IMG/VR virus record: IMGVR_UViG_3300048913_000051
Location: 1 to 46,915 of that record
Reading direction: 5' to 3' (one strand)
Origin: a virus
DNA: 46,915 nucleotides
Positions within the stretch are counted from its first letter, which is position 1, and each line of letters begins with the position of its first letter. Below the pieces are notes generated by a model, which did not search any database, was not told the origin of the DNA, and worked only from the letters and a program-made list of their open reading frames with translations. A program made the translations under genes and the position numbers. Shown one piece after another: positions 1-46,915 of this stretch.

Positions 1-127
1 CTGTGCGAAGAAGCTGGACGCTCGATCTAGCCCCAACTGAGGATTTCAGAATGATCGGAGTTTATATCGGTGACAGACAGCTTGAGCCGGACGATGAACA
101 CGAGTGCCCGTACTGCTTAGTGATCTT
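1..127. repeat. Terminal direct repeat copy 1, identical to 46789-46915 (circular-assembly overlap)
   Basis: Read directly: bases 1-127 equal 46789-46915. CDS 46648-46818 reappears as 1-30 and CDS 51-203 restarts at 46839. Confidence 0.95.
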
Positions 128-203
128 CGGATCGACTCACAAGCTGATGCGGCACGTTTCAGCCTGCCCAAAGAACGACGACGCTGAATCGGAGGACGAA
201 TGA
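51..203 (+). CDS. Small CCHH zinc-finger-like protein (50 aa)
   Basis: ATG at 51 preceded by GAGGA. Contains CPYC-x7-H-x4-H-x4-C and an acidic tail. ATGA overlap with the next gene. Confidence 0.6.
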   Translation: MIGVYIGDRQLEPDDEHECPYCLVIFGSTHKLMRHVSACPKNDDAESEDE

Positions 204-424
204 ACAGGCACGATCAGGCGGTAGACATCATCGAAGCGAGGTTCTCGGCGCTGGTCACGTCCAGCTCGGGAATGCTTCACGGCGAAACATCCATGGCCAT
301 TGAGATGGCCTACACGCTCGGGGCGATTGATATTCATCTGCACCGGCACTACGTGGAACGGCTCAGAAAGATCGTTGAGCGCGAGCAAATCGAATTGATG
401 CGGAACATTGGGGTGAAGGCATGA
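200..424 (+). CDS. Hypothetical early protein (74 aa)
   Basis: ORF track. GGAGGA SD. ATGA stop/start coupling at both ends. Confidence 0.65.
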   Translation: MNRHDQAVDIIEARFSALVTSSSGMLHGETSMAIEMAYTLGAIDIHLHRHYVERLRKIVEREQIELMRNIGVKA

Positions 425-996
425 GCCAGATTGATTGGAGTAAGGCGCCGGAGTGGGCGAATATTCACGGCTACGTATCTAATATCGCGATACCTGTTTG
501 GGTCGGAAATGACCAGTACTGCTACGTTGATGGGCGCCAATACGGGCGGGTGTTCTCTTTTTATGGTTGCGAAGGCTGGGCGCGCGAGCAAATACAAGGG
601 ATCACAACGCGCCCAGTCGATGCGCTTAAGGCTGAATCTGCTCCGGCATGGGTTGGGATTGGTCTGCCGCCAGTAGGGACAGTATGCGAAGCCATGAAAA
701 GGCTGAGCGATACATGGCTGAAAGTTCGGATTATCGATCACCAGGGGACGGTTGAAACTGCCGCATGCCGAGTAATCGGAGACGATAGCTTGTTCTGGGC
801 TCAAGACTTCCGCCCCATCCGCACGCCAGAGCAGATCGCGGCCGATGAGCGACTGCATGAGATTCGAAATGCGCTGACAGCCATCAAGGCAGGGCAGCAA
901 CAATTCCCGAATGATCTGGTGCGCGGAAACATCGTCGCGGCAACGGTTGAGGCGATGATCGATGCGGGCTACCGCAAGCAGGAGGCTGACAAGTGA
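421..996 (+). CDS. Hypothetical protein (191 aa) with N-terminal W-x-x-A-P-x-W-A motif
   Basis: ORF track. N-terminus MSQIDWSKAPEWA matches the small paralogs at 39762-40637. Confidence 0.75.
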   Translation: MSQIDWSKAPEWANIHGYVSNIAIPVWVGNDQYCYVDGRQYGRVFSFYGCEGWAREQIQGITTRPVDALKAESAPAWVGIGLPPVGTVCEAMKRLSDTWLKVRIIDHQGTVETAACRVIGDDSLFWAQDFRPIRTPEQIAADERLHEIRNALTAIKAGQQQFPNDLVRGNIVAATVEAMIDAGYRKQEADK

Positions 997-1193
997 CCAC
1001 GCCAATCGTGAAATCGATCATCGACGAGCAAGTCGAAGACCTAACGGCGGCCTTCAATCTTCCGCGTGAAACTCGGGTGTGCGACCTGCCGAATCCGATT
1101 AAAGGGGCCTGGCAGACACCGCCAAGCGATAACCGACACGTCATGAGTGCCGACTTCCGTTACGACCTTCGCGGCCGGCTGGTGATGCTATGA
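993..1193 (+). CDS. Hypothetical protein (66 aa), GTG start
   Basis: GTGA overlap with the upstream stop. GGAGG lies 7 nt upstream. Confidence 0.55.
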   Translation: MTTPIVKSIIDEQVEDLTAAFNLPRETRVCDLPNPIKGAWQTPPSDNRHVMSADFRYDLRGRLVML

Positions 1194-1444
1194 AGCTTCG
1201 TAGATTTGACGCAACCGATACAGCGCGGATGCGAGCGGCACAAGGCAAGCGCGAGCATCGACAGGAACGGAACTTCCGGAACGAGGCCGCCCAAGGGCGC
1301 GAGCCGGAAGGTCTGCAGCGGATCAATGGCGTATGGCGAGCAGAATGCAGATCGTGTGGCGAGGATTATGTGATGGACTGCGATGCCCGTGAATTTGACC
1401 CGGATTACAGCTACTGCGGCCGTAGCGACCGATGCCTGCCATGA
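1190..1444 (+). CDS. Cys-rich hypothetical protein (84 aa)
   Basis: ATGA coupling. C-terminal CRSCG...C...C...C pattern. Confidence 0.6.
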   Translation: MKLRRFDATDTARMRAAQGKREHRQERNFRNEAAQGREPEGLQRINGVWRAECRSCGEDYVMDCDAREFDPDYSYCGRSDRCLP

Positions 1445-1557
1445 CCGGCTACCAGCGCGCCAAGCGCTACGCGTATTGGAGGGGAAGCGCAATCACACTG
1501 CTCGCCTGCACAGGATTCATGCTCGTCAGCGCCCTGGCTGGAAGCATTACTGGATGA
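1441..1557 (+). CDS. Small hydrophobic protein (38 aa), below the ORF-track cutoff
   Basis: Hand translation MTGYQRAKRYAYWRGSAITLLACTGFMLVSALAGSITG. ATGA overlap with the upstream stop. Confidence 0.4.
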   Translation: MTGYQRAKRYAYWRGSAITLLACTGFMLVSALAGSITG

Positions 1558-1601
1558 ACGAACAGGTTGTTATAAGGTTCTCCATTGCTTATAGTTCGTT
1601 C
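1556..1601 (+). promoter_or_regulatory. Imperfect hairpin (GAACGAAC ... GTTCGTTC with inner TATAAG/CTTATA)
   Basis: 8-bp perfect outer arms read directly. No U-tract follows. Confidence 0.35.
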
Positions 1602-1645
1602 CGCTGAAGGTTTGAGACCCGGACGCGATTAAGACCAAAAGGGGC

Positions 1646-1752
1646 AAGCCCGCAACGGCGAGCACCTTCCTACCCTGAGACCTTTGGCGACCCCGCCATG
1701 GTCAGGTTTCAGGGGAAGTCTCAAAAGGTGTTCGACCATTGCGGGCTTTTTT
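1646..1752 (+). terminator. Long structured element ending in T6 (terminator or attenuator) directly upstream of the RBS of 1767-2957
   Basis: AAGCCCGCAA (1646-1655) pairs with TTGCGGGCTT (1739-1748), followed by TTTTTT. The interior has further partial complementarity. GGAG and ATG follow within 15 nt. Confidence 0.55.
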
Positions 1753-1766
1753 ATGGAGTTTTTATA

Positions 1767-2957
1767 ATGAGCACAAGACAGATCGTATTTCGCAACAACG
1801 GAAGCATTGACCCACGCAGCATCACTACCTTCGGCGTCAGCTCTAAGGATAGTGATACGGCTATCGGATATTTTGGCACCGGCCTCAAGTACGCAATCGC
1901 GATACTGCTGCGCGAAGGCTGCACCGTAGACATTTACACTGGAGGCCAGCATCTATCGTTCAGCACTTCGGAGCAGCGCATCCGCGTCGACGACTTCACT
2001 TTCGTGACCATGAACGGCGAGCCGCTGTCGTTCACGACAGAGCTCGGCAAGAACTGGGAGACTTGGCAGGCAATCCGTGAACTATGGTGCAACTGCCTGG
2101 ATGAAAAAGGCGAAGCATTCTCATCTGAATATTTCGATGATGCTCCAAGCGATGACGAGACGGTGATTCTTGTTTCTGGTCGCGCAGCCGTCGATGTATG
2201 GTCGCAGCGCGATACCATCATGCTCAGCGGAACCCCGGTCTTTGAGACGGAGCACGTCGATATCCATCAGGGCCGATCGAATCACATCTACTACAAGGGC
2301 GTCCGCATTCTGGATCTGCAGCGGCCGTCCATGTACACCTACAATCTGAAGGGCAGTATTGAGCTGACCGAAGACCGCACCATGAAGTCTCCAGGTCTCG
2401 CCACTTGGTACGCAGCCAAGGGTATCGCCACCCTATCTGATCGCATACTACTGACCAACACGCTTACAGCCAGCAAGGATTGGTTCGAGAACGGCCTAGA
2501 CTTCGGTTGCGTCTACCCAAATGAGGACTTCGTCGGAATCGTTCAACAGATGGCGCGCACTCAGACGCCAGGCCTGAACCGTTCCGCCGCAAGTTGCGCC
2601 AGATTTGATAGCAATGAGCTGCTTGACGATCTACCTCGCATGGCAATCACTCCAGTCGATAATCTGCGACTAAAGAAGGCAATCAGCTTCGCGAAGTCCA
2701 TCGGGTTTGCTGTCGATGAATACGAGATCGTTTCCATTGAGCATTTAGGCGAAGGAGTTCTAGGGCGCGCCGCCAACGGCAAGATCTATCTGTCGAAAAT
2801 CGTGTTCATGCAGGGAACCAAAATGGTGGCCGGCACGCTGATTGAAGAGTTCATTCACCTGCGCCACAAGCTGGAAGACGAGACGCGCAGCATGCAAAAT
2901 TTTCTTTTCGACTCGCTGGTGTCCCTGGGCGAGCAAATCACAGGTGAGCCGCTATGA
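1767..2957 (+). CDS. Orphan 396-aa protein heading the recombination module
   Basis: ATG at 1767 with GGAG 9 nt upstream. IGYFGTGLKYA glycine motif and RELWCNCLDE. ATGA-coupled to the Rad52-like gene. Confidence 0.85.
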   Translation: MSTRQIVFRNNGSIDPRSITTFGVSSKDSDTAIGYFGTGLKYAIAILLREGCTVDIYTGGQHLSFSTSEQRIRVDDFTFVTMNGEPLSFTTELGKNWETWQAIRELWCNCLDEKGEAFSSEYFDDAPSDDETVILVSGRAAVDVWSQRDTIMLSGTPVFETEHVDIHQGRSNHIYYKGVRILDLQRPSMYTYNLKGSIELTEDRTMKSPGLATWYAAKGIATLSDRILLTNTLTASKDWFENGLDFGCVYPNEDFVGIVQQMARTQTPGLNRSAASCARFDSNELLDDLPRMAITPVDNLRLKKAISFAKSIGFAVDEYEIVSIEHLGEGVLGRAANGKIYLSKIVFMQGTKMVAGTLIEEFIHLRHKLEDETRSMQNFLFDSLVSLGEQITGEPL

Positions 2958-3685
2958 CCGATAAAAACATGACCATTTGGTCGCAAGTCGAAAAGACGGA
3001 TACCCGATTCACAAAGAAAGCCGAGGTAAACGGCCAGAAGATCACCAGCCTCAGTGGCACGGCGATGATTATGAAGGCCACCGAAATTTTCGGTCCGGCT
3101 GGCATCGGGTTTGGCTGGAAGGTTCTGGAGGAGCGGTTCGACAAGGGAATGGAGATTTTCATAGGTGAGGCCGAGAAGCGGTCAAGCCTTGGCTTCACCA
3201 TGAACCACACCGTCCGAATTCTGTTCTGGTTTATGTTGGATGGGCAGCGCGGCGAAATAGAGTCCTACGGCTGCACTAACGCCGTGTACAAGTCGAAATA
3301 CGGAATGAGCACCGACGGCGAGGCTCCAAAGAAATCGCTTACTGACGCGATCAAAAAGGCCCTCAGCGCGCTTGGCTTTAGCGCGGACGTATTCCTTGGC
3401 ATGCACGATGATTCGAATTATCTGGAACAGCTCAATGAAGAACTGGCCATTGAGCGTGCAGAGGACAAGGAGGCTGAGATAGAGAAACAAAAGGCCGAGC
3501 GCCTAGAGTTCCTGAAGTCAACCATCGAAACGATGAACAGCGCCGCGTCCATGAACGAACTGAAAAAGGTCCATGACCATGCCGTGCGCAAGCTGACCAT
3601 GCGCAAGGATGAAACAGGCGTTAAGCGTATCGCCAAAGAACTGAAAGACCTGTCGCCTAAATTTACAGCGGAGCCGCAAGCATGA
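2954..3685 (+). CDS. Rad52/Sak-like single-strand annealing protein
   Basis: ITSLSGTAMIMKATEIFGPAGIGFGW and KKSLTDAIKKALSALGFSADVFLG resemble the Sak/Rad52 conserved blocks (recognition by eye). Confidence 0.75.
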   Translation: MTDKNMTIWSQVEKTDTRFTKKAEVNGQKITSLSGTAMIMKATEIFGPAGIGFGWKVLEERFDKGMEIFIGEAEKRSSLGFTMNHTVRILFWFMLDGQRGEIESYGCTNAVYKSKYGMSTDGEAPKKSLTDAIKKALSALGFSADVFLGMHDDSNYLEQLNEELAIERAEDKEAEIEKQKAERLEFLKSTIETMNSAASMNELKKVHDHAVRKLTMRKDETGVKRIAKELKDLSPKFTAEPQA

Positions 3686-4245
3686 CTCAGCTTTACGCAA
3701 TGACCGCGCAGATGAACGAACTGGCCGCGATGCTGGACACCGACGATGAAGGTCTAAAGCAGGCGATTCAGGACACCATGGGCGCAATCCAGGACGAGTT
3801 TGAGGTAAAGGCCGATAACATCGTCATGTTGCGCCGGAACATCGAAGGCGACCTTCTAGCCATCGATAGCGAGATTGATCGCCTGGCCGAGCTGAAGCGC
3901 ATCAAAACCAACAGCATCACACAGCTAACCAACTACCTGCGCCAGAACATGGAGGCCGCGAATATCACATCCATAAAGCGCCCACTGTTCAGCATCACCT
4001 TGGCCAAGGGATCGGAAAGCGTGATTGTGGATAAGGAGGATGACCTGCCGGATGACTTTACTGTCGTCAAGACCTCCATTAACCCGGACAAGAAAGCTAT
4101 CGCCGCAAGGCTGAAAGAGATCAGATCGCACAACGAAGCTGTCAGGGCGCGCATGGAGGCCGGCGAAGACGCTGAAGCCGAACTGATTCCGGATCCGGTA
4201 TGGGCTCACCTTGAGCGCGGTGAAAGCTCAATTCGAATCAAGTGA
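3682..4245 (+). CDS. Siphovirus Gp157-like protein
   Basis: N-terminal LY..T..MNEL, a coiled-coil centre and a D(E/D)LP..F block are typical of the Gp157 family, which is commonly next to Sak/Erf. Confidence 0.7.
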   Translation: MTQLYAMTAQMNELAAMLDTDDEGLKQAIQDTMGAIQDEFEVKADNIVMLRRNIEGDLLAIDSEIDRLAELKRIKTNSITQLTNYLRQNMEAANITSIKRPLFSITLAKGSESVIVDKEDDLPDDFTVVKTSINPDKKAIAARLKEIRSHNEAVRARMEAGEDAEAELIPDPVWAHLERGESSIRIK

Positions 4246-4255
4246 GGTCCTAGCC

Positions 4256-4879
4256 ATGATCGATAACCAGATCCTAATTAGCACCCATCGCCAGGCGCAA
4301 CTGGAAGCGGCGCAAGCCGCATTCTTCAAGGCTGGCGGACAAGTCCAACAGGTTGAGGGCTTCCAGTTCAAACCGCCACCGCCGCGCAAGCACCCCGAGC
4401 CCGGACTGAAGAAGCCGCGCGGAATTCAGAATGGAGTGCGCCAGAGCAAATACAGCGAGCGCGCCGCAGCTGTTCAGGAGATGGCCAAGACCATGACGTG
4501 CCGCGAAGTCTCAGCAGCTACTGGAATGGCGCAAACCACGCTGTGGACCATGGCGCAGCGCGAGGAATTCAAGTTCCTGCCTGACACCATGGGCAAGCCC
4601 AATGCGCGATCCGATGACGCCAAGCTGATCGAGCGCATCACCGCCCTGCGCGATGTCGGGCTGACGCGCCACCAGGTGGAGAAGCAGATGGGCATCGGTA
4701 GCGGGACGTTGCGGCGGATCATCGATGACTACGACATCGACTTTCCGAAGTTCAGAAACCGCAAGCAATCAAGCGAGGGACAGCATGAGCCAGAAAAAGC
4801 GCAAGCCGCACAACTTCAAGGCCAGGATGGATCGAGCGGCCCGAGCGCTGCTCCGCACCAACTATGCCTGTGTTGCTAA
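4256..4879 (+). CDS. Putative DNA-binding protein with two HTH-like segments
   Basis: ATG at 4256 behind GAGG. Segments MTCREVSAATGMAQTTLW and LTRHQVEKQMGIGSGTLRR. The 3' end overlaps the next gene by about 95 nt. Confidence 0.6.
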   Translation: MIDNQILISTHRQAQLEAAQAAFFKAGGQVQQVEGFQFKPPPPRKHPEPGLKKPRGIQNGVRQSKYSERAAAVQEMAKTMTCREVSAATGMAQTTLWTMAQREEFKFLPDTMGKPNARSDDAKLIERITALRDVGLTRHQVEKQMGIGSGTLRRIIDDYDIDFPKFRNRKQSSEGQHEPEKAQAAQLQGQDGSSGPSAAPHQLCLCC

Positions 4880-5249
4880 CGTTGAGCCGCCAGATCGACA
4901 GATCATGCTGCACTGGAAGAACTGCACACAGATTCGTAGCGAGGCAGTGGCAAATGCCCTGTGCGACATCGCGCACCGCTGGACGATCTACATCAGCGTG
5001 TTTTGCGAGACGCCGGCCGGCGAGCAATACAGCAAGTCGATTCAGTTCACCACAGATGGCGTGCATTTGGTCATCAACCTGGCCGAGCACATGGAGCAGT
5101 TCCACGCCGAGCTGTGCGCCAGCGCCAATCGAAACCATGTCATTGGGTCCGGATGGATAGCTGTCCCTGACGCCATCGATCTAACCGAAGAGCAGGCGGC
5201 CAAGGTGTTCAAATCCATGGGCGCCTGGACGAACAAGAGAGCAGCATGA
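4785..5249 (+). CDS. Hypothetical protein (154 aa)
   Basis: Internal ATG at 4785 preceded by GAGGGA. The ORF-track 4725 start lies deep in the upstream gene. Confidence 0.65.
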   Translation: MSQKKRKPHNFKARMDRAARALLRTNYACVANVEPPDRQIMLHWKNCTQIRSEAVANALCDIAHRWTIYISVFCETPAGEQYSKSIQFTTDGVHLVINLAEHMEQFHAELCASANRNHVIGSGWIAVPDAIDLTEEQAAKVFKSMGAWTNKRAA

Positions 5250-5330
5250 AACGCATCAGTACAGCAGTCCGCACCCGCAAGCGGGCCGAACAATTTCATT
5301 TGCCAGCCAGTGGGCTGAAGGAGGCCGTCC

Positions 5331-5642
5331 ATGGCTTTGACCCAGCAGCAGCGCGACGAGAAACGCCGCGAGAAGGCCATCAAGCTTCAGGAAGAGGATC
5401 TGCGCCTAAAGGTACGGCCTGGCACCAAGAAGGCCTTGGCCGACCTCATGGAGTGGGCCGGTATTGAAGAGCAGGGCGAGGCGCTGACGCTGATGATTCA
5501 CCATCTGCACGCGCTTGGATCTGCTAAAGCCAGGCCCTTATTAGAAGTGCCGCACCACGAAATAGACGTATCGCCAATCGTGGAGCGCAAACTTGAGCAG
5601 GCCTATCAGCGCGAGGCGCTGCGGGTTTGCCACGAAGAATAA
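5331..5642 (+). CDS. Hypothetical protein (103 aa)
   Basis: Strong GAAGGAGG SD. ORF track. Confidence 0.7.
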   Translation: MALTQQQRDEKRREKAIKLQEEDLRLKVRPGTKKALADLMEWAGIEEQGEALTLMIHHLHALGSAKARPLLEVPHHEIDVSPIVERKLEQAYQREALRVCHEE

Positions 5643-5668
5643 ATAACGGACTATCGGAGGTTTGAAAA

Positions 5669-6004
5669 ATGAGTGAAGTGAAGAGGGTAGTGGTGCTTTG
5701 GCCGGTCGGGCCTGTTGGTTTCGGTAATCAAGAGGCTGTTCTTGCCGCCGACTTCGACGCCGCCCAATCCGAACTGGCTGCGCTGCGGGAAGAGCTGGAT
5801 CGTCGAGACAGCGCCGCCATGGCCTATGATTTAAAGCGTGACATGCAAGACGACCTGCAACAGCGCCTGACAGCCGCCGAGCAGCGGAATCGAACTCTGG
5901 AAATCCTGTTGCGCCGCGCTTCAAATTACGGCGGCCTAACTCCTGAGTGGCATGACGCAGTGCAAGCCGCCCTCAAACCCACCGAATCGGGAGCAAGCGA
6001 ATGA
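5669..6004 (+). CDS. Hypothetical coiled-coil protein (111 aa)
   Basis: GGAGG SD. ORF track. Confidence 0.7.
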   Translation: MSEVKRVVVLWPVGPVGFGNQEAVLAADFDAAQSELAALREELDRRDSAAMAYDLKRDMQDDLQQRLTAAEQRNRTLEILLRRASNYGGLTPEWHDAVQAALKPTESGASE

Positions 6005-6162
6005 AGCGTTTCTTCTGGATACTCCGCGCCTACTTGTACATGCACAAACGTGCCGGCTGGGCTCGATGGGATATGTGCGAGTCGCTGTATGAAACCTACG
6101 CAATCGAGTGGGAAATGTCGCCACAAGATGGCGTTGACGAAGACATGAGCTACTGGGATTAA
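6001..6162 (+). CDS. Small hypothetical protein (53 aa), below the ORF-track cutoff
   Basis: Hand translation MKRFFWILRAYLYMHKRAGWARWDMCESLYETYAIEWEMSPQDGVDEDMSYWD. ATGA overlap with the upstream stop. Confidence 0.45.
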   Translation: MKRFFWILRAYLYMHKRAGWARWDMCESLYETYAIEWEMSPQDGVDEDMSYWD

Positions 6163-6173
6163 GGAGCAAGCGA

Positions 6174-6932
6174 ATGAGCAGTAAACTTGAAGTTAATGTT
6201 ACGGGTAGTGGTGTTCAGTTTGGCAGCGCATGGTTTTCCCATGAAAGCATCACGGGCTATACCGCTGAGCAATTGAACTCTGGTGACTGTCACGTCACTG
6301 GCCGCGAGTACATGAAGTGGCTTTCTAGCGCTGCCGCCCCTGTCGTCGAGCGCCAGCCGGTGGCCCCATTCTACGTAACGCCAAATGGCAAAATGTATGC
6401 CAAAGCAAAAGAGCTAATCGCCTCGCCGACGGTGCAGCGGCAGCTTAAGGCTTTTGCCTCACTTGCTCCTACGGCCACATATGCTACCGCCCCGCCCGAA
6501 CTCGCCGAACTGCAAGCCCCAACTAACGCTGCGCTTATCAAGGATCTGACAGATATCATCGCCCAGCAGGCTGCTGAAATCGAGCGGCTGAAGGATGGGC
6601 AGGGTGAGCCGGTGTATCAGACCTGCAATGGTGTTGAAGGCTGGATTGATGTTGATCTTCTCCGCTATACCGCATGCTCTTTGGAGCCAGAGGGATACGA
6701 AACTCGCATTCTGTACACCTCGCAGCCCGCGCCGGTATCGGTTGACGAGCGCGCAGAGTTCGTTGCGTGGGTTCGCCACGAATGGCCTCAAGCACCGCTG
6801 AGCAATGTTCGCGACTTACTGCCGAAGAACGATCCACGCTACGGCGAATACTGCGACGAAACCCTTCAGCGCGCATGGGTTGGATGGCAAGCCCGCGCCT
6901 GCCTCGACAAGCTCAAGGAGCTGAACCAATGA
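6174..6932 (+). CDS. Hypothetical protein (252 aa)
   Basis: AAGGAG SD. ORF track. Confidence 0.75.
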   Translation: MSSKLEVNVTGSGVQFGSAWFSHESITGYTAEQLNSGDCHVTGREYMKWLSSAAAPVVERQPVAPFYVTPNGKMYAKAKELIASPTVQRQLKAFASLAPTATYATAPPELAELQAPTNAALIKDLTDIIAQQAAEIERLKDGQGEPVYQTCNGVEGWIDVDLLRYTACSLEPEGYETRILYTSQPAPVSVDERAEFVAWVRHEWPQAPLSNVRDLLPKNDPRYGEYCDETLQRAWVGWQARACLDKLKELNQ

Positions 6933-7084
6933 ACAAGCTCTACCGAACCGCCGAGGTGCGCCGGAACAGCTCGCCTACGCCTATCCTTGAGCTGAACCCG
7001 ACTTGCGAGTACTGCCGTCGGCACAGATCGCACGGTAGCCACGCGGCCTGCTCGAAGAAGCGCCAGGCCAAGTATAAGTCATGA
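6929..7084 (+). CDS. Small basic zinc-knuckle-like protein (51 aa)
   Basis: ATGA-coupled ATG at 6929. Contains CEYC-x5-H-x3-H-x2-C. Last gene before the terminator. Confidence 0.5.
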   Translation: MNKLYRTAEVRRNSSPTPILELNPTCEYCRRHRSHGSHAACSKKRQAKYKS

Positions 7085-7086
7085 AC

Positions 7087-7116
7087 AAAAAGCCCGCGAA
7101 ATGCGGGCTTTCTTTT
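7087..7116. terminator. Bidirectional rho-independent terminator between the convergent operons
   Basis: AGCCCGC-gaaat-GCGGGCT, flanked by an A-run upstream and a T-rich run downstream. Confidence 0.75.
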
Positions 7117-7151
7117 CCTTCCTGATTCGCCAAACCCAAACAGTAAAATAT

Positions 7152-7901
7152 TTATGCTGGCAGTCCGTATACGTTTTGCACGTAGGTATTGACCATAGCG
7201 AATGCCGCAGCATTAGCTGGTGAAAACATATTCCCGCTGAAGGAAATCATGTCTGCTATTTGACCATTAAAGTACTGCCCCCCACTACTCAACCCGCCAA
7301 CAACAAACGCGCCTACGGTCGTATCTGCCGCCGATGCCACATCTGCCACACTAACCCCGTTTGACCTGACTTTAAGGTTAGCTCCGTCCCATCCAAACCA
7401 GATGGCATTCCAAGATCCGTAGGTCACAGGCACGCCAATCAGTGTACTGGCGTAGTAGAAAATCATCTGTGTCGTCGCGTTGGCCGCTGACGACAGAAGA
7501 GTCCTTGCCGTAGAGCTGGTGAACCTACCCATACACGCACCTGAAGACGCACCAGGCAAGTCAGGCTTTATCAGCGCGAAGATAGTGAACGGCTGGGTTG
7601 TATCAATGGCGCCGCTGGATAGCGGATAACGACTGGAGTTCGCCACAGACAAAGCCAGCGCCGAGTATCCGCCGGGCGCGGCATTGTCCACCAGCACCCC
7701 ACGGTTACCAGCTACGGACTGGGAAACCTGCATGGCCCCAGGTCCACCCATGCTTGCCACCTTCCCAGAAACCACAGAGCAATATCTAGAGTCGGCTTGT
7801 AGCCATCCAGTGAAGTTTGCGAGACTGGAAATCTGCTTGGTCAGCATGGCCGGCTGGCCTAGCGCGGTAATTACCCCTGGGAGCTGGATTCCTGCGTACA
7901 T
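7152..7901 (-). CDS. LamG/concanavalin-like jelly-roll domain protein (tail accessory or receptor-binding candidate)
   Basis: Pattern FTIFALIKP ... GWDGANLKVRSNG ... FVVGG ... FNGQIADMISF resembles the LamG-type lectin fold. Last gene of the late operon. Confidence 0.65.
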   Translation of the reverse strand: MYAGIQLPGVITALGQPAMLTKQISSLANFTGWLQADSRYCSVVSGKVASMGGPGAMQVSQSVAGNRGVLVDNAAPGGYSALALSVANSSRYPLSSGAIDTTQPFTIFALIKPDLPGASSGACMGRFTSSTARTLLSSAANATTQMIFYYASTLIGVPVTYGSWNAIWFGWDGANLKVRSNGVSVADVASAADTTVGAFVVGGLSSGGQYFNGQIADMISFSGNMFSPANAAAFAMVNTYVQNVYGLPA

Positions 7902-7911
7902 AATTTTCCCC

Positions 7912-10020
7912 TTAAGAAACCGCGATAGAGTGTCGGGCTAGGTAGTGGCGAACGTACTCGGGCACGTTGAAGCCTTGATTGTAATAGGCGCTTTTTGTAC
8001 GAGATATGCCGCACACGTTGCCTCCCAGTTGATACCAGCCGGCCACCCCAGAACCAGCATCCATACCGTATCGAACGGTCGGCGCCGATCCTGTAGGAAC
8101 GGCTGAAAGGGTCAGAGTGATCGTGGTAGGACCATACGCCACTGCTGTGATCGGCGTATCACCGACGCTATCCCTGTAGACAAACCCGTCCTGTGGAACC
8201 TGGGGCGGCCAATCTGTGCACTTGGATGCAGCGGCAACTCCTGGCGGCAACGCCAAAGTTATCGTGACGGCGACCCCGGAGCGTACCGCCGTCAACATCT
8301 GCATGGGCGTCCATGTCTTGCCGCGGGCCAATTGCAAACGGAAATCAGCATAGACGTCACCCTGCATCATTCGGCCTTCCGCCGTAAGGTGCTGAACGTC
8401 ACTCACTGGATATCCATACATGGCCCCAACCATCTTGGTGTCTGCGCGGGTGTTGTGGTGACTCAGCTGCAAGTTGCCAACCCCGTTGTCTGGGGCAACC
8501 CCTACGATTTGCCACAATGCAATCTTAGGATCATAGGCCTGCCCAGTCAGCGCTCGAATAGCCGGCTTCACGGTGTCCGCCCAAGTAACATAGTCGGCCG
8601 CATAGTTGGCCCCAGCCTCGCCCTGAACTCGTGTGATCCATGGCGTTTCCACTGACCTCGAGTACAGCGCGGCGCAGGCAGCAGCGCGCGCGGTGGAGGT
8701 CATCAGGTTTGTCCAGTTGGTGGTGCCGGACAAAAACCCGCTGGCTGGCGTATCACCCTGCCAGGCTGTGAAGGATACAATCCCCGGCTGCGCCAGACCT
8801 TCCCTGGCCTGTTGCGCGGCCCAAGCAAACCCCTGCATGGTTGCCGGATACTGCCCCAATGGTGTAGCCGGATCGTACAGCGGCGCCAAGTCTGTCAGGG
8901 TGGATCCATCGATAAGCCCGTTGCTGCCCTGGAACTGGAACTTGGCACCGTTGAATGACAGCACGCTATGCGGCCACTGTGGCGTAGTCAGCTTCGGCCC
9001 CGCCGTAACGCCAGTACCAGCCCCACCGGCGTTAGACTGTCCAACTACGGGGATGAACTCCAGAGGTTCCAGCCGACGAACCACAATAGTGTCCAGACTC
9101 CCGGATCGCAGCTGCAGACCGTCATACACCTGTCCGCCTTTATCCTGCACGGTGGCGATGTTGAAGGTGTCGGTCTTTCGAACGTTACTGACCGCATAAC
9201 TACCGCGAATGTCCGACAACGGAAAAAACGGCGCAGCACTCAAGCGGGCCAACAGGTTAGGCGAGGGGATGAAGTCTGGACGGCCATTACTGTCGATCCA
9301 AATCACCTGAAACGGAACCCCGTTGGCGCCATTCTTCCACACCACAGTTTGCCCGGCATATCCGGTTATCCTTGGCGAATCGACGACTGATAGATTCAAC
9401 GCGCCAAGATCCGCCCCGCCGTCATCATGCAGGGACAGAAGGCGCTTATCGCCCTTGTCGATGACGAAAGGATGCTCAGAACAGTCACGGTTGAACTTGC
9501 TCGAGATGCCCGGATAAACCAGCCTGGCGAGTATAGACAGCGCCTCGGCCGGGGAAATCGACGCCAGGAGCGTCGAAGTATTCACATCAATCCGGCGGTA
9601 AACGATCACCGCCGTGGTGATGTTATCACCCTGAACCCTGAAGTCCTGTCCATCAGCGACGGACGCACGCCCGAGCGCTTCAGTAGCATAAATCCCGGAC
9701 TGGATAATCGCTGATGTTGCTGCGGCCGTAGCGATTTCAGCTTGGGTTGCAGATTCGGTAGCGGCCAGAGCAGAACTAATAGCTTGGACCTGGGCCGTAG
9801 CGGCTGAAGTTGAAGCGTTTTCAGCGTTGGATAGGACTCCATCGGCGAGACTCTGCAGCTCTTCCGTTATATCTCCGGCATCTCCCTTGTCGCCTTTATC
9901 ACCCTTGCCCCCTTTGATGACCGCGGCCATTTCCATTGGCACGACAGCAGGCAAAGCCTCGGTAATCTGCATATCCGGCGTTGCGTCTCGAACCAAGAGG
10001 ATCAGATTGTCGTCGCTCAT
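7912..10020 (-). CDS. Tailspike/tail fibre with collagen-like GDK repeat and SGNH (sialate-O-acetylesterase-like) domain
   Basis: GGKGDKGDKGDAGD near the N-terminus. VVGQSNAGG (block I), RVQGEAG (block III) and SDVQHLT (D-x-x-H, block V). Confidence 0.8.
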   Translation of the reverse strand: MSDDNLILLVRDATPDMQITEALPAVVPMEMAAVIKGGKGDKGDKGDAGDITEELQSLADGVLSNAENASTSAATAQVQAISSALAATESATQAEIATAAATSAIIQSGIYATEALGRASVADGQDFRVQGDNITTAVIVYRRIDVNTSTLLASISPAEALSILARLVYPGISSKFNRDCSEHPFVIDKGDKRLLSLHDDGGADLGALNLSVVDSPRITGYAGQTVVWKNGANGVPFQVIWIDSNGRPDFIPSPNLLARLSAAPFFPLSDIRGSYAVSNVRKTDTFNIATVQDKGGQVYDGLQLRSGSLDTIVVRRLEPLEFIPVVGQSNAGGAGTGVTAGPKLTTPQWPHSVLSFNGAKFQFQGSNGLIDGSTLTDLAPLYDPATPLGQYPATMQGFAWAAQQAREGLAQPGIVSFTAWQGDTPASGFLSGTTNWTNLMTSTARAAACAALYSRSVETPWITRVQGEAGANYAADYVTWADTVKPAIRALTGQAYDPKIALWQIVGVAPDNGVGNLQLSHHNTRADTKMVGAMYGYPVSDVQHLTAEGRMMQGDVYADFRLQLARGKTWTPMQMLTAVRSGVAVTITLALPPGVAAASKCTDWPPQVPQDGFVYRDSVGDTPITAVAYGPTTITLTLSAVPTGSAPTVRYGMDAGSGVAGWYQLGGNVCGISRTKSAYYNQGFNVPEYVRHYLARHSIAVS

Positions 10021-10352
10021 TGGGTGGCCCCTTTAACGATGCCGAACACGGTCAGATTGGTTGACCGCTTGAAGTCGTCCGACTCTCGGGTGAAACGGAT
10101 GTCCCAGCACACGCGGGTGATCGGCCAGAGCCCCGTGTCGACGGCCTGGATGAGCAGCGTTCTAGTGGTCAGAGGATCGGCCCAGACGCACGATAGATCC
10201 TCTATCAACTCGCCTACTTCCTGCACCCCCGCGTGAAACCGAAAAAACCGAATCTGTGAGGTTGGAACCCAGCCGACAAAGTAGCCGTCCGGGAGAGACA
10301 AAGGGATCGTTACAACCTTGCTGAATGATGCACCCTGTATGTGGTTGTTCAT
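10017..10352 (-). CDS. Hypothetical protein coupled to the tailspike (111 aa)
   Basis: ORF track. ATGA-type overlap with 7912-10020. Confidence 0.65.
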   Translation of the reverse strand: MNNHIQGASFSKVVTIPLSLPDGYFVGWVPTSQIRFFRFHAGVQEVGELIEDLSCVWADPLTTRTLLIQAVDTGLWPITRVCWDIRFTRESDDFKRSTNLTVFGIVKGATQ

Positions 10353-10379
10353 TCCTGGCTACCGCCCTGTAATGCACTG

Positions 10380-10892
10380 CTAGTTACCATTTTCTATCCC
10401 TCGGTACGACGCCTCGCAATTTAGTCCGCGGACTCTGCTTTCATCAGCTGCGCCCGCCAAATCTCCCGCTCTTTCATCAGCGCGCTTGAACAGCTCGGCA
10501 AGCACCAGGACGGCGCGGCTTGCTGCTTGGCTTGCTGCGGCAGTGCAGGAATGGCTGCCGGCTTGACTTGCGGTACGGCTGGCGACTCTATCGACTTCCC
10601 CGCGCAAGCTGTCAGCAGTAGCGCGAGCAGTGGCAGCATCAGCAGTCGCTGAGTCAATGGCTTTCTGACCATCTTGGATCACCTTGTTGATGGAGAGTTG
10701 ACGGGCTTGCTCTTTGGCGCGCTCGGCAGCCTCGTTGACGGCCTTAGCGGTAGCGTCCATGGTATTGCGATCGTTCCACTTCACCTGCCATTCGGCATTC
10801 TCGACTGATTGGCCGTAGCTGTAGACGAAAAACAGGACGGCACCGATAAGCACAGCAATCACCGCGGCCCCCAAGGCCTTGCCCCAGATCAT
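10380..10892 (-). CDS. i-spanin (Rz-like)
   Basis: ATGA overlap with the endolysin stop. N-terminal TM (ALGAAVIAVLIGAVLFFVY) followed by coiled coil. Confidence 0.75.
   Translation of the reverse strand: MIWGKALGAAVIAVLIGAVLFFVYSYGQSVENAEWQVKWNDRNTMDATAKAVNEAAERAKEQARQLSINKVIQDGQKAIDSATADAATARATADSLRGEVDRVASRTASQAGSHSCTAAASQAASRAVLVLAELFKRADERAGDLAGAADESRVRGLNCEASYRGIENGN
10421..10672 (-). CDS. o-spanin (Rz1-like lipoprotein) embedded in the i-spanin gene
   Basis: Alternative frame inside 10380-10892. Lipobox LLLTAC after a signal sequence. Pro-rich mature part. Confidence 0.7.
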   Translation of the reverse strand: MVRKPLTQRLLMLPLLALLLTACAGKSIESPAVPQVKPAAIPALPQQAKQQAAPSWCLPSCSSALMKEREIWRAQLMKAESAD

Positions 10893-11440
10893 GCCAGCAC
10901 CTTCAGCGCACGACCATAGAACTCCTGGCGCTCTGCCAGGCCGTTGGTGCCGCCATTGATGCGACGAGTCAGCCCTACAAAGTCGCCAGCATCGGCCAAT
11001 GGATTCAAGTTTTTCGAATTCCAGAACCACCCCGCCGACTTGCAGGCCCATTCGGCCTGCTCCAGAAGCTCAGGCGTACTCAGCAGACGGTTATCCCCGA
11101 ACAGCGCCTTGCTGCAGGCCAGGTAGTTGTCGCGCCCGGTGATCTGAATCAGCCCGCGCCCGCGGTACTTCTGTCCGTCACCATCAGCCTCTGGCGTATT
11201 GCCCAAGCGTTCGGCCAGGGTCCCGGTGTCGTACTTACTCAGGTACTGGTCGCCGCCCAGCTCGCGCACATACCGGAACTGGCCGGACTCATGCCCCACC
11301 TGGGCAATGAATGCCGCCATGCGTAAACGGTTGTTGATCTGGAATTGCTCCATGGCCAAATTCAGCGCAGACGCAAAAACGCCTGCTTGTTTTCCGGCAT
11401 CAGGGAGGATCTGCAGCAGTTGTTGCTCGGTGATGGGCAT
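10889..11440 (-). CDS. Endolysin, glycoside hydrolase family 19 (chitinase-like)
   Basis: AAFIAQVGHESG, YRGRGLIQITGRDNY and GGTNGL motifs. Confidence 0.9.
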   Translation of the reverse strand: MPITEQQLLQILPDAGKQAGVFASALNLAMEQFQINNRLRMAAFIAQVGHESGQFRYVRELGGDQYLSKYDTGTLAERLGNTPEADGDGQKYRGRGLIQITGRDNYLACSKALFGDNRLLSTPELLEQAEWACKSAGWFWNSKNLNPLADAGDFVGLTRRINGGTNGLAERQEFYGRALKVLA

Positions 11441-11498
11441 GGCTTTCTCCGTAGAAATCAGCGCACCAAGTGCCGGGTGCGCTTTCTTGTGATAAGTC

Positions 11499-11921
11499 TT
11501 AGGCCGGAGCAGTCGGCCAATCCGGCACTGGGACAGTTACGTCAACTGCTTCGAGCTGCTTGTAGTAAGCCTGCCATGCCTTGGCTTTTGTTGTTACCTC
11601 ATCTGCTCCGTCAAGCTGAAGGGCGAGCAGCAGCGGAGTCATGGCTTGAGAAGCCTGCCCTAGCAAATAATACTGGGTGTTCTGATTTTCTCGCAAAATA
11701 TCTGCCGGGGTCGGTTGATAAGGTGCGGGCGCGGCGAATGTAACACCGTCGTAAGTCCACTGCTGTTGGGGTTGCGGGTCCATATCGGTGATATCGACCA
11801 TTTGGGCAACCATGTTGGGCGTATATCTTTCTTCAATAGGAACATCCACGCCATCTGGATTTACATATGGAGGAATGATCTCGGAAACCTTTCCGTCTTC
11901 AATTAGTGCGTGAGTTCTCAT
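11499..11921 (-). CDS. Tail fibre assembly chaperone (Caudo_TAP-like)
   Basis: Lies directly after the tail fibre stop. C-terminal KAWQAYYKQLEAVDV...PDWPTAP pattern. Confidence 0.75.
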   Translation of the reverse strand: MRTHALIEDGKVSEIIPPYVNPDGVDVPIEERYTPNMVAQMVDITDMDPQPQQQWTYDGVTFAAPAPYQPTPADILRENQNTQYYLLGQASQAMTPLLLALQLDGADEVTTKAKAWQAYYKQLEAVDVTVPVPDWPTAPA

Positions 11922-13520
11922 TTATGAATACTCCCAAACTATTACAATTCCTGGCGCGCCTGCGCCACCTATGCGAGAGCTTCCCGCGCTTGGAATGTTA
12001 GAGGTAGCCCCGCCACCAGAGCCAAAAGATGTTGATGCTGTACCGTTAGTCCCTGAGGCAATATATTGAGCGCCCGGCCCAAATATTGTGCCTCCTGGAA
12101 GGGCTCCGACTATAAACCCAGCCGCCAGCGAAATCATGTTAATGCTGGCGCTTCCAACGTTTGAAGTTATATTTCCACCCGTAGGGGCAGGGCTATTTAA
12201 CGATGCAACGTCAAATGACCCGCCAGACGGTCCTGCAATAGGGCCGCCTCTGCCGCCAGGGCAGCTAATACCGGCGCCAAACGATGATGTTCCTCCGTTG
12301 CCGCCAGCCGACGCCGTTACACCCACGCCACCAAGACCAACTGTAACAGTCGCACCTGAGAATCCAGATGACAGGAGGCTCTTTGCGTATGCGCCAGCAC
12401 CGCCAGGCGCGCCGATTCCATTCTGCCCTGAGGCAGTTGCTGGCGCACCGCCACCAGCACCACCTGCCGCCTGAACCTCTACAATTACGAATTTCGTACC
12501 AGGTGTAGGTGTATAGGTAAATGTTCCAGGCGTGTTGAATATTTGGGGAGCGCCCATTAGGCGCCCCGTTGCCTGCCCGAGCTGCATGGCGTGCTGGCTT
12601 TGCGTGGCGGGGGCGACTTGTTCCGGTGCGCCGGTGCAAAACAGCAGGATGTACGAGCCGCCGCCAACCGAGGTATTCCACTGGACCCAAGCGTCACCGT
12701 TGGCTACCAGCTCTCCACCTTGCAGCGCAGTTTGAGCGCCGCCCACCAGCGCCACCACGCCAACCCCGTCATTGAAGGTCGAAGCGCCCGTGTTAGTGGT
12801 CTTCACCTTAAACTTCAGGACTTGGCCCTCGATGCGCGCGGTAATGGCCGGAGTGAATGCGCAGACGTAGGCGTTGGCGGTGCCGGTATCGATGGCGAAG
12901 CCAGCCTTGTCGCGTTGCTGGCGAGCGCGCAGAGGTGTCATCAGCTTGGTGTTGTCAGTCCCAGCCTCGGCTTCGGCTTGAGTTGCCTGGGCGCCTCGCA
13001 GCTTTGCCGGCGTGACGATCCGGGCGTCATCGGCACCGGTCGTGACTTCGGCCTGCGTGGCAATTTCGGCAATGCCGGCCACTGTTTCGGTTGCTTGGGA
13101 TTGCGTGGCTCGCCCAGCATAAAGCGCCCAGCTAACGCCAATGGATGCTGGCGTAGTGTTGAAGTTGGCCGTGTTGGTATTGACCAGGCTGACATAGGAG
13201 TTCAGCCCGTCATCGGCTTGGATAACGTCGCCAATCGAGTAGCCGCCACTGGCTGTAACGTATGCAGAAGACCACTTGTATTGGCCGCCGCGACCAGTGA
13301 ACACGGTGTGCTCGCTGATCGCCTTGAGCACGCCGTTGATGTCCTGGCCTTGCGGCGGAATGCCGCCAGCTGCCAGCGGCGTCATGGTGACTTGAGGAAA
13401 ACCATAATTCCATGTCGCTTTCTGCGGGCCGTCGCCAGGGCCTGCTGTGTCCGGAATAGGTTCAATAGTCCCCGCTGTGGCATTTTTGCCAAATGGGATC
13501 AGGATCAAATCAGGTTGCAT
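11922..13520 (-). CDS. Tail fibre protein with Gly-rich C-terminal domain
   Basis: N-terminus IPFGKNA...TWNYGFP...GGIPP.GQDINGVL is typical of myophage fibres. The C-terminus has GGAGG/GGNGG repeats. Confidence 0.85.
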   Translation of the reverse strand: MQPDLILIPFGKNATAGTIEPIPDTAGPGDGPQKATWNYGFPQVTMTPLAAGGIPPQGQDINGVLKAISEHTVFTGRGGQYKWSSAYVTASGGYSIGDVIQADDGLNSYVSLVNTNTANFNTTPASIGVSWALYAGRATQSQATETVAGIAEIATQAEVTTGADDARIVTPAKLRGAQATQAEAEAGTDNTKLMTPLRARQQRDKAGFAIDTGTANAYVCAFTPAITARIEGQVLKFKVKTTNTGASTFNDGVGVVALVGGAQTALQGGELVANGDAWVQWNTSVGGGSYILLFCTGAPEQVAPATQSQHAMQLGQATGRLMGAPQIFNTPGTFTYTPTPGTKFVIVEVQAAGGAGGGAPATASGQNGIGAPGGAGAYAKSLLSSGFSGATVTVGLGGVGVTASAGGNGGTSSFGAGISCPGGRGGPIAGPSGGSFDVASLNSPAPTGGNITSNVGSASINMISLAAGFIVGALPGGTIFGPGAQYIASGTNGTASTSFGSGGGATSNIPSAGSSRIGGAGAPGIVIVWEYS

Positions 13521-14136
13521 TATAAAAAACTCCTTGGCCGAATGGCTGCAAGCCCGAGCCGTAAAAACCGAAAAGACCGGCCGGATCGGCGCTTATGATG
13601 ATGCTGATTTCCACGCCGCACGGGCGCGGAAGAATATCGGTGTCGTAAACCAGGTGATGCTGGTACGGCGACAAGTCGAACTCGAAGACGTACCGCATCT
13701 GCATATGCCCGGTAATCAGGCAGTAACACGGCTTGTCGAACATGGCCCGCATCAGCGCGTTTATGTTCGGCGCGGAGGCATAGGCGATGTTGGACAGGGC
13801 TTTCAGCAGGATCAGTTCGCGGTATGCGTCGTTGGTCAGTTCCCAAGTATCCGTTCCGCTGCCAGGGGCGCTGAATGGTCGCTCGTTGAACGGATAGAAG
13901 CCATCCTCGAAGCCGAAGTATTCGCCGGCCGGGTTAACGAACGTCACCGTGCGGCCAATGCCAACAATCCGGCCCCAGATGTCCAGCCCGTAGCTGTTGG
14001 CGTTCGGGATGTCCATCACCAGCCGATAAAAGTCATCGGTGAACTTGTCAGGATCAAGAGCCCCCCACAGGCCAGTAATAATGCTCATCAGCCTTGGGCT
14101 GTTGGCATACTGGCTCATAATCGTTTTTTCGATCAT
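13510..14136 (-). CDS. Baseplate/tail-fibre-attachment protein (DUF2612-like)
   Basis: ATGA-coupled ATG at 14136. Position between the baseplate J gene and the fibre gene. Confidence 0.6.
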   Translation of the reverse strand: MIEKTIMSQYANSPRLMSIITGLWGALDPDKFTDDFYRLVMDIPNANSYGLDIWGRIVGIGRTVTFVNPAGEYFGFEDGFYPFNERPFSAPGSGTDTWELTNDAYRELILLKALSNIAYASAPNINALMRAMFDKPCYCLITGHMQMRYVFEFDLSPYQHHLVYDTDILPRPCGVEISIIISADPAGLFGFYGSGLQPFGQGVFYNAT

Positions 14137-15317
14137 ATGCCCACCAGTGTGACGTTGGCGGTTGATGTGACCGGGAACTGATCGACGCCGAAACGCTGGA
14201 ACTCTTCCCATGTAACGCCGTCAGTGGATAGCTCCAGCTTGACCGGTCGCAGCAGGGCGCTGTCCAGATTCAGCAGGTAATTCGCGCCCACCACCAGGCC
14301 GCCGATGCGGGCGCGGTAGTCGCCGGTCTGGAAGTCTGAAACGATCTGCGTCTTGGCGGCCTGCGAGTTGGCGTAGGAGATGGCCGAAGGATCAACGACG
14401 GTCAGGCGCAATGAAACGGTGACGTGACCGGGACGCTCAAGCTTTACGACGTACTCAGGCGGCAGGGCACCGCCGCTGGCTTCGTCTTTCCAGAGAATCG
14501 ACGTATTGCCCACGAATGCGCAGCCGGTGCCGCCCTTCACCAGAATGGTCTTGGCCAGCTCTTGGTCGTCGCCGCCCACCACCGACACCAGCAGGCTGTT
14601 GCGGATCATCGGGTAATTCGTCTCGCCAATGACGATCGATGCGTCAGTGGGGTTGTCCTCCACAAACACATCAATGACGCCGGACAGGTTGCCGACTGCG
14701 CCGCGCACCGAGGCGTTCATATTCTTGCTGTTGGCCGCGACCGACTCATAACGGCGAGTCTCAAAGTTTGAGCGTGACTCCTGATTAGAACCTGCTGCGG
14801 CAGCGTCCGGGTTTTCGACGCGGTCTAGGCCGTCAATGGTTTCCTTGAAGGTGGTGATGGTCAAAGGCGCGGCCTGAATAGGGCCTGAAGTTGTGCACAG
14901 CGCGGCTACCAACCCGGCGCCGACGGTTGATGCGGCGGCCACTTCCCACTCAAAACCAGCCTCGTCGATGATGAGATAGCCTTGCGGAATGACCGTCCCG
15001 CCAATACCGATAAAGTCCAGCATGGCGATGGAGCGGGTGGCGAGCTTGCGCTTCAGGAAATAGACGGCGCCCAAGGCCTCTTGGAACTGGCCGATGGCAT
15101 AGCGCGGGTCGAAGTTGTTGCCGAGGGCGATCATGGCGCTGTTTTGGTTGTCGATGGCCGCCGTCAGCGACGTGACCAGCTGCCCTTGTGGCGTGCGCGC
15201 GTCTTCGTTCAGATCCTCGCCGAAAGCACCGCGCATGATCTCCCACAGGCCGACCGTGATCGCCTCTCGAGTGGGGGCGACCAGGCCGATGTCGGTGATC
15301 TCGATGACTGGAATCAT
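14133..15317 (-). CDS. Baseplate J-like protein
   Basis: Size, position and overall similarity to the gpJ/gp47 family (by eye). Confidence 0.8.
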   Translation of the reverse strand: MIPVIEITDIGLVAPTREAITVGLWEIMRGAFGEDLNEDARTPQGQLVTSLTAAIDNQNSAMIALGNNFDPRYAIGQFQEALGAVYFLKRKLATRSIAMLDFIGIGGTVIPQGYLIIDEAGFEWEVAAASTVGAGLVAALCTTSGPIQAAPLTITTFKETIDGLDRVENPDAAAAGSNQESRSNFETRRYESVAANSKNMNASVRGAVGNLSGVIDVFVEDNPTDASIVIGETNYPMIRNSLLVSVVGGDDQELAKTILVKGGTGCAFVGNTSILWKDEASGGALPPEYVVKLERPGHVTVSLRLTVVDPSAISYANSQAAKTQIVSDFQTGDYRARIGGLVVGANYLLNLDSALLRPVKLELSTDGVTWEEFQRFGVDQFPVTSTANVTLVGI

Positions 15318-15664
15318 AGTTGTATTTGCCCGGTCTGATTATCTTCATTGGTGAACAGGATGGCGCCACTGGCTACGCGCCCGGTCAATTGTAGCTGAGC
15401 GCTGGCCGACACCACGCCGGTGACGGACTTGGCCGCTTCTTCCAGGTACATCTTGTACAGCGACAGCGGGAAGCCAAACGTCCCCAGCACGTTTTCGAAG
15501 TAGGGGATGCCGGCTGCCTGATCGTAGTACAGATCACGCGAGAATGTGCGGCAAGCGCTGGCCACGTCCTGGGCCTGCTGATAGATGTCACTGGCCACGG
15601 CAATGTTACCAGAAGAATCAAGTGCCAGATCCCACGGCCCAGGCAGAAGAAATAGAGTTCTCAT
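15314..15664 (-). CDS. Baseplate wedge protein (gpW/gp25-like position)
   Basis: ATGA-coupled start at 15664. 116 aa, upstream of the baseplate J gene. Confidence 0.55.
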   Translation of the reverse strand: MRTLFLLPGPWDLALDSSGNIAVASDIYQQAQDVASACRTFSRDLYYDQAAGIPYFENVLGTFGFPLSLYKMYLEEAAKSVTGVVSASAQLQLTGRVASGAILFTNEDNQTGQIQL

Positions 15665-16305
15665 TCCATTGGCACGCTCGGCGTAGTGCCGCCAGTTGGT
15701 GTGTGTCCGATGTGCGCGTTGTACTGATCGCGCATGTCTTGCATGCTGCTGGTGTGGTCGGTGATGTCGCCGGTCGAGGTGATCGGGCAGTTCACCTGCA
15801 GCAGGGTTGCGTCGATTGTAACCGCTGCCGTGGCTTTGATCTTGATGCCGCTGTCGAGGAACTGAATCCACTGCGACGGCGCGCCATTCAGCAGGCCGCC
15901 CAAGTACAGACCATCCGATACGTCATGCGTGCGCAGGCTTGGTGGCGGACCTTCGGTCTTGTTTTGCTTGGTGACGGTAATGTCGCGGCGGGCAAACGCG
16001 GCCAGGCCTATGTCACCCGGCTTCGGGTCGATGATGATCGCGTTAGCGCCACCTTGCAGGCGGAAGTAGGGTAGGTTTTCCATCGGCACGTTGGGGATGC
16101 CCTGGTTGTTGCCGTCCATTTGCTGGATCAGATCGGTTGCAGACAGAAACCCTACCGACCCAGTACCACCAGGCTGTACTTCGTTCACTTTAACCAGCGT
16201 GATGGTATAGGCGCGACCGATTAGCCGCTCAAGGATGAACTCGGCTTCCAGTGGGCCGCCCGATGAATCCTCGGCGCGAAACGGCTTAGCGACTGATTGC
16301 GACAT
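15661..16305 (-). CDS. Baseplate spike/assembly protein V-like
   Basis: Internal ATG at 16305 (MSQSVAKP). The PGDIGLAAFARRDIT block resembles Mu gp45/P2 gpV. Confidence 0.6.
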   Translation of the reverse strand: MSQSVAKPFRAEDSSGGPLEAEFILERLIGRAYTITLVKVNEVQPGGTGSVGFLSATDLIQQMDGNNQGIPNVPMENLPYFRLQGGANAIIIDPKPGDIGLAAFARRDITVTKQNKTEGPPPSLRTHDVSDGLYLGGLLNGAPSQWIQFLDSGIKIKATAAVTIDATLLQVNCPITSTGDITDHTSSMQDMRDQYNAHIGHTPTGGTTPSVPME

Positions 16306-17164
16306 TGTTGGGCTCGTTGTGAGTGGCGCGAATGTCCATAAACCAATTACCACCTGGCACTTCGGACTCAAGGTTTAGTGTAACCCCGAACACCCGCCAG
16401 TCGCCATTGCATGTGGCCATGATCGAGTCAGCAATGCGGATGACGCCGCCGAAGCGAATCGCTGGGCTGAACAGACAGCGAACGTCTACGCCCTGCATCG
16501 TCGGGGCCGGGTACCCAATAAGACCGCTACCAGGTCGTAGCGTGGCGACAGGGATGCTTCGTGGCGCCCCTTGAGGCGCAATGCTGATTCTCTTCTGCTC
16601 GACGTACAGGTCAATCTGGTAGCGCTTGCACAGGGTGCGGATCTTGTTCAAGTCGGTATCGGTCAGGGTCACGTCGGTCATCGTCAAGGAGTCAGGAACG
16701 CCGTTGTTTTCCAGCTCGTAACCCATCTTGTCGGCGATGGTTGCAAGCGCCTGAGCCACGGGAGTGACGCCCTTGAACGTGACAGGTGATGACGCGGTGT
16801 ACATGTCGAGGATGGCGGTCGAACTGGTGATCCGAAACGCCACGTCGGGCGCGTTGCTCATGTCCACGTAACCAAAGGTAATGTTTCCTTCGTACACGGT
16901 AACAAGCTCTTTGCCTTGTTCGCCAGCCTCAACCTTGATCGTGTTTTGCATGCTGCGGATATCACGCCAGCGGATGCGCATCAGCTTGAGCATGGCCGGC
17001 ATGTTAAGGCCGTAGATGATGACCTCGGCCGTCGGCACCACTGAACCATTGCCGAAGTTGATAACGCACAGCGTGCGCAGCTCTTCGGTGATGATCTGAT
17101 TACTCCCATCCGCCAGGGTGTCGCCGACCAGTGTGATGGTGGTGCGAATGATCTTCTTGTTCAT
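16286..17164 (-). CDS. Baseplate hub/tail protein
   Basis: ORF track. Synteny after the tape measure block. Confidence 0.6.
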   Translation of the reverse strand: MNKKIIRTTITLVGDTLADGSNQIITEELRTLCVINFGNGSVVPTAEVIIYGLNMPAMLKLMRIRWRDIRSMQNTIKVEAGEQGKELVTVYEGNITFGYVDMSNAPDVAFRITSSTAILDMYTASSPVTFKGVTPVAQALATIADKMGYELENNGVPDSLTMTDVTLTDTDLNKIRTLCKRYQIDLYVEQKRISIAPQGAPRSIPVATLRPGSGLIGYPAPTMQGVDVRCLFSPAIRFGGVIRIADSIMATCNGDWRVFGVTLNLESEVPGGNWFMDIRATHNEPNNVAISR

Positions 17165-17433
17165 TGCTGCAATCCCATCAGCAGCCAGCGCGAGCCAAGA
17201 CCGGTGTACACCGGATCATCCGTACCCAACGTGTCGGCCAGCTGCAGGCCGAACCCCACCGGGGCATAGGCGCGTAGGGCACGGTTACGCAGCACGTATT
17301 GCCCTGCCTGGAAGATCGAGATGTAGATGTTTTCGAGCCGGGTATCCACCTCAATAGTGTACGGCGTGCCATTCAGCAGGAACGAAACCGACTGATTAGG
17401 GATCGGCTGAAGCGGGATATTCATCAGCGTCAT
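17161..17433 (-). CDS. Tail protein (90 aa)
   Basis: ORF track. ATGA coupling. Confidence 0.6.
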   Translation of the reverse strand: MTLMNIPLQPIPNQSVSFLLNGTPYTIEVDTRLENIYISIFQAGQYVLRNRALRAYAPVGFGLQLADTLGTDDPVYTGLGSRWLLMGLQQ

Positions 17434-18140
17434 GGCGTAACCGCTCCCGGCGTTCCGTTTACGAATCTATCAAACATGCCCATCACCTTTTCCCCGACCG
17501 TTTGAAGTGTCTGCTGAATCCCGCCCGCATCTTCGACCGCACCATTAATCCTCGACAGGATTGAATCACTGACCGGCTTCGGCTGCTGTTCGCCCGCGTC
17601 TACCGGAGGCGCGTCCTCGGGGTTTTCGGTTTCCTTGGTTTCGTAGGTGACCTTGCCTTCGCGAACCTCTTCGAGATAGATGCTCGCCGCGATCATGCGC
17701 GCCCCATCCTGCGGCATGCGCGCATAGTCATAGCCTTTAATCGCCGCATTGAGATGGACGTATTCGGGCGTCACCACATGAAAAAGCAACGTCGAATTCG
17801 CCAGCAGTTCAAGCTGAGCAATAAACAGCCCGCGCATGGTCGCATCGCCACCGCCGCGGATCATCGTCACGGTCGCCTGATAGGGGTTCTGCACTTTGTT
17901 GTAGCTGGTGAAGGTGCCTTTCTCGACCGGTGCCTGAGATATCTGGCTGGCGTTCTGATACTTCACCGAATACACGGTATCCGCCAGCATGATTGGGATT
18001 CCGTACTGGTTGAATACTCCCCACTGATTGCCAAAAATCTTGCGGAGAAGGGTCGCGCCGCCGAAGCTGATTAGCGCGCCCGTGCCGGATGAAACGAGCC
18101 CTTTAAAGTCGGGAATACTTGGGAGCCCCGGAATCGTCAT
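17430..18140 (-). CDS. Tail/baseplate protein downstream of the tape measure
   Basis: ORF track. ATGA coupling to the TMP gene. Confidence 0.65.
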   Translation of the reverse strand: MTIPGLPSIPDFKGLVSSGTGALISFGGATLLRKIFGNQWGVFNQYGIPIMLADTVYSVKYQNASQISQAPVEKGTFTSYNKVQNPYQATVTMIRGGGDATMRGLFIAQLELLANSTLLFHVVTPEYVHLNAAIKGYDYARMPQDGARMIAASIYLEEVREGKVTYETKETENPEDAPPVDAGEQQPKPVSDSILSRINGAVEDAGGIQQTLQTVGEKVMGMFDRFVNGTPGAVTP

Positions 18141-20401
18141 AGCGTGCCACCCCCCAACTGGTTAATAAGTTCGCTGCTGCGCGCTACGCCAGCCGCCACA
18201 CCAGCCGCTGTAGCTTCTGGCAGGGTAGTAGCCGAGGTCTGCACGGTAACGCTGCCAATGGTAACTTGCGCGCCATTCTGATTGCTGGAAATGCCGCCAC
18301 CTGGCACGCCAGGGATTCCGGTCATTTGAATGGCTCTTTGTGCGCCCATCCAATCCTTTCCGTGCGCCTGGAACTGCGGAGATTCCACCGCCTCCTGGCG
18401 GCCGATCGTGCCGTCGCCGTTCGTATCCCACACCTTATTCAGTTCGTAGGCTTTCGAGCCCTTCTTGTAGCCGGACCCCGCCACAGCCTCGTAAGCCTCG
18501 CCGACCGTGTGAGTTCGACCATCAGAGAATCCCCGCTCTTGGAAGTAGCGCTTAACCACCTTCTCCATTTGGTCGTCAAAGCTCATCGAGCCCAATTCAT
18601 CTCGGGTGTGTCCGTAATACTTGCCGTCCGGGTCCGCCATCTTTTGAATGAGGCCGGTGGCCGAAGAGCTGGGGTTCCTGGCATTGGGGTCGAACGTGCC
18701 GCCCGTCTCAAACGAAATAATTTGCGCTAGATCGTTAGGATCTACCCCGATCTCTTTAGCGACCCTGGATATGGATGATGCATTTTCCGTGGAGAGCCCG
18801 CGATGCATGACGCCATTACTCGACGGCGAGGAATCTGGCGAGCCCACCCAGCCGGCCAGCTTGTTTTTCATCCAGCCGTAAGCCTCACGAGTCGCGCCAG
18901 AAATCGTACCTTCTTCTTTTGGGTCATGCCCCAGCATGGTGTCTACTGCGCCGCTCACATGACCAGCAACGGCGCCGCTCGCATCCAGCAGGGTTCCAGC
19001 CATTTGACCTGGGATCTTCTTTGCCAAATCTATCGCGTCGCCCCACCGGCCATCCATTACGGCGCCGATCAGATCAAGCATGGTTTTCATAGCGGGAACG
19101 GAATCGAAAATATCCTTGCCCAGCTGTTTGAAGGCATTAGCCAGGCCACGGATGGAGACGCCGTTTTCGTCAATGATGCCCTTTTCGTGCAGCCACTTTG
19201 AAAAGGCCTGCTGCGCATCGGTCAGCGAGTCGTAGCCGGTCAGCAGGCGGGCAAAGCCTTTGGCCAGGCTGTCCACGGATACGTTGGTGCCCTTGATGTA
19301 CTTGTCGAACTCCGACCAGTCGAACAGCGACTTACCGCCCTCGGACCAGGTTTTGTAGTCGTCGTACAGCAGGCCGAAGCCAGCGGCCAAAATGGCCACC
19401 ACGGCAGCAGTTCCAAGGATCGGTGCCACCAGCGCCAAGATGGCGATGCCAGCCTTGACCAGGGCCGGGATGAGTAGCACCGTCACCGCAATGGCGATGC
19501 CCTCAAAGAAGTTCCGCGCCGTGCGCTCGTTGCGCGCCAGGTAATCCATCCATCCCGACACCACTTTCGTGATCTTGAGCAGGACGGGAATCAGGGCGTT
19601 TGCCAGCATGGTTTTCAGGCCTTCCCACTGCGCCGACAGGAACGCCTGCGCCTTGCTCAGTTCGCGGCTGGCGGCAATATCCTCTTTGCTTGAGACGTAG
19701 GCCTTCTTTTGCATGTCGAGCATTTCTTGCATGGCATCACGACCCTGGATCAGGGCGTTGGCCATGCCGTCATCCAGCCCCATCGCCGATGCGATCGCAT
19801 AGGCCTGCTGCGGGTCCATCTTCGACAGCGAGTCGGACATGTCCAGCAACACGTCATTCATCTTGCGCACGTTGCCCGAGGCATCGACCACGCCGACGCC
19901 GAGCGCGCTGAAGAACGGGATCAGGGAGTCGTTGCCCATCAACACCATTTCCTGAATCCCTTGGTTCAGGCTTTTCATGGTGTTTTCGGCGGAGGCACCG
20001 GCACCGCCAAGGCCGGCGACAGCGGTATCCATGCCCTTGATGTCGCGGGCCGCCATGCCAAGACGCTTGGACATGAAGCCCAATTGATCGTTGGCGTTGG
20101 AAATGGCGGTCGTGAATTTGACGATGGCGTTAGAGCCGGCGAGCGCGCCGAGGAACGCAACGACGCGACCGGTGGCGGCAATCAGTGCCTGATTTTGCTT
20201 GCTTACGGCTTTGGTGGAGTCACCCACCTTATCGGCCATCTTATCGATGCCCTTGCCGGCATCCCGCGAGGCTTCCTCGGTGCCCTTGAGTGCAGACCGA
20301 AGGCGCTTTTCGATGTTCTCAGCTTGGCCGGCTTCAGATCGAAACTTATCTAGTTCGATCTCGATGCGCATGACCAGTTCGTCAACGGTTACCGAGCTCA
20401 T
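18137..20401 (-). CDS. Tape measure protein with C-terminal lysozyme/transglycosylase-like domain
   Basis: 754 aa with coiled-coil and TM-rich centre. ISFETGGTFDPNARNPSSSATGLIQ motif near the C-terminus. Confidence 0.9.
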   Translation of the reverse strand: MSSVTVDELVMRIEIELDKFRSEAGQAENIEKRLRSALKGTEEASRDAGKGIDKMADKVGDSTKAVSKQNQALIAATGRVVAFLGALAGSNAIVKFTTAISNANDQLGFMSKRLGMAARDIKGMDTAVAGLGGAGASAENTMKSLNQGIQEMVLMGNDSLIPFFSALGVGVVDASGNVRKMNDVLLDMSDSLSKMDPQQAYAIASAMGLDDGMANALIQGRDAMQEMLDMQKKAYVSSKEDIAASRELSKAQAFLSAQWEGLKTMLANALIPVLLKITKVVSGWMDYLARNERTARNFFEGIAIAVTVLLIPALVKAGIAILALVAPILGTAAVVAILAAGFGLLYDDYKTWSEGGKSLFDWSEFDKYIKGTNVSVDSLAKGFARLLTGYDSLTDAQQAFSKWLHEKGIIDENGVSIRGLANAFKQLGKDIFDSVPAMKTMLDLIGAVMDGRWGDAIDLAKKIPGQMAGTLLDASGAVAGHVSGAVDTMLGHDPKEEGTISGATREAYGWMKNKLAGWVGSPDSSPSSNGVMHRGLSTENASSISRVAKEIGVDPNDLAQIISFETGGTFDPNARNPSSSATGLIQKMADPDGKYYGHTRDELGSMSFDDQMEKVVKRYFQERGFSDGRTHTVGEAYEAVAGSGYKKGSKAYELNKVWDTNGDGTIGRQEAVESPQFQAHGKDWMGAQRAIQMTGIPGVPGGGISSNQNGAQVTIGSVTVQTSATTLPEATAAGVAAGVARSSELINQLGGGTL

Positions 20402-20636
20402 CCTGTAATTCCTTGATCAGTGCCTTGTTGTGCGCGGACACCTGATGAAATTCGATCATCGTTATGGCGTCTTCAAGCGTTAGGTGCGAGTCAAGCTCGG
20501 CGTAAGTGGCTAGGCCATTGTCGAGGACATAGTAGGCCTGGGCACTCAGGTTTACGCACCTTGCAAACGCCTCGGTGTTCAGAGGCATCTGCAACCCATC
20601 CGTTTCGATTACTGGGTAACGCCGGCCGTTAAAAAA
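20382..20636 (-). CDS. -1 frameshift extension of the tail assembly chaperone (gpGT-like)
   Basis: The -1 frame opens at the slippery T TTT TTA and reads NGRRYPVIETDGLQMPL..., ending just inside the TMP gene. Confidence 0.6.
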   Translation of the reverse strand, partial: FFNGRRYPVIETDGLQMPLNTEAFARCVNLSAQAYYVLDNGLATYAELDSHLTLEDAITMIEFHQVSAHNKALIKELQDELGNR

Positions 20637-21037
20637 TCGAGGTTGACCTTGATCGATTCGATTCGAAGCTTCCATAGCGTGGAAATACTGGTCACGTCGG
20701 TGTCGAGAATCAAAGGCCGTTCCGATCCATTGGGCAGGCGCAGGCGAACGTCTTGCAGCACTTCGTCAAGCAAGGCCTGAGCGGTGACATCATCGACGCC
20801 GCCCAATGCCTTCAGTGCCACGCTGACCACGCCCGCCATATCCAGCAGGCCGCGAAACACCAGCTTGCCGTTTTCGTCGGTCGTGGTCAGGCCGGAGATA
20901 TCAATCCCGCCCTTGCACAGCGACAGCGCTACACGGTTGGCCCAACGATCACCGCGAAGCAAGGGCATCTTCTTCACGATGAACGTCTTGCCGGCGTCCG
21001 TGCCGTCCTCGATGGTCACGTCCTTGGTCGTAATCAC
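20609..21037 (-). CDS. Tail assembly chaperone (gpG-like)
   Basis: GTG start at 21037 (GTGA overlap with the tube stop, AGGAG 8 nt upstream). Lies between tube and TMP. Confidence 0.7.
   Translation of the reverse strand: MITTKDVTIEDGTDAGKTFIVKKMPLLRGDRWANRVALSLCKGGIDISGLTTTDENGKLVFRGLLDMAGVVSVALKALGGVDDVTAQALLDEVLQDVRLRLPNGSERPLILDTDVTSISTLWKLRIESIKVNLDFLTAGVTQ
20630..20636 (-). promoter_or_regulatory. Slippery heptamer T_TTT_TTA for programmed -1 frameshift
   Basis: Minus-strand GAT TTT TTA ACG in the chaperone frame, 8 codons before its stop. Confidence 0.6.
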
Positions 21038-21483
21038 GAGATAGACTCCTCGCTGTTGATGACCATGTTGAACACGTACTGCGTGCCGTTGATGAGCTTC
21101 TGCGCGGACGGACCGCCACCTTGGCTGACCATGAAGCCGCTGGCTTGGATGCGACGGCCAATCGACGGGATGGTGATGTCCAGCGTGCAGAGACTGGTTT
21201 CCTGGTTGGCGTTGCACCAGGCGCGGTACTGCTCCATCTGCAAACGGCTGGCGCTGTTCGCTTCGAAGAACACCGTTACCGGCACTTCGTGAGCTACCCA
21301 GCCGCCCGACTGCTTGCCGTCCACGCCGATACGGGTTTCGCCCACGGTCGCATCACCGAAGCCAAATGCGTTATCGACCTGGAAGCCTTGAAGCTGAATC
21401 GCCTGGTCGTAGTAGCCCGCAGCGGTGAACATAACGACGCTGTTGGCGGCCGTGATGGTTCTCGGGTTTTGAGTCATGGTCAT
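21034..21483 (-). CDS. Tail tube protein
   Basis: 149 aa, immediately after the sheath gene. Confidence 0.8.
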   Translation of the reverse strand: MTMTQNPRTITAANSVVMFTAAGYYDQAIQLQGFQVDNAFGFGDATVGETRIGVDGKQSGGWVAHEVPVTVFFEANSASRLQMEQYRAWCNANQETSLCTLDITIPSIGRRIQASGFMVSQGGGPSAQKLINGTQYVFNMVINSEESIS

Positions 21484-21495
21484 GATGCGTGCCCC

Positions 21496-22968
21496 TTATT
21501 GGACGTTGATTGAGGCCATGTTCACGCTCTGCACCGACCCGCCGTCGGTGTACCAGAAGGTGAACGGGAACGAGCCGCGGTTGCCGCGAGTCTGCGCGTC
21601 AGGGGTTTGGATAACGATTGCCCAGCCCTTCGAAAGCAGCGACGGGATAACGTCGAAACCGGCCTGCGTGTTGATGATCGACTTCTGCTGATCGCTCAGA
21701 GCGGCAGGATCAATCAGCGGCACGATGGCGCCGAAGTTGATCATTTCCTTGATCGGGTCGGCAGCCGCTGACCGGTGAATCGCCTTGCCCGCTTCGTTGT
21801 ACGGGATGTAGCCGTAGCTAACCAGCATGGTCATCATTGCCAACTGGAACTGCGCATTCAGGTAGATCTGGTTTACATAGTTGTCCAGCCACTTGAACTG
21901 GCCCGACACGGCGCCATTGACGTTGAAGCGGAACTCGTCGTTGGCGGTCGCGAACTCGCCGTAGAAGGTGTAGCCGTTGCTCATCAGCGCGGTGTATTCG
22001 CCTTCATCCGTGATCGATGCCGCAATGCCCGCTTGCTTCATGAACATGATGTTGCGACGACCGTTGGTGCGCTTGAAGTCGATGGCCGCGATACCGCCAC
22101 AGACTGCCGCTACTTGCTCAATGGTGCCGTAGTACGGGGTCGTGCCGTTCTGCTCGGTATCTTCCAGCCACTTGCCGAAGCTGGCCTCGTTGTTGGCGAC
22201 CAGTGCTGTACTGTCGGTGTCTTGCGCGATGTAGGCGAATCGGCTGTTCTGCAGCGTCACCCAGGCGGCCATGGATTCTTTCTTGGCGCGCAGCTGTTCG
22301 GCGACGTGAGCAATCACACCAAAGTTCTGGGTTCTATTTAGGACGTAGGCCATCAACTCGGCGTCGGTCATGACGGCGCGGCCGTTTTCCTTTTGGGCGC
22401 CGGCCGCTTGATCGAGTTTGATGCCCAGGCCGACCACGCCAGAGCCGAAGCTGATATTGGCGGTAGCGCCGGTATCAACGGTGGTCAGCTCGAAACACTG
22501 CTGCTGCTCGTTGAAATCGCCGACGAAGTTGCTAACGTCGGTCAGCAGGGCGGCCGCTTCGGAGAAACTGGTGACCGCCGAGAAGTTGACCGGCACGGTG
22601 ATCGGCGAGCCGTCGATGGTCACGATCAGATCGCCGACAATGGCCTTGAGCTGGGTCAGCGTCATAGTGCGCACGCTGCCGCCGCGCAGGATAGCCGGCA
22701 TCGGTGCGGCAGGGTTTTCCACGGTGTAGATCGAGCCAGGAACTTTGAAGGCGCCGTCATAACCGAGGAAGTAGCGCTGCATGAACTTGTATTCAGGCGA
22801 GGTCAGGCCGTAGAAAGCGCCGCCCTCGGCAGCGCTGCCAAACTGCTGGACGCCGATAGTGCGTTCTGGGCCGCTCACAATGAGCATGGTGTTCATTGCC
22901 AGCGGATTGCCGCCAGTGCCGATGGCAGACGGGTTGATCGTGACAATGCGACTTGCCGGGATAGACAT
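21496..22968 (-). CDS. Contractile tail sheath protein (DUF3383-type)
   Basis: 490 aa. Position and overall similarity by eye. Confidence 0.85.
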   Translation of the reverse strand: MSIPASRIVTINPSAIGTGGNPLAMNTMLIVSGPERTIGVQQFGSAAEGGAFYGLTSPEYKFMQRYFLGYDGAFKVPGSIYTVENPAAPMPAILRGGSVRTMTLTQLKAIVGDLIVTIDGSPITVPVNFSAVTSFSEAAALLTDVSNFVGDFNEQQQCFELTTVDTGATANISFGSGVVGLGIKLDQAAGAQKENGRAVMTDAELMAYVLNRTQNFGVIAHVAEQLRAKKESMAAWVTLQNSRFAYIAQDTDSTALVANNEASFGKWLEDTEQNGTTPYYGTIEQVAAVCGGIAAIDFKRTNGRRNIMFMKQAGIAASITDEGEYTALMSNGYTFYGEFATANDEFRFNVNGAVSGQFKWLDNYVNQIYLNAQFQLAMMTMLVSYGYIPYNEAGKAIHRSAAADPIKEMINFGAIVPLIDPAALSDQQKSIINTQAGFDVIPSLLSKGWAIVIQTPDAQTRGNRGSFPFTFWYTDGGSVQSVNMASINVQ

Positions 22969-22969
22969 A

Positions 22970-23470
22970 TCAGACTCCTGATACTGGGATGATGGTCACA
23001 CCGGCGCTGTCGGTAAAATCCTGCGCGACGGTAACTTGGGGATTGTATTGCAGGCCGAGGTCAATGATCCAACGGTCTTCATACTGGTTTGAATCGTTGA
23101 CGTAAATGTGACGGTCGTGAGACTGCACATAGAGCGGCTGGCAGGTGGTAAGCAGGTCGCAGGTGTAGCCCGTGCGCCAGAGATTGGCCACGACCCGGCT
23201 ACGCGCTTCTGCGTTCACGCCGTAAAAGTCTATCTGCATCCTGACCTCTACCGAGTTTCTGATTGCTTCCTCGGTTGGCGGCAATTGAGTAACGACAGCG
23301 GTGTCCAGATTCTTGGAGAACAGCACCTGCATCACGACCGCATCATTGGGGAGAGGGTTGTTGTTCTGCGCCGCCTGGATGACCTGCTGTTCTGCGCCAG
23401 GGAACAGCCCCAGCAGGAAGGTGCGAACGTCCTTGTAAATCTCCTGCTGCGTTACGTTCAGGCTCGCCAT
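22970..23470 (-). CDS. Tail terminator/completion protein
   Basis: ATG at 23470 (MASLNVTQQ). Lies directly upstream of the sheath gene. Confidence 0.6.
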   Translation of the reverse strand: MASLNVTQQEIYKDVRTFLLGLFPGAEQQVIQAAQNNNPLPNDAVVMQVLFSKNLDTAVVTQLPPTEEAIRNSVEVRMQIDFYGVNAEARSRVVANLWRTGYTCDLLTTCQPLYVQSHDRHIYVNDSNQYEDRWIIDLGLQYNPQVTVAQDFTDSAGVTIIPVSGV

Positions 23471-23838
23471 GCGATCACCCGCGTCCACGTCGCATAGGAT
23501 TCAGCTACCTGATCGACCATCCACACGGCCGGGTCTTCCTCGCCATAGGCCGGGAAAATGAATTTCGACGATCCCTTCTGCAGCCAGCGACGTATCCCGG
23601 TAATGGTGCCGTAGGCGTAGATCGAGATGAACTGACCCTGCTTGTTCACCAGGTCGAGGTTGTACTTCTCTCTCGATGAGAGGGACTGCGTTTGCACCTC
23701 GATCTGCTCGGACAGGAACGACGGCACCTGATTGCCGTAATCGTCCACCGTAAACCCGGTATTCACCTCCAGGGTGACGACCTGATTCGGGTTTACGTTC
23801 TGCGTGGCCATGTTGGCCAGCCCGCGCACGTTGATCAT
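23458..23838 (-). CDS. Head-tail joining protein
   Basis: ORF track. Synteny. Confidence 0.65.
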   Translation of the reverse strand: MINVRGLANMATQNVNPNQVVTLEVNTGFTVDDYGNQVPSFLSEQIEVQTQSLSSREKYNLDLVNKQGQFISIYAYGTITGIRRWLQKGSSKFIFPAYGEEDPAVWMVDQVAESYATWTRVIAWRA

Positions 23839-24383
23839 TGCTCAATCTCGTAGGTGAAGGAGTTGCGCAGGAGCTTGTCATTGGCGCGCAAGGGGGCGTT
23901 ATAGCCTTTTGCCTTCTGCGTACTCTTGGCGTTCTCGGGATCGGTCCAGGTCATGACCGACTCTTTCAAGGCGTCAACCATGAACTCCCCGGCCGCCCGA
24001 ATGCCTAACTCCATGCCGCCTGCGCGAATAGCCCTGGCTATGGCTGCTTTCAGAGCATCCTTGTTGCTCGCAACGGCCGTCCTGAAGAACGGGCGAGACG
24101 GGATGTTCAGCTCATACGATGGCACGTCAACGATGCGCTCAAGGTTGGCCTTCTTGGCCTTCACGAAACGCCCGTCATTGCGCATCGACCCATCGGCATT
24201 GACCGAGTGGTAAATCGTCTGCTTGCGGCCTGGCACCATGCCCTTATAGCCGTATTCGTTGACATACCCGACATACGCCACAAGCTGGCCGTCGGGATAC
24301 GTCTTATCACCCATGATGCCGACCTTCAGGGCCGCATTAGGCCCTTTCCGGTACTTGTCCAGCATATCGGTTAGTTTGCTCAT
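23835..24383 (-). CDS. Head-tail connector (HK97 gp10-like position)
   Basis: ATGA-coupled ATG at 24383 (MSKLTDML). Confidence 0.65.
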   Translation of the reverse strand: MSKLTDMLDKYRKGPNAALKVGIMGDKTYPDGQLVAYVGYVNEYGYKGMVPGRKQTIYHSVNADGSMRNDGRFVKAKKANLERIVDVPSYELNIPSRPFFRTAVASNKDALKAAIARAIRAGGMELGIRAAGEFMVDALKESVMTWTDPENAKSTQKAKGYNAPLRANDKLLRNSFTYEIEQ

Positions 24384-24799
24384 TGCGTGTACGTCCGCTG
24401 CACAGGCATAGGCGCAATGCCCATGCGGTAGACGGCAGAGCGATAACGCTTGGTCAGCTGCCAGTACATCGCGCCCCATGGGGTCTGCAGATACCAGCGC
24501 TCGTTGTTGCCCATGGTGCCGTAGTCCAGCGATACCGACACGCTGCCCTCGGTGGCATTGGAGATACGGCCCACGACCGGATTGCCTTTCTCGGCCATGC
24601 CAGTCAGCGTGGCGATGTGCGCCACCAGCAGATAGAGCATCCGCTTGCGGGCGCCCAAGTCCTTGACGACGCTGCATTCGGTGTTATCGAGGAAGGTTTC
24701 CGCCATGGCGAAGTAGTCCTCAAGCTGCACGTCAGTGGCAGTGATTGAAGGGTACAGCGCCCGGAATTCAACCGGGTCGAAGACTACGACGTCATCCAT
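24380..24799 (-). CDS. Head-tail adaptor (DUF4054-like)
   Basis: N-terminus F..F...YP.... and an LVAHIATL block. Confidence 0.65.
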   Translation of the reverse strand: MDDVVVFDPVEFRALYPSITATDVQLEDYFAMAETFLDNTECSVVKDLGARKRMLYLLVAHIATLTGMAEKGNPVVGRISNATEGSVSVSLDYGTMGNNERWYLQTPWGAMYWQLTKRYRSAVYRMGIAPMPVQRTYTQ

Positions 24800-24801
24800 G
24801 G

Positions 24802-25137
24802 TTAAACGTCCGACTTGCCGAGTACGCCGGCCTTGTCAGTTTCCTTGATCTGCGGCAACTGCTCGAATCCGGAAGCCTGCTCTTTGTTGTCCTTGGCCTT
24901 GTCTTTGGCGCGCTTCTCCGATTCCTCGGCGAAGATGAAACCGTTAGTTACCAGCTTGGAGTCGGCGTGTTCTTTGCGCCAGGCTTCCCACAGGCTTGCC
25001 GGCACTTCGCGGGTGATGCCGTGCGACAGACCGGCAATTTCGTTGTTGTTCCAGCCGTTTATGCGCACGCGAGGCGAATCGCCAACTTGCATGTGGATAC
25101 CGTTTGGAAGTTTGCAGCCGATGGTTACAGTGCTCAT
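24802..25137 (-). CDS. Hypothetical head-associated protein (111 aa)
   Basis: ORF track. Follows the capsid gene. Confidence 0.65.
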   Translation of the reverse strand: MSTVTIGCKLPNGIHMQVGDSPRVRINGWNNNEIAGLSHGITREVPASLWEAWRKEHADSKLVTNGFIFAEESEKRAKDKAKDNKEQASGFEQLPQIKETDKAGVLGKSDV

Positions 25138-25184
25138 GCTTTCCCCTTGTCAGTGATGGCGAGGCCGAAGCCCCGCCGCACAGT

Positions 25185-26201
25185 TTAGATTGCCACCAGC
25201 GCGCTGGCTACCATGATCGGGCGATAGATGATCGTGCCCACGGTGCCCTGCGAGCGCTTTTGACGCCACGAGGACAGACCCAGCACCATCGGATGCACGC
25301 GCATCTTCTCGGTGAAGGTAGGCTCGACGGTATCCACGCCTTCGTAGTTCTTCACGATCAGCTTGATTGCCTCGCCCGCACCGGTAGACATCTCCGGCGC
25401 GGTCTGAACTTCCATGTTCGGGAAGTTCTTCTTGAGCTGATCGCTGACGTTCACGTTGTACTGGTTGGTACGGGTGAAGGTCGCTTCCGCCTGGGGCGAC
25501 AGGAGCAGGATCATCGGGGTTTCACGGTCGATCAGGCCGCCAGTCTGGCTGACCAATTCGCTGTACAGGCTAGCGATACCGGCATAGACCACATCGCCGC
25601 CAGCAGCAACCCAAGTCGGCAGAGTGATGCCAGCCAGCAACGACGGGTCGTTCAGGATGCCCCAGTTGCGCAGACCAGCGACACCGTTGAAGTAGGTCTT
25701 GTTCTGGAACTTGTTCAGGGTCAGCGCGGCAGAAATCTGCTTACGCGAAACCCAGTCCAGCTTGGCCGCACCAGCACGCTCTACTTCACGCTCGCCCAGC
25801 TCGATGATGGTCTGGTAGTAGTAGGTGTCGCGGGTTTCCCAGTTGACGTTGGTGCCGCTCATGCCGTTTTCGGAGAAGTCGTCGTAGGACGAGGTTTCGC
25901 CGGTCGATTCTGCGATTGGGAATTGCAGGAAGTCGTCAGTCCACGAACCTTTCTTCGTCTCGCCGAAGATCTGGCCAGCCTTCATCGGCTCAACCAGGAA
26001 CTCCACGACGCGAGGGTCCACGTAGGTGGTGAACAGCGACAGGATGCCGGCGTTGGGCGCGGTGAGCAGAGGCGCGGCGTCACCCACGGTGCCACGGATC
26101 TCGCGATTCAGGCGCGCTTTGTCGGCGTCGGTAAGCATGGTCGGCGCGATGCCGGTAGCGAACACAATGCCCGCGTTTTGCTGCAAATCATGCAAGTTCA
26201 T
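25185..26201 (-). CDS. Major capsid protein
   Basis: ATG at 26201 behind AAGGGGG. 338 aa. Position after the scaffold and decoration genes. Confidence 0.85.
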   Translation of the reverse strand: MNLHDLQQNAGIVFATGIAPTMLTDADKARLNREIRGTVGDAAPLLTAPNAGILSLFTTYVDPRVVEFLVEPMKAGQIFGETKKGSWTDDFLQFPIAESTGETSSYDDFSENGMSGTNVNWETRDTYYYQTIIELGEREVERAGAAKLDWVSRKQISAALTLNKFQNKTYFNGVAGLRNWGILNDPSLLAGITLPTWVAAGGDVVYAGIASLYSELVSQTGGLIDRETPMILLLSPQAEATFTRTNQYNVNVSDQLKKNFPNMEVQTAPEMSTGAGEAIKLIVKNYEGVDTVEPTFTEKMRVHPMVLGLSSWRQKRSQGTVGTIIYRPIMVASALVAI

Positions 26202-26211
26202 GCTTGCCCCC

Positions 26212-26679
26212 TTAGATCGAGAATCGAGTGATTTTGACGAGCGCGCCAGATTGAGCGGCCTCGGCAAATACGAAGTTGGTGACCTGGTTAGCGGTCACTA
26301 CGTCGGTGACGGCACCGGTAGCGGTGACGGCGTAAACCGGAGCGCCCACAGTGACTGCAGCCGGCGCGACCACGTAGAAGTCGCCATCAGTGAACAGCGC
26401 TACCTCCTTGCCTACCGGGATGACCATGCTTGCAGCGGCGCCAAGCGCAACGATGGCCTGGTTGTTGCGATGCACGAAGCCAACACGGCGACCAGAAGCG
26501 AACGCGGCGTACACCTTGCCGGTGGCCAGGTCTGCGTAGGCGAATTGACCAACGGTCAGCGCCTCAGCAGCAACCAGAGAGCCTTCGCCGGCCAGCATGG
26601 ACTTACGCGGGTTGGTCGAAGCGAAGTCACCCGCCACACCGCGAGGCAAATCACGATTGAGAGAACGTTGAAAGGTCAT
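26212..26679 (-). CDS. Head decoration/cement-like protein
   Basis: 155 aa, Gly/Ala/Val-rich, between the scaffold and capsid genes. Confidence 0.6.
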   Translation of the reverse strand: MTFQRSLNRDLPRGVAGDFASTNPRKSMLAGEGSLVAAEALTVGQFAYADLATGKVYAAFASGRRVGFVHRNNQAIVALGAAASMVIPVGKEVALFTDGDFYVVAPAAVTVGAPVYAVTATGAVTDVVTANQVTNFVFAEAAQSGALVKITRFSI

Positions 26680-26682
26680 GGC

Positions 26683-27795
26683 TTACCCCTGCTTGAAGCG
26701 AGTAGTGAGAGTGGAAGGCGCGGCGTCCTGGGCGATATCGCGCACTGGCTTGACGTCACGCTGCATGGCGACCAGAGCCTTCAGGCCGGCTTCGTTGATG
26801 CCGTCGCAGGCAATGCCTTTCTGCTTCAGCGCGTAGGCATAGATCGCCACGGCGTCCGGGAAGCTGTCGCAGGCGATACGGCCGACGATGCTTTCGACAG
26901 CGTCACGGGCGGCGTATTTGGATTCGATCTTGGCGCCGACAGCGGCGACAATGGAGTCAGCATCCATGGCAGTGCTTTTGGACTTCTCGTCCTTCTTGTC
27001 GTCGGCTTCATCTTCGGCGACAGGGGCCTTTTTAGGCTCTTTGTCGTCTTTGTCGTCAGCTTCGTCTTCTGCGGTCAGGAGATCAGGATCGCCATCAGCT
27101 CCGATCAGCTTGTCCATCTCTTCATCGCCGACGATGGCGCGAAGGGCCTTTTCCATTTCAGGGGTTACACCGTCTTGCGCTGTAGAACGCAGCCGGGCAG
27201 TAATCAGCGCCAAAGCGCTTTTCTTAAGTTTCATGTTGGACCTCATTTCAAGGGGTAGTGAGTCGCTAATTACTGCGTCCCGGCCGATTCTACCACGCTC
27301 AACCAGCGCAAGATGGTTGCCGTGGATGTTGCGCATTACACCATCATAATGCTTGCCTTCGAATTCACCGGGCGTCATGACCGGATCGAAGTAGTAGGAG
27401 TAAGACAGCTGCTCCATCTTTTCGGATTCGATAAGGGCGATTGCCTCATCATCCCAGAACGTGAGGTCAGCGAAGAGTTTGCCGTCCTCATACGAAATGT
27501 CGGAGCCAATAGCGCCGACAGTTAGTTCTTTCTCAGGGGTCTTTGAATCGACGTAGATGTGTTTGAAGAGGATCTGCTTCCCCTTGGCGGTGTCGGCAGT
27601 TCTTTCGAGTTCGGCAGGGTCGCGCAGCATCTGATAGATGCGGTCAGGCTCCAGGCCAAGCGCTTCGAAGCCTGGGATCTCGCGACCGAAATAAGGATCG
27701 ATCTGAGCCTTGCTGATGACCGTACGCGCAATGCGCAAGTGCCCGCTCTCATCGATAGAGCGCACGGAAGAGTCGAAGGCGATGTTTCTTGTCAC
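26683..27795 (-). CDS. Prohead protease/scaffold (DUF2213-like)
   Basis: GTG start with GAGG SD. N-terminal domain plus an acidic EDEADDKDDKE C-terminal half. Confidence 0.75.
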   Translation of the reverse strand: MTRNIAFDSSVRSIDESGHLRIARTVISKAQIDPYFGREIPGFEALGLEPDRIYQMLRDPAELERTADTAKGKQILFKHIYVDSKTPEKELTVGAIGSDISYEDGKLFADLTFWDDEAIALIESEKMEQLSYSYYFDPVMTPGEFEGKHYDGVMRNIHGNHLALVERGRIGRDAVISDSLPLEMRSNMKLKKSALALITARLRSTAQDGVTPEMEKALRAIVGDEEMDKLIGADGDPDLLTAEDEADDKDDKEPKKAPVAEDEADDKKDEKSKSTAMDADSIVAAVGAKIESKYAARDAVESIVGRIACDSFPDAVAIYAYALKQKGIACDGINEAGLKALVAMQRDVKPVRDIAQDAAPSTLTTRFKQG

Positions 27796-27838
27796 GGCAA
27801 AACCTCGTCGGTCATAAGTGCCACTGTATAACTATACA

Positions 27839-28618
27839 CTACCATTCCAGCACGCTACTACTGGTGCAGCCACAGTTGATGGCTTGGCCTGGCAGCACCC
27901 ATTCGCCATCGAGATACATGCCCTTATCAATGTCGAACTCTTTGCCGTTCGCCTTGACGTGTGACTGGCGCGGTTCTTTGGCTGCGGCAGAGTGGCGCCA
28001 TATGGCTTTCTTGATGCCAAGCTCTTGCCGGCGCGCCTGCTCCATGACGGCGTGGACTTTATTGCTCTGGTCGCGAGCGATGAGTTTCGCCCGGTTGCGA
28101 CCGATGTGATAGGCGTGCTCGAGGTTGTCGGTCAGCGTCTTCAGGTCGAATCCGGCCTCGACCGACTCCCAAACGTATTTCTGCACGTCGCCCAGGTACT
28201 CGCCGGGGATCGACTTAATCAGGCCGACGTTGACGCCAACAGAGGCGCGCATGGCCTCCTTGGTTGCGGGGGTCAGCTGCAGGTTGACGGCAAAACCGGA
28301 CTTCTTGAGCGTTGCGCTCAATCCGCGATCCAGTGCCCCGGCAGTCTGCCCAACGAATCGCCGCGCCATCTTCTGCGGCAAGTCGTTCAGGCTGGTCATC
28401 CACTTGGCAATGATGGCGTCGATCACGCGACCGAGGATGTCCCGCGCCGCGTCCATGGCCACCGGCTGCGGCGCCTGCCAATTGTGGGCGACCGCCTGCA
28501 TCACCTCGTTGCGCGCGCTGCGCAGGAGGCGAGCCAGTTCGGAATGGTAGGCAGCCCGAATCCCAGCGTTAGGCCGGAAGTCGGGCAGGACTACGCGCTT
28601 GCGCTTGAAGGTCGTCAC
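27839..28618 (-). CDS. Head morphogenesis protein (SPP1 gp7 / Mu F-like)
   Basis: The C-terminal ...SHVKANGKEF...PGQAINCGC pattern is typical of the family. Follows the portal gene. Confidence 0.8.
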   Translation of the reverse strand: MTTFKRKRVVLPDFRPNAGIRAAYHSELARLLRSARNEVMQAVAHNWQAPQPVAMDAARDILGRVIDAIIAKWMTSLNDLPQKMARRFVGQTAGALDRGLSATLKKSGFAVNLQLTPATKEAMRASVGVNVGLIKSIPGEYLGDVQKYVWESVEAGFDLKTLTDNLEHAYHIGRNRAKLIARDQSNKVHAVMEQARRQELGIKKAIWRHSAAAKEPRQSHVKANGKEFDIDKGMYLDGEWVLPGQAINCGCTSSSVLEW

Positions 28619-30216
28619 GCATCAAGGCCCTCATCAGAACCTTCGCTGGACGCATCATCCACGCCCTGGACTTCCGGCACATCGTCTACGTCAATCCCGT
28701 TGAACGGGCTCTGCTCGTCCTTGGACAGCGTCACGCGCGCCTCTTGAGGGGACACAATGGAAGCCTCTATCAGCTGCTTGGCATTCCGGCCCTTGGTCTC
28801 TTGTACCTGGGCAAGCTCAAGCTCGTTTAGCTGATAGAGCGGGTTGAACTCCCACTTGATGGCCGGGTCAATCTCCCCGAACAGATTCAACTGAATCAGG
28901 TCGGAGAAGGTCTTGATCAGCGGGCGGACGTGCGCCTCGTTCTGCGCCATCAGGTAATCGTAATAGACGCGGATCTCGCCATCGCTGCTTGCGTTTAGAC
29001 CGGCAGGCGTGGCCCCGGTCAGCTTCACAAGCGGCGTGTGGCTTGGTCCGGCCATCTGCTCCTGAGCCTTGGTCAGCAGGTCCGGCAGGCTGGTCAGCGG
29101 GGTGTTGATCTGATCAATCACCTCACTTTCCTTGTCCAACAGCATTAGTCCGGAGTTTTCGCGGAAGCGGTTGAAGATCCCGGCACGCAGCCACAGGTTA
29201 GCGTCGCTCTCACCGTTAGCCAGAATGCCGCTCATGTCGGTAGACAGGATGGTCAGGCTGAACGCCTGTACGATCTGGGCCACGCTGTCGGCGGTGCGCT
29301 GGTAGCGTTCGACGTAGGGCTTCATCAACTGGAACATCGAGATGCCGCCGAAGTTGTAGGCAGGCTTCAGGATATCCGGTACTGGACGCATAACCAGTGT
29401 CATCAGGCGATCAGCATGCACTTGCTTGCCCAGCACGAACCACTGGCTTGGGACGTAGAAGTCCGCCTCGGTCGGATCGTTGGCGTTGTACACGCTCGGC
29501 GTGGACCACATCGGTTCAATCAGGCGGAACCCTTTTAGATCCCCCTTTTTCACGCTGACCTTGTCCATCAGGAAGGGCAGCTTGTCGTCCTTGTGATCCA
29601 GCTTGATGTAGATCTGGGCGCGGCCCATGCCAAGCTCAACCTCGATAGCCTTGCGCACCAGGCCGCGAACATTGTGCTGCTCGAAAGCGTCGTTGATCTG
29701 GTTGATTTTGTTCTGTCGTGCCGAGGCTTTCTCTTCCTCCTGTATCTTGAAGGCTTCAAGCTGGGCGTCAGTCAGGTCTGATCCGCTGTCGGCGTCCGGG
29801 TCATCTATCTTGAAGCGGCCCCACTCGCGGGTCATCTCGGTGGCGGTCGTCTCGGCCACGGCGCGGTAATCGCTCGACTGGCTCATGGCGGCCAGGACCG
29901 GATAGCCAGGGAAGGTGCCGTAGAAGTTCGGAATGCCAACAGAGGCGTAGTCATAGATCGACTGACAGCTATCCATGGCCACTGCGGGCTTCTGGTCGGC
30001 CGGCACCACCTCACGCATCAGCACGGGCGCGGCAAGCCTGACCGGCACGTCTGCATCAGCCTTGCGCGTTTGTTCGTCCTGCATCATGCGGATGATGGTG
30101 CGCTGCTGCTTCAGCTTGCGGTCTTCGATGTCGGCCTGTTTCTCGGCCAACTCAAGTTCGCGCTCTCTCAGCTCTGCTTCTTTGCGGCGGCGCTTGCGGC
30201 CAAGTAGATCGATCAT
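28615..30216 (-). CDS. Portal protein (DUF1073-type)
   Basis: 533 aa. LTGATPAGLNASSDGEIRVYYDY block. Follows the large terminase gene. Confidence 0.9.
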   Translation of the reverse strand: MIDLLGRKRRRKEAELRERELELAEKQADIEDRKLKQQRTIIRMMQDEQTRKADADVPVRLAAPVLMREVVPADQKPAVAMDSCQSIYDYASVGIPNFYGTFPGYPVLAAMSQSSDYRAVAETTATEMTREWGRFKIDDPDADSGSDLTDAQLEAFKIQEEEKASARQNKINQINDAFEQHNVRGLVRKAIEVELGMGRAQIYIKLDHKDDKLPFLMDKVSVKKGDLKGFRLIEPMWSTPSVYNANDPTEADFYVPSQWFVLGKQVHADRLMTLVMRPVPDILKPAYNFGGISMFQLMKPYVERYQRTADSVAQIVQAFSLTILSTDMSGILANGESDANLWLRAGIFNRFRENSGLMLLDKESEVIDQINTPLTSLPDLLTKAQEQMAGPSHTPLVKLTGATPAGLNASSDGEIRVYYDYLMAQNEAHVRPLIKTFSDLIQLNLFGEIDPAIKWEFNPLYQLNELELAQVQETKGRNAKQLIEASIVSPQEARVTLSKDEQSPFNGIDVDDVPEVQGVDDASSEGSDEGLDA

Positions 30217-31613
30217 CTTGATTGATTCTCTGCGTTGATGTTCAGGCCGCGACGGATCGGAGCGTAGGCCATTATGAAGGCGTCGGCCAAGTTAGGGCTC
30301 GGCACTTCGCGCTTTTTGAGGTCCGATTTAGATTCTACCTTTACCCGGCCGTTCGTGTCGAAGTCCCGCAGAGGAATAGATAACTCCATCTTCAGCTTTT
30401 CCAGGTGGGTGATCTGGCTATCGATGCTTATTAGGTCCTCAATCTTGAAAGTCGGCGGCACCGTCCCATTCTTGATCGACTGCACTACCTGGAAGGTGAG
30501 CCGGAACCGGTCGGCCACTTGCCACCACATCTGCGCTTTGATGTTGCTGAAGAAGTCCTTGTTCTTGATCTTCCCCTCATAGATCGCATCCGGCCGCATC
30601 ACCTTTCCGCCAGCGTTGAAGCCGTCATGCGTAACTCGGTTGTTCGGATGGCTCACATTCAGCTCGTTGAGCTTGGAGCCGGCAAAGGCACCTACGCCAA
30701 TCGAGTCATAGATGACGTGAGCGCCTGCCTTCTGCGCGCTGTGGTAGGCTCGAGTGCACGACTTGAGGATCTGGTCCTCTTGTCCTTCCCACTCGTCTGT
30801 TGAGCGAGTCACCGACCCAATGCGAAGGATCGTCGCGCACTTGTCGTCACCATCATCAGCCACGTCAAAGCCTAGCGTTGCGCGGCCATCCTCAAGACCT
30901 GGAATCAGAAGGTGAGCATCAATAGCCGCCTCGACCCACGATGCCTTGATAACAGAACTGTCGTCGTCCGCCCGCGGCTTGCCCAGATACACATGGTCAA
31001 ACGTCTCAGGACTGCGGACGCGGTGCGCCTCGATAACCTTCAGGATCGTTTTGCTCAGAAATGGATTGTCCGTGTAGTTGATCTGCTTGACGATGGTGTC
31101 GGGCGGCGTATTCACAACGAAGTTCCGCCACACGAAGTCGCTGACCAGCTTTCCATTAAATATCAGCCAGCACTCGGAGTTGTCTTTTCGAATTGTTGGT
31201 TCAAGAATCTCCCATTGCGTGGCGTTCAGCCCGTGACTTTCCTCAGACCAAAGCACGTCGACGCTCTCCACCGACTTGATCTCTTCGGTATGGCGCCATA
31301 GGCCGTAGAAAATGAACTCGGCGCCAGTGACCTTGTGGATAATCTTGTTGTCGAGGATGCGGAAGCGATGGCGCAGGCCGAATCGATCGATCTGGATCTT
31401 GAGCAGCGCGTAGACCGACTCCTCGATCTTGTTTTGGATCTGGCGCACGCAGAGGAACTTGAGCTTGTAGTTGTCGGCCAGGCGTATCGCGTGCCCCGCC
31501 GCATCCCATGACTTCGAAGAGGACCGGCCTCCGTGCAAGATCTTGTTCCTAGCTGGAGTCTCCCAGAACTCGCGCAGGAACGGATTAAGCGTCGGCGCTT
31601 GCAATGTCTGCAT
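30213..31613 (-). CDS. terL: Terminase large subunit
   Basis: Walker A GGRSSSKS. ATG at 31613 (MQTLQAP) behind GAGGAA. The ORF-track start at 31700 overlaps terS by 116 nt. Confidence 0.9.
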   Translation of the reverse strand: MQTLQAPTLNPFLREFWETPARNKILHGGRSSSKSWDAAGHAIRLADNYKLKFLCVRQIQNKIEESVYALLKIQIDRFGLRHRFRILDNKIIHKVTGAEFIFYGLWRHTEEIKSVESVDVLWSEESHGLNATQWEILEPTIRKDNSECWLIFNGKLVSDFVWRNFVVNTPPDTIVKQINYTDNPFLSKTILKVIEAHRVRSPETFDHVYLGKPRADDDSSVIKASWVEAAIDAHLLIPGLEDGRATLGFDVADDGDDKCATILRIGSVTRSTDEWEGQEDQILKSCTRAYHSAQKAGAHVIYDSIGVGAFAGSKLNELNVSHPNNRVTHDGFNAGGKVMRPDAIYEGKIKNKDFFSNIKAQMWWQVADRFRLTFQVVQSIKNGTVPPTFKIEDLISIDSQITHLEKLKMELSIPLRDFDTNGRVKVESKSDLKKREVPSPNLADAFIMAYAPIRRGLNINAENQSR

Positions 31614-32223
31614 AGAAATCGCCCATTCCTCTTGGTGTGCCGCCAGATGGGTCGCCACCCTGCTCCGGGACAATGTCGTATGCCTGGCGCTCAAGGCCAA
31701 CCAGCGTCTTCAGCGTCTCGGCCAATTCCTTCATGGTCTTGGTGCGATTCGGCAGGGCGCTTACCTTTTTGGCCAGAGCCAGAACGTCAGCCATGGCATC
31801 GCCGTCTTCGTGGTCGCCATCCTTGAACTTGGTGATCAGCTCTTTGATCGTGCCCTGCTCGTCAGTGAGAGCCTCAAGCTCATCCAGCAGCTTGTTGGTC
31901 ATGCGCCGGGCGCGGGCAATATCGCCGCGGTGCGCCATCCTGACGTCAGCCACATGCTCGGCATTGCCGTCGATGATCTCTCGCTCGGTTTCCACTGATC
32001 TACTGGCAACCTGACTGGCAACCTCTCGTTTGGCAACCAGTGCATCTGCCTTGGCGTGGATCTTCGCCTTAAGGTCTCGCTCCCACCCGTGGGTCTTGGC
32101 GCGCTTCTGAATGGCGGTGTGCGAAACACCTGCATATCCGGCTATCTCGCGAACAGAGAGAATGCCAGCTCGATAATCCTTCTCGATCCGCTCCCAGTCT
32201 GGAGCCTTCTTTGCCTCGGTCAT
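31585..32223 (-). CDS. terS: Terminase small subunit
   Basis: N-terminal HTH (ILSVREIAGYAGVSHTAIQKRAK). Lies directly upstream of terL. Confidence 0.8.
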   Translation of the reverse strand: MTEAKKAPDWERIEKDYRAGILSVREIAGYAGVSHTAIQKRAKTHGWERDLKAKIHAKADALVAKREVASQVASRSVETEREIIDGNAEHVADVRMAHRGDIARARRMTNKLLDELEALTDEQGTIKELITKFKDGDHEDGDAMADVLALAKKVSALPNRTKTMKELAETLKTLVGLERQAYDIVPEQGGDPSGGTPRGMGDFYADIASADA

Positions 32224-32242
32224 TGCTTACTACGCCTTATGG

Positions 32243-32566
32243 TCAATCCTTCATCGCTTCCATGCACCGGTTGTAGTTCCACTGACTGAACCACCTTGCG
32301 TTGGTTTGCGGCGGGAACCAATTGGTCATGGAGACGGTTTCTCGCATGTAGGTGCGAAGCTGCTTCTGTTCGATCTGGCTGGCTTCTTCGTACAGGTATT
32401 CGATGGGCTCGCCGAGGTTGCGCCGTGCCATGATGATGTTGGACATCGCGCCGACGATCAGGCAGAACTTCTCGGGCTGCTGGTCGATGTTGTCGGGGAT
32501 CTTGCCGGCCATTACCGGCTGGCACCAGGCCGCGACAACCAATGCTGCTACTGCAAAACGTTTCAT
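32243..32566 (-). CDS. Secreted small protein (signal peptide MKRFAVAALVVAAWCQPVMA)
   Basis: ATG at 32566 with GGCGGAG upstream. Hydrophobic N-terminus. Confidence 0.55.
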   Translation of the reverse strand: MKRFAVAALVVAAWCQPVMAGKIPDNIDQQPEKFCLIVGAMSNIIMARRNLGEPIEYLYEEASQIEQKQLRTYMRETVSMTNWFPPQTNARWFSQWNYNRCMEAMKD

Positions 32567-32618
32567 AAACATAACTCCGCCAAGGGTTGGTTTTTCCGCA
32601 CCACAAAACCGATTCATC

Positions 32619-32936
32619 TCAATTTGTGGCGCGCACGCACAGTAGCCGGCCAAGGATGCGGGCGACATTGCCGCGCTCCAAGATTGCCAGCACTAACAGG
32701 ATAAACAGGACGATGGTTGCTAGGGGATGAGCTTCTGGCCAGATCTTGTAAAGGATGATTGATCCCATCACCTCAATCCATTGTGCTCCGGCCGTGGCGG
32801 CGATGAAAAAGGCCACCAGGCTGGGGAAAAGCTTGTACCTGGCGCCATTGCGTTGGTACATGAACGCCACAACGAAACAGAGGCTCCCGCAGAGCATGGC
32901 GTAAAGCAGTGTGTGCGCGTGGGATAGACTCATCAA
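32619..32936 (-). CDS. Membrane protein, holin candidate (3 TM)
   Basis: Three hydrophobic segments and a charged C-terminus. Confidence 0.65.
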   Translation of the reverse strand: MMSLSHAHTLLYAMLCGSLCFVVAFMYQRNGARYKLFPSLVAFFIAATAGAQWIEVMGSIILYKIWPEAHPLATIVLFILLVLAILERGNVARILGRLLCVRATN

Positions 32937-33319
32937 TCATTTCTCCGAGGGAGAAGTCGTCCGAGGGCTGAAGGCAGATCGGTGAGCCACTTGGGCAGCT
33001 TCCCGGTTTTAAAGGATTCGAGGATGCTGATGCTTACCAGGACAGTGACAAGCCCGCAGGCAAAGGCGGCGATTCCGCTGGTCTTGGTCCAGGCCTGAGC
33101 CAGAACTTCAGCGGCGGCGTAGTAGCCACCGATCCACCCGGCGAGCAAGTATCCGACCCGCTGGGCCGCGCTCAGTTCCTTGGCCCACAGGACAAAGATT
33201 AGCGCGCCTACGAACGAGCACACAACCGCGTTCAGGTCGATCTGAGGCAGGCAGCTTGCAACAGCAACCCCGGTGAACCCGACAGCGGTACAAGCTACTG
33301 GGGTGGCGACATCGGCCAT
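32933..33319 (-). CDS. Membrane protein, holin/antiholin candidate
   Basis: ATG at 33319 behind AAAGGA. Multiple TM segments. Confidence 0.6.
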   Translation of the reverse strand: MADVATPVACTAVGFTGVAVASCLPQIDLNAVVCSFVGALIFVLWAKELSAAQRVGYLLAGWIGGYYAAAEVLAQAWTKTSGIAAFACGLVTVLVSISILESFKTGKLPKWLTDLPSALGRLLPRRND

Positions 33320-33329
33320 AATCAGTCCT

Positions 33330-33593
33330 TTAGTGTTTGTAGCGGAAGTGTGAGGGTGAGCTTTTATCGGCGCCGTCAACCAGATTCGACGCCGAGAAAA
33401 TCACAATGCCCGCGCTGAGCGCAAAAGCGAGCACTGCAGCAAACCCTTCATGCCTCGAACCATCGGTTCTTTTTAGGCCCTGAATAATGAAAACGCAAGC
33501 CAAGAACACGTTGGCGCTGATGTCCCGATTCATCGAGTAACTGGCTAGTGCCAGTGAGAAAGCGAGACAGCTCCAAGCGGTAGACGGTTTCAT
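33330..33593 (-). CDS. Small membrane protein, first gene of the late operon
   Basis: ORF track. Three hydrophobic stretches. Confidence 0.55.
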   Translation of the reverse strand: MKPSTAWSCLAFSLALASYSMNRDISANVFLACVFIIQGLKRTDGSRHEGFAAVLAFALSAGIVIFSASNLVDGADKSSPSHFRYKH

Positions 33594-33623
33594 TCTCGAC
33601 CCTTCGAATTTGCGTGTTGGTTG

Positions 33624-33663
33624 ATTGTATGCGCTCTGGATTCGTTCGTCATGTCAATATGAC
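33624..33663 (-). promoter_or_regulatory. Candidate late promoter (ATGACG-17-TACAAT) with overlapping inverted repeat GTCATattgacATGAC
   Basis: Hexamers and the 5-bp inverted arms read on the minus strand, between the terminator and the first late gene. Confidence 0.3.
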
Positions 33664-33684
33664 ACTTAGCGGATTGACGGCCAT

Positions 33685-33718
33685 AAAAAATCCCGCGTGT
33701 TTTAAGTGCGGGATTTTT
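33685..33718. terminator. Bidirectional rho-independent terminator
   Basis: A6-ATCCCGC-11 nt-GCGGGAT-T5. Confidence 0.75.
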
Positions 33719-33740
33719 CCAGGCCGAGGCCATCCAGGAT

Positions 33741-34088
33741 TTATACGTTGATTGCGGCCGGCCAATCTGGCGTAGCCATCGGTACAGCGCTAGTCATGCC
33801 GAAGTGGTTGCTCAAAGCGATCAGGTTGGACTTGATGGGGCTGGAACTGGCATCACTACCCGTTCGCCACTGAGCCAGGGTCAGATCGTGCTTCACGGAC
33901 TGAGCCGCGAACGACTGAACGTCGCCAATGACAAATCCGGCGACATACTCAACACGCTCGGCTGCATACGCCCCGAACGAACCCAGGCACATCGCCAAGG
34001 CCAAACCGATAAAACTCAGACAGCGCTTGATAATCATCCTTTGAATCTCCATTGCAATGGTACATCGATAGGCCTCGGAATTTTTCAT
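33741..34088 (-). CDS. Secreted or membrane-anchored moron protein (115 aa)
   Basis: GGAG SD. Hydrophobic LSFIGLALAMCLGSFGAYA segment. Bracketed by the tRNA array and the terminator. Confidence 0.6.
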   Translation of the reverse strand: MKNSEAYRCTIAMEIQRMIIKRCLSFIGLALAMCLGSFGAYAAERVEYVAGFVIGDVQSFAAQSVKHDLTLAQWRTGSDASSSPIKSNLIALSNHFGMTSAVPMATPDWPAAINV

Positions 34089-34261
34089 GTGGCTCCGATT
34101 CCACCGAGACAGAGTTATCGACGCATCCCGCGCCGTCGGTTAATAGCACCGAACGCTCGACCGGGAAACTCCCAATCCTTGCCACCAGAAGCTAACAGGA
34201 TTTCAGGTCCTGCGCTGGCATTGTCGCTGGTGGTTGATGTAGATGGCCGGTGCTTATCTCC

Positions 34262-34334
34262 GGCTTTGAATGGGTGGATTCGAACCACCGACGCGCCTTT
34301 TGCGAGGCCGCTCTACCACCTGAGCTACAAACTC
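34262..34334 (-). ncRNA. Degenerate tRNA-like element (good D- and T-arms, no acceptor or anticodon pairing)
   Basis: Minus strand: TAGCTCAGGTGGTAGAGC and GGTGGTTCGAATCCACC are present. GAGTTTG versus CATTCAA gives only 3 pairs. Confidence 0.35.
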
Positions 34335-34633
34335 ACGATCCAGTCACCCGGCGATCAACCCGGTCACCTTTCACGCTTAGCCAATCAGCCTTGGCATTCA
34401 TCTGCATCCGTGTACCGCCTGCTGCTGTGGCCAGGTCCGCCTTGCGCCCGAACTGGGTTCATACAGTTCGATTGCGCGCCTCGCCGCATGTGTCAGCCTT
34501 TCGGCTCGCGAGGCATTACCTTACAGCTCGACGCCCTTAGACCCTTACGGGAACTGGCGGTACACGGATAAAGACGATTTCCGCATGTGCGGGCTGGCGG
34601 AAGCTGTTCTCCGCGTCGCTGGCGTTGGTTGTG

Positions 34634-34703
34634 TGGAGCGGATACAGGGAATCGAACCCTGATTGTAAGCTTGGAAGGCTAACTAGCGACCTGCGCTACC
34701 CGC
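34634..34703 (-). tRNA. tRNA-Gly(TCC)-like, 70 nt, with a truncated D-arm
   Basis: Acceptor GCGGGTA/TATCCGC, anticodon loop CTTCCAA, T-arm CAGGG-TTCGATT-CCCTG, CCA encoded. Only 14 nt where about 19 are expected for positions 8-26. Confidence 0.55.
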
Positions 34704-34797
34704 TTGGCTCCGAGGCACCTCCCCTCAGATGGTCAACTGCTTTTGGCTCCCTGAAGAATCTCAGATCTACGCCGCAGAGGGTTGACGCCCCATGCTC

Positions 34798-34873
34798 TGG
34801 CTGACACGGCTGGACTCGAACCAGCAACCTCGGAGTTAACAGCTCCGCGCACTACCAATTGTGCTACATGTCA
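34798..34873 (-). tRNA. tRNA-Asn(GTT), canonical 76-nt cloverleaf
   Basis: Acceptor TGACATG/CGTGTCA, D GCAC/GTGC, AC CGGAG-CTGTTAA-CTCCG, T GCTGG-TTCGAGT-CCAGC, G73, CCA. Confidence 0.9.
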
Positions 34874-34878
34874 AAAAC

Positions 34879-34955
34879 TGGTGCCGATACAGGGATTTGA
34901 ACCGAGGACCTTCCGCGTATGAAGCGGCTGCTCTACCTGACTGAGCTACATCGGC
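34879..34955 (-). tRNA. tRNA(CAT) Met/Ile2-type, 77 nt, with a weak T-stem
   Basis: Acceptor GCCGATG/TATCGGC, D GCTC/GAGC, loop TTCATAC. The T-stem CTCGG/CCCTG has 2 mismatches and there is a 27-43 mismatch. Confidence 0.6.
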
Positions 34956-34960
34956 GACTG

Positions 34961-35052
34961 CAGGCTTGCTGGGAGTCGAACCCGGAACGTATCGGGGCAG
35001 CGAGTATCCGATATCACTTTATCCGAGCGTGTACCATTTCCGCCACAAGCCT
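34961..35052 (-). ncRNA. 92-nt tRNA-like element (possible class II tRNA; anticodon arm unresolved)
   Basis: Acceptor AGGCTTG/CAAGCCT, D-like arm, T-arm CCGGG-TTCGACT-CCCAG. The 40-nt centre contains a direct repeat of TCGGATA and a TATCGG/CCGATA stem. No encoded CCA. Confidence 0.4.
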
Positions 35053-35106
35053 GCCGATCCAGTATAGAACAACCAACTTAACTCTGTGAAGCCCTTTTCA
35101 GAGCCT

Positions 35107-35280
35107 TTATCCGAACATCATAACCAGAGGGCCGGTCAGCGCCAGAGCCCAGCCGAGCAGGGCAATCGTCCTGATAAGCCGATAATCCTCATCCCTGGCC
35201 ACCCACAGATTCCAAAGCTCATGCTCTGTAGGCGACTTAATGTGGCCGCGAAACTTTCGTTGCATGTCTTCGTATTTCAT
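35107..35280 (-). CDS. Small membrane protein (57 aa)
   Basis: ATG at 35280 behind GAGGA. C-terminal TM IALLGWALALTGPLVMMF. Confidence 0.55.
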   Translation of the reverse strand: MKYEDMQRKFRGHIKSPTEHELWNLWVARDEDYRLIRTIALLGWALALTGPLVMMFG

Positions 35281-35387
35281 GACTTCAATCCTCGAGCAAT
35301 CCGGTCCCGGCGAATCAGGCGGCGGCAACCCTCAAGGCATCCTCCGCAGAGCAACAGCATGAATCCGACGTACAAGTGAATGATCAT
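35277..35387 (-). CDS. Possible 36-aa hydrophobic peptide, ATGA-coupled at both ends
   Basis: Hand translation MIIHLYVGFMLLLCGGCLEGCRRLIRRDRIARGLKS. Confidence 0.3.
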   Translation of the reverse strand: MIIHLYVGFMLLLCGGCLEGCRRLIRRDRIARGLKS

Positions 35388-35968
35388 TCTGCCTTCCTCT
35401 TGAGTTCGCGGGTCTTGGCGCGGTATTCGGCGGTGATGGCTTTCAATTCGTCGATGGTGTAGCGCTTTGGCTCATGCGGGCCTTCCAGCCAATCGACCTT
35501 GTCCTGACCGATGCGCTTTATCAGCTCTAACCGGTAAGGCCCGAGGTTGCCGGACTTGGCCATGTTGCAGTTGCGGTTGCATTGTAAATGTACGTTCAAG
35601 GGCTCAAATCGAAGCTCTGGATGACCGCCAGCTGACCTGAAATGGCCGGCTGCGTATTGAACATCTGCCGTGGTGCCGCATGAGACGCAAGGCAATCCGG
35701 CGTCCCTGGCACGCACCCAAGCATTGAACGCGGCCTGCGCCTCGCGCATGTACTGCCCTTTGGTCTTTACGCGCTCCTTGGCCGCTCTCAGGCTCTTGCG
35801 GTCCTCCTGCTGAATCGCCTTTCTCGCCTTGTCCTGATTTTTCGGCGCATCAATGATCGCGCAGGCCGGACTGCAAACAGCCTGACCCATGCGAGCTGGG
35901 ACGAATAAGGTTCTGCATGATTCGACCCGGCAGCGCTTCGGGCGCGGCGCCTTGGCTTGCAGGGTCAT
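35384..35968 (-). CDS. ninG: NinG/Rap-like recombination endonuclease
   Basis: N-terminal C-x4-C...C-x3-C, then GLPCVSCG....AGH....G....RF...N.H.QC..CN as in lambda NinG. Confidence 0.85.
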   Translation of the reverse strand: MTLQAKAPRPKRCRVESCRTLFVPARMGQAVCSPACAIIDAPKNQDKARKAIQQEDRKSLRAAKERVKTKGQYMREAQAAFNAWVRARDAGLPCVSCGTTADVQYAAGHFRSAGGHPELRFEPLNVHLQCNRNCNMAKSGNLGPYRLELIKRIGQDKVDWLEGPHEPKRYTIDELKAITAEYRAKTRELKRKAE

Positions 35969-36489
35969 GCAGTTTCACCCTTCGTATTTTTTGATTGACG
36001 CCCATGATTTTCATGGTAGCCATTCAATGAGTCTGCATTTTTCCTGGCCAAAACGGCATCTTCAATATTTTCAAAGTCGCCCAGGTGCTTTCTACCAGCA
36101 TCAGTCGAAATTTGAGCTCTCCATTTTGATACTTGCTTGCACCAGGAAACCCCTATATGTCCGCTTGTGTTGCTAGATTTTTTTGATGAATTCCTAGTAT
36201 TAATTTTTTGGCTAACAACCCGAAGATTTTCAATCCTGTTATTCAGTGGGTTCCCATCTATATGGTCGATATATCCATCAGGGTATTCTCCATATGCCAT
36301 CATCCAAATAATCCTATGAACCTGATGTGTTTTCTTATTCAGGAATGTATGTCGATACCCACTGTGATGGACTGATCCGACCTCAGTTCCAGCTTTTACT
36401 TTTGAGCGATTTATCTTCCAGAAAAGACGACCGGCTTCCGCATCGAATCGGAATGCCTCATTAGCCTCATTGAAGGTTATTACCGTCAT
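35965..36489 (-). CDS. HNH homing endonuclease with AP2 DNA-binding domain
   Basis: IDHIDGNPLNNRIENLR (HNH) and GHIGVSWCKQVSKWRAQIS...GDFENIEDAVLARKNA (AP2). Visibly AT-rich relative to the flanks. Confidence 0.9.
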   Translation of the reverse strand: MTVITFNEANEAFRFDAEAGRLFWKINRSKVKAGTEVGSVHHSGYRHTFLNKKTHQVHRIIWMMAYGEYPDGYIDHIDGNPLNNRIENLRVVSQKINTRNSSKKSSNTSGHIGVSWCKQVSKWRAQISTDAGRKHLGDFENIEDAVLARKNADSLNGYHENHGRQSKNTKGETA

Positions 36490-37073
36490 GAAAATGACCC
36501 CATTTGATCAGCAGCACTCATGGCCGCCTCTTCACTTTCAAAATGCGCCGACAGCACCAGGCGCCAGCAGGCGTTAAACACGTCGCGGTATAGCGGCTGG
36601 AACGCGGTTTCATCCATCGCAGACCAGCTGATCGACTTGGCCTCCTTGCGAACCCCATCAGGCGTGCGCACAAGGTGGAAATGGCCGGCCTCGATAGTCA
36701 CCCACTCCCGGAATGCCTCTCGGCTCTTATCGACTGCCGGGAAGCGCTCGGCGCGGTCTTGCTCAAGCTGCGCGATGTAGGCCGCGACCGCATCCGATAA
36801 CTGCCCCGGCTTTCCGCTAGCCTGCTCGAAGAACTTGGCCAGGCCCTGGATGCCGCGCATCTCCTGCCGCGGTACCAGGCCGCCGACCGGCTCGAAGTAG
36901 TCAAAGGCGAGATCGAGCATTTTGAAGAATCTCCGGTGAAAGCCGGCGTTCCGCATCTTGGTGAACTTTCCGTGAATGGTCTGACCTGACTTCCACGCCT
37001 GCATAGTCTCGCGATCGGCCTCGGTGGCCGGCACAAGGCCGTGCGAGGTGCGAATCAACGCTATCTCAGCCAT
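36486..37073 (-). CDS. DUF1367-family phage protein
   Basis: The GFHRRFFKMLDLAFDYF block and its nin-region position. Confidence 0.65.
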   Translation of the reverse strand: MAEIALIRTSHGLVPATEADRETMQAWKSGQTIHGKFTKMRNAGFHRRFFKMLDLAFDYFEPVGGLVPRQEMRGIQGLAKFFEQASGKPGQLSDAVAAYIAQLEQDRAERFPAVDKSREAFREWVTIEAGHFHLVRTPDGVRKEAKSISWSAMDETAFQPLYRDVFNACWRLVLSAHFESEEAAMSAADQMGSFS

Positions 37074-37245
37074 GATTCAGCGCCTCGCTAAGGAACCCCT
37101 CGATGAATCCTCCGGCCACGGTTATGCCAAGCCACGCAAGGACGCTCATCGGCGTGAACTCCATTTGATGCGCAACGACCAAGGCTGTAATCATGGTCAG
37201 ATATCCGAAATAGCTGATGGTCGGAGCAAATAGAAAATGTCTCAT
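37066..37245 (-). CDS. Small membrane protein (59 aa), below the ORF-track cutoff
   Basis: Hand translation MRHFLFAPTISYFGYLTMITALVVAHQMEFTPMSVLAWLGITVAGGFIEGFLSEALNHG. ATGA overlap with the upstream stop. Confidence 0.45.
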   Translation of the reverse strand: MRHFLFAPTISYFGYLTMITALVVAHQMEFTPMSVLAWLGITVAGGFIEGFLSEALNHG

Positions 37246-37955
37246 GCCGACACTTCAAGGGCCTTTTCAGGTTCTATTTTCTCGGCGGCAAGGATAGATC
37301 TTGCTGACTTTTCCGCCGCACTCATCAGAAAAGATATCCCCTCGTCAGGGTCGTCAGTGATCGTGATGTAGGCATCGGCTATTTCCTCTGTGCTCATCCC
37401 GTATAGAGCTAGCGCAGAAAACAATTGGAACTTACTTGGGCCGCCATCTAACGGCGCGAAAAGATCACCGCCATACATCCATCCACCATACATGGTGCTC
37501 ATAACAGACGCATGAGACATGGATGCCGACCATTTTTCACAGTCGCTTACTTGACGGCCTAAAGTCTCACTTTTCAGAATATGAGAAATGGCCGACTTGA
37601 ATCTTTCATTTTCAGCCTTGATGATATTTTTGATTGGTTCCGGCGTTTCTCCGCAAAACTCTGAATCAATTATTTCAACAATCTTCTCCATGTCTACACC
37701 CTTAAACCATTCTCCGGAATACCTTTCTGAGCACGATTGGGCGCAGTAATCTATCAGCCTTTTTTCTGCGCTTACCGTATCAAACATAACCCCTGACACA
37801 GCAGAATCAATTAGTGTTGCGCCTCGTATTTTTGAAGAGCCAACATGGACCGTTATTCGATCTGACGCTACTCTTCCTCTTCCTACTTTGACCAAGCCAT
37901 CAGAAAACAATGCCGCATAAACCTGGCCTCTTTTGAAAGATTTTGCGCTGCGCAT
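37242..37955 (-). CDS. T5orf172/MUG113 (GIY-YIG-related) domain protein
   Basis: VYAALFSDGLVKVGRG...R....H and GEWF blocks. AT-rich gene. ATG at 37955. Confidence 0.6.
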   Translation of the reverse strand: MRSAKSFKRGQVYAALFSDGLVKVGRGRVASDRITVHVGSSKIRGATLIDSAVSGVMFDTVSAEKRLIDYCAQSCSERYSGEWFKGVDMEKIVEIIDSEFCGETPEPIKNIIKAENERFKSAISHILKSETLGRQVSDCEKWSASMSHASVMSTMYGGWMYGGDLFAPLDGGPSKFQLFSALALYGMSTEEIADAYITITDDPDEGISFLMSAAEKSARSILAAEKIEPEKALEVSA

Positions 37956-37968
37956 TTTCTCAACCCAC

Positions 37969-38062
37969 AAAAAAAGGCTTAGGCTTTGCGGTGGTCGTAA
38001 TCTTGTTGGATCTGGATCGAGGGGGAAGCTCAATCCAACAAGAACACCGCAAACCTAAACCT
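37969..38062 (-). terminator. Very long hairpin (about 30 bp with bulge, 21-nt loop) plus U7: strong intrinsic terminator/attenuator
   Basis: Arms 38033-38062 and 37975-38011. The mismatches become G-U pairs only on the minus-strand RNA. The A-run at 37969-37975 gives the U-tract. Confidence 0.7.
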
Positions 38063-38146
38063 TCGTTACCCTCGATCCATTAATACCGGGTTACGACGCC
38101 CGAACTCACATCATACCGCTACCGGCCTGGATTGGCCAATGGGTCT

Positions 38147-38518
38147 TTATTCCTTTCCGGTTGCGTAGCCGATTGCCTCAGAAACCGTCTCTGCCAATGA
38201 CTCACAACTATTCGGAAAATCCACTTCGCATCCGTCACCATCCCATAATTCGGCGTATCCCGCGTCGCGCTCGATGCAGATCCGAATTTCCCAGCCGATA
38301 GGTAACTCGCCAGCAGCGCGCTGCACCTGCTGATACAGCTCTGATTGTTGCTCAAGCTTCTCTGCCATCTTCATTGATTGGCGGCAATCACCACGCGCGC
38401 ACTCAAGCAGCGCTACTAGGCGATCATTCTCAGCCCTCAGCCTTTCTATCTCGCACCCTGCGCACGGGGACTGACCTATTGCCGGAAGCAAGGCGTGCTT
38501 TTCGCATGGGGTGCTCAT
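38147..38518 (-). CDS. Hypothetical protein (123 aa)
   Basis: ORF track. ATGA coupling. Confidence 0.7.
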   Translation of the reverse strand: MSTPCEKHALLPAIGQSPCAGCEIERLRAENDRLVALLECARGDCRQSMKMAEKLEQQSELYQQVQRAAGELPIGWEIRICIERDAGYAELWDGDGCEVDFPNSCESLAETVSEAIGYATGKE

Positions 38519-39120
38519 TGGGCTATCTCCTGCTTTGACTTGGAAACCAGTACGCCTTTGTGTGTGCTTGTGCCATCAATCGCCATCGACGTGATGAAGT
38601 AGTGGTTCTTTTTGACGTTGTAGACGATCTCTTCGTGCTCAGTGCCCGGATCAATTATCAGGGTTGCCTTTGCACAGATATGCGATCCAGCAACCCTGAA
38701 GCTCATCCAGTCACCTAGCTGGACTTGCCCCGCCGAAGTCAGCGGCTCCCAATCCTTCTCAACAGGCGCGCTCGGCTCTGCGCTGGCGGATAGAGCAGCA
38801 TCAATCATCGGCAGAAGGTCGTGCGCCGGATCTGGCGTGTCGCAATCCGGCATGCGGATATACCCAAGATCAACGCCGTTGACGACGAACTGTCGAGCCA
38901 GCTTTAGCAGCGCATCCCGCTCCGCCAGCCTGGCGCGCAGATCCACCAGCTCATCGTTCTGCTTGGCGATGATTTGCATGTGTTCGCGTAGAGACTCTTG
39001 TGCCGCCTTAAGCCGATCCCATTCAGGGTTAAATGCAGGATCCTTACACCCGCCATGCGGCGAGCACATTCCCGGCGTAATGCAGCGGGCCATAGATTTA
39101 CGGCAGATCATGTCGCTCAT
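38515..39120 (-). CDS. Hypothetical coiled-coil protein (201 aa)
   Basis: ORF track. ATGA coupling. Confidence 0.75.
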   Translation of the reverse strand: MSDMICRKSMARCITPGMCSPHGGCKDPAFNPEWDRLKAAQESLREHMQIIAKQNDELVDLRARLAERDALLKLARQFVVNGVDLGYIRMPDCDTPDPAHDLLPMIDAALSASAEPSAPVEKDWEPLTSAGQVQLGDWMSFRVAGSHICAKATLIIDPGTEHEEIVYNVKKNHYFITSMAIDGTSTHKGVLVSKSKQEIAQ

Positions 39121-39305
39121 ACCATCCGCTCCTTCGCTTCAACGATGACCGCGATCCGCTCCAATCGCTCTTGGGCCTGATCCGCAAGATTCGCATGGTC
39201 GGCCTCATCGACGACCGGCATGCAGACGAAGTTGACGCCGGCCTTGGCGAAGGCGTGGGCGACATCAAGTGACTTTCTGAGTTGTACCGGGCTCGCGCGA
39301 TTCAT
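39117..39305 (-). CDS. Hypothetical protein (62 aa)
   Basis: ORF track. ATGA coupling. Confidence 0.65.
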   Translation of the reverse strand: MNRASPVQLRKSLDVAHAFAKAGVNFVCMPVVDEADHANLADQAQERLERIAVIVEAKERMV

Positions 39306-39601
39306 GGCTTCACCTCATCCCAGCGAACTTGCAGCCACATATCAACAAACTGCGCCTCGTTTACTCTAACGCCGCACTTGAATCCAAGTTCGCGCAGCTC
39401 TTTGAGGATTGCCTTGCACAGCTCTGGATATTCGCTTTCGTTGCAATAGGTGCTTGTGCCAAACCCGTAATCGCGAGTTGTGTAGTCGTACTTTCCAGAC
39501 TCGGCCGCTTTGGCGATACCGGCCAGGATCGTATCAACCGCAAAGGCTGGGTCTTTGGCGCGGGCCATGTCACGCGCTTTTTCTGCTGTCATTCGAGTCA
39601 T
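39302..39601 (-). CDS. Hypothetical protein (99 aa)
   Basis: ATG at 39601 (MTRMTAEK). The ORF-track N-terminal 25 codons lie inside the terminator hairpin. Confidence 0.6.
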   Translation of the reverse strand: MTRMTAEKARDMARAKDPAFAVDTILAGIAKAAESGKYDYTTRDYGFGTSTYCNESEYPELCKAILKELRELGFKCGVRVNEAQFVDMWLQVRWDEVKP

Positions 39602-39613
39602 ACGTTGCCCCAC

Positions 39614-39691
39614 AAAAAAGGCTAGAGCGATGCAGTTTCCATTTCTGGAATTGGCGGACATGTTCAGTACATGCACTGCATCGCTCTAGCC
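39614..39691 (-). terminator. Y-shaped structured RNA: 16-bp perfect stem capped by two small hairpins, followed by U6
   Basis: GGCTAGAGCGATGCAG / CTGCATCGCTCTAGCC. Inner CATGT-actga-ACATG and TTCCA-gaaa-TGGAA. TTTTTT on the minus strand. Confidence 0.7.
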
Positions 39692-39761
39692 TTACTGAAT
39701 TGAAAGCCCGCCAAGGCTGTTCGCAAATCATACTGCCGGTTAACTTGCTTGGCTAGCTTTT

Positions 39762-39962
39762 TCAGCTTGGACGCTTAATCATTTTTCCAAACCGGAACTT
39801 GCTAGGGGCGTTTGGCGAAGGGTGCCAAACCTTGGAGTCGCACCAAGCCTTGGCGAAGTACCAGACGCCACCCTCTTTTTTGTACCAGCACTCGCTATAG
39901 GACTTTGAATCCGGTGCCCAGTGCGTGGCGTCATGCGGTGCCTTGCGCCAGTCCGGGCTCAT
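39762..39962 (-). CDS. W-rich small protein paralog 3 (66 aa)
   Basis: ATGA-coupled ATG at 39962. N-terminus MSPDWRKAPHDATHWA. Confidence 0.6.
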   Translation of the reverse strand: MSPDWRKAPHDATHWAPDSKSYSECWYKKEGGVWYFAKAWCDSKVWHPSPNAPSKFRFGKMIKRPS

Positions 39963-40219
39963 ATCATCACCTTTACGCCAGCGGCTTCTACCTGCAACAG
40001 AAGATCCATATGCCCATCTCGGTAGGCTATGGCCATATCGCGATTGTCGTAATGGCTGCTGTTTGCAAATGAATCGCAACCCTTTAACGTTGGCGACTGG
40101 ACCACTATCGATTCCCGCGCCGCCTTCCAGCCCAGCCAGTAATCCGGAAATACCGCGTCGGGCTTGGTCGCCTCCCAGTGGGCCCGGCATTCGGCTAGCT
40201 GCTCTTTCTCGGTCTTCAT
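39959..40219 (-). CDS. Hypothetical protein (86 aa)
   Basis: ATGA-coupled ATG at 40219 (MKTEKEQLAE). Confidence 0.6.
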   Translation of the reverse strand: MKTEKEQLAECRAHWEATKPDAVFPDYWLGWKAARESIVVQSPTLKGCDSFANSSHYDNRDMAIAYRDGHMDLLLQVEAAGVKVMI

Positions 40220-40422
40220 GGCCGGGCCTCCATCGTTTCCCGCCATTGATCGTGGATGCGCGCCCTTGCTGCTCGGCTGTGCTGATTGCCCCCAGAATAA
40301 TCAATCTCATGCCGCGCATGCATGACTATCGGCTTGTGCTCGTACCAGTACCACTCGCCGCCTTCATCTTGGGCCAGGTAGCTAGCCCAGGCGGGTGCAT
40401 CATTCCAGTTAGGTTTACTCAT
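40216..40422 (-). CDS. W-rich small protein paralog 2 (68 aa)
   Basis: MSKPNWNDAPAWASYLA ... ends EARP. Confidence 0.7.
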   Translation of the reverse strand: MSKPNWNDAPAWASYLAQDEGGEWYWYEHKPIVMHARHEIDYSGGNQHSRAARARIHDQWRETMEARP

Positions 40423-40637
40423 GGCCGGGGCTCCAGTGAGTTTCTCCAGTCTACTCCGCGCGAAGAGAATCGCTTGTCTTGCTTCCAGGCTCCTTCGTAG
40501 GAATACCAGTAATCGCCGTGCATGATTACGGGCTCGCTTTCAAACCAAACCCAATATTCATCCTGCTGGCCATCAGTGCTATCGGCTGCCAAATACTTCG
40601 CCCAATCCGGCGCATCACTCCAGCTAGGCTTGCTCAT
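40419..40637 (-). CDS. W-rich small protein paralog 1 (72 aa)
   Basis: MSKPSWSDAPDWAKYLA ... ends EPRP. Confidence 0.7.
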   Translation of the reverse strand: MSKPSWSDAPDWAKYLAADSTDGQQDEYWVWFESEPVIMHGDYWYSYEGAWKQDKRFSSRGVDWRNSLEPRP

Positions 40638-40960
40638 AACTCACCTTCGTCGTCATAAGCCGGAGTTCCAGCAGTAGCCAGCACCAACACCTTCTCTGCC
40701 CTCTCCAGCAGCTCGGGGTATTGGTCGTTCCAGTTCTGCTTGTAGGCCTTGGCCATCAGCTCTTTGAGCATTTCGTACATCTGCGGCGCCGTGCGGATCA
40801 GGTAGGCGTTCGCCCACGTCTCATCGCCGATCACGTATTTTACGCCGTTGTGATCCATGGCACCGAGGTTGGCGACCGCCAGCGGTTCGCCGTCGCGCAT
40901 GACGCAGATCGAGTAGTCCTCGCGATCTACCAGCCATTCTTCTTTGGTGTGATTGCTCAT
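40634..40960 (-). CDS. Hypothetical protein (108 aa) with ANxxLIxxAP motif
   Basis: AAGGAG SD. WANAYLIRTAPQMYEMLKEL resembles the motif in 45163-45492. Confidence 0.75.
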   Translation of the reverse strand: MSNHTKEEWLVDREDYSICVMRDGEPLAVANLGAMDHNGVKYVIGDETWANAYLIRTAPQMYEMLKELMAKAYKQNWNDQYPELLERAEKVLVLATAGTPAYDDEGEL

Positions 40961-40984
40961 TCTGAAACACTCCTTTCCACGTTG

Positions 40985-41782
40985 TTAGTCGAAATTCAAA
41001 ATTGAGAATGCTGCTGCTGCCACTCTCGGAACTTGTCCATTGCCAAGGGCTTTAATTCGGTCCAACCGGAAGGCCACCCCATCAGCCATTCGACCCACTC
41101 CGGGTTCAGCGGGCCACCCACCACCTGAGGCAGGCACTCCCCGGATTTGCTGCCAGTCCTTTCCATTCGACTCTTGCCTGGGTGCCGGTAATCTCGGCGC
41201 ACTGGTGTCGGCCATAACTTCACCGCACTGTTCAAGCCCCACCCTGCGCTCTTGCTGGAGCCTGGCTGATTGTGGTTCCCGTGTACGGTTATCGTTGGCC
41301 ACAACCCAGCATCGATCGCGCTGATGGGGCGCTCCAGTGTCGGATGCTGATACAATGCACCACTGCGCGTCATACCCCATTTCGGCAAGATCACCGAGGA
41401 CCACGGCAAGTCCTCTTCCCACAAGCAGAGGTGAGTTTTCCACGAAGACGAGCCTAGGTCGTACCTCGCCGATGATTCTCGCCATTTCACTCCAGAGCCC
41501 AGATCTAGCGCCATCGATGCCGACCCCATTCCCGGCAGCTGATATGTCCTGACACGGGAATCCGCCCGAAACCACGTCAACAAGGCCTCGCCATGGTCTT
41601 CCGTCAAAACTGCACACGTCAGACCAAATTGGGAAAGTTTCGAGGGCTCCATCATTTTGTCGTTGCGCCAGAACTTGTGCTGCGTAGGCATCACGCTCAA
41701 CGGCGCAGATTGTCCGCCATCCGAGCAGGTGGCCGCCGAGAATTCCTCCACCAGCGCCCGCGAAAAGAGCCAACTCATTCAT
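40985..41782 (-). CDS. Short DNA (cytosine-5) methyltransferase (frame A, 265 aa)
   Basis: Motif I LFAGAGGG, IV GGFPCQDIS, VI FVENSP, VIII QRDRCWVVA, X LGNGQVP. Confidence 0.85.
   Translation of the reverse strand: MNELALFAGAGGGILGGHLLGWRTICAVERDAYAAQVLAQRQNDGALETFPIWSDVCSFDGRPWRGLVDVVSGGFPCQDISAAGNGVGIDGARSGLWSEMARIIGEVRPRLVFVENSPLLVGRGLAVVLGDLAEMGYDAQWCIVSASDTGAPHQRDRCWVVANDNRTREPQSARLQQERRVGLEQCGEVMADTSAPRLPAPRQESNGKDWQQIRGVPASGGGWPAEPGVGRMADGVAFRLDRIKALGNGQVPRVAAAAFSILNFD
40996..41778 (-). CDS. Co-extensive +1-frame ORF (frame B, 260 aa) inside the short MTase gene; candidate overprinted gene
   Basis: Its ATG lies 4 nt after the frame-A ATG and shares the SD. Open for 783 nt. Contains LWPT/LWPTP and LNPEWVEWLMGWPSGWT (motif-IX-like). 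Confidence 0.5.
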   Translation of the reverse strand: MSWLFSRALVEEFSAATCSDGGQSAPLSVMPTQHKFWRNDKMMEPSKLSQFGLTCAVLTEDHGEALLTWFRADSRVRTYQLPGMGSASMALDLGSGVKWRESSARYDLGSSSWKTHLCLWEEDLPWSSVILPKWGMTRSGALYQHPTLERPISAIDAGLWPTITVHGNHNQPGSSKSAGWGLNSAVKLWPTPVRRDYRHPGKSRMERTGSKSGECLPQVVGGPLNPEWVEWLMGWPSGWTELKPLAMDKFREWQQQHSQF

Positions 41783-41804
41783 ATCCCCTCACTTAAAAAT
41801 TCAA

Positions 41805-42617
41805 TCAGCGCTTAACGCCGAGCTTGGCCAGCATTTCCGCCCGTAGCTCGGCCGGCGTTTTCTTGTCCAATCCCTGATCCTTGATCCGCTGCTTGATCAG
41901 GGATTCATTCGCCCTTTCTGATTCCTCAATGTCACTCAGTGCCTTTTCATGCGCCAGAAGCGCCTGTGATGCCACTAGCTGCTCTCCGCGCTGCAACTTG
42001 GTAGTCAGCTCAGCATATCGCTTCATAAAACGATTCTGGATCGTATCAGCCTTCGGCGTGCCGGTTCGGATGCTGAACCAATCAGTAAGTTTCCCAGCCT
42101 CCTGAACAATCGGGTGCGAGAACTTCCAGGTTGCCGGGTTGCTGCTGGCCTCTACGGCTTCCCGCCAGGCGATGATGGGATCAGGTATCCCAAGATCAGA
42201 TCCGCCTTCGAAGCACATTGCGCGGAACTCAGGAGCCGATGGCGGCCATGCTTCACCAGACAGCGCGCAAGCCTTGGCCCCCGCGGCGATCTGGTACTTG
42301 TCCACGCCCGACAGCGCCTTGCCCCAAACGCCGCTCGCATCCTCAAGCCCGTGAACGCTGGTCCACTTATGGCCATACAGGTCGGTCATCAGCGACCACA
42401 ATTTTTCCATCAAGATCGTTGATGCGGGAGAACTCGCCTTCGAAGTCTCTTCCGTAGTCATCCACTCCGGACGCGAATAGTTCGGCTGAGCCCTGAGAGC
42501 CTTGTCCCGCTTCTCTGTCCCGCTCAGCTTGGCGCTCGGCGTTACGTTGGCGGACCTGTTCAGAGAGGCTAGGCTTGCCCGTGCTACCTGCTCCGGCGTT
42601 CGGTTGTCCTGCGACAT
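41805..42617 (-). CDS. Lambda P-like replication protein (helicase loader); start uncertain
   Basis: LYGHKWTS, WPPSAPEFRAMC and the C-terminal AEMLAKLGVKR resemble lambda P. GAGGTAAGG SD before the ATG at 42617. Alternative starts at 42461 and 42410. Confidence 0.7.
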   Translation of the reverse strand: MSQDNRTPEQVARASLASLNRSANVTPSAKLSGTEKRDKALRAQPNYSRPEWMTTEETSKASSPASTILMEKLWSLMTDLYGHKWTSVHGLEDASGVWGKALSGVDKYQIAAGAKACALSGEAWPPSAPEFRAMCFEGGSDLGIPDPIIAWREAVEASSNPATWKFSHPIVQEAGKLTDWFSIRTGTPKADTIQNRFMKRYAELTTKLQRGEQLVASQALLAHEKALSDIEESERANESLIKQRIKDQGLDKKTPAELRAEMLAKLGVKR

Positions 42618-43275
42618 GCGGCCTTACCTCGTCTTCCCATCGTTCTGCGTTAAGCCATGTTGCGGCGTTTGGTATGAACTGGCCGTCGTCCCTGACCCAC
42701 CCCTGACTGACCCTGTGATTGGCGAGCCCCTGCATGATCTCGGGGTGCTTATAAGGTTCTATTTTTGACCAGGCCTTGATAGCGTCTTTTTTGCTGACCT
42801 TTTTCGGGTAGAGCTTCCAAAACGAATCGAACGACTCATCCGCTACAGCCTTGGCTGAGCGAGAAGGTTTTTTAATTGGTTCTTGGTTAGTGGTTAGTGG
42901 TTCTTGGTTAAGGTTCTGTTTAGGTTCTCCGTGGGAACCATCTGGGTTTTCTTTGGGTTTAACAGGCCTCCCGCCACGCTTCCCGTTCTCTCTGTTTGCG
43001 ACTGCTTTTGAGTGGTATTTCTCAATCTCATCATCGCAGCGCTTGTGGTGATAGCCGTCCTCTTCAAGACTAAAAAACTCACCCAAAATCACCGAAGTGG
43101 CTTCTTCGTGGCCACCCAATCGCAACCTACGAATAACCGACTTGGTTTCAGTTGGGATGGGCAATTCGCTCTCGTAGTAGTGATCAAGAAGCCGGCGATA
43201 AACCCCTTCTTCCTCTACTGATAGATGGGAGGTATCCCTTGACCAGTCCTTAATGTTGAACTTGTAGTAGTGCAT
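42367..43275 (-). CDS. DUF1376 (YdaU)-type replication initiator
   Basis: N-terminus MHYYKFNIKDWSRDTSHLSVEEEGVYRRLLDHYY. Iterons lie in the linker region. Confidence 0.85.
   Translation of the reverse strand: MHYYKFNIKDWSRDTSHLSVEEEGVYRRLLDHYYESELPIPTETKSVIRRLRLGGHEEATSVILGEFFSLEEDGYHHKRCDDEIEKYHSKAVANRENGKRGGRPVKPKENPDGSHGEPKQNLNQEPLTTNQEPIKKPSRSAKAVADESFDSFWKLYPKKVSKKDAIKAWSKIEPYKHPEIMQGLANHRVSQGWVRDDGQFIPNAATWLNAERWEDEVRPHVAGQPNAGAGSTGKPSLSEQVRQRNAERQAERDREAGQGSQGSAELFASGVDDYGRDFEGEFSRINDLDGKIVVADDRPVWP
42876..42930. repeat. Iteron-like direct repeats (GGTTCTTGGTTA x2, GGTTCT x4) next to an AT-rich patch; candidate ori
   Basis: GGTTCT at 42878, 42899, 42912 and 42923. The first pair is 21 bp apart. 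GGTTTTTTAATTGG lies adjacent. Confidence 0.5.
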
Positions 43276-43284
43276 GGCATGGCC

Positions 43285-43485
43285 TCAATCTTCGCCGAGG
43301 GCGACGAACTCGCTGACCTTCATGCCGAAGGCGTCTGCGATCTTCTGAAGAGTCGCCCCGGTGCACGAAGACTGCGAAGCTAGCTGGCTCATGCTGGTCT
43401 CGCGCATCCCAAGCTGAGCGGCCAGGGCCTTCTGTGTCATGTCGCGTTGAATCAGTGCGAGCTTCAGGCTTTTACGGAAATTCAT
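43285..43485 (-). CDS. XRE-family HTH regulator (66 aa)
   Basis: ATG at 43485 behind AGGAGGGGAG. DMTQKALAAQLGMRETSMSQLA helix-turn-helix. Confidence 0.8.
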   Translation of the reverse strand: MNFRKSLKLALIQRDMTQKALAAQLGMRETSMSQLASQSSCTGATLQKIADAFGMKVSEFVALGED

Positions 43486-43520
43486 CTCCCCTCCTAGGGT
43501 GGTGGTCAATCTCAATGCCG

Positions 43521-43549
43521 ACTATAAATGGTACCGATCTAACTTGCAA
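43521..43549 (-). promoter_or_regulatory. Sigma70-type promoter TTGCAA-17-TATAGT for the XRE/replication operon
   Basis: Hexamers read on the minus strand: -35 at 43544-43549, -10 at 43521-43526. Confidence 0.55.
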
Positions 43550-43580
43550 TGGTACCGATAGTAAATTGCATGGTACCGAT
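43528..43580. promoter_or_regulatory. Three identical 11-bp operator-like repeats ATGGTACCGAT phased exactly 21 bp
   Basis: Copies at 43528, 43549 and 43570. GGTACC palindromic core. Copy 1 sits in the promoter spacer and copy 2 abuts the -35. Confidence 0.7.
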
Positions 43581-43602
43581 GCGTTTAAGTGGCGGCGAGC
43601 AG

Positions 43603-43648
43603 GCAAAAGAAAAGGCGCCGAGCATCCGCTATGCGGGCAGGGCGCCTT
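43603..43648 (-). terminator. Rho-independent terminator after the large MTase gene
   Basis: AAGGCGCC / GGCGCCTT 8-bp stem with a 21-nt loop. The minus-strand tail is TTTTCTTTTG. Confidence 0.65.
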
Positions 43649-43664
43649 GGGGGTTTCCGCTGCG

Positions 43665-45092
43665 TCAGTCGTTTAAGCCAAGATGGTCAATAATTCGAAT
43701 CGCAACCCATCGAGCAACTGGGACCGCCCACGAATTACCGATCGCCCTATAACGTGGCCCGTCCGGGCATTCGATGGCGGCCTTGTTGCGCCAAGGGATC
43801 TGCGTGTAGTCGTCGGGGAATCCCTGAAGGCGCTCGCACTCGGTTGGAGTCAAGCGGCGCACTGCCGACCCGAGTTGAACGGCCTGCACCTCGGCGCGTG
43901 CTTCCAGCGTGTAGGCGTGATCGGCCTGTACGCCGACGCCATCCGGTCCGCTCGCTGGATTTGTTCTAAGTGCGCCCGCTTGGATTGCGTGGGTCACAAT
44001 CGGCTGGCCTCTCCCGGTGCCGTCTTCACTACCGTCGAATCCCTCAGCCTTCAGCGTGTGTGTGATGTCGCCCGTGACGCACACAGCAAGCTGTCCGCCT
44101 GCGTTCGCGTGGCTGCTTTTGTGGCCCATGGCGCGAAGTGTTGGTGCGATAGGCCCAACATCGGCGCCGTGGTCCTTGCAGGAGAAGGCCAGCACTGCGT
44201 TCTCTTGTCCGTTGTTTCTTCCAAGAGCGAAGGCAACGGTCTTGCTTGTTCCATGGTCTTGCGTGCCATGAACAACCAGAAGACCGGATTCGGCGTCCTG
44301 CTGAGTCGCGCTGCCAGCGGCCTTGCCGTTGGCATTTAGCATTCCGGCAATCAGGTGTCCTGCTTGGGCCTGGTTGTCGTCTGCGCCGCATGTTCCAACG
44401 CCGTTTGCAGGGAGTGCGGCAACTGCCTTGATCTCGCCTCGGCGCGGCGCAGAATCCCTGCGCACGCCATCGCGCTCAAAAAGTACCGATGCGGGATCGA
44501 ACCCTTCTCGAGCACTTGCCACAACGAACACACGGCGGCGGCGTTGGGCCAGGCCGAAATATTGGGCGTCCAAGACCCGCCACGCGATTGTTCTTTTGGG
44601 TCCATACACACAACCAGCGTCCTGCCATTTTTTCCCTGAAGGCTGCAATTCGCAGTCTTCCCCAGCAAGCGCCCCAAGAAAGCATCCGAAGGCGTTGTCT
44701 TTATCGGAGAGGACACCAGGGACATTTTCCCAAATGACGATGCTAGGGGCTTCGTTTCGTTTTTCTCGAACATAGTCAATTGCATCAGCGAGCCCCACAA
44801 ATTTAATAGTCAATTCGCCACGAGGATCGCTAAGACCTCCACGCATCCCTGCAACACTAAATGCCTGGCATGGCGTGCCGCCTGTAAGCACGTCAGGCGC
44901 CGAAACGTCCCCAGAAAGCACGGATCGCGCAATGGCCGTCATATCTCCAAGGTTGGGAGTTTTAGGGTAATGATGGGCAAGCACAGCGCTTGGAAACGGC
45001 TCGATCTCGGCAAGCCAATCAGCTTTCCAGCCTAGCGGCTCCCAGGCCACGCTAGCCGCTTCGATCCCGCTACATACAGAACCGAACCTCAT
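43665..45092 (-). CDS. DNA (cytosine-5) methyltransferase (475 aa)
   Basis: Motif I FGSVCSGIE, IV GGTPCQAFS, VI VIWENVPGV, VIII QRRRRVFVV, IX RRLTPTECERLQGFPDDYT, X IGNSWAVPV. Confidence 0.9.
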   Translation of the reverse strand: MRFGSVCSGIEAASVAWEPLGWKADWLAEIEPFPSAVLAHHYPKTPNLGDMTAIARSVLSGDVSAPDVLTGGTPCQAFSVAGMRGGLSDPRGELTIKFVGLADAIDYVREKRNEAPSIVIWENVPGVLSDKDNAFGCFLGALAGEDCELQPSGKKWQDAGCVYGPKRTIAWRVLDAQYFGLAQRRRRVFVVASAREGFDPASVLFERDGVRRDSAPRRGEIKAVAALPANGVGTCGADDNQAQAGHLIAGMLNANGKAAGSATQQDAESGLLVVHGTQDHGTSKTVAFALGRNNGQENAVLAFSCKDHGADVGPIAPTLRAMGHKSSHANAGGQLAVCVTGDITHTLKAEGFDGSEDGTGRGQPIVTHAIQAGALRTNPASGPDGVGVQADHAYTLEARAEVQAVQLGSAVRRLTPTECERLQGFPDDYTQIPWRNKAAIECPDGPRYRAIGNSWAVPVARWVAIRIIDHLGLND

Positions 45093-45162
45093 GCGGCCAC
45101 CATGTTTTTCGTGCGCGCCACAGAATCACCGTCCGCATTTCGTGGCGCGAGATTTGGCGCGG

Positions 45163-45492
45163 TCATTGGGATAGGCCTCGGGCGCGGGAGATGGCGGCGC
45201 GAGCAGGTTCGAAAAATTCAGGTGTTAGCTGGATCGTTACATATTGCTCATCGCCGGAGTTATCGACGATACGCATCAAGTCTTCCAGCGCCGATAGAAG
45301 GGCGTGACTTGAAGCTGCAAGAGTTGTATTGGCTTCTGCCTCTGCAAGCCGAGCCGGATCACCAGAGCATAGAGTTGAAACCCCTCGGAAATTTATATCC
45401 TTGCCCTCCCCATCAACCACATGCCCATACTTGTCGCGGAACCAAGGCCCGGCAGTCGGCTTGCCACTTTCGTTTTCATTGCTCATAATCAT
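45163..45492 (-). CDS. Hypothetical protein (109 aa) with GPW and EANxxLAA motifs
   Basis: GAGGAAG SD. ORF track. Confidence 0.7.
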   Translation of the reverse strand: MIMSNENESGKPTAGPWFRDKYGHVVDGEGKDINFRGVSTLCSGDPARLAEAEANTTLAASSHALLSALEDLMRIVDNSGDEQYVTIQLTPEFFEPARAAISRARGLSQ

Positions 45493-45513
45493 GCTTCCTC
45501 AGTTAGTCCCTTC

Positions 45514-45544
45514 AAGCCACCCATCCCCCAGGCGGCTTTTTTTT
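45514..45544 (+). terminator. Hairpin plus T8 oriented for plus-strand (antisense) transcription
   Basis: AAGCCACC-9 nt-GGCGGCTT then TTTTTTTT on the plus strand. On the minus strand the A8 precedes the hairpin. Confidence 0.35.
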
Positions 45545-45564
45545 GAGTGGAATTCAGGGTCTTT

Positions 45565-45738
45565 TCAGGCCCTGAGCCTTTCCGGTAGGCGAAACAGCAG
45601 CCCCTCGGATTGTTGCGACAGTGCGTCGGCTACCTTCGGGCTAGCCCGTCGTGCAGCCTCTTGGATCATTCCCTTCAGTGATTCCGGGACTTCGCCCGCT
45701 TCATGCGGCTTGCGCCCCGTTACGGCATTGTTAGCCAT
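45565..45738 (-). CDS. Small hypothetical protein (57 aa), below the ORF-track cutoff
   Basis: Hand translation MANNAVTGRKPHEAGEVPESLKGMIQEAARRASPKVADALSQQSEGLLFRLPERLRA. GGAG lies 8 nt upstream. Confidence 0.45.
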   Translation of the reverse strand: MANNAVTGRKPHEAGEVPESLKGMIQEAARRASPKVADALSQQSEGLLFRLPERLRA

Positions 45739-45753
45739 GCCACCATCTCCTAT

Positions 45754-46038
45754 TTAGGCCCTTAGGCGTTCTTTGTCGTCGAGCATTGCCTTCAGTTCAA
45801 GCGCGCCCTGTGCCACCAGTTGCTGGATCAGCGCGGCCTTCGAGCATTTCAGTTTCTTCGCCAGAGCGTTGACGTTCTTGTCGCCCATCAGCTCCACCCC
45901 CATCTCGACCAATTCTCGCCCCAACACAGCCGGCTGGAGGCCGAGCGATGCCGCGACCTGACATAGCCGCTCGTCGTGGTACGGATCAAAGCGCAGCGTT
46001 CTTTCTCTCAGCTTGCGGTGTTTCGGGTTGTCGTACAT
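45754..46038 (-). CDS. Hypothetical protein (94 aa), possible DNA-binding
   Basis: ORF track. Second gene of the leftward early operon. Confidence 0.7.
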   Translation of the reverse strand: MYDNPKHRKLRERTLRFDPYHDERLCQVAASLGLQPAVLGRELVEMGVELMGDKNVNALAKKLKCSKAALIQQLVAQGALELKAMLDDKERLRA

Positions 46039-46056
46039 GGTTCGTTCCTCGGTTGT

Positions 46057-46275
46057 CTATGCGGCCTTTCGCGCTTTGCGATTGGCCTTCTTGGTTGCTT
46101 TCGCCGCCTCATCTGCGCGGCGCTTGGTTTCGGCCTCCATGGCCAGGCGGACATGCCCCTGGCGCGGCCCTGGAACTACGTCGCCCCACTGACTTACCGC
46201 AGCCTCGCTGATCCCCAGCGCGATTGCCGTCTGCTTCTGGTTGCCGAAAAAGGCGATTACGTCTGCTTTGTTCAT
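46057..46275 (-). CDS. Cro/YdaS-like HTH protein (72 aa)
   Basis: TAAGGAG SD. FGNQKQTAIALGISEAAVSQW HTH plus a basic tail. Confidence 0.8.
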   Translation of the reverse strand: MNKADVIAFFGNQKQTAIALGISEAAVSQWGDVVPGPRQGHVRLAMEAETKRRADEAAKATKKANRKARKAA

Positions 46276-46302
46276 CTCGACTGCTCCTTAGGTATAGTCG
46301 GC

Positions 46303-46331
46303 ATTGTGCGTTAGTAAATTTATTTTTGCAA
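46303..46331 (-). promoter_or_regulatory. Candidate leftward early promoter TTGCAA-17-CACAAT
   Basis: Hexamers read on the minus strand. TAAATTTA palindrome in the spacer. Confidence 0.4.
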
Positions 46332-46335
46332 AGGG

Positions 46336-46364
46336 TTGACGAAAGATTAAAGCTTAAGTAGATT
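46336..46364 (+). promoter_or_regulatory. Candidate rightward early promoter TTGACG-17-TAGATT
   Basis: Hexamers read directly. Back to back (5 bp) with the leftward -35. Confidence 0.5.
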
Positions 46365-46421
46365 TAGATCCATCGAAGCGCAGGACCTTAAGAGAACCTG
46401 CAAACAACGGAGCAAGGCGAG

Positions 46422-46568
46422 ATGGCTTATAAGATTCTTCCAGCCGAAAGGGGATGCAACACAGCGCGAATGGTACGGGTGGTTGACGGCACTCAATTGG
46501 TCGCGATGTTTCTTTCTTATAGTGACGCAGCTGCTTACATCGAAAGCAAACAGAAGCGCAGCAAGTAA
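46422..46568 (+). CDS. Small hypothetical protein (48 aa), first gene of the rightward operon
   Basis: Hand translation MAYKILPAERGCNTARMVRVVDGTQLVAMFLSYSDAAAYIESKQKRSK. GGAG/AAGG upstream. Confidence 0.45.
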   Translation: MAYKILPAERGCNTARMVRVVDGTQLVAMFLSYSDAAAYIESKQKRSK

Positions 46569-46647
46569 TCCGCTCCACCAACCTCAAGCCCCTTAATTGG
46601 GGCTTCGGCAGTACTACAGGAAGCAACACACCCAAGGAGTCACCGCA

Positions 46648-46818
46648 ATGTTCACTTTCATTGCCAGAGTCATCTTCTACGCCTTAATCCTGCGGGATCC
46701 AAAGCCCGCTAAATTCGTGCCGGTTCGCCACAAGATATGGGCTGACGACGGATCACCCATCAATCCGATAGCCGATGAAGACAATCGGCTGTGCGAAGAA
46801 GCTGGACGCTCGATCTAG
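46648..46818 (+). CDS. Small membrane protein (56 aa)
   Basis: ATG at 46648 behind AAGGAG. N-terminal TM MFTFIARVIFYALIL. Confidence 0.6.
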   Translation: MFTFIARVIFYALILRDPKPAKFVPVRHKIWADDGSPINPIADEDNRLCEEAGRSI

Positions 46819-46915
46819 CCCCAACTGAGGATTTCAGAATGATCGGAGTTTATATCGGTGACAGACAGCTTGAGCCGGACGATGAACACGAGTGCCCGTA
46901 CTGCTTAGTGATCTT
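46789..46915. repeat. Terminal direct repeat copy 2 (identical to 1-127)
   Basis: Read directly. Confidence 0.95.

Follow-up and report, generated by a model that had tools for sequence, protein, structure and literature searches.

Two co-extensive reading frames in a phage locus probably encode the two chains of a cytosine-5 DNA methyltransferase

Introduction

The closest described system to the locus reported here is M.EcoHK31I, whose two-frame layout is said to have been shown experimentally by Lee, Kam and Shaw (1995, NAR 23:103). This enzyme (E. coli HK31, YGGCCR) is a DNA (cytosine-5) methyltransferase (C5-MTase) with two polypeptides, both read from one DNA but in different frames (PMC2836561, PMC3404938), its alpha chain holding motifs I-VIII plus X, its beta chain motif IX, with both chains required (PMC2836561; PMC3404938). 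Our locus lies in the window, that is, the whole 46,915-nucleotide stretch of the virus record IMGVR_UViG_3300048913_000051, and compared with M.EcoHK31I by its published description it shows the same division, the alpha frame again containing motifs I-VIII plus X, the chain in the other frame motif IX. The first 42 residues of the M.EcoHK31I beta chain are dispensable in vitro, a further likeness to the weakly constrained N-terminal part of frame B here. The design of M.EcoHK31I is thus known, and what differs is the co-extensive twin-start frames, a recognition region apparently in frame B, and an orphan phage gene: beta of M.EcoHK31I lies 'entirely within' alpha, whereas frame B starts 4 nt after the ATG of frame A, behind the same Shine-Dalgarno; the recognition region of M.EcoHK31I is assigned to alpha in the literature, whereas the WPTP region and codon periodicity seem to put it in B here; and M.EcoHK31I belongs to a restriction-modification system, whereas the window gene lies within a phage replication module and none of its five neighbours that were scanned is a nuclease.

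The alpha and beta genes of M.AquI reportedly overlap only slightly. M.AquI (Karreman & de Waard 1990) is a two-chain C5-MTase found in nature, divided within the variable region (PMC3404938); its beta chain carries both IX and X, whereas in the window locus the alpha frame holds motif X and the two frames overlap totally. We considered a split of the M.AquI type for the window locus and rejected it, as no second chain with both IX and X is present and motif X is in frame A. The likeness to M.AquI is found instead in Gordonia phage Upyo (gp54/gp53), where motifs I-VIII are in frame A, with the recognition region, IX and X all in the other frame. Separately made large- and small-domain fragments of the monomeric C5-MTases M.BspRI, M.BsuRI, M.HhaI and M.SssI assemble and are active (PMC3404938), which is the assembly step assumed here, although those splits were artificial and made in single-frame genes with no overlapping coding.

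Classical overprinted virus genes share with our locus a long overlap on the same strand, selection on one frame or the other prevailing in each stretch. Such genes usually add an unrelated accessory protein, whereas the window frames would encode complementary domains of one ancestral enzyme. Nested genes are annotated in Paenibacillus larvae phages; in Tadhana (MG727700), for example, gp54 and gp55 are both given as 'DNA-cytosine methyltransferase' and have the same +1 layout, with motifs I-VIII and X in A and WPTP repeats plus LNPDWVECLMGFPIGWT in B, the difference being that the B start lies ~67 codons into A; both genes are listed in the genome paper, which says nothing of their overlap (PMC6070908). 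Our literature searches for an earlier description of a two-frame phage MTase family gave nothing beyond M.EcoHK31I and M.AquI.

Results

Locus layout and shared start

Frame A runs from the ATG at 41782-41780 to a stop ending at 40985 and frame B from the ATG at 41778-41776 to a stop ending at 40996. Both are open throughout, which confirms the coordinates given in a preliminary description of this DNA: two co-extensive frames on one strand, with starts 4 nt apart behind a single Shine-Dalgarno. The features are as follows.

40985..41782, minus strand: frame A ORF, 265 aa; proposed as the alpha chain, with large catalytic domain, linker and motif X; PF00145, phrog_363, AF2, Foldseek
40996..41778, minus strand: frame B ORF, 260 aa, +1 register; proposed as the beta chain, with an overprinted N-terminal part, the recognition region and motif IX
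41785..41790, minus strand: Shine-Dalgarno GAGGGG common to both start codons
41294..41782, minus strand: A-selected segment, A codons 1-163, with motifs I, IV, VI and VIII; codon-position entropy, pairwise identity
41299..41484, minus strand: B codons 99-160 (KW.ES..YD..SSSWKT..LPWSSV.LPKWGMTR.G..ERPI), which overprint A motifs VI-VIII and are themselves selected
41059..41307, minus strand: B-selected segment, B codons 158-240, with the putative GLWPT / LWPTP recognition region and motif IX; codon-position variability, PDB profile, hhalign
41060..41293, minus strand: overprinted frame A linker, A codons 164-241, open but without protein conservation; pLDDT ~35, no A-type periodicity
41059-41109, minus strand: motif IX in frame B (LNPEWVEWLMGWPSGWT); B-frame periodicity, alignment to C5-MTases
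41006..41059, minus strand: motif X in frame A (RIKALGNGQVPRVAAAAF), where A is again the selected frame; codon periodicity, identity

The GAGGGG lies 2 nt upstream of the frame A ATG and 6 nt upstream of that of frame B. Across 75 distinct upstream regions from related loci, the end of the SD-like motif is mostly 4-5 nt ahead of the A start, equivalent to 8-9 nt ahead of the B start.

Both frames are kept open

Both frames are open end to end, and this is not chance. None of the other window ORFs of at least 200 aa has an off-frame open stretch of more than 154 codons (31% of the gene), in agreement with the earlier reading that such ORFs reach only ~150 aa, whereas the run at the MTase locus is 260 codons (98%); the +2 frame of the same gene has 18 stops. 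In 5000 synonymous shuffles of frame A, a check named in the preliminary description, the +1 frame stayed open in 0.5% (mean 3.4 stops), and shuffling of frame B never left frame A open (mean 8.1 stops), with 5-14 stops put into frame A by B-codon shuffling when the whole co-extensive region is taken. Per related locus, the probability of an open +1 frame is 0-0.026, 0.116 in the worst case, and that of an open frame A under shuffling of B is ~0. The openness of both frames is selected.

The selected frame changes along the locus

Which frame does selection see? It switches from A to B and back to A. Over A codons 1-163 entropy is highest at A position 3 (~1.0 bit against 0.1-0.6) and pairwise identity averages 0.77 in A against 0.55 in B; over B codons 158-240 it is B position 3 that varies most (0.85-0.92 against 0.26-0.56 bits), and the motif IX block is 0.88 identical in B against 0.69 in A; in the motif X segment A position 3 is again the most variable (0.79 against 0.43/0.22), with identities of 0.77 in A and 0.62 in B. 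We looked for A-type codon periodicity in A codons 164-241 and found none.

Frame B is selected at the amino-acid level, because four-fold sites of frame A are frozen on rare codons beside saturated ones and because B identity exceeds what shuffling predicts. In the stretch of B codons 99-160 the four-fold sites frozen for the residue of B include GGG in 78/78 cases, CGA in 72/72 and AGA in 52/54 AGN codons, CGA and AGA being frozen family-wide where frame B needs Asp or Glu, and the four-fold sites adjoining them are saturated (1.7-1.9 bits). The shuffle z-scores for B identity are about 3-8, two distant phyla included. Over B codons 99-160 identity lies above the synonymous-shuffle expectation for Upyo (z 4.1) and cyanophage S-H1 (z 2.8); such selection on the overprinted middle is absent against Paenibacillus phage Tadhana (z -0.9) and marginal against Rhynn. 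Over B codons 11-160 the second codon position is the most variable. The earlier remark that frame A is rich in rare arginine codons stands, its count of nine AGA/AGG codons being one short: frame A has 24 Arg codons, 10 of them AGA/AGG and 6 CGA, and in the rest of the window (a crude ORF set) AGR makes up 19% and CGC 39%.

Frame A, a proposed catalytic chain with a gap

Frame A matches PF00145 (1.4e-31, residues 4-172, 110.5 bits against a cutoff of 22), over profile positions 4-169 of 324 only; it also matches phrog_363 over residues 1-261 and, in the PDB, M.HhaI (1e-12, residues 4-164), and scores 79.8 bits with TIGR00675, under the cutoff of 100.65. All five motifs previously read in it (LFAGAGGG, GGFPCQDIS, FVENSP, QRDRCWVVA and LGNGQVP) are there, and motifs I (FxGxGG, AdoMet binding), IV (PCQ, the catalytic Cys), VI (ENV, here the ENS variant FVENSP) and VIII (QxRxR) are those of C5-MTases. 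Motif X, a GNxVP helix, is represented by ALGNGQVPRVAAAAF, which has A-type periodicity and aligns to motif X of the DRM C5-MTases. Between VIII and X, frame A itself holds neither a target-recognition region nor motif IX, the absence of IX having been noted before, and the IX-like block sits in frame B.

AF2 folds residues 1-170, leaves 174-248 at pLDDT ~35 and models 250-263 as a helix (~72), and Foldseek matches the model to M.HaeIII/M.HhaI over ~170 columns only. The predicted disorder of frame A coincides exactly with the WPTP/IX stretch of frame B. Since motifs I-VIII and X are in A and the recognition region, as it seems, and IX in B, frame A is by its predicted structure the catalytic large domain with a disordered linker.

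Frame B and motif IX

The preliminary description had placed LWPT, LWPTP and GPLNPEWVEWLMGWPSGWT in frame B and had read SSSWKT as the motif VI codons of frame A in the +1 register, all of which we recovered; it erred in taking the motif-IX-like block for the end of frame B, as 20 residues (ELKPLAMDKFREWQQQHSQF) come after it. Both translations were searched, as it had suggested: frame B has no match in Pfam or NCBIfam, and neither the B-frame ORF of Upyo, nor A-B-A chimeras, nor the IX-X peptide alone gave a C-terminal Pfam or NCBIfam match even at E <= 10, from which we conclude that the family libraries are blind to the B module. The AF2 model of frame B (62 close homologues) has a mean pLDDT of 46.8, with 31-55 in the WPTP/IX part, and only residues 99-160 reach ~72.

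What ties frame B to the C5-MTases is motif IX. The six best PDB matches of a chimeric profile joining B(IX) to A(X) are all C5-MTases (DRM; E = 0.08), in an alignment that spans motifs IX and X and has a gap of 9 residues where the frames join. The earlier alignment to the other MTase of the window (RRLTPTECERLQGFPDDYT) was reproduced by hhalign in the same register as the chimeric PDB profile (probability 3.6%). LNPEWVEWLMGWPSGWT is thus in register with LEPDEVEMLLGFPKNHT (DRM) and with LTPTECERLQGFPDDYT, the statistics being weak (E 0.08; 0.012) because the motif is short. We propose that frame B supplies the small domain, a WPTP-type recognition region plus motif IX, an identity that, given the low-confidence fold, rests on short motif similarity; the recognition region, besides motif IX, seems to lie in frame B.

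The module is widespread, with 13,103 matching clusters at 50% identity, and the called homologues of frame B number 4496, all 'hypothetical' in gene-caller output. Among the best 150 B-module representatives there is no clean single-frame relative with I-VIII, the WPTP region and IX, and the 5 that carry PF00145 are all irregular frame fusions.

Related loci

We compared ~150 independent related loci, 80 seeded on frame A and 80 on frame B; an 84-locus set comprises the 80 A-seeded loci, three phage records and the window. Both frames are maintained in the ~150 loci, from phages and many bacterial phyla, mostly with an NTGAATG twin start. An ATGnATG with both frames longer than 230 aa is present in 65/84 loci. 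The other 19 might be taken for counter-examples, a reading that inspection rejected: they are start variants, mostly GTG or TTG for frame A and TTA in five, and the ATG of frame B is kept throughout, even where the start codon of frame A varies. Only 3/84 loci are broken. The second codon of frame A, Asn, is AAT in 84/84 loci (partly circular, as the search pattern itself required AAT), against AAC 375 : AAT 301 for Asn elsewhere in the frame A genes, and AAT at this position keeps the ATG of frame B; for the retention of that ATG we lean on the inspected A-seeded loci and the independent B-seeded set.

The B-seeded set (80 bacterial loci) spans Pseudomonas to Verrucomicrobiota, Bacteroidota, Saccharibacteria and Campylobacterota; the twin start NTGAATG occurs in most, the +2 frame is open for only ~7 codons, and in 68/79 frame A runs unbroken across the IX block and has motifs I, IV and X. 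Openness persists at a GC of 0.46-0.50 (Acinetobacter-type and Dissulfurispiraceae loci). The layout recurs in the genomes of isolate phages, in complete chromosomes of bacteria and in metagenomes of unrelated projects, and the same +1 architecture is found in Paenibacillus phage Tadhana, Synechococcus phage S-H1, Mycobacterium phage Rhynn and Gordonia phage Upyo. Broken or frame-fused relatives comprise L007, L067, L061 and five hybrid called proteins. In many relatives frame B ends downstream of frame A.

Discussion

Motif IX is in frame B and motif X in frame A, and both frames are open and conserved. The locus is probably a two-polypeptide C5-MTase of the M.EcoHK31I type, one DNA read in two frames, and every test that we ran favours the true dual coding that the preliminary description had put forward, an MTase with an overprinted partner carrying a motif-IX-like module. 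The single Shine-Dalgarno would recruit ribosomes that start either at the ATG at 41782, for frame A, or at that at 41778, for frame B. The frame A product would consist of motifs I-VIII, a ~78-residue unstructured linker that may merely be the out-of-frame reading of the functional part of frame B, and a motif X helix packing back on the Rossmann fold. The frame B product would begin with the catalytic motifs of A read out of frame, partly free and partly selected (~99-160), and continue with a WPTP-type target-recognition region and motif IX, together the small domain. By analogy with M.EcoHK31I alpha/beta and with artificially split C5-MTases, the two chains would then associate into an active enzyme. 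We infer that frame B is translated from its own ATG, that the chains associate and that activity depends on B.

Could frame B be translated and yet do something else, such as regulation or anti-defence, with frame A sufficient by itself, perhaps as a low-specificity methyltransferase? We consider this unlikely. It would fit the lack of a Pfam or NCBIfam match and of a confident fold for B, the conservation in their own right of B residues 1-15 and 99-160, which have no counterpart in ordinary C5-MTases, and the routine annotation of frame A as a complete 'DNA cytosine methyltransferase'; however, the part of B that is conserved best aligns in register with C5-MTase motif IX and directly precedes motif X of A, frame A itself lacks both a recognition region and motif IX and its residues 174-248 are predicted disordered and unselected in A, and the alpha chain of M.EcoHK31I is inactive alone (PMC2836561). 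A single chain made by programmed ribosomal frameshifting, +1 from A to B after motif VIII and -1 back after IX, would account for the colinearity of the pieces, A(I-VIII), B(recognition, IX) and A(X), with an ordinary C5-MTase, and frame switching was the second alternative of the preliminary description, one that our results disfavour. In programmed frameshifting the zero frame closes soon after the shift site and the shifted frame is needed only downstream. That is not the pattern here, since A stays open for 100 codons past the A-to-B switch and B for 157 codons upstream of it, with its own conserved ATG and SD; frameshifting has no need of that ATG, of ~160 open upstream B codons or of a stop-free middle of A, all kept in ~150 loci. 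By eye, there is no stop codon and no conserved slippery motif at either junction, and we know of no precedent for two programmed shifts in one gene. Moreover, the end of motif VIII in A (CWVVAN) and GLWPT in B occupy the same nucleotides, so one chain cannot hold both, and a two-chain solution is already proven for M.EcoHK31I. We therefore regard frameshifting as very improbable.

That only frame A is a gene, with B a by-product of composition or of ancestry (two compensating indels) picked up by gene callers, is a reading to which we give scarcely any credence, as it is already contradicted by the selection tests. The variable second codon position over B codons 11-160, by which most of the N-terminal half of B does not evolve as normal proteins do, and a GC of 58%, which favours long off-frame ORFs, do speak for it, but openness persists at a GC of 0.46-0.50 and across phyla, shuffles predict 2-7 stops, the IX block has B-frame periodicity with 88% identity in B against 69% in A, rare codons are frozen for the residues of B, and AAT at the twin start preserves the ATG of B in the loci checked. 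As for sequencing or assembly frameshift errors, or a decaying pseudogene, L007, L067, L061 and the five hybrid called proteins really are broken or frame-fused; the chance that this explains the locus is close to nil, because the frame layout is repeated in independent assemblies of isolate phages, complete chromosomes and metagenomes.

A more far-reaching reading, which we offer tentatively and would not bet on, is that the twin-start co-extensive form is an ancient dual-coding gene found across many phyla, in which B ~99-160 has become a new element with a structure, selected jointly with frame A in the shared nucleotides and possibly serving as an alpha-docking surface, and in which the starts spaced by 4 nt set the alpha:beta ratio. 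If so, the locus would be a natural system for studying two proteins that share every codon and, to our knowledge, among the longest conserved same-strand overlaps in prokaryotic viruses.

The two-frame C5-MTase family turns out to be very large and mostly missed by annotation, and what the literature describes as an 'unusual architecture' in a single E. coli enzyme seems to be the usual design in a very large group of phage and prophage C5-methyltransferases. Gene callers retain one frame of the two: the annotation of the source contig called frame B (P0001), a 'hypothetical protein', and not the methyltransferase frame, which NCBI's pipeline keeps. A model of the B module would clear a large block of 'hypothetical' phage proteins and flag methyltransferases for which the annotated frame by itself does not allow specificity to be predicted. 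Phage C5-methyltransferases matter for restriction evasion and for epigenomic signals in metagenomes, and the locus, a clean case rich in data with ~780 nt dual-coding on the same strand and two changes of the selected frame, is well suited to testing methods for detecting overlapping genes.

How might such a gene have arisen? A frameshift between motif VIII and the recognition region likely split an ordinary single-chain enzyme, the split enzyme was likely rescued by fragment complementation, and a second indel between IX and X likely brought motif X back into frame A. In Gordonia phage Upyo motif X is still in B, the state that this proposed origin places before the second indel.

Two co-extensive reading frames at one locus

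The features at issue lie on the minus strand of the window:

40985-41782, minus: frame A, 265 aa, carrying C5-methyltransferase motifs I-VIII and X (ATG at 41782, stop ending at 40985)
40996-41778, minus: frame B, 260 aa, in +1 register on the same DNA (ATG at 41778, stop ending at 40996), protein P0001 of the contig
41805-42617, minus: P-like helicase loader (phrog_109)
42367-43275, minus: primosomal/replication-initiation protein (phrog_9327/270)
43665-45092, minus: second C5-methyltransferase, 475 aa, ordinary single-frame (phrog_116; PCQAFS near 44873, RRLTPTECERLQGFPDDYT near 43829)

The start site of frames A and B reads GAGGGGatATGaATGag. Re-reading the sequence bore out the details of both frames in the preliminary description, small points excepted: the motif-IX-like block was said to end frame B and is followed by 20 further residues, and the AGA/AGG codons of frame A number ten rather than nine. 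PF00145 matches only the first 172 residues of frame A (profile positions 4-169 of 324), and a PHROG 363 match spans it entirely. Frame B has no match in Pfam or NCBIfam and matches PHROG families, one of them named 'DNA methyltransferase'. Public annotation of the 46,915-bp contig calls frame B a 'hypothetical protein', and the frame A protein is recorded only from another contig of 1,953 bp; the source annotation thus gives no sign of the methyltransferase. The +1 frame of the 43665-45092 gene is open for just 152 codons, and the phage therefore has two C5-methyltransferases of different architecture.

Could the double openness be chance? Within other ORFs of at least 200 aa in the 46.9-kb window, a same-strand off-frame reading stays open for at most 154 codons (31% of the gene concerned), compared with 260 codons (98%) at the A/B locus, where the +2 frame has 18 stops. 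Synonymous-codon shuffling of frame A, a control proposed in the preliminary description, seldom preserves an open +1 frame: the figures are 0.5% of trials for the window and 0-2.6% for eleven relatives, with one relative at 11.6%. Shuffling frame B in twelve loci left frame A open in 0/5000 trials in eleven and in 0.16% in one, with 5-14 frame A stops expected.

Conservation among relatives

Across its 5' half the gene is ~80% DNA-identical in three isolates, a Salmonella, a Pseudomonas and an Acinetobacter phage, all with the same twin start and both frames open. The double openness first described in the window is kept in homologous loci. In a set of 84 (80 IMG/VR loci seeded with frame A, the three isolate records and the window), ATGnATG is present in 65, each frame exceeding 230 aa. 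Of the other 19, most have GTG or TTG as the frame A start and five have TTA, no start codon in that position; these loci keep the frame B ATG. Only 3/84 are broken. A second set, seeded on frame B in bacterial genomes, spans Pseudomonas, Acinetobacter, Citrobacter, Ralstonia, Synechococcus, Verrucomicrobiota, Bacteroidota, Planctomycetota, Saccharibacteria, Campylobacterota and others, with GC from 0.46 to 0.68; in 68 of the 79 loci evaluated the -1 frame runs uninterrupted across the motif IX block as a single ORF with motifs I, IV and X, and most have an NTGAATG twin start. The Shine-Dalgarno (SD)-like motif mostly ends 4-5 nt 5' of the frame A start, that is, 8-9 nt 5' of the frame B start. 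Of 5,426 complete E. coli genomes, just four (H31-H34) contain the Salmonella-phage version, and there the NCBI pipeline annotates frame A alone.

TTA stands in place of the frame A start codon in the Acinetobacter-type viral contigs L021, L027, L039, L043 and L052 (around position 1501) and also in L110 and L123; the frame B ATG and the SD are intact, and frame A would have to begin further upstream. In two other loci (L078, 1364-2401; L068, 1352-2371) frame B reaches 46-50 codons upstream of frame A motif I and again opens MSWLFSR or MSWLISR. This extension is a displaced or duplicated copy of the frame B N-terminus, a hint that the N-terminus matters in its own right.

Selection alternates between the frames

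Codon-position entropy across 78 distinct loci, with mean pairwise identity of each frame
Codons 11-160: most variable, A third position (= B second); selected frame A; identity A 0.77, B 0.55
Block before the C-terminus (LNPEWVEWLMGWPIGWT in B): most variable, B third position; selected frame B; identity A 0.69, B 0.88
Last block (LKALGNGQVP in A): most variable, A third position; selected frame A; identity A 0.77, B 0.62

In the block before the C-terminus, B third-position entropy is 0.85-0.92 bits versus 0.26-0.56. Selection on the DNA thus runs A(I-VIII), B(WPTP region and IX), A(X), an order colinear with an ordinary C5-methyltransferase. The loci have diverged enough, since four-fold degenerate positions of frame A that lie between motifs IV and VI have reached saturation (1.7-1.9 bits). 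At other such positions the codon is frozen (GGG 78/78, CGA 72/72) or, for AGA, GCT, CTT and GTT, nearly invariant; since these codons are unable to create a frame B stop, the constraint is the residue that frame B encodes (Gly in KWGM, Asp in RYD, and Glu). The rare Arg codons remarked on in the preliminary description find their explanation here, because frame B residues constrain them. Over A codons 99-163, frame B identity exceeds the synonymous-shuffle expectation in close relatives (z 6-7), Gordonia phage Upyo (z 4.1) and cyanophage S-H1 (z 2.8), with no excess against Paenibacillus phage Tadhana; the overprinted half of frame B is not entirely a merely tolerated reading.

A probable two-chain methyltransferase

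The reading of the locus that we favour, with good probability, is a C5-methyltransferase of two chains whose translation begins at twin start codons; frame A would be the catalytic chain and frame B would supply the recognition region and motif IX. The preliminary description had offered either dual coding, with an overprinted partner carrying a motif-IX-like module, or frame switching. Dual coding agrees with the openness of both frames across relatives and with the A to B to A switch of the selected frame. Ribosomal frameshifting as the source of the product is very improbable: it leaves the frame B start codon, its 157 open upstream codons and the open middle of frame A unaccounted for. 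That frame B is a by-product is contradicted by the selection tests and is slightly less probable still. A real frame B doing something else is unlikely, albeit less so than either.

Models of the single chains and profile comparisons bear on the two-chain reading. In the AF2 model of frame A, residues 1-170 form a folded large domain, 174-248 are disordered (pLDDT ~35) and the C-terminal helix is confident; Foldseek aligns it to M.HaeIII and M.HhaI over only ~170 columns. Frame B alone folds poorly (overall pLDDT 46.8), only the region over A codons 99-163 coming near 72. A chimeric profile joining the frame B IX block to the frame A X block found plant DRM C5-methyltransferases in all six of its top PDB matches (E 0.08); the alignment begins in motif IX and ends in motif X, and a gap of 9 residues falls where the frames join. 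The register noted earlier between the frame B block and motif IX of the second methyltransferase (RRLTPTECERLQGFPDDYT) was reproduced by hhalign, the similarity being short and statistically weak.

M.EcoHK31I, a C5-methyltransferase that is a heterodimer in nature, comes from a gene described as having an 'unusual architecture'; removing the beta start codons by alpha-silent changes abolished methylation, and beta in trans restored it (PMC2836561, PMC3404938). M.AquI is split differently, and several monomeric C5-methyltransferases function as separately expressed fragments (PMC3404938). Biochemically, then, a two-chain mechanism is established in this class of enzymes. Compared with the published description of M.EcoHK31I, what is new here is that the frames are fully co-extensive behind one shared SD, that the recognition region apparently lies in frame B, that this is an orphan phage gene beside an O-like initiator and a P-like helicase loader (no nuclease gene was seen among five neighbours scanned), and that the family is large and taxonomically broad.

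The wider family

A +1 arrangement with frame B starting 30-70 codons inside A occurs in Paenibacillus phage Tadhana, Synechococcus phage S-H1 and Mycobacterium phage Rhynn. Both Tadhana CDS are named 'DNA-cytosine methyltransferase', their overlap not being taken up in the genome paper (PMC6070908). In Gordonia phage Upyo (L085, MT521997; 1093-2398), gp54 holds motifs I-VIII and then stops, overlapped almost wholly by a 409-aa +1 ORF with LPTP repeats and motifs IX and X in one frame, of which GenBank gp53 is only the last 233 aa; this layout resembles a stage that preceded the transfer of motif X to frame A.

A search with the C-terminal 104 residues of frame B matched 13,103 clusters (clustered at 50% identity), 2,931 of them at E <= 1e-10. 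Only five of the best 150 representatives contain PF00145 (P0266, P0302, P0318, P0331, P0390), each with the frame A N-terminus fused to frame B, the join falling irregularly: ahead of motif IV, within it, or beyond motif VI. None of the five has a complete catalytic motif set or is a clean single-frame enzyme; frameshift mutation, misassembly or decay may account for them.

Elsewhere in the window, the ORFs at 41805-42617 and 42367-43275 overlap by ~250 nt as listed, and the helicase loader probably begins at an internal start codon. Two minus-strand ORFs, 35965-36489 (GC 0.41) and 37242-38033 (GC 0.46), fall below the background GC of 0.55-0.60, and both may be cargo (moron) genes of recent acquisition.
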